The notes below the pieces were generated by a model. That model was not told the DNA's origin. It did no database searches and was given only the letters and a program-made list of their open reading frames with translations. A DNA stretch of 59,518 nt, the filler included, from Pirum gemmata (taxonomy: Eukaryota), in assembly GCA_002812295.1 (NCBI GenBank). It is 10 parts of 10 records of this genome, joined end to end, with 100 filler letters (N's around TTAATTAATTAA, not from the genome) between each part and the next. Parts side by side here need not be neighbours in the genome. Positions count along the whole stretch, not along the records: positions 24,627 to 30,958 come from PDIN01000529.1; 9 more parts are not named here. One strand, written 5' to 3'. Both the position numbers and the translations under genes were made by a program. Of this stretch, positions 1 to 59,518 are shown in pieces. Position 1 is the first letter of the stretch, and every line of letters begins with the position of its first letter.

Positions 1-1060
1 GGGGGGGGCTAGCTAGGGGGGGGCATATTATATTATAATAAAAATCTATAGAATAGAATCCTCTGATGGTATATTAATAATAATACACTTTCAGATAATA
101 CCTACTGAACCCGTTCCTTATTATTTATATGATAACGTTATCGTGTTTTTCCATATTAATTAATTAATTAAGACTTCATAAGTACATGCCCAGTTCAAAA
201 ACTGAAATAAATGTACCAAATATTATTATTATGGTTAAGCTATGAAACTTGTTTTATTATATACTTTTAATGTTTTTATTACAAACAAGCTTTTAAAAAG
301 TTCAATTAATTATATATAAATTTTAAAAACTTAATAATTAAACAGTATCAAATTAAAGATTGAGAGGGCCTAGCTAGCTAGAGGGGGGCGGTATGCATTT
401 CTATTCGTACTAACGACGTGTTTTTCGGGAAATGTCGATTGAATATAAAATCAATTAATTGCTCAAAATTATGATAATTAAATGCTTTAAAAAAGCATTT
501 AATTATATTTGATAGTAGAGTCTATAGTGCTTTTCAGATTATAACCCTCCAAATAAATATTAAGAGTGACAAACTAAATTAAAAGCACGATATATCTTTA
601 TAATATATATAATATATATAATACTATTATAGTTATAGACTATGATATATAGCTAACGTTATATCAAAAATGTTATATGATATCTGAGAACGTTATATTA
701 TATAGACCAAGGGCCGAAAGACCCAAATCTGGTTCTATATAATATTATTATATATACAGTACTTATTATTATAATAATTGAATTTTTAAAATATTGAACT
801 TACAATATTATAAATTTGCATATATTTATTTACCTTTGTTTATTAACCAATATCACAGTTTTAAATACATAATTTTACACTCTTTCATAATCTTACTCAT
901 ACTCATAATCATAATCATAATTAAAATCATAATCATAATCATTGCACTGTTTTATTGTTTTATAATAATTATTTATATTGATATAGATATCAAGCGTACG
1001 ATTAAAAAATTTAAAAAATAGTCTATTAAATTTTACTCTCTATCTACAACTCTCTACTCT

Positions 1061-1141
1061 CTAACCCTAACCCTAACCCTAACCCTATTTTAATAAACCC
1101 TAACCTAACCCTAACCCTAACCCTAACCCTAGCCTAACCCA

Positions 1142-1180
<39 letters not shown>

Positions 1181-1182
1181 CC
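1061..1182 (+). repeat. Interstitial telomeric-type (CCCTAA)n array
   Basis: Slightly degenerate CCCTAA tandem run inside the contig. Confidence 0.9.
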
Positions 1183-1454
1183 ATATCATACCTCTAACAC
1201 TCTCTAACCCTACTAACTGCTACTAGCTAGCTAGTAGCTAGCTATAGAGCTAGGCAAAAGGAGTGAAAAGGGCTAGCTCCAGCTAGCTAGCTTAGTAGCT
1301 ACTAGCTACTAGAGGGAAAAAGGGGGGTAGGGGCAAAAGGCTCCTAGCTAGCTAGCTAGTAGGCAAAAAAGGGTGTCCAAAAACTGACCCAAAAAAGGAT
1401 AATAAGAGTTGGATCTACTATGATCTAGCTATAGTCTATTTCGCTAGCTACTAA

Positions 1455-1726
1455 GGGAGCGTTCAATAATTACGTAACGCTGGGGGGTAGGTAAGGGGGG
1501 TCGGATTTTTGTGACTGGCCGTGACGCAGTAGGGGGGTAGATTTTCGTAATATGACATAACGCAAAAAAAAATACATATATATTATATTATGACAGGGAA
1601 TTTAGGGTACTATTTTTTCCAAATCGTTACGTCATAAGGGGTAGGTAGTCCTTCTCAAACGTTACACGGGGGTAGTAGGGTAGGTTTTTGTCCCAAATCG
1701 GCGTTACGTAATTATTGAACGCTCCC
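1455..1726. mobile_element. Tourist-like (PIF/Harbinger) MITE, intact
   Basis: Perfect 26-bp TIRs GGGAGCGTTCAATAATTACGTAACGC (1455-1480 / 1701-1726), TAA at 1452-1454 and 1727-1729 (3-bp TAA TSD typical of PIF/Harbinger), 272 bp, no ORF. Confidence 0.88.
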
Positions 1727-2455
1727 TAATGATACACTGTACTCCTGTACTCTTAGGGCCAATTCGCTGAAATCTTAGTTAGACTACTATATAGTCTACT
1801 GCCAAAGACCCTAGGTCAAAGACCCCAGGAAAAAANAACGCTCCCCTACAGCTAGGACCGGTCTACAACCCAATTTTGAACTTCTAGAGGGCAAGAAACT
1901 AGATAGAATAGTCGGAATACTAGTACTGGGCCGAATTGTAAAAGGATTATGAACATTCAGTTATTTTCGCCAAAATATATATTTTAATAATACGTTATGA
2001 TGTATAATTGATTTTGATAATTATATAATAATATAATATTTAAAATTATCTAGTTTTTAATTATATTAATTTTAATATCATATAAAAATTTATAATTATA
2101 TTAAAATAATTTTATTAATTTATAAATGAATATCAAATAAATTGGGGTTCCTTGTAGAAGTTGGAAAAGATGACAGAACGACTGCGAACTCTCCGTAGCG
2201 AACTCTCCAGAACGATTGAAATTTGAAACTGAAACAAATAAATATATTTATAAATATACATATTATGATTAGTCTATTATTAAAAATCTATTATTATAAA
2301 TAAATACTATTATTATTATTATAGTAATTATAGTTTTGGCATATTTTTTGGAGAAGATTATTATTATTATAGTAATTATAGTATTATTATTGATATATCG
2401 ATGCATTTTTTGGCATATTTTAGCCAGAACAAACAAAACGATCATTTTTTTTTAG

Positions 2456-2519
<64 letters not shown>

Positions 2520-4300
2520 TTTTTATTTTTTTTTTTTTTTTTCTTTTCTTGTGTTTTTTTTTTTTCTTTTTTGTTTTTTTTTTTTTATCTAAATATGGTA
2601 ATTAGTAAACTTCTTCGAATCAACGATTAGAGGTAAAATTAATAATTTCTAAATAAAGAAAATGTTATTATTATTATTATTATTTAGATTATTTATAGCA
2701 GCGTCACTAAGGAAGGAGCCTTAGTGTTGAGTAGTTGTTGAGCTTGAGCTCTGAAGTAGTTGTTGAGCTTGAGCTCTGAAGAGACTCTGAAGTCTGAACT
2801 TGATTGAGCATGGTGTATGACGTGACCCTAAAATATGAAGGGAATATCAAAGAAAATGTGTGTTTACTGTGTTTACAATGAAAATCACATTACACTCTCA
2901 ACCATCTCAACTGATAAATCACCTATATAATAATAATTATTATACTTATACGTAGGTGGTTAAGGTGTGTCGAGTGGAACATCATCATGAGCCAGGGAGT
3001 ACCAGGGTGTAGGTAGGACTGTGTAGGCTACAAGTCGGTGTGAAATGCATATAAATTTAATATATTATATTAGATTGTAATATATGGCTGGGTATCAGGG
3101 CGGATACTTGCTGGTACCGACAGAAAAAATGTCAAATAATAATAATAATTATAATATTTTTCTATTTTTTCTTGAGGTTCGAGTCGAACTAAATTAAAAA
3201 GAACCAAACCTAATTAAACAGCTAGTTCAAAATGTTCGAGCCAGCAATAGTTTTTGGTCAATTTTTTTCCTTTTTTTTTAACTCCCACTTGTGTAATCAG
3301 TTAGTATCGATAATCAGTTCTTATCAACACTAGTCGCACTATTATTTTAAAAAATGTTTTAAGTTTTGGTTTAAAAATCACTATTTTACTTATTACACAT
3401 GTACACATTGAGTTTTTATATTAAAAACTCGACATGTCTTCACTATCACTATTTTACTTATTACACACATTGAGTTTTTATATTAAAAACTCGACATGTC
3501 TTCACTATCGTGCAAAGTTTGATAGCACGAAAAACGGTCTTATTAATAAGGAATATTTGTTTTGAAAACAATAGTACCCGCCCATAGTTCCGCCCGTAGG
3601 TTCATATAATATATAATATTATATTATAGAATGAATTAATCGCTATTTTAATAAACTTTTTTTCATTATCAGAAAAATATATCTATTAACAATTTACAAG
3701 TTGCTATTATTAATATATTAAAATAATTTTAAAATAAACTCTAGCTAGAAATAAACTACTAGGAGTCTACTACTAGGGATAAAGTCTATGAAACTTTCGG
3801 GTATCATAACTTTGTGGTACCCATGGCCAGGTGCCGGGTATCCGCCCATGGGTTCATACATTATTGAATAAATTAATCGCTAAACATTGATTATGTGAAA
3901 AGATAATCAAGTAATTTTTATATATGCCATTTTCCCTAGCTAAGGGACCTTTCATCTAGGACCTTTCATAGTCCTTTTATATACTTTTTAAACTATATTG
4001 TTATGGTTTTTTGCGATTTATTAAGAATTAGTTTTTTTTTTATACAAGTAATATCGTAAATATATACAAAACTAATTTTAATTCAATTGAAAATGTTTTT
4101 AACAACAATCGTTTAACTAATTATATATTAACACTATTACACAAATTTTCATTATTCTAAAAAGATTTTTTTTTTTTGGTTCACATAAGGTTTGGGCTAT
4201 TATTATCATTTTTCGTTTTATATAATATAATGTATATAATTTAATAATATATCAGTAAGAGTAGTCGTGATCCTATGCTAGCATCAATATAATATTGCAA

Positions 4301-4478
4301 TGATGCAAACAATTTAAAAAAGTGTCCAACTTTTGGGATTCATTAGAATTTTCGGCTTTCGAATATTAGTCAGGTAATAGGTATTTAATTAATAGGTTTG
4401 AAATTTTTGAACATAAAAAAAAATTGGACTTTTAAAACTAGTAAAAAAAAGTAGACGTTTTTTTGATTATTTGCACCA
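4301..4478. mobile_element. Tc1/mariner-type MITE (TGGTGCAAA..AAAAACGTCCA TIR family), degenerate copy
   Basis: Homologous over its length to 39066-39241. The right end TTTGCACCA is followed by TA. Confidence 0.65.
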
Positions 4479-4660
4479 TAGCTAGCTAGGTCCCGAATCC
4501 CGATCGCTTTATTAAGTTTACCATATTAATATTGATTATAATACAGTTATTATACATAGTATCCTGAGAATTCCTGACACAATGATATGATTGATATCAT
4601 ACTATTATATAAAATGGCATCATAACTACTATATATATGAAACCAGATTTGGGTCTTTCG

Positions 4661-4796
4661 GGGAGCGTTAACGCCAATTTCCTGTCAAATACAGCTTCAA
4701 ATACCCCTACCTACCTACCCCTCGACGTTACCACAATACCACCTACTTACCAAAGTTACCTACCCCTTGAACGTGACGTATTTTTTGAACGCTCAC
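4661..4796. mobile_element. Short Tourist-like MITE subfamily (GGGAGCGTT..GAACGCTC), degenerate
   Basis: Shares termini with 1455-1726. Shares the internal GGTAGGTAGG / TATTTGAAGCTG core with copies at 32040-32173, 33933-34065, 51361-51482 and 52271-52398. Confidence 0.7.
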
Positions 4797-6466
4797 TTAT
4801 CCTACACCAAGCTGGATAAAAATAGCTCAAAAATCCAAAAAATCTCAAAATGATCCAATTTTATTGAAAGTACTACTAGTACACTTCTACTACTAAATTT
4901 TGAGATTGTCAAACGAAGAAAACCCTATTATGAACCAATGGCTAGTTTTTTTTTTAAAAAACAATTTGGCTAGTTAACATTATTTTTTTTTTTTAACACC
5001 TACTTTTTCGGCTACCCGTGAAATTATGGATTTTAGCATCTGGATGTGAGGTATTTTATTAAAAAAAAAAAAAAACATTACAGGTTTTTAGGGAAGAAGT
5101 TAAAAAAAAAATGATTTCCAAAGTAAAAAACCTTTTTTTTTTTTTGTTGTTGTTGTTGTTTACAGGTTCACAGCTTTAGGTGGCTGTGGTTTTTCCCAAG
5201 GAGTTTTTTTTTTCTTGAACTTTTCAAATTTACTCTTTTTGAGTTTGGATATTTTCAAGGACTATTTTAAAAAGAAAATTCTTGAAAAATACAATAGACT
5301 GTAGAAAAAACAAGCGTAATAAACAAACAAATAAATAATTTTAAATAAATATTTAATTAATAAAGTATAATTTTAATTTACCATAATACTCCATAATATT
5401 ATTATATGATTTATTTATAATAAATAACAATTTATTTTTTGATAGTCAAGAAATATGANNNNNNNNNNNNNNNNNNNNNNNNNNNNNNNNNNNNNNNNNN
5501 NNNNNNNNNNNNNNNNNNNTAATAATAATACTAATAATAATACCAATACTAATATCAATATATACTAACACTGATATTAATACTAACACTAATTCTAATT
5601 CTAATTCAAATGCTAATACTAATATCAAGACTAATAATACCAATACTAATATCAATACTAACACTAATATTAACACTAATTCTAATTCTAATTCAAATGC
5701 TAATACTAATATCAAGACTAATATTAATATTAATACTAATTACAGTAATACTAATACTAACACTAATACTAATACTAATACTAATACTAATACTAATACT
5801 AATATTAATACTATTAATAATAATAATATTAATACTGATAGTAATACTTATACTGCTTCTACTAATACCAAGAAGAAAAAATGTGAAAACTGTATAAAAA
5901 GCAAATCAGCTTGTGGTGTGGTAGTTGTGTGGTTAACCCTGCGCATGAAAAAGTACGGAACACTTGTGTTATTAAACGATCAGCGGCTCCAATAACCGAA
6001 TCTCAACCGACAAAGAGGTTTAAAAGCGTTTATACTATGCTTGCAAAGAACATCTGCGTTGTCTGTGGTAAGAACACAGGGTATCACAAATGTAAAAAAT
6101 GACAAAACTTTGTACTGAGTACGAAAACAAACTGCTCAACAATCGATGGTACCGATAGTGTTAATTTTGTGAATGACGTTTATTTTCCATCATTTGTTTT
6201 GATGAAGTTTGATGTTATGGGTTTTTGGCTCGTTGATTATTTTTTGTTCGGAGATTAGGATTGGCTATTTTTTGATGACGTCTTGGTCTGGCCCCTCTCC
6301 CCCTTTTTTTTTGTTTCTTTGCACTTTATGTTTTTGTATTTGGGATTAATTTCCTCTTTTCTTTTCCTTTTGATGGGATGTGTTGTCAGCTGCTGTTCCA
6401 GTTTTTTGAGTTAGTCGAACCTTTTGGGCTTTTGGGCCCAAGGTTTCGACTGGGGGCATGTCACTN

Positions 6467-6840
6467 ATACATACAGAACGTTATAAAACAACTTCGATTA
6501 CTAATTAACACAAAAATAAGCACACCAATGGCAACCACATTTGTAAAACTCATCAAACAAGCAGCGCACAACAACCACCACGTATCCAAACGATTACTCA
6601 AATTATTGTACATCGGAATCATACGATATCTAGGAGGTTAGTACACGACCAGACGTAGCATACACAACCCACAAATTGGCCATGCACTGCACCAACCCAA
6701 CACAACAACACGTCGACACTGCTATACGCACACTACAATATCTATTCAACACCAGTCATTACGGTATCAGTTACCCCAAAAGAAACACACATAATAACGA
6801 CAAATTAATTTTATATACCGATTCCTCCATGGCCGAGTAG
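6467..6840 (+). pseudogene. Ty1/copia retrotransposon pol (RT C-terminus / RNase H start) remnant
   Basis: YIQNVIK..STPM..YIGIIRYL, then a frameshift to TRPDVAYTTHKLAMHCTNPTQQHVDTAIRTLQYLFNTSHYGISYP..LILYTDS (6643-6840). This matches the copia TRPDIAY..P..H..A.RVL.YL..GL.Y..YxD pattern. Frameshift and premature stop present. Confidence 0.88.
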
Positions 6841-6976
6841 CTATGTACGGCAAGCGTGACGCATCCATACTCTTTAATCAAAGCATGAATAATGTAATAC
6901 GACAACACAACTATAACATACACCCAGTAGAATCATGCATAGCGATATCACCCGATGGCAAAACGGCAGCAGGATT

Positions 6977-7076
6977 NNNNNNNNNNNNNNNNNNNNNNNN
7001 NNNNNNNNNNNNNNNNNNNNTTAATTAATTAANNNNNNNNNNNNNNNNNNNNNNNNNNNNNNNNNNNNNNNNNNNN
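6977..7076. other. Artificial contig-joining linker N44-TTAATTAATTAA-N44 (first of nine)
   Basis: Identical 100-bp spacer with stops in all six frames at 6977-7076, 13262-13361, 18870-18969, 24527-24626, 30959-31058, 37205-37304, 42740-42839, 48358-48457 and 53930-54029. The window is 10 concatenated contigs. Confidence 0.97.
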
Positions 7077-7158
7077 ATTAATATTATTATTGTCATTATT
7101 ATTATTATTATTATTATTTATCCATTTATTTTGTTATCAATGTCCATAATGTATTTAG

Positions 7159-8204
7159 GTATGTTTGAAGACCTAGGCTTAGATGATAACAACTTATTGC
7201 TAGATAAAAAGTCAAAATGTTCAGGTTATGCTTATGAAATGCGAAACGGTAAATTATTCGTAAAGCCAAAAGAAAAAGAGTACATAAAAAATCACTGTAA
7301 TACAATTGATTTAAGTAATAATAACATAGTTGATTTTGATCAGGATTGCTTTAAAGATTTAAACCAATTAAACCACATTAACATATCTAATAACAAGGTA
7401 AAAGAACTTAGTTTTCAAGGTTTTGGTAATCTTTTTTTTGACAAAGGTAGAAATATGATAAGTATTAACTTAAATAACAATCATATTGGTAATATCAAGA
7501 GCAATACTTTTTCTTTAGGGAATTTTAAAAAAATAGAGAAGTTACTTTTAGGCAGTAATTTAATTGATAAAATGGAACCCACGTTATTTAGTGGTTTTGT
7601 TCTAAGCTCAATGACAGTCAACATATCTAATAATAATATTGATTGTTGTAGTAATACAGAGGGGTTACATTATCTAATACAAAATAACCAAACAATTGAC
7701 TGTTTATTAGGGGGCAGTAGCACAAGTACTACTTATTCTTCGCATCAGAATATTGATTTAAATAATGATTGTTTAAGTGCAGGGCTTAATCACTCGCCAT
7801 CCCCAAAAAACAATGTTGGTGTGATTGTTGGTTGTGTTATAGGTATACTTGTATTAATTGCAATTGCTTTGGTTGTAGGTTTTCTTATCTACAGACGTAA
7901 AAAAATTGATTTACTTGAAGGAAAAACTGCAAAAGAGTTTGTGTTAAATAGTAATGCGGATATGATGGAATCATCAGCTGAGTATACAGTTTACGATGGT
8001 GAATCAGCACTCGCTTGTGATAAGAAAACTGAAACTGGTGAGGCGAATTTGAATATTTATGAAGAAGAAGATTCTAATTATCATGTTGCAAATGAAGATG
8101 TCGATAATATATTAGAAGGTTCTAATTATGAGAATACGAATATTTTTGAAGAAGAAGATTCTAATTATCACGTTGTAAATGAAGATCTCGAAAATGAGAT
8201 CTAA
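7159..8204 (+). CDS. Leucine-rich-repeat single-pass membrane receptor-like protein (3' exon; 5' part probably off contig)
   Basis: LRRs (IDLSNNNI, INISNNKV, INLNNNHI, LLLGSNLI, VNISNNNI), a TM helix VGVIVGCVIGILVLIAIALVVGFLIY followed by RRKK, and an acidic Tyr-rich tail. Likely acceptor tttag at 7154-7158. Confidence 0.8.
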
Positions 8205-9118
8205 AACTGATCAGTATTTTCATTTTATTAATTTTTTCGATTTTTCTTTTCTTGCCAATGTAACCTTAACCCACCCACCCTATCTCTGTCTAAAGTTGTC
8301 GGCCTAAACTGGACAGGGGCTGGGTATGAGCCAAAATCCTCAGCTCAGGCCCAAAATACCCCACCTGACTATGTACACACAGCCGCATACTCCAAAAACG
8401 ATTTCAACACAGTAAGTAAGGGTAACAACATAAATCATAATCTTACAACTAAAAAAACACATAATCAGATATAATTATCAAACTATTACTATTACCATTC
8501 TTTGGTTTATCTAACCAACAGTTGTTTTTCCAACACATACTTATTATATAAAAAATTACCAAACACCGAATTTTGACAAAAAAAGTTTCCTCTTCTTTTT
8601 CTTTTATTCTTTTTACACTCTCCTGCACTATACCCTGCTCTTCCACTCACACTTCTCTGAACATTCTCGTTGCACTATTCTCACTGCCCATGCGTTTGAA
8701 AAAATCAGAAAATTTTATGAAAATACAGACTAGTTTTTCTACAGTTAACTTCACCAGTTTCGTTGCTTTGAAAAACGTGCCATTAGTTAAAGGTATATAT
8801 CACGTTGGAAATGAAGATCTCGATAAGTAGATCTAAAACTGATCAGTATTTTCATTTTATTAATTTTTTTGATTTTTCTTTTCTTGCCAATGTAACCTTA
8901 ACCCACCTACCCTATCTTTGTCTAAAGTTGACGCCCTAAACTGGACAGGAGCTAAGTATGAGCCAAAATCCTCAGCTCAGGCCCAAAATACCCCACCTGA
9001 CTATGTTCACACATCCACATACTCCAAAAACGATTTCAACAAAGTAAATAAGGGTGGGTACGTTGGGTGAGGAAAAAACAACATAAATCATAATCATACA
9101 ACTAAAAAACCACACATA
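8166..9118 (+). repeat. ~300-bp direct repeat pair (8166-8463 and 8798-9118)
   Basis: Two highly similar copies that include the last codons and 3' flank of the LRR gene. Copy 2 has a ~23-bp insertion. Confidence 0.9.
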
Positions 9119-9850
9119 AAAGTCGTATAAACATCATTATTTTTACCGATAATCTTTGGTGGCGTCTGTTACTTTTTTGGGTTCATAAATATCTTCATGT
9201 TAAATTCCTATACTAATAAATAAAACGGTAATACTTTCACCAATTCTGGTATTTTATCTGAAAATTATCAACAGGAAATTCTTTTTTATGCATTTGTTGG
9301 GTAAACGTTTTAGGTGCTTCATCAGTGAACGTTGCTTCAAAGGGGATTATTCTAAGACGATGATAAGTGGCTTTATCACAGGACATTTTGGGTACAGAAT
9401 TACAAATCATGACTAATTTAAACATGGTTTTTATTTCTATAGGATCCCCAAATAAAGGTCAACGAACTTATCATTACCCGTTAATTGTTTCAATAATTCA
9501 GTGTTGAAATAACCATCGTTCTCTGTTAGCTCCTTTAAAACCAACAAATCCTTGCTGTACCTATTGTAGCCGATTCGGGGGTAGCAGGTGAACTAGCAGT
9601 GCCTGGTGGTAAATCAATACTATATGTTCCTAACATTTGTTCAAATAACGAATTCAAGACACCTTTACCATTAACACCAATACCAGTGAAAATGTGTACT
9701 TTTTAATGTTTGTTACCTAAAAATACTTGATAATAATAATCCAAAAAGTACTTTTTAATTTCTTTATCGGGAAATAATTGTGTGAAAATAAGGTCTAGAC
9801 TTTGTATTGACTATCATTCTTACTCTGAGTAGTATAATCCATTGGTGCTT
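9117..9850 (-). pseudogene. Decayed D5-like SF3 helicase (viral primase-helicase); endogenous viral element
   Basis: Minus-strand frames give LFPDKEIKKYF, Walker A FTGIGVNGKG, LFEQMLGTY, LLKQLTGND, MFKLVMICNSVP..DKATYHRLRIIPFEATF, EPKKVTDATKDYR and NNDVY. Several stops and frameshifts. Confidence 0.88.
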
Positions 9851-10203
9851 TACAAACACATTGTTTTATTGTTTTATTGTTTTATTGTTTTATTGTTTTA
9901 TTGTTTTATTGTTTTATAATATTGTTTTATTAATATTGTTTTATTGTTTTATTGTTTTGTTTTAATATTTTATTGTTTTATTATAATAATATTGTTTTAT
10001 TGTTTTATTGTTCTATTATTAATATATTGTTTTATTGTTTTATTGTTTTATTGTTTTATTGCTGATTGCTTATAATATTATCTATTGCTTATAATTACTT
10101 TGGTTATTGATTGACCGTTATTTAATTTATTTTTAGCTTGTCCTCAATTTCCAGTCCCTCACATCAAATTCTGTATGAAGGCTATGTATACCTACCTACT
10201 AAC

Positions 10204-10770
10204 TAACGTAATTTTGACAATATGCCTCCTCTGGATAAACCTTAATTAAGATTATGACAATACTATTCCTAAATAATACATACATGATAATATTATTCCT
10301 ATATATTAATAAATAATACAAAAATATTATACCAACGTAATTTTGACAACATAAACCTGAAGATTATGATAATATTATTCTTATATAATACACAAATACT
10401 AACGTAATTTTGACAACATGCCTCCTGAAGATTATGATAATATTATTCCTATATAATACATAAATACTAACGTAATTTTGACAACATGCCTCCTCTGGAT
10501 AAACCTGAAGATTATGATAATATTATTAATATTCCTATATATATAATACACAAATACTAACGTAATTTTGACAACATGCCTCCTGTGAAGATTATGATAA
10601 CATTATTCCTATATAATACGTATATAAATACTAACGTAATTTTGACAACATGCCTCCTTAGGCCTGGATAAACTTGAAGATTATGATTATATTATTCCTG
10701 TATATATAACACATAAATACTAACGTAATTTTGACAACATCAAACCTGAAGATTATGATTATATTATCCC
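10204..10770 (+). repeat. Minisatellite, 7 copies of a ~65-130-bp variable unit
   Basis: Core AACGTAATTTTGACAACATGCCTCCT..GAAGATTATGATAATATTATTCC starts near 10204, 10334, 10400, 10468, 10558, 10632 and 10721. Confidence 0.9.
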
Positions 10771-11309
10771 TTCTTTCTCAGAGTGGAAGAAACGCTGTTA
10801 AACACACGAAAGAAGCAAGGAATAATATAAGAAGGTACTTGAAAAGGCTAAAGGGATAGTTGGCATGTATTATAATCAACGTTAACGAGAAGACGCAATT
10901 AAGAAAATTACTGTCGAGAGGCACTTGGTTACAGTGTTTACTAATAGACGTAAAGCTATAAAACAGTCGGTGAAGAGTTTGGCTAATAATCAAAAAAATA
11001 GCAACATTAATTATTAATATAAATAATTCAAATTAAAAGTTCTCGAAGAAAAAACTGAAAAAGGAGAAAATTAATGCCAACTCTGCACTATGTAGCGCTA
11101 ACTATGCGTTATTTGTAATAATTATTTTATTGTTGACAATTATTATTGTAATAATTATTTTATTGTTCACAATTATTATTGTAATAATTATTTTATTGTT
11201 CACAATTATTATTGTAATAATTATTTTATTGTTCACAAAAATTACTGTTAATTAATTGGTCTTCCATAATAAGTCCATATATTAGATTTAAAATCAACAT
11301 ATAATGTGG

Positions 11310-11850
11310 GTTGTCATTATATGCTACACCCTTCTTCAACAAACAATTTGATTTTTTATTTATTAAGAGGTGCATATTACGTCTAATTGATCTTCCTTAA
11401 TACAATACTTAACAAAGCTAAGGTTGTCACTATATACTACACCCTTCGTTAACAAACAATTTGCATTTTTACTTATTAAGAGGTGCATGTTACGACAAAT
11501 TGATATTTCTTAATACAATGCTTAATTAACAGAGCTAAGGTTGTCACTATATACTACACCCTTCGTTAACAAACAATTTGCATTTTACTTATTAAGAGGT
11601 GCATATTACGTCAAATTGCTATTTCTTAATACAGTACTTAACAGAGTTAAGGTTGTCACTATATACTACACCCTTCTTCAACAAACAATTTTCAATTTTA
11701 CTTATTAAGAGGTGCACATTACGTCAAATTGATATTTCTTAATACAATACTTAACAGAGCTAAGGTTATCACTATAATAATATACTACAGCCTTCTTCAA
11801 CAAACAAGTTGCATATTTACTTATTAAAAGAGGTGTATATTACGTCATAT
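11310..11850 (+). repeat. Tandem repeat, 5 copies of a 112-119-bp unit
   Basis: CTACACCCTTC..AACAAACAATTTG..AAGAGGTGCA..ACGTC units start at 11324, 11437, 11554, 11666 and 11785. Confidence 0.92.
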
Positions 11851-12464
11851 ATTTATTATATTAAAGTGCAAGTCGATGCATTTTATTTTTGGCCCTGATC
11901 GAAAAAATCGAATCTAATTATCAACATAGGGACTAAAGTATAGTTCTAACCTCGAACATAGAGGAAATGAGAAACCCCTCTTCCATACTAAAGTATAGGG
12001 CGCGCGGGGGGGATTAGGTAGAAGTGAGGTTAGCAAAAAATAAAAATAAAAATATATTATTGTGACGTCATCCGTGCTAGACCTATACTTTAGTTGGGTG
12101 GGTGGTAAGCATGGTCGTGTTTGTGGTTTTTTTAGGATTAGCTTAAGGGTTTTGGTCGAAAAATAGGTTGCACATTGTTGATGGTATTCATAGTCTAAAA
12201 ACATCCAACAACAACAAAAAAAAAAATACTTGTGATTGAAAAAATCGAATTAAATTGTTAATAGGCTTTAAAAGGTTAATTTAGTGATTTTGGTGGGAAA
12301 AAATATAAATGTTAATAATGTTAAAAGTTGGATAGTATTAGTCTCTGTGCCTACCCCTATTTTAAAATAGAGGCCTATCTTTTGCCTTTGAGTGTGCTAT
12401 AACTCGTAACTCTCTTATTTCCTTTCTAGCGATGGATTTTTCTTTGAATATAGCAATCTGCAAT

Positions 12465-12700
12465 GGGTTAGGGTTAAGGCTAGGGTTAGGATTAAGGCTA
12501 ACGTTAGGGTTGGGGTTAAGGTTAAGGTCAGGGTTAGGGTTAGGGCTAGGGTTAGGGTTAGGGTTAGGGTTAGGGTTAGGGTTAGGGTTAGGGTTAGGGT
12601 TAGGGTTAGGGTTAGGGTNAATAAAGCAATAAAACAATAAAACAATAAAACAAAACAATAAAACAATAAAACAATAAAACAATAAAACAATAAAACAATA
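12465..12700 (+). repeat. (TTAGGG)n array joined across an N to an (AAAACAAT)n microsatellite
   Basis: Direct reading. The N at 12619 makes the array length uncertain. Confidence 0.9.
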
Positions 12701-13785
12701 GTCTTGACTCTTTAGAAATGATATCATGCCAAAAATATTATAACTATTTGTATCAAATTACTCTTAGTCAAATTACTGTACATACAGCTTTATTATTTTT
12801 CAACCAAAATCCTTTTTTAATTAATTTTAAAAAAGCTAATTAATCCTAAAAAAACAACAAACACAGCCATGCTTACCACCCTGGGGTCCACAGTCCACCT
12901 GCCAGGACCTGCCTCCCACTGGCACCTGGCACCACACCCATATCGGTAGAGTATTGGTAGACTTTCTGGCGACTCAGCGGCGAGTAACCTTATTTAAAAA
13001 AATTTTACGAGCTAATCAAAAATTGCTAGATCAAAATTGATATTATTATATTTTTAAATTTTTTTTTTTTTTTTTTGAAATGAACCAAGAATGAACAAAA
13101 TTTCCGGTCCCTATTAAAAATAAGCCTCTTCCAATTCTGCTCGAACCCGAAATCTCGAAAAAAAAAAAAGAAGAAATTCAGCTCTGTTTGAAAAAAAAAT
13201 TTTCATTTTTTTTCAGATTTATAAATAAATAAATATACTCGAATACTTAATTGTAAGCTCANNNNNNNNNNNNNNNNNNNNNNNNNNNNNNNNNNNNNNN
13301 NNNNNTTAATTAATTAANNNNNNNNNNNNNNNNNNNNNNNNNNNNNNNNNNNNNNNNNNNNAATGATAATACTTGTTGTTGTTGAGGCGGTTGTTGTTGT
13401 TGTTTAAAAAAAACGGGGTTAGGATTAGGATTAGAAAAAACATAAAAATAAAAATAAAATATTAATATATTTTAAATATTATTCTTTTTTAAAAAATTTA
13501 TGTTTTATTTTTTTTTATTAAAAGTTAAATTTAATTAAATATTTTTTCAAATTACACGTTGATTAGTTAATTTCAATTGCATCACTAAAAAGGAGTGAAA
13601 AAAGCATCACTAAAAAAGAGGGGTTTTAATTAGTATAAATGGGTTATTATTAAAAAGAGGGTTAAAAATGAGTGTTATTATTATTATTATTATTATTATT
13701 TTAATTAAAAAGGGTTATCATTTTTTTAAAAAATAATAATAATAATGTGTTGGGGGGGCTGAGAGTTGGGGTCATTAGGAATAAT

Positions 13786-16700
13786 TTAAGTTCGAATAAT
13801 CAATCGGTTAGACGGATACCGTTTTCTAAAGTAACCACCGACTGGTCCTTCTACGACTGCAAATTGCCAACCTGCCGACAAAGCAATAAATACAAAACTA
13901 ACAATCCAAATAGTAATTCTTAATTCAAAACTCATTGGTGGTGATGGTGATCCACCAGCATCCTGGTAAGCTCTCCAAACACCTGAAGCATTAGGTCCAT
14001 TAAAAGGGAAAGAGGCTATATGCCATAAATTAGTAAAATCATTTGAAGGCAGTAAAATAACCAAAGACGTCAAAATAAGCAAAGCAATAACGTTAATAAC
14101 AAGCGGCCAATTTTTATAAACCGACTCCCTGAACTTGTACCCAAAACTGTAAATCCCCGCTTGACTAACTAAGTTCAGATACATAGAAATGAAGAGAACG
14201 GTGCATTCCCAGTTATCACCAAGCACCCACCAGTTTTGTCCTTGGGCTAAGTTCGCTGGCCAAGGAACATAATCCTTATGAGTAACGGTGATGATTAAAC
14301 ATGTAATTAAACCCAAGAAAGTTAACAAGTAAGTACCTACGCTTGATGCTAAATTGATTTTGCCCAACAAACTCGAGGTAGGACGTTTAGTTTTTAAAGA
14401 ACTGGAGGTACCACTTAGCGTCATGGTATATCCCAAAGAGATCACCGCAACAGCATCAATAAAAAGATAATTCATTTGGCACATAATTACTCCATAGTAA
14501 AATGAAATCAGTTTGACGATCGTAAATATTTGACCATAGTAGATTAAGAACTTGTAGACGGAAAAAGAAGTATGAAGTGAAGCACGTCCTTCTTTAAGCA
14601 AATCAACAACCGAACGAATGGATTTTGATTTGGAAGTAAATGGTGATACAATAGAAGCTTCGGCGTCACTAAGCGCTAAACCAGCTTGAGCAGCTCGAAG
14701 AGCACCACAATCGTTTCCTCCATCACCACACATACCAACAATCAAACCTAATTTACGGAACAAGTGAATACCTAAAACTTTACTTTCTGGAGACATTCTT
14801 GCGAAAATTCTCATATTCAATAAAAGGTGAGGCATGTGGTTGCTATTAATGATTTCATGCAATGTATCATTTCCAGTTAAACCTAATTCCATTTCGTTAT
14901 CTTCTTTGACCATATCGATAACTTGTTCAGTAGTGTAGTACGTCTTGTTTTCTGTGATTGCCATATAAGACCAATGAACAGTTTTGGTCTTTTTGTCAAA
15001 TTCAGCAAGTAAAATTTCAGCACCTTGGTTAACTAAAGAGCACGAATGACTAATGTATTGACCACATTGGGCATTATCACCAGTAATCATAACTGGCCGA
15101 ACAGCACCGGCTCTTAGTTCTTCAATGGCAGCCTTGGAATCCTATTTATCGGTTATAAATGAAGAAAAATTGAATTAGTAAAAAACAACAAAGACAAACA
15201 AACAAAAAACACAACAAAAATTACACGCGCGATGTAAAAAATAAAACTAAAAAAAAATTAATATTATATATATATTACCTCTTTTGGTTCGTTACGCAAT
15301 ATCATTAAACCAAGCATTTCAAAAGCACCTTGCTCTTCTACTTCACTGCGTTTTAAATCACCATAATGATCCATACAACCTCTGTGGGCCAAAGCCAATA
15401 CATAAGCACCATCCAAAGCATACTGTTTAGCGACATCATCATAATCTACTGGGATACTCTCTGGTTTACATAAAGCCTTTACCTTTTCAAACGAACCTTT
15501 AACAAACACGTTGTTATTTTTTTCGGTGTCTTTCACAATAACAGACATAGTTTGCAATTCATGATCAAATTCAAATTTTTTCAAAATTTCTAATGCTTCC
15601 CCTGTAGGCGACGTCACATGACTAACACCTTGATTATCAGTTTCACCTAAAGTCCAACCAACAGCCTCAAACATTTTCGTTTCTACTTCGTTACCAACCA
15701 CTTCATTTTCGCCATACTTGGTTAAAGCGTGACAAGTCGCTAAACTATTAGTTATGATTTGAGGAGTTTCTTCAGACTGTGCATTTTTAATTAATGGACC
15801 AAATTGAGAACCATTCACAGGAACAACACCGCCAAAATCCATACCATCCTATAAAGTCATGATAAAAATCGTTAATAAGTAATTATAAATAAATAATAAA
15901 AGGTTATAAATAAATAAAATAATAAATAATGATAATGATAATGAAGTATAATGATAAAAATAAAAAATAAAAAATAAGAAATAAAATAATAATAATAATA
16001 ATAATAATAAGTAAATAATAATGATATAAGTAAGAAAAATAAAAAATACCTTGGTAATAGTACCCGTTTTGTCAAAGCAAAAAACTCGAATTTTACCAGA
16101 AATTGCAATTCTTCCTGGATTAACACAAAATACATCTTTTTCGGTTAAACGTGCACAACTACGAATTTGACCTACTTTCAAAGCAACTGGTAGTAGAGGT
16201 GACATGACTTGACTAATTGTGAAAATAACGTAGGCCCACATTGTAACCCAGTCGGAGTTAGAACCAGAGTTAAACATAAAAGCAATAGCTATACAAGAAG
16301 CACAAATAGCATAAATACCCAAAATAACAAATACTACTTTTAATTCTTCTTCGTATCGGAAAGCAGTTTTTTCTGGAAATAAAATTTGAGAAATCAATTC
16401 CCCTTTAGAAGTGTTGATGCCAGTTGCAGTAACCAAGGCCATGGTTAGTGATCCGTTTACATTTTCAGTCTGTAAAACTTTTGTACCCGCAAATAAAGAA
16501 TGCTTAACTCCAGCCTTTTTGGGATCGTAAGATTTAGAATCATCATTTGGGCAAGATACTTTCTGAATGGGTTTGGATTCACCAGTTAGTGAACTTTCGT
16601 CACACAAAGCGTTACCTGATATTAATACCATGTCGCAAGGCACACCACATTTTTCGTCAACCGCAACCACATCACCAGGAACAAGTTTCAAAGACGAAAT

Positions 16701-17960
16701 GGTAACTAACTGCCCATCACGTAATACACGAACTTCAGATTGATGTTTTGTTAATTGAGCAATAGTATGCTCGTTTTTGTAAATAATATAAACATTAATA
16801 AGCGCACTAAGAATAACGACCGTTAATTCGATCATAGCGATGAATAAATAACTAAACCAAATCCATACACTGTACATAATAAACTGGTAGTAGTAAAAAA
16901 AAGTACTAAACTCTTCTTGTATTAAACCATAAACAGGTGTAGGTGTGAACGGTATAGCATTAGGACCGAATTCATGGTAACGATTTTCAGCTTGAACAGA
17001 ACTCAACCCAGATCCACAGCTAAGAATAGCAGCGTAATTAGAACCAACAATATTAAATTTAGGAGAAACGAATAAATCACTATCTGGGTCATACAAATAA
17101 CGAGTACCTTCGTGGATAAAAAATTTGACGCCATCTTCATTTGTACTTACTTTCACAGTACAATCGTGTCCATTTAAGAGTTCAGGGGGCGTTAAATAAT
17201 CTTGAATTTTATGTACCAGGTTAACCAACCGGTTGGAATTGCTATCCAAAACTTCAAATGTATCCAAAACCCATACGTACATGTAATCCGCTTGACCCAT
17301 GGAGCAAGGTAATCTAAACCAATTCCTGATTCTATTAAGATTGACTAAACAGAAAAAGAACCATACTCCAGATAATGCCCAAACAGTAAACATGTAATAA
17401 GAATTATTCGTATAATTACCAAATACTAAATAATTCCCGTAAAAGCAAAGGTTATCGATTCCTTTGAGCTGGCAATCAAAATATTTGCCAAACTGGATAA
17501 CGATGAATAAAATCACAAATCCCAGAGAAATCAAATTGAACAGAATAAAACACATGGTACCAAAAATGTTACTTTGGTAGGGTTTTAATTTGATATTAAC
17601 CGTCGATAAATCAGAATTGCTTATTTCATCATCACTACCGTCAAGTTCACAACTACTTTGAATTTTTCCAGAATTAGAATTCTTCTTTTCATCACTACCT
17701 GTACCAAAAGATTCAGTACCCATTTCTTTTGTTTTTATTTCACTGTCGGATTTCATTCCATTGGCACTCTCTAAAATATCATTTTCAACTTTGTTTTCGA
17801 TGTGTAACTCTCTTTCTTTATGTTTCTTTGAGCGTAATAACCTCACAAAGAAAAATGAAATACAAAGTGCAAAAATACTACCCCAGATTGCATACAACGC
17901 AATTAAACCTATATTTAATATAAGAGCAATAAAAAATTTAATAAACAAATGTAAGACCAT
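13786..17960 (-). CDS. P5-type (ATP13A/YPK9-like) P-type ATPase, 3 exons: 17960-16050, 15848-15279, 15141-13786 (~1278 aa; true start uncertain)
   Basis: Motifs LVPGDVV, PCD, DESSLTGES, DKTGTITK|DGMDF (joined across GT-AG intron 16049-15849), FEFDHELQTMSV, VKGSFE, NEPKE|DSKAAI (intron 15278-15142), MITGDN, FARMSP, MCGDGGNDCGALRAA, EASIVSPFTS and LLKEGRA. Confidence 0.93.
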
Positions 17961-18041
17961 TATTCAATAATATATAATTATACATAATACATATATTATA
18001 ATATTATATACATTATATTAAAAACAGATAATAATAATTTT

Positions 18042-18079
<38 letters not shown>

Positions 18080-19241
18080 TAATAATAATGATAATAATAA
18101 TGATAATGATTAATGATAATGATAATGATAATTATAATTATAATATGATATAATAACAGCAATAATAAAAATAATAATCTACATATTTCTAGTATATTTA
18201 TTCACTTTTTTACTTTTACATTTGAAATAATAAAAAAACCAAAAATCAAAAAAATCTCTCATGGGAAAAATCGGGCACTGGGTTCACGAACCATGCCCCC
18301 ACGAGCGGGCGCCCTCTCCAATACAAAAGGCACAGCCTAAGGCCCTAAAACCATCCAACTTTTAAAATCACAAAGAATCAAAAACTCTACTGGTATGAAT
18401 AGATCTCTATGTTAAAAAAAAAATCAACTTGTATTATCAAATAAGTTTTTTTTTTTTTTTAACCTTTAGTTTATAAAACTATTGAGATGTTTTTGATATT
18501 TCGTTATGATTTTAATCTCATATGGCGGATTTCGCCTAGTAGTAGCGGATTTCGCAGCTTGTTCTCGTAGCGGAATGTTCACAATTTGCTACAAGATATT
18601 TTTTAAAAGGAAAAAGCTTTGTCTTTGTCACTCTTTGATCAAAAAATCGAATCATATTATTAAACTAGATCGAAAAAAATATTTTTTGGTACATTTTCAA
18701 ACTTTTTCCAAAACGGAAAATTCTGCCAAATTGACCTCAAATAGACCTCTTCAAATTCAGGCATGGGTAGATCTGAGATTCTGAATCGACCTTCAACAAG
18801 TCTTCAACACCCATTACTGGTAGGGGGTAGGGGGTAGGGTTTAACTTTAAGGTAAGGGGGGATGGGGGTNNNNNNNNNNNNNNNNNNNNNNNNNNNNNNN
18901 NNNNNNNNNNNNNTTAATTAATTAANNNNNNNNNNNNNNNNNNNNNNNNNNNNNNNNNNNNNNNNNNNNTTATTTATTATTTATTTATGTATTTTTTCTT
19001 AGATTCTTAGGGTTTTGGATTTGGATTCTGGAATCTGGATTCTGGAACCCAATTTAACCAAAGCTCTTTGGTTTTCTTTGGTTTTTGTGATAAATATTTA
19101 TTTACAAATGAACGAACTAATGAGCTAGAACTAAGGAGATTGAGTTTTGTATGTTATCATTTTTTTATTGGTACGTATACAAAAAAAAAGTGATATTTTT
19201 TTTTTATCTCTATTTTTTTTTTTTTAAAAAACTATTTCATA

Positions 19242-19493
19242 CCAAGCCGGATAAAAATGGATATCCGTCGTATGAGCTCAAAAATCCAAAAAATCTCAAA
19301 ACAATCCAATTTAAAAAAAAGTACTACCAAAGAGATTACCAAAGTTTGAGAAATCTTCTGACTAAAAAAGGTCTTTTGTGAACCAATGGCTAGTTTTTAA
19401 AAACATTTTGGCTAGTTAGCATTAAAGGTTTTAGAAAAGAAGTCGAAGAAAAAAAGATTTCTACAGTTTATCCGGCTTGGCTGTTAAAAAAAA
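19242..19493 (+). mobile_element. ~240-bp IR-bounded dispersed repeat (CCAAGCCGGATAAA..TTTATCCGGCTTGG) followed by an A-run
   Basis: Perfect 14-bp IR at 19242-19255 / 19467-19480. Other copies at 4807-~5110, ~19610-19768 (rev), ~31230-31293 (rev), 33506-33763, ~34840-35050 (rev) and ~37590-37732 (rev). Confidence 0.8.
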
Positions 19494-21544
19494 TGTTTTG
19501 AAAAATTTCTGTTCAGAAAGAGCATTGAGAGCAAAGATTTAGATATTATTATTTAGATGCATGGATCTTCATAAATAAAAAATTATTTGTGCGGTTGGAT
19601 AACCTGGATATGCTTTTCTAATAATCTTAACTAGCCAAATTATCTTTAAAATCTAGCCATTGGTTCATATTAGCTAAAATATTTCTTATTATTTGGTAGT
19701 ACTTTAATAAAAATTGGGTCATTTTGATATTTTTGGGTTTTTGAGGTCGCCATTTTCATCTGGCTTGGGGTTAGGGGGGTTAGAGGTCCTACTAGCTAGC
19801 TAGCTAGCTAGCTAGTAGTAGGTGGGGTGAGCACCCCTTTTGCGAACATTTAAGGGCGAGGGGTGAAGTGGAAGGCTATTCGCCACTTCGCAGTTACCAT
19901 AAATAGTATTTATATAGCTATAAATAGTAGCTACTATTTTAAAAGCTTCTATTAATAGTAGCTATTATACTATTTAAAGTAATTTTAATCACAAAAATTT
20001 CATTTTGGCGAACTTTTGGTACCAGCCTTCAATTAGTAAAATGACGTCATCTCATCCTTAGAGTTACCTAGCTAAGGTATGATATATTTCGAGCTCTGGG
20101 CAGCTAGCCAGTAGTTGCCCGGCGGTAAACACTTTTTTTTTTGAACATTTTATAATATACAAATATGGTTTTAACTATTTTACAGCGACTAACCACATGA
20201 TCCACATTCATTTCTCCCTTTTTCTAATAAAGAAAGAAGTTCCTCGAGAAGTTCCTAGCTAGCTAGCTGTCCGTTCGTTCCTAATAATTTCCTATAGACT
20301 ATGTTTCTAAGTAATATGACACAGCTTTCCTTCTACGATAGACTAACCCAAAAAAATTAATTATGATAGTTGAGTTGTGTAGGGGTTGTTCAACAAGGAC
20401 GTCCCCCATTTTTTGGCCTATTTTTTTGGCTTTAAGTTGGGCTTTTTCCTTTAGAACTTTTTTTCTATTGATAATCGATATGATACTTTTATAAGTAACT
20501 GTTGAAGTATGACTCATGTATACATCGTAACATCGTGTATGAATATGCATGATATCAACTTCGCATTATGTGACGTCATAATCAGGCTTGTCATAATTCT
20601 TTTAAGCATCCCATGGCTAGTTTAATTAACATAATATTTATAACAATTAATATGATGTGATAAATAAATGACTCATGATCAGTTATAAATGACTAAAGAG
20701 AGGTTCTAGCCGCCTAAGTAGCTAGCTAGTAACGGCCCTAACAAAGTTGTTTGGTCATATATGTTTGGTTTCTTTGATTTATTTAATTAAAGAGTTTTCT
20801 AAAAGTGGCCATGAATAAGTTACAAGTATTAGCTGATCATGATGCCACTACTATGCCACTACGATATTACTACGATACTATCTGATAGCTCTAGAGCTGG
20901 AACTTGGAAGAGCCCTAAACTCCAGCTAGCTAGATCCCTAACGGATAAAGGAATTTCATTTATACTACAGGGTATAATAATGATTTTTTAAAAAAAAAAA
21001 AAATTATTAGTTACATACAGGAGGCTAGCTCTAGTAGCTATAGGAGAGGAGGGATGACATGACGTCATAATACTAATACCAACCTAGGGTACGGCAAAAA
21101 TTGAAAATTTGACTTAAATTACTATAAAAAGTTAACTTATAACTATTAATAGTAATACTTAATATAGTAAACTATTATTTTAAGGATATAAATATCTATT
21201 TTAAGTAATAATTTTTTGCCATCTCAATTCCTTTTGTAACCTATCTCCAAATTTCTGCCAAAGGGGATGTCATCCTTCCTTAGTTAGCCTAGCTAGCTAG
21301 CTAGCTAGTTACCAGGTCTAGCTATGATACACTATCATAATAATTATTATGCTTTTCATTTATTTTGGCTCTGAATATTTATTTGGAGGGCCATAATCTT
21401 TAAATTGACATTTTAATTAAATAAATAAATAAATATTAAAGTATACCAAAGTAATATTTATTTGGTATTATATATAATATATTAGTATGATATAGCTAGA
21501 CTACCAGAACCACCAGTAGAACTACTATGCTCTTAGTCTTAGCA

Positions 21545-21822
21545 CCTAACCCTAACCCCTAACCCTAACCCTAACCCTAACCCCTAATCCTAACCCTAAC
21601 CCTAACCTCTAACCCTAACCCTAACCCCTAACCCTAACCCTAACCCTAACCTCTAACCTCTAACCCTAATTTGGCCACCACCTTTATAAATTAATACTTG
21701 TAGTTGTAGCCCATCTCTTTCCAAGCCCTAAGTCACCTAACCCTAACCCTAACCCTAACCCTAACCCTAACTCTAACTAACCCTAAGTTGCCCTATGATC
21801 CCTACCCCTACCCCTAACCCAA
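21545..21822 (+). repeat. Degenerate interstitial (CCCTAA)n arrays
   Basis: Two CCCTAA / CCCCTAA / CCTCTAA runs separated by about 65 bp. Confidence 0.9.
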
Positions 21823-22369
21823 ATGATACATATATATGTAGACCTAGCTAGGCAGAAACAGCTCTAGAAACACTAACATATGTTGCATTCATAAATATTT
21901 ATATTATTACTTAATTAAAACAGACCGTATTTGTAAAATACTACGTAAGTAACTATGTATTTAGCAAATATGATATCGATAGCTCTTTTTTTAGGTAATA
22001 AATACACCTAACAAAATAAAAAGTTTATTAATTGGCCGCTTTTTGTTTTAGTATAATTTTTACTTTAATTAAAATTAAAATTACAGGCGTGTTGGTTTAT
22101 GATAAATATAAATTGAATGGATGTAAAGTTTGGATGAGCTAGCTAGCTATGGTCATAGGTTGAAGTCCTTGACTCCTTGGCTACTAAGGTTATAGTACTT
22201 ATAGAGGTTATCACTTTGCTATTTTACTTGATTACTATATTTGTAAAATATTACTTTAAGAGACTACATATTTGGTAAATAGCTCTTTATTAAGTAAAAC
22301 GCATCAAGGAAGTTTGGATGAGCTAATCAAGGTTATCACTAAGTCTTTCTATTATAATAATTTGTTAAG

Positions 22370-22601
22370 TAGGGGTGAGATGACGTCATTTTATTATTAC
22401 CGAACAGCTGCTGGAACTTTTCCGATTTTATGTTTTTATTACTATTAATGTCAATATAATTACTTTAATTGGTATCTACTATAATTAGAATTACTATATG
22501 AAGATATTTAACTGCTATTATTAGTAAGAAACACGGAACTAAGTCAGGCTCGATAAGCATCTGTTCGAAAAAAGTTCCAGTAGATATCTCACCCCCCCCT
22601 A
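22370..22601. mobile_element. MITE with TAGGGGTGAGAT..ATCTCACCCCTA termini (superfamily unresolved)
   Basis: Terminal inverted repeats are present. A second copy lies at 54030-54216, with more diverged relatives at ~19820-20060 and ~21041-21283. No clear 8-bp TSD. Confidence 0.65.
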
Positions 22602-22880
22602 CTAATTTTTTATTTTTATTAAAAATTTTACTAGGAATGTTTTTCTGATATTTTTTTTATATCATGCGCCTAAGAATCACCAACTTTTTGGACATAGTAA
22701 TAATATTATTCTATTTCGAATATATAAATTTAGTATGTTCGAAATATTCAAGCCGCCAGAAAAAATTGGGTCACTTTTTCAAAACGTTAGTAACTGTTAC
22801 GCGTTATGCACCATACGAATGATAGTCACGTGATGTATTATTTAGTCATAATGACTAGTCAATAATACATCATAATATTA

Positions 22881-23233
22881 TTGTGCTTTTCATTTATTTT
22901 CTCACTCTGAATATTTATTTGGAGGGTTATAATATTTAAATTGGCATTTTTAAATAAATAAATAGATAATAAAATATACCAAATTAATTAAAATGGGCTT
23001 ATATAGTATTGATTTGGTACTCTTTATTATACCCTAACCCTAACCCTAACCCTAACCCTAACCCTAACCCTAACCCTAACCCTAACCCTAACCCTAACCC
23101 TNCTAACCCTAACCCTAACCCTAACCCTAACCCTAACCCTAACCCTAACCCTAACCCTAACCCTAACCCTAACCCTAACCCTAACCCTAACAAAACAACT
23201 GAAAAGCACGTGAACTGAAAAGCACGTGCACGA
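22881..23233. mobile_element. TA-flanked MITE (TCGTGCTTTTCA TIR family) interrupted by a (CCCTAA)n array at 23031-23190
   Basis: Both flanks of the array match the family consensus in the correct order and orientation. Confidence 0.8.
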
Positions 23234-23629
23234 TATGATTTATAATATAATGTAATAATATAACATTACTATCGTCTATTTTATTACAGTTTGTCTTCTC
23301 AATCTTTAATTTGGCACTGTTTAAGTTTGTTTAAGTGTATTATTAATATTAAATTTTAAAAACTTGTTTATAAAATACAAAATTTTAAGTATAGAATACC
23401 AAATTAATTAAAACATGGCTGTCAGTAAATTTAATTAAAACCATAAAAACAATTTGATAAGTTTATTTCAGTTTTTGAACTGGAGAACAATATTGAAAAA
23501 CACGATTTCATATTTGGAGTATTGATGTATTTCAGTGGATGTTTTCAAGAAAAGATAATATAACTACAGCTAGCTAATACTACATAGCACATTATATTAA
23601 TATTTTTGATATCATATAGACAATAAAAA

Positions 23630-24285
23630 TAATGAACTGAACAATATATTAGAGAATTTATTGTAATGGTTACAATTCTTAATTGTGATATATATGATAT
23701 GTTATAACATAAGCATACAATGATCTGGAATAAAAAGCTGAACAATACATATATAAATATTAATATATATGGAGCCAGATTTTGGTTTATATAATCTGAA
23801 CAATAAAAGTAATGATCTGGACATTAAAAAGAATGATCTGGACACTTCTATTAGAGAATTTAATGTATTATAATGGTTACAATTCTTAAAATAATTATGA
23901 TATGTAACATAAACATACAGTGATCTGGAATAATAGGCTGGACAATGAAAATTGTTATCTGAATAATAAAAATAATGATCTGGACAATAAAAAAAATGAT
24001 CTGGACAATAAAAATAATGATCTGGACAATAAATAAATTATTTATATATTTTTTAAAGAATTTTTAAAAAACGTAATGGCTACAATTCTTATGTGATCTG
24101 AACAATAAAAATAATGATCTGAACAATAAAAATAATAATCTGGACAATAAAAATAATGATCTGGACAATAATTTTTAACGTAATTCTTATCCTAAGAATA
24201 CAATGATCTGAACAATAAAAATAATGATCTGAACAATAAAAATAATGATCTGGACAATAAAAATAATGATCTGGACAATAAATAC
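23630..24285 (+). repeat. ~21-bp satellite (AATAAAAATAATGATCTGG/AAC)n with higher-order structure
   Basis: More than 15 copies, punctuated by recurring AATGGTTACAATTCTT blocks. Confidence 0.88.
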
Positions 24286-24626
24286 ATGTTTATATATATA
24301 TCTAGCTTTCTAATTGGGTGCAAGGAGACTCACAGAAGTAATTCCATAATTTACTATTAGCTAGTACCAAATTAATTCAATATAGATACATTTAATTTAA
24401 TTCGGTATATTTTATTATCTATATATTTATTTAAAAATGTCAGTTTAAATATTATAACCCTCCAAATAAATACTCGGAACCCAAATTCTAATCGTGGAAA
24501 GATCCTGGTCACAAAGAAACGATTTCNNNNNNNNNNNNNNNNNNNNNNNNNNNNNNNNNNNNNNNNNNNNTTAATTAATTAANNNNNNNNNNNNNNNNNN
24601 NNNNNNNNNNNNNNNNNNNNNNNNNN

Positions 24627-25282
24627 TTTTTAGGTTTTTTAATGATTTGTAAGGATTTAAAATCAAATGTCATGTTATAGAATTTTAATTTTTTTTCATT
24701 GACCAAGTCAAAAACATCTCTTTGTAATGATTTTATATGATCTATAATATCAACTTTAGAAGTTGGTTTATCTTGAAAGAAATTAGATAAAAATTGAGTC
24801 TTATCCATGTTCATTTTTTCTAAACATTCTTGACGCTTATCGATATATAATTGCAAACTGTTTATTTCTTTTGAATCTAAATTATTATATTTACAAAGAC
24901 ATAAAAAAATAGAAGGGATGCAATTAACAAGATCAAATTCTACCGAATCAGGAGGTATTAAACTATTTCGTACCTCTCTTGGCATTAACTGAACTGAATC
25001 TGCTGAAGAAGAGGTATAGCACCTGCCTTTGTTTTTATCATGGAAATAGTTAACTTTAAGATTATATTCATTCAATATTGCTTTTTTTATTAAAACAGGC
25101 CAATTTTTAATACTAGTATAAGGGTTATCTTCTTCTAATATCTCAATCGCCTCTTTTTTAGGTCTAACTTGAATGATTAATTCACGCCATTGTTCAACAG
25201 TTAAATTGTACAACAAATTAGTATGATCTGGATCATACCGTTCAGTAAGAGTTAAGTACGGAGCTTGTTGTTTTTTTGACAT
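24627..25282 (-). CDS. TVpol-like (family-A-related transposon/virus primase-polymerase) N-terminal part, truncated by contig end
   Basis: KGRCY..SVQLMPREVRNSL..EFDLVNCIPSIFLCLC..LQLYIDKRQECL follows the GRxY / SxQxMxRxxRxxL / DxDxxNxHPxI / LxxYxxxR pattern of TVpol domains. Intronless. Confidence 0.72.
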
Positions 25283-25359
25283 TTTGTTTTGTTTATTTAA
25301 TTAAATATAATGTTTTTTTTTTTTTTTTTTTTTTTTTTCAAAAAACGATGAAATATTTG

Positions 25360-25489
25360 TTTTATTACAATAACATTATTTCTTTAAGTTAACATTTTTT
25401 TTTTTTAAGCCATACCAAATATGGTCATTTTCCTTTAACATTAAAAAAAAAAAATCTTAATTTAAAGAAATAATGTTATTGTAATAAAA
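25360..25489. promoter_or_regulatory. Perfect 28-bp inverted repeat in the divergent TVpol/HTH intergenic region
   Basis: TTTTATTACAATAACATTATTTCTTTAA (25360-25387) and its exact reverse complement (25462-25489). The right arm ends 3 bp before the HTH ATG. Confidence 0.75.
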
Positions 25490-25492
25490 AAA

Positions 25493-25786
25493 ATGTCTGT
25501 AGTTATCAAACAAGAGCTAGCGCAAGTACTACTTGCCAATCAGCATCTAAACAATGCTGAATTAAGTAAAAAAACAGGAATTACTATACCTACTTTGAGA
25601 AGGTATAAAAAAATGTTAAATATAAAATCAGCAAAACAAGGACGACCTAGAGATGACATAACGAAATACAACAAATATCTCTTGAACCCAAAACACATGG
25701 GGAAAACACCTGAAGTTTTGAGTAAAGAGATAGGAATCAGCGCGAGTACTATTTATAATTATAGGAAATTAAATGGACTAAATTAA
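25493..25786 (+). CDS. Small DNA-binding protein with two HTH motifs linked by GRPR
   Basis: NNAELSKKTGITIPTLRRY - QGRPR - TPEVLSKEIGISASTIYNY. A-rich ATG context. Confidence 0.8.
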   Translation: MSVVIKQELAQVLLANQHLNNAELSKKTGITIPTLRRYKKMLNIKSAKQGRPRDDITKYNKYLLNPKHMGKTPEVLSKEIGISASTIYNYRKLNGLN

Positions 25787-25968
25787 ATGTATAATAAATA
25801 TTTTTCATTAAATTTTTTTCTATTATTTTTGTTAATGCTTTTTTTCAACTTTTTGATCATACTAACATCTACCCCTAATTCCTCAGCACATTCCTTATCA
25901 CTAACAAATACGTTATCAAGAGAATATTTGGTAAGGTTGATGATGTTTTTTTTTTGATTTTCAGACAT
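25783..25968 (-). CDS. Small HTH protein
   Basis: SDKECAEELGVDVSMIKK HTH-like motif and a basic tail. The stop overlaps the convergent ORF stop (shared TTAA), and the ATG is 13 bp after the recombinase stop. Confidence 0.62.
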   Translation of the reverse strand: MSENQKKNIINLTKYSLDNVFVSDKECAEELGVDVSMIKKLKKSINKNNRKKFNEKYLLYI

Positions 25969-25981
25969 CTTTTTTTTTTAT

Positions 25982-27352
25982 TTATTTATTCAAATATAAT
26001 TTATTTTTTTTTATTATATTTTCATTGTAGTAATAGCGATACTCAACCAGAAGGCGGTGGCCTCTTTGGTTGTTTGCAATCTCAGTTTGCTGAAAAACGC
26101 TTCTTTTATCACCATATAAAAAAAAGTCATAATTGATCATAATTTTCCGCATTTGGGATAGCCTTGTTATTACTTTTTCAAAACCTAGTATCTTCATGAG
26201 CATGTAAAAGTGATTATAATTTAATTCGTTAGGGTTGATATCAATAATAAAATCCATATTGTATTTAAGTACTAAATTACTATATTGTGAAGTTTTTAAT
26301 ATATTATTAAATTTTAAAGTATTCTTATCAACAATAACACAGTTTTGATAGTCCTCTATATACCTCATAATGCTATGACTTTTTTGTTTAAAACATATTA
26401 TGCCAAGAAACAGGACAAAAGGATCCTTTATTTTAGGTATATTTTTTTCAAATCGATCTATTAATTCACCACCTGAAGGACAAGGTTCGTATAATGGTTC
26501 TAGATCTTTTACAGGTACGATTAAAGTTGATAAATCAGTATTACAATCTGCACAATTCTGGTACATAACAACGTCATCATTATCTAATACATTAAAAAAG
26601 TTCAGCAGTATTAAAACTGTGGAAACACCCCTTGCTACAACCCCAAAATGTTCGTCTTTTGTTTGTTTTTTTATTGTATCATAATGACTTTTTAATCCTT
26701 GTTTAAATTGATATTTATAAAAATCATATACAAGCATTTTACTGTTGACCTTGTTATACGGGAAACAAGTATAAAATTTTTGTAAAATCTCAAAACACTT
26801 TCGTATTTTGGTTAGCCGAGACGAAAACCCGTTATTTTTGTCTTTTATATTTGAGTAATTTTTTTCAATTAGATCTAAAAATGCCTGCTTTATAGATATT
26901 TTTTTTTGATAAAGTTTTTCCAAATTTTCCTTGATAGCATTATCATCTCTAGCAAAGATTTTAATTTTCATGCTATTATTGTTATTTAATAATTGATTTG
27001 AATATTTGTTAATTACTTTTTCTTCGGTAGTATCTATGATATTATTATACAGTGTATATATTGTGCTATCATTATTATTATTATCATTATTATTATTTGT
27101 ATCAAGATTATTATCATTATTATCATTATTTGTATCAAGATTATCATTATTATTATTTGTATCAAGATTATTATTATTATTATCATTATTTGTATCAGAT
27201 TTATCAATAGCATCAATACTCACCCTATATTTGTTTTTATTCATTTTATTAACAAATTCATATTGAAGTTGAATATATTTTTTTTGGTCTTCTTTCGACA
27301 GAAACTTGAAATCTGTTTGTGATATATTGAAAACATTATTTACATAAATCAT
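25982..27352 (-). CDS. Divergent tyrosine recombinase/integrase (virophage/PLV-type)
   Basis: Catalytic order R330 (MRYIEDY), K353 (FNNILKT), R402 (SQMRK), H432 (RGH) and Y441 (H+9). Asn/Asp-rich N-terminal linker; intronless, 456 aa. Confidence 0.7.
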   Translation of the reverse strand: MIYVNNVFNISQTDFKFLSKEDQKKYIQLQYEFVNKMNKNKYRVSIDAIDKSDTNNDNNNNNLDTNNNNDNLDTNNDNNDNNLDTNNNNDNNNNDSTIYTLYNNIIDTTEEKVINKYSNQLLNNNNSMKIKIFARDDNAIKENLEKLYQKKISIKQAFLDLIEKNYSNIKDKNNGFSSRLTKIRKCFEILQKFYTCFPYNKVNSKMLVYDFYKYQFKQGLKSHYDTIKKQTKDEHFGVVARGVSTVLILLNFFNVLDNDDVVMYQNCADCNTDLSTLIVPVKDLEPLYEPCPSGGELIDRFEKNIPKIKDPFVLFLGIICFKQKSHSIMRYIEDYQNCVIVDKNTLKFNNILKTSQYSNLVLKYNMDFIIDINPNELNYNHFYMLMKILGFEKVITRLSQMRKIMINYDFFLYGDKRSVFQQTEIANNQRGHRLLVEYRYYYNENIIKKNKLYLNK

Positions 27353-27407
27353 TTTTTATTATTTATTATTTAAATATATTTTTATTTTTAAAATTAAAAA
27401 AAAAAAT

Positions 27408-27944
27408 TTACATTTTTCTGCAAACAATAGATTCAATTAATAAATCTAAATTTTTTTTATATTCATCACCAACATCACATTCCATATCAATTAACTCAAA
27501 TTTAAGTTTATGTAATAAATCTAACTGATAAATATTATGATCACTCCTTGTTTTTTTAGCTTTATCATCGCCCTTAGGAATTTTTTTCGAATAATTTAAT
27601 TGATTTTGTGCTTTTTTGATATCATTAAGACCCATCTCATAATATTGTTTAAATTCCAAATCAATTAGTTGTTTTTGTACTCCTTGCTTTAAGATAGTTT
27701 CAAACTCTTTATGTAATTGATCCAGCTTCCATTTAGATATTGTTCTATACCTCTTGTACAGTTCTCTTATTTTAATAAACAAGACGTGTAGTAACTCTTT
27801 AGGCAGGTTACTTTTTCCTCGTTTATCAGGGTGGTAGTATAGAATATTATTTCGATGGTTGATAGCATTTATTTTATCTGAATAATCAGGGTCATAATAA
27901 TAAAACCGGTGACCAAGTACTTCTATATAGATGTCGTCAGACAT
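27408..27944 (-). CDS. J-domain (DnaJ-like) protein
   Basis: YIEVLG..INHRNNILYYHPDK..LFIKIRELY matches J-domain helices I-III with an intact HPD motif. Confidence 0.68.
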   Translation of the reverse strand: MSDDIYIEVLGHRFYYYDPDYSDKINAINHRNNILYYHPDKRGKSNLPKELLHVLFIKIRELYKRYRTISKWKLDQLHKEFETILKQGVQKQLIDLEFKQYYEMGLNDIKKAQNQLNYSKKIPKGDDKAKKTRSDHNIYQLDLLHKLKFELIDMECDVGDEYKKNLDLLIESIVCRKM

Positions 27945-28424
27945 GATTTATTTTAAAATTTATATGTATTATATATTGTATTATATTGAAAAAAAAATAT
28001 ATATTAATTTTCACCAAAAACAAAAAAATATACCCTATTTATATAAAAAAAAATATAATTACTCTTGATAATAAATTTTTGATAAAAATTTTTTAATTTT
28101 TCGTTTTTTTTTTTCGCTAGGCTCCCAAAAAAAACGTCATTTTATGTAACCATCTGAATCCCTAAAAATGAATGTAAAAGTTTATAAATGACAATCTGAG
28201 ACTTTAATTTCAAAAGTCTAATTATTATTATTTGTAAATATAAAGCTTAAAAAATATTATGCCATTCAAACCTTTTTAGTAATAAATTGAAACTATTAGA
28301 TAAGAAATTTAAATATATAAAAGTGACTTTTTTAATAAAAGGCATCAAAATTATAATAATTTTGGTAGACTATTTATCAAAAAAAAAAAAAATAGTTCTC
28401 GAATTTTTTTTTTTTAGTCTATGA

Positions 28425-28720
28425 TATTGTAATAACTTTTATCAAAAATGAAGTATTGAAAAAATATATGAACCCCCCCATTATTTTTTATAATTAAAAA
28501 AAATACATTTTATTCATGTTAATCTGGTGGTAGCACAATTTATGTTCACAAATGAACATAATGAGTTTAAAAAAAATGCACAATTTATGTTTAAAATTGA
28601 ACCGTGATTGTGCTACAACCAGAAAAATATGACTAAAATGTATTTTTTTTTAATTATAAAAATAATGGGGGGGTTCTTATTTTCAATACTTCATTTTGAT
28701 AAATAATATTATATTACATG
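28425..28720. repeat. Long imperfect inverted repeat (~120-bp arms); partial third copy at ~28895-28978
   Basis: ATCAAAAATGAAGTATTGAAAA..GAACCCCCCCATTATTTTT..CTGGTGGTAGCACAAT is mirrored by ATTGTGCTACAACCAG..AATAATGGGGGGGTTC..TTTCAATACTTCATTTTGAT. Confidence 0.88.
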
Positions 28721-29084
28721 ATGTTTGAAAAAAAAAAAATTATAGTCATAATTACGTCATAATCACGTCATATTTTCTATACCTTCGCACTTGCTTTGTA
28801 CTCGCTTTCTATGCGAAACTGTTAGGGTTAGGGTTAGGGTATCAAAGTATCACCAATCAGTTGAATCAGTTGAAAAGTAAAAAAAAAATAGTCTATTATT
28901 TTTTATAATTAAAAAAAAATACATTTTATTCATGTTAATCTGGTGGTAGCACAATTTATGTTCACAAATGAACAATAACTTACGTCATAATGACGTCATT
29001 AGAAACCAATTATTATTATTATAATTAGCTAATTAGAAACCAATTATTATTATTATAATTAGCTAATTATAATAATAATAATGT

Positions 29085-29328
29085 TTTGTTTTTATGTGTG
29101 TGTGACATTTTTTTTTTTTGTGACATTTTTTTGTCACACTGTGTTTTTTTTTTTCATCATTTATAAAAGGTGGTTTGAAAATTTGTGACATTTGTGACAT
29201 TTTTGATTTTTTTTTGTCACACTGTTTTTTCGTTTTTTCATCATTTTTATAGGGTGTTTTGATTTTTTGTGACATTTTTTGATTTTTTTCCGGATTATTG
29301 TGAAAAAATTTTTTCGAGCTATTGTGAA

Positions 29329-29362
<34 letters not shown>

Positions 29363-29605
29363 TAAAATATATATTTTACATTTTTTTTGGATTTTTTGGA
29401 TTTTTGTCACAAAAATCCAAAACCCCCCTATAAAAATGAATAAAACACAAAAAAACCGTGTGACAAAAAAAATCAAAAATGTCACAAATGTCACAAAAAT
29501 CCAAACCACCCTATTAAAATGAATAAAAACAAAAAAACCGTGTGACAAAAAAAAATCAAAAATGTCACAAACGAAAAAAAAAATGTCACAAACAAAAAAA
29601 ACAGT
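29085..29605. repeat. Large palindrome (~190-bp arms) with 14 TGT(G/C)ACA motifs around an AT-rich centre
   Basis: Seven motifs per arm in mirror order, with an (AAT)n/AT-only core at ~29330-29378. Confidence 0.88.
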
Positions 29606-30506
29606 TTTACTCACTTTTACTCATTTGATTCAGTTGATTCCGGGGGATAAGATCGACTTTTATAAATATGAGATTGCCTTTTTAGAGCTTCAGATGAATA
29701 ATAGTCTATAATCATAATTTATTGGCTTTAAAATTCAAAATTTTGTTACACCGTTTTTGTCTAATGCATACAGCCATCCAGCCATTGGCTGAAAATCCAT
29801 AAGCCATACAATTGGTATTCAGCCATTGGCTTAAAATCCATAAGCCATACCATTGTATTTTTTTAGTCTAGCGAACAGGCTATAGACTATATACATTATT
29901 ATACAACGTCATAATTACGTCATATTTGCTATACCTTCACACTTGCTTTGTACGCGTTTAAATGGGGGTCTAAAGTACCTTGAACATAGATTAACAATCA
30001 GTAACATACATACATCAGTAACATCTTTCATTGCTTTCACCCTTAAAACAAGGTAAGGTTTAGGGTTACAGACAACATCAGTAACATCTTCATTGCTTTC
30101 ATTGCTTTCATTGCTTTTACCCTTAAAACAAGGTTAAAGGTTAGGGTTACAGACAACATCTTCATTGCTTTTGTCACTAGTCTAGAGCTTTTCTATGCCG
30201 AAGTGGTGCAAAATTACCCTTAAAACAAGGCTATTATAACTCGTTTCAGTGACCGTTTTATACACATAGTAGTTTTTGGTCTGCCAATTTAAAACAATAA
30301 AACAATATTTTGTCACAAATAATAAAAAATGAATAAAAAATTGATTCATAAAAAGACGACTATATAAACAGAGTAATCGTGTACATCGATCACAAAATGT
30401 GAAAAAATTTCTAAGTATTTTTTTTACCAATTTTGTTTAATCCTTAACCATATTTTGAGGCACTTTTTACCAAATTTGCTAAAAATGTCGAGCGGCCAGG
30501 GGACAN

Positions 30507-30833
30507 CTGTTACTGGGTCTTCACCGTAAGTGCGAACAATCCATTGTTTTCTTGTTCTTTGGATAATAGTATATAAACCCCAATATTTCCCGTTTTCAGT
30601 GACGGCAGCATAATTGATACTTCGAGGAATGTAACCAAGAGCATTGGATAAGTCCATAGCTACTTTATCGCGTAATAATGTGGTATCAAACATACTTTTC
30701 TTTACAGAGAATCTACGTATATATTTGTACAAAAAATAAATTTATTAACAAAAAAAAAAATGGTAAATCAATTAGTATGTTATAATTAATTAAATAGTAT
30801 TAAATAATAATAATAATGATAATAATAATAATG

Positions 30834-30866
<33 letters not shown>

Positions 30867-30940
30867 GAATAGACAATAATAATAATAAACAAACCTATCC
30901 CATTCATCAAAGAAATCAGGATTATCCACAAACTCTCCTG
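30507..30940 (-). CDS. cotH: CotH-family protein kinase, internal exons (~30940-30895 and 30712-30507)
   Basis: DFFDEWD|RFSVKKSMFDTTLLRDKVAMDLSNALGYIPRSINYAAVTENGKYWGLYTII matches the CotH D.x.LR..LA..L...G.....YA.V..NG.Y.GLY pattern. GT-AG intron in frame. Confidence 0.78.
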
Positions 30941-31818
30941 CTTTAAAATAATAATTTTNNNNNNNNNNNNNNNNNNNNNNNNNNNNNNNNNNNNNNNNNN
31001 NNTTAATTAATTAANNNNNNNNNNNNNNNNNNNNNNNNNNNNNNNNNNNNNNNNNNNNATATTATTACTATCATTTATCATATAAATTTTGTTTGTTTTA
31101 TTTCTTTTTTTTAATTTTTTAAAAAATAATAATATTATGAATCTATGATAGTTCTTTCTCCTTGAGTTCTTTCTTTCTTTCTTTCTTTTTTTGTTTCTTT
31201 TTTTATCATTAATTATTTTAAAAAAAATTGATATTTTTTGGATTTTTGAGCTCATATGGACCATATCGTGGATGTAGCTTTTTATCTGGCTTGATAAAAT
31301 GACTATAAAATGTATCGAATTTTGTTTAGCGAACTTTGTCTATATTTATACTATATATATATAATTTTTGACTGAGGCTAGTTTAATTAAAATAATATTG
31401 CTATTTCATAGCTTATTTCATATTTCTGTCTGTAATATAATATTATATATTAAAATTTATTAATTTAGGCTCTTTAGACCTAGTTCTTAACTTCTTACTG
31501 TCCCCTATTCCAAGAAACTGTGATTGTGCTTCGTTACTTTTGCAGTTCTTTTCCAGACTTGTTTTCGTTTTTGCGGTTGTTTTTTGTTTTCTTCGTTTTT
31601 AGGTTTTTAGTCACTACTAGTATCATAATGTTAAAAATTATTTACCAGGTTTTTAAAAATTTATTTTAAATTTTGTTCTATTTTGTTTTTATAATATATG
31701 GACTAACTTAGTACTAAGTCCATAGCTTGAGGTTATTTCTAAAGTATTATTAGATGTAGACTAATTGATCTATGATATTCTAGACCTATATCTGATAATT
31801 TTTATCCCTAGCGAGATA

Positions 31819-31996
31819 TCGTGTTTTTCATTTGTTTTGTTATCATAAAATATACAATAAAGAGTACCAAATTAATAAAATATAAATCCATTTTATTTAA
31901 TTTGGTATATTTTATAATCTAATTATTAATTTAAAAATATCAATTNATAACCAACAAAATAAATATTCAGAGTGACCAAATAAATGAAAAGCACAA
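31819..31996. mobile_element. TA-flanked ~180-bp MITE (TCGTG(C/T)TTTTCA TIR), likely Tc1/mariner-mobilised
   Basis: TIRs plus TA on both sides. Family copies at ~523-592 (deleted), ~21350-21470, 22881-23233, ~24360-24480, ~40665-40850, ~40975-41120, 41277-41462, ~41630-41812 and ~52513-52704. Confidence 0.8.
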
Positions 31997-32039
31997 TAGT
32001 AGTTAACGGTAGTAGTAGACTGTAGACTCTACAACTATA

Positions 32040-32173
32040 GGGAGCGTTCAAATAATACGTCACGTCAAGGGGTAGGTAGGTAGGTGGTATTTGACCGGAA
32101 ATTAACGTCAATGGGGTAGGTAGGTAGGGGTATTTGAAGCTGTACTAGACCGGAAATTGGCGTTACGTAGTAT
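32040..32173. mobile_element. Short Tourist-like MITE copy
   Basis: GGGAGCGTTCAAATAATACGTCACG start; nearly identical to 52271-52398. Confidence 0.72.
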
Positions 32174-33277
32174 AGCTAGTATCAAGTAGTAGTAGTAGTA
32201 TAATATAATATCGTCTAGACTCTATCGTGTTTTTCAATAGTGTTGTCCAATTCAAAAACTGAAATACTGAAATAGTTGGAATAAACGTACCAAATTATTA
32301 CGAGTATGGTTAAATAATCAGGCATGTTTTAATTTGTAATGAAATAAACGATAACAAATAATAGTATAATAATTATCTAGTAGCCCGGGGCGCTAATAAT
32401 TAATAACTCCCCTATCTAGCTTTTAACTCTCTGATAATTAATAATCATTGTCGGTTAATTAACGTTTCAATTATCAGTATTCTGCCAAATATTTATAATT
32501 ATCTTTTAGATGGTCTAGATGGTTAGTGTACGAGCGAAGCCTTTAATATTACGAAGTTTGTAGACGATTATTAGAAAGGTTCGATATTACTAAAATTTAA
32601 TGTTTTAATTTGACTTTTTAATAATTTGTATGATATAATAAGCCTTTTACAATAATTATAGTTCACAATATAATCGCACAGTAACACAGGCACTATTATT
32701 GTATTAGCCCCATTTAATATTACACGTACTCTATTACTATTATAGTCTATTAATTAATTAATATTAGATGTAATTAATTAACTAAGAAAACATCACTTTT
32801 AGAAAAAAAAAGAAACCCATTACTCTACTCCCAATAAAACCTTCTGGCATTCGACTCACATACAACAACAGTTTGAACAACTCCCACATTGAACTATATC
32901 AATACTATGATGCACACTTAGCTATGATTATATTATATTATGATAGTAAGTTTACCAAGTTACAACTAACTATAGCAGAACCTATATATATATATAGCAA
33001 AAATCCGGTTATATTCGACATATATATATTGTCTATATAATATATAATATAATATTATAGATGCCAGGCGAAAAGATCACAGACTCTACTGAGAGTCTGA
33101 GACTACTCAAGCCATCAGTCACCTAAAAATTTTTGGTGCCATGAAATTAACGATGATGAAATGTAAAGACTTCTCTAGCTAGCTAGAGAAAAAGGGGCCT
33201 AAAGAAGGAGGAGTAGAGTCTAGCAGCTAGCAGTATAATGTATATTATTTAATTGTATTGACCCTAACCCTAACCCT

Positions 33278-33763
33278 TATTATGGAAAGTACAACAAGCT
33301 AAAATGAAATGACAATCAGATAATTAACTTATACCAAAGTATTATGAAATAAATTACAACTTTAATTTAACTACCAGGTATATATAATATATATATATAT
33401 CGATAGTATTATAATATTATACAATATCTAGATATAATTTTTAAAATATAACTAACCTACTGCACCTCTTTTTTTTTTTTTTTTTTTTTAAACTATCATA
33501 GACTACAAAGCCGGATAAAAATGGCGACATCCGCCATATGAGCTCAAAAATCCAAGAAATCTCAAAATAATTCAATTTTTTATAAAGTACTACCAAATTT
33601 TGAGAAATAGTATAACTAAGAAAGCTCTATTATGAACCAATAGCTAGTTTTTAAAAATAATTTGGCTAGTTAGTATTAAAGGTTTATAAAAAAAGAAGTC
33701 TAAAAAAAAAAAGATTTCTACAGTTTTATCCGGCTTGGCAGTTAAAAAAAAAAAAAAAAAAAA
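33278..33763 (+). mobile_element. 5'-truncated LINE 3' end: ORF2 tail, T-tract, IR-bounded unit and poly(A)
   Basis: Homologous to the minus strand of 37590-37925. Ends CAGTT followed by a run of about 20 A. Confidence 0.6.
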
Positions 33764-36606
33764 ATCTACATTCATAAATGACTCATTTATTATGACAACA
33801 CTACTGAAAAACACGATAGCTAGTAGTAGTAGTAGCTAGACTCTAGCTCGTACTATCAATACTACTATTGATACTATGAAACTAGTACTATGAAACAAAT
33901 CAACAAAACACAACTTTAACAGTTATTTATCATAAGGGGTAGGTAGGCGGAACTGTAGGTGGGTGGTATTTTACCGGAAATTAACGTCGAGGGGTAGGTA
34001 GGTAGGGGGGTATTTGAAGCTGTATTTGACTGGAAATTGGCGTTACGTAGTATTTGAACGTTCCCCCTGCTCCCCTTATTTATCAAAACAGGAACTTTTC
34101 TAAAAAAAACAGTTACTATTGTCTATTGCTATCAATGGCTCTACCTAGCTATCACAGTAGTAGTAGGTTATAAATAGACCCCTGCGGCCCTGCCCCCCCC
34201 CCCCTGTTGTCAGCCTGTTGTCTAGGAGTTTCTGCTTTCCAAAGTTATCCCTGATATAGTACCACTGTACCAGCTGAAACCAGGGGCTGATGGTATATTA
34301 TATATAGTTAGAACACTGTTCTAAAGAAGCTAGAACTATGAATATGTAGTAGTATTAATAGCTGTAGTAGCTAGGAAAAGTGTTTTTTTTAGTGTTTTTT
34401 CAAGGACTTTGAAGTCCTTGGTTTTTTCCAAGCCTCACGCTAGCTAGTAGCTAGCTAGACTAGCTAGCTAGCTATGATCTGATAGTAGTAGTCTAGTCCA
34501 TATATACATATTCTAGCTCTAGTCTATCACTATTATGATATTATGATACTACTCTATCTAGCTAGCTAGAGTCTACTACTAGCTAGCAGAGAGTCGAGAC
34601 TCAAGTCATTTTTTGTTCCAAAAGTTTCCATCTACAGCTTTCCACTGTAACTTTCCATTTTTATAAAAAATAATGATATATATTATGATTATACATAATA
34701 CATATTTTTATTACACACTATAAATCATATATGCAATATACTGATGACTATAATAATACTGTGGAGTCGTGGACTATTATTTCTTTCTATCATTTAAATG
34801 ATTCATTTATAAATCATAGACTATAGTTTACCTGCCAGAGTCTGCCAGATAAAACAACAGACTTCTTTTCTAAAAATCTTTAGTGCTATTAAACTGGCCA
34901 AATTATTATTAAAAACTAGCCATTGGCTCATAATAGAGTTTTCTTAGTTAGATGATTTCTGAAATTTTGATAGTCTTTTATTAAAAAATTGGAGGATTTT
35001 AATAAGATTTCGTCAGATTTGATTTTCAGCTCGTAGCTATGGCAGATATTTATTTATATAATTTTATAAATAAATATGATATCATAAATCCGAACATATA
35101 TGATTATAATCTTTCCAAAGCAGCTTTTAATTAATAAAAAATTATTAACACTTTGTATAAATCTCAGCATAGACGACAACTCCAACAACATTCATGACAA
35201 CAACGACTATAACGCCATAATATTAGGAACAAAGGGTTAAAAACCAATATTTCTACAACAAAAGAACAATACAATTGCTAATCATAGACTATATATTATG
35301 TTATTATTATTATGATAAGTATAGCAAGTTAAAGCCAAACGACAATCAAATCATTAACTTATATGATACCAAAGTATTATGAAACAAGTCCACAAATTAA
35401 CTGTAGAGTCGTGTAGACCGGGGGGGGGGGGGGGTTATAATAAATGTATGATAACATCATCAAGGACAACATGACCTTTTAAATTTTTGAAAGACCTGAA
35501 AAAAACTCCAGAAAAAAATGAAAACAGGATTCTAGTCTAAAATAATATTATTATGTCTTATAATAATTGAAGAAGAAAAACTTAGCTTAATAGTACTATA
35601 GGCTATAGCTTGCCAGCTAGCTCTACTACTACTACAGTTCTAAAATAATATTATTATGTCTTATAATAATTGAAGAAGAAGAAAAACTGTTTGAGAGTGT
35701 TTGAGCTTTAATGGTACTATAGCTTTCTAGCAGCTCTTAGTAGAGGTTCCAGTATGATAGCTACTTAGTTCTACTACTAGCTAGCTAGCTACAAACAAGA
35801 AGCTACTATAGAATTTCAGGCGGTATCTAGACTATGATACCTCTCACACCAAAACTAGAGTAGCACACCCAAATAGTTTCGCAAAAAGCAAAAATAAATG
35901 TTGAGGCGAAAAAAGATATTTTCTAGTTGTCTAATAAAGAAAAATTTTTTTTTAATTTTTTTTTTTCAAAAAACTAACAATCTAGTACAATATAATACTA
36001 ATATTTAAAATACTACGATATGATTATAAGCTATCATAATAATTATAAGATGTTAAAGAACATTTATAATAATATTAATTATATAGGTCATATTTGTCAT
36101 ATTATATCTAAGCATATTATATATGCCTGGGAGGTATTATATAAGTTATATAACATTGGTATATATAACATACACCTACAGACCTTGTTTTAATTAGATA
36201 TATTATAAATAATGTGGCACTCATGCAATTTCTATTTCTCATGCTCCCACAAATGTTTTTTGCTTGGGATTTGAGTGTAGGAAGCCAATTTGCAACTTTA
36301 AAGGTTTATCTATGTTAATTAAAATCAATTATGATAATCAACCGACCACTTATTTATTTACTATACTATTATGTACCATATGCATATTATAATAAATATA
36401 TATGATATAATTTTCTAATAAGCTGTGATGTTCTGTTCAGTGGTTTGGCCTACTAGTATGATAGTATCTTTGACTCAATTGAAAGTATTAAAGTCCATAA
36501 CCCTAACCCTANNNNNNNNNNNNNNNNNNNNNNNNNNNNNNNNNNNNNNNNNNNNNNNNNNNNNNNNNNNNNNNNNNNNNNNNNNNNNNNNNNNNNNNNN
36601 NNNNNT

Positions 36607-37126
36607 TATTGTTGTTGTTGTAGTTTCTATTGTTCATGCTATTATTATTGCAGTCGTAATTGTTATTTATATGAGAATTATTGTTATTAGAATTGTTTAC
36701 TATTTCAATAACTTCACTATTATTACGTGTTAATGATGGCGACATCATAGAATAATTAACTTCAGCACAAGATGAAGAAGAAACATTATGCATTTGTTGT
36801 TGATACTGTGCAGATATTTGCTGCTGCAACATCTGCTGGTGGTGTTCAAAGAATTGCTGCTGGAGCTGGTGTTGCATAAAACATGGCGGTGGGGGGGGTA
36901 AAGGCTCCGGAAAATCGTTTGAAAATATAGGATCAACTGGTGGCTCCGTCAAAAACCCAGGTGAATAAGTAGGTGAATAAGAGTGAAAAGAAGAAGTTGG
37001 TGATGGTGGGTAAGAGCCTTCTGATTGAATTCTCATATTATTACTTACAAAATACTCAGGAACAACTCCTATTTGGGAATTATTCAAAAACAAATGACTA
37101 TCATTTGAATTTTCGTCAATATTCAT
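36607..37126 (-). CDS. Low-complexity Pro/Gln/Asn-rich protein segment (possible transcription-regulator region), partial
   Basis: Open frame with coding-like GC content (YPPSPTSS, PPPPP, Q-rich, N-rich), running into a gap. Confidence 0.5.

Positions 37127-59518: not shown

Follow-up and report, generated by a model that had tools for sequence, protein, structure and literature searches.

Polinton-like viruses (PLVs) are known, common passengers of protist genomes, and their own genomes have defined ends, often with terminal inverted repeats. Few unicellular organisms are more closely related to animals than the ichthyosporeans. For one ichthyosporean, Pirum gemmata, 10 endogenous PLV-type major capsid genes have been listed, in two unnamed, 'new' clusters (PMC10120064 Tables S1/S4), and ViralRecall found no reliable giant-virus insert (PMC11244446). 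PLV genomes measure about 14–40 kb, and PLV-type elements fragment in short-read assemblies (PMC10120064); when integrated, PLVs have recombinase genes near the ends of the element (PMC4642659). TVpol/PolA is reported to associate strongly with tyrosine recombinases (10.64898/2026.10.13.758929; PMC12220804)—a standard PLV/virophage pairing—and a figure legend in 10.64898/2026.05.28.728513 lists DnaJ domains among the abundant PLV domains. Sputnik has a TVpol, an integrase and a helix-turn-helix (HTH) gene (PMC2579912). The literature that we searched describes no replication or integration genes for the ichthyosporean PLV-type capsid clusters.

The window, by which we mean the whole stretch of DNA analysed (59,518 nucleotides, filler included), consists of ten P. 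gemmata scaffolds of 5.4–7.0 kb each with artificial N-linkers between them. The scaffold studied here, 24627–30958, has a lone internal N at 30506 and carries a compact gene cassette. Probably this is an end of a Polinton-like virus (Polisuviricotina) integrated in the genome, and a new, divergent member of this known class. The sequence-only reading had proposed a PLV or virophage relative, and this is still the best interpretation; its claim of an undescribed combination is weak, given the reported pairing of TVpol/PolA with tyrosine recombinases, the presence of DnaJ among PLV domains and the Sputnik gene set. The features are these:

24627–25282, minus strand: ORF1, 218 codons, truncated at the contig end; N-terminal portion of a TVpol (a PolA-like primase-polymerase)
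25355–25494, no strand: inverted repeat with 54-nt arms, 94% complementary, between the start codons of ORF1 and ORF2
25493–25786, plus strand: ORF2, 97 aa, two HTH motifs
25783–25968, minus strand: ORF3, 61 aa, probable single HTH protein
25982–27352, minus strand: ORF4, 456 aa, probable divergent tyrosine recombinase; Asn-rich repeat, in frame, close to the N-terminus
27408–27944, minus strand: ORF5, 178 aa, probable N-terminal J-domain (HPD motif) and helical tail
28402–28741, no strand: imperfect palindrome 1, 340 bp, self-centred, 75% alike
28754–28807, plus strand: direct repeat, 54 nt, with paired ACGTCAT motifs; second copy at 29906–29959, 91% identity
29043–29082, no strand: perfect palindrome, 40 bp, A+T-rich
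29087–29603, no strand: imperfect palindrome 2, 517 bp, self-centred, 74% alike
29606–30505, no strand: repeat-rich tail with a weak host-like signature and 11-mers common to other scaffolds
30507–30732, minus strand: host cotH kinase exon (PF08757, E 9e-10), outside the element, cut at the N at 30506

The five ORFs lie where they were first placed, with gaps of 13 and 55 bp, overlapping ORF2 and ORF3 stops, and an ATG-TC start in four of them. All five had been called intact; ORF1 is open at the contig end, and ORF2 to ORF5 are four complete frames, free of stops and frameshifts. The visible coding DNA amounts to 3.3 kb, cut inside the replicase. When the ORF block was dinucleotide-shuffled 500 times and the longest ORF taken from each shuffle, the mean was 60 aa and the maximum 141, with 97 aa or more reached in 13/500 and 61 aa or more in 215/500. 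The lengths of ORF1, ORF4 and ORF5 are thus beyond chance, and that of ORF2 nearly so, while the length of ORF3 alone is within it. The GC content of the cassette, 0.24–0.32, is lower than that of host exons (0.29–0.38), and an Rfam search of the scaffold gave no match.

ORF1 had been called a TVpol, and three lines agree: its homologues, a model of high confidence, and the virophage replicases that this model matches in fold. There are 63 homologue matches at E<=1e-3, and 34 of the 36 long homologues contain DUF5906—which we take to be an SF3-type helicase—or D5_N, with a Walker A visible in the helicase part; the complete ORF1 is predicted to run on, likewise, into an SF3/D5-type helicase. 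Conserved residues are R87, D117, N120 and K161. R87, nearly invariant among 61 sequences, sits on a strand in the model as the beta-hairpin arginine before the palm; D117, which is invariant, is the first catalytic aspartate, in motif A; and K161 is kept from the RxxxK motif of the fingers, the arginine four residues earlier being missing in ORF1 and in many close homologues. The second catalytic aspartate (motif C) comes 125–171 aa after the first in 36 homologues, and because just 101 aa remain after D117, ORF1 ends before it. The AF2 model (pLDDT 87.7) matches the Zamilon and Qinghai Lake virophage replicases by Foldseek, a check that had been suggested at the outset: there were 11 matches at E<=1e-3 in BFVD, the Zamilon replicase among them, and none at that threshold in the PDB. 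VIA gave whole-length matches to PolA/T7 RNAP (Z 4.1–4.6), and every PDB match with 183–203 aligned residues is of PolA or T7 type (Z 3.9–4.6, rmsd 4.7–7.8). ORF1 has both the sequence motifs and the fold of a TVpol. A PDB sequence search with ORF1 returned chance matches only, a word-based homologue search confined to longer proteins returned nothing, and no relative turned up when viral contigs were scanned directly with ORF1, P0004 and P0026.

The nearest database protein, P0002, carries the label Pirum gemmata and is a gene model of the present locus; it is not a second copy. Its two GT-AG introns were rejected because the unspliced frame aligns through; the second deletes the conserved N120/P123 and terminates the protein. 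P0002 was left out of the homologue alignment (A1), as were P0003 and P0028, which are repeat-driven matches. In the tree, ORF1 is a long branch whose sole companions are P0022 and P0024 (support 0.95, distance 2.2).

Distant homologues led to 164 related loci, whose gene labels were partly confirmed by Pfam. At 60 of the 72 that are at least 10 kb long there is a packaging ATPase, capsid or protease family, a count that is favoured because 84 of the 164 come from a viral-contig collection; in unselected metagenome contigs, virion genes occur in 8 of 11 such long loci. An OLV11-like recombinase is present in 40 of the 72. The most frequent arrangement, seen at 24 of 41 loci and also here, has the recombinase upstream of the TVpol with both genes on one strand; in 16 of the 41 it lies within 2 kb. 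Some TVpol relatives adjoin ribonucleotide reductase genes instead. ORF2 to ORF5 have no significant relative among the 3096 ORFs of the 164 loci.

These loci bear on a rather different reading, that of a small capsid-less element—a replicative transposon, a nuclear plasmid or a virus satellite—which we consider unlikely. A TVpol-helicase would copy such an element, ORF4 would integrate it or resolve its dimers, and the HTH genes with their mirror-image promoter would serve as a copy-number switch. There is bacterial precedent: in bacteria, a TVpol gene accompanied by a lambda-type integrase is what defines certain mobile elements that have no capsid (PMC2579912). Replication modules of the PolA/AEP kind, with repeats on both sides, may also be independently mobile (10.64898/2026.10.13.758929). 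The long branch of ORF1 also fits, as do the 12 of 72 long loci that have no virion labels and the paired HTH genes, J-domain and heptamer array (below), which are unmatched in the 164 loci. Against it, most long loci with a related TVpol carry virion genes, and the labelled host species has those 10 PLV-type capsid genes. The absence of capsid genes from view means nothing in itself, because the contig is cut inside the replicase. Were the element capsid-less, it might be a eukaryotic integrative plasmid built from a PLV replication module, something we think improbable.

ORF4 is probably a very divergent tyrosine recombinase, a call made at the outset. The order of its motifs and a language-model search favour it; the profile tests are non-significant. 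Candidate catalytic residues are K324 or R330, K353, S399-x-x-R402, H432 and Y440, and ESM Atlas matches score 0.92–0.93, include a Preplasmiviricota cluster and carry PF00589 in 5 of 30 cases. The ordered R, K, HxxR, H/W, Y pattern, drawn up after ORF4 had been viewed, occurs in ORF4, in 14 of 39 OLV11-like controls and 1 of 30 canonical recombinases, and in 0 of 20000 shuffles and 0 of 698 other ORFs. Searches of Pfam, PHROGs and NCBIfam profiles gave no recombinase match, and with our own OLV11-like, canonical and mixed profiles ORF4 did not rise above shuffles. It scored nothing with the canonical profile, with which 29 of 39 OLV11-like controls exceed the shuffles' 99th percentile, and its score with the mixed profile was matched by 172/2000 shuffles. 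Shuffles scored as high in 75/100 cases when ORF4 was aligned by hhalign with 40 OLV11-like proteins, and in 1784/2000 and 176/2000 with segment profiles. A word-based homologue search found one chance match for the whole of ORF4 and none for residues 195–456; a PDB sequence search and tblastn against phages gave chance matches only. Single-sequence AF2 was preferred, since aligning ORF4 with known recombinases would have imposed their fold on it; for residues 280–456 it gave a pLDDT of 33.6, too low for a meaningful fold search. It may be that ORF4 is a recombinase so divergent that present profiles miss it. The palindromes also suggested a protelomerase or Flp-like role, which was set aside: there is no family match, and the large palindromes are imperfect.

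The catalytic residues of ORF4 also raise the question of decay. It is very unlikely, we think, that this is an old viral insertion, decaying or partly domesticated, in which ORF4 is dead or no recombinase at all and the palindromes are unrelated host foldback repeats. The first catalytic arginine is ambiguous (K324 versus R330), and Arg occupies the position in all 40 OLV11-like proteins where ORF4 may have Lys; the spacing from K353 to R402, 49, is shorter than the 62–83 of 39 OLV11-like proteins (K324–K353 is 29, and R330–K353 is 23). A possible Arg-to-Lys change, the short spacing and the want of profile support would suit a dead gene. R330, however, is an alternative catalytic arginine, the frames are open and tightly packed, and the AAT-type repeat expansion in ORF4, of a kind common in host scaffolds, is in frame.

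Of the remaining genes, ORF2 is clear, while ORF3 and ORF5 are weakly supported. ORF2 carries two HTH motifs, at residues 12–40 and 68–93 (MerR, HTH_24, HTH_26, HTH_3 and HTH_23 in Pfam, all above cut-off, E 1e-7 to 8e-6), and is likely a regulator or a protein that binds the origin or terminus. ORF3 is probably a single HTH protein; it shares the A-rich ATG-TC start context of the other ORFs, and its matches are weak (NUMOD-like E 0.013, phage regulators E 0.01–0.03, sigma-factor C-terminus E 0.004). The N-terminus of ORF5 is probably a J-domain, as first supposed. The HPD motif favours this, as does our own profile of 83 J-domain sequences, which scored 7.0 bits over residues 34–64, equalled by 1 of 2000 shuffles, the hypothesis having been chosen after the motif was seen; ORF5 falls below Pfam detection, though, and has no Pfam, NCBIfam or PDB match. 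A PDB search with its N-terminus, and tblastn of ORF5 against phages, gave chance matches only.

The nested repeats described earlier are real: two large palindromes, with direct and tandem repeats up to 29960. A further inverted repeat, overlooked before, separates ORF1 from ORF2 (25355–25494; folding z -7.4, 0/200 shuffles as stable), and may form a mirror-image divergent promoter region. Palindrome 1 (z -14.9, 0/100 shuffles as stable) has one arm partly recopied at 28895–28974. Palindrome 2 (z -15.2, 0/100) is bracketed by the 54-nt direct repeats and holds 14 copies of the heptamer TGTCACA, which face both ways about a central AAT; the heptamer occurs once more at 30311 and nowhere in the other nine scaffolds. 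Palindrome 2 is a candidate origin, terminus or attachment region, and its heptamers and the mirror-image arrangement between the TVpol and HTH genes are the new details here. The arms, merely 74–75% alike overall, are unlike typical terminal repeats. Five of the nine other scaffolds also have inverted repeat pairs, one pair outscoring those here (249 versus 214 bits). These would fit host foldback repeats and hence decay, but they are dispersed copies rather than self-centred palindromes, and the heptamer is confined to this scaffold.

Toward the right end, the scaffold begins to look like its host, if weakly. In a test of 13 regions, with shuffle counts (2–5/100) uncorrected, the 11-mer sharing of the tail with other scaffolds is 0.053 and 0.071 (shuffles: about 0.025, with 3/100 and 2/100 as high), and there is a weak host-like k-mer signal right of 28746. 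The adjoining exon is cotH, as had been reported, but its scaffolding there is no proof of integration, because one N is all that joins the two contigs, and it interrupts the exon; the likeness of the reading frame to cotH is lost at 30506. The left contig stops just past a possible start codon at 30485 on the plus strand, facing the other way. This join, the four complete ORFs, and an ORF block whose 11-mer sharing with other scaffolds does not exceed that of shuffles would all accord with a free or episomal virus, or a virus of a co-cultured organism, mis-scaffolded to a host cotH fragment. We regard that as quite unlikely: with no intervening N, the ORFs are continuous with DNA that contains a TTAGGG triplet of telomere type, as well as a nonamer that occurs four times on three other scaffolds, the enrichment being weak, and the repeat expansion in ORF4 resembles those of host scaffolds.

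If the cassette is indeed the end of a PLV, its helicase domain and capsid module would lie past the left contig end. By analogy with known PLV and virophage biology, genome copying would fall to the full ORF1 product, a predicted fusion of primase-polymerase and SF3 helicase. ORF4 might insert a circular form into the host chromosome by recombination at a site close to its own gene, within 27945–29960; the HTH proteins might bind the mirror-image promoter or the heptamer array and so time replicase expression or mark an origin or end; and the J-domain could recruit host Hsp70 to assemble a replication or recombination complex. In polyomavirus large T, a J-domain acts in helicase loading at the origin. 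On that analogy the capsid-less reading would imply, at the same low probability, that ORF4 represents a new, short-loop class among tyrosine recombinases, that two HTH proteins form a switch like those of phages on the mirror-image promoter, and that a J-domain co-chaperone loads the helicase on a heptamer-array origin. On the PLV reading, the cassette may be the missing replication-integration module of an ichthyosporean PLV-type capsid cluster. It would add a lineage that has been sampled only thinly to the range of a known class of element, and would represent a new kind only if the full element proved to have no capsid.

Among described systems, the cassette most resembles PLVs with a TVpol-SF3 helicase and a tyrosine recombinase: PgVV/Gezel-14T, PLV-YSL1, PLV-RED1 and the Rhodomonas lacustris cluster C1. 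It shares with them the TVpol, the recombinase-like gene upstream on the same strand (PMC4642659; PMC12220804), the compact, intronless, A+T-rich genes and the protist assembly. It differs in having two HTH genes, a mirror-image promoter and a J-domain gene around the recombinase, an ORF4 that is not detectably OLV11-like by profile, and no virion genes in view: the 6.3-kb scaffold, cut inside the replicase, holds no capsid, ATPase, protease, helicase or second end. The fold of ORF1 matches the Zamilon replication protein (E 2e-4, TM 0.54) at only 15% identity, and the trio of gene types is that of Sputnik and Zamilon, with their V13 TVpol-helicase, integrase and HTH gene (PMC2579912); unlike those, there is no virophage capsid or protease in the scaffold and no giant-virus helper known. 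Bacterial TV-Pol mobile elements with an integrase or resolvase, and transpovirons, likewise combine replicase and recombinase with no capsid genes in view here, but this cassette is eukaryotic, and the nearest ORF1 homologues are helicase fusions of ~700–900 aa, the usual viral form. Polintons sensu stricto have a protein-primed PolB and a retroviral-type integrase, neither of which is in view, the replicase here being a TVpol. Ichthyosporeans also have endogenous PLV-type elements of their own, whose unnamed 'new' capsid clusters are MMPC 5 and 13 by column count of PMC10120064 Table S4; the cassette comes from the same labelled host species and likewise sits on a short scaffold.

Among the ten short scaffolds that artificial linkers string together into the window, the one carrying the cassette spans 24627-30958 and is interrupted by a single N at 30506. 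The spacing of its five ORFs, their overlapping stops and their ATG-TC starts are as the sequence-only reading described them, but not all five are intact: the contig ends within ORF1. That end, at 24627, is the left boundary, and genes missing on the left side thus reflect a limit of the assembly.

Features of the cassette scaffold
24627-25282, minus strand: ORF1, TVpol
25493-25786, plus strand: ORF2
25783-25968, minus strand: ORF3
25982-27352, minus strand: ORF4
27408-27944, minus strand: ORF5
28402-28741: large imperfect palindrome 1, non-coding region
29087-29603: large imperfect palindrome 2, non-coding region

ORF1, ORF4 and ORF5 are longer than every ORF in 500 shuffles (maximum 141 aa); the length of ORF2 was matched in 13 of these and that of ORF3 in 215.

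ORF1 is a TVpol, as had been proposed, on the strength of its homologues, conserved residues and fold. Exhaustive searching yielded 63 proteins at E<=1e-3, and DUF5906 or D5_N lies behind the matched region in 34 of the 36 long homologues scanned. In an alignment of 61 sequences D117 is invariant and G86, R87, Q98, N120, P123, Y146, R150 and K161 are almost so, in agreement with the hairpin Arg and the first palm Asp that PMC2579912 describes; the second catalytic Asp is expected past the contig end. The predicted model is confident (pLDDT 87.7) and matches virophage replicases (Zamilon, Qinghai Lake). Foldseek against solved structures returned nothing at E<=1e-3; with VIA-align Z was only middling, and the whole-model matches were all to PolA or T7-type polymerases. 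Placed in a tree with 158 domains in all, ORF1 forms a long branch; support is found for just two neighbours, both environmental proteins, and so it can be assigned to no Polinton-like virus (PLV) or virophage group.

Groups of ORF1 homologues, used as queries, fetched 164 loci, some of them duplicates. Among the 72 of at least 10 kb, 60 have a family of packaging ATPases, capsids or proteases and 40 an OLV11-like recombinase, a type found next to related TVpols; 11 of these long loci stem from unselected metagenome contigs, and virion genes are present in 8 of the 11. (The A32 and virophage major and minor capsid labels are Pfam-confirmed, one PLV capsid weakly so, and the others were assigned by inspection.) Virion genes would probably lie past the left contig end of the cassette; a capsid-less element seems unlikely. 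In the commonest layout (24/41) the recombinase precedes TVpol, both genes being on one strand, and the cassette, with ORF4 as the probable recombinase, is laid out in the same way. TVpol-helicase relatives of the group of homologue P0004 (loci L003-L014 and L083) adjoin ribonucleotide-reductase-like genes, labelled by inspection, rather than PLV virion genes, which suggests a different kind of virus or insertion into giant-virus DNA. One viral contig, L133, carries identical recombinase genes in opposite orientation (3163-4239 and 8778-9854), possibly within an inverted repeat.

ORF4 was read as a tyrosine recombinase, and we consider this likely, its activity less so. By eye, its C-terminal half resembles OLV11-like recombinases in motif order: KT, S-x-x-R, G-H, and a Tyr eight residues on. 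Ser is the commonest residue at the S-x-x-R His position in OLV11-like proteins (18/40). Atlas look-alikes at 0.92-0.93 include a Preplasmiviricota cluster, and PF00589 occurs in the clusters of 5 of 30 matches, on 15% of members in the entry shown; shared feature counts are low. Profiles, in contrast, did not rise above shuffles. With a mixed profile, residues 365-443 fall into the OLV11-like register, but 172 of 2000 shuffles score as high, and a canonical recombinase profile missed ORF4 while detecting 29 of 39 OLV11-like controls. A spaced pattern fits ORF4 but not one of 20000 shuffles and not one of 698 other ORFs, though it was drawn up after ORF4 was seen. Either K324 or R330 may occupy the position of the first catalytic Arg, and the distance from Lys to Arg is short. 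Searches found no detectable homologue or family match, and structure prediction gave no usable model.

Two HTH motifs in ORF2 pass the Pfam cut-offs; the HTH-type matches of ORF3 are all weak. In ORF5 an HPD motif is flanked by J-domain-like sequence, and the protein scored 7.0 bits against a profile of 83 J-domains, a value reached in 1 of 2000 shuffles. A motif scan found no J-domain gene in the 164 related loci, although 10.64898/2026.05.28.728513 names DnaJ as an abundant domain in marine PLV clades.

The non-coding region also holds a perfect 40-bp palindrome, tandem repeats, and a 54-nt direct repeat whose copies flank the second large palindrome. The heptamer TGTCACA occurs 14 times within that palindrome, once at 30311, and nowhere on the nine other scaffolds; a further palindrome, with 54-nt arms, lies between the ORF1 and ORF2 starts, which are divergent. 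For comparison, inverted repeat pairs occur on five of the nine other scaffolds, one exceeding in strength any on the cassette scaffold, but these are host repeats in dispersed copies and none is self-centred. That the cassette is a decayed remnant beside unrelated repeats, as such host pairs might lead one to think, is improbable. One dispersed host repeat (~120-185 bp; several copies in both orientations at 22906-24478, 40666-41805 and on other scaffolds; 81-92% alike within scaffolds) resembles a family of short non-autonomous transposons. A tandem array of a 21-nt unit, in more than a dozen degenerate copies (23716-24280), adjoins a telomere-type tract (23030-23190), and interstitial TTAGGG tracts are numerous on the scaffolds starting at 1, 7077, 18970 and 42840, some in introns or at single-N joins.

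Integration had been argued from the neighbouring cotH, a host kinase exon. This link is weak, because the N cuts the exon and the left contig stops just past a possible start codon facing the other way. That contig ends (30485-30505, plus strand) a few codons past a start with the A-rich ATG-TC context of the cassette genes; this start may mark one more gene of the element or one of the host. Right of ~28750 the N-free contig runs into DNA whose motifs recur on other scaffolds (2-5 of 100 shuffles in three of the 13 regions tested), whereas in the ORF block such sharing does not exceed chance. This uninterrupted run is better evidence of integration than cotH, if still weak, and a free or mis-scaffolded virus, which the poor cotH link would suit, is a rather unlikely alternative. 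The closest database protein, labelled Pirum gemmata, is an automated two-intron model of the same locus. For this species PMC10120064 lists 10 major capsid genes, which fall into two new clusters, and it describes how short-read assembly leaves elements of this kind in pieces. According to PMC11244446, the related Amoebidium has adintoviruses as well as repeats rich in recombinases, and P. gemmata has no giant-virus insert that is reliable. Host genes, taken to be intron-rich, are not uniformly so: a P-type ATPase-like gene (13786-17963, minus strand; P5-like by inspection) has three long exons. Two leucine-rich-repeat surface-protein-like genes, by inspection, lie at 7150-8204 and 57817-59109.

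A replicase fold, HTH motifs and palindromes are present. In the most likely cycle, ORF4 would integrate a circular intermediate at a site next to its own gene, as PMC4642659 argues for PLVs; a TVpol-helicase would carry out replication, the HTH proteins might control the replicase promoter or origin, and ORF5 might recruit Hsp70. We found no published description of the element in the literature searched, most subscription papers lying outside it. The locus is a new, divergent element of an established type, with a few unusual details that merit long-read follow-up: PolA/TVpol and tyrosine recombinase are reported to be strongly associated across 1055 polisuvirus genomes (10.64898/2026.10.13.758929), and in PMC12220804 they are the pair that dominates one cryptophyte cluster.
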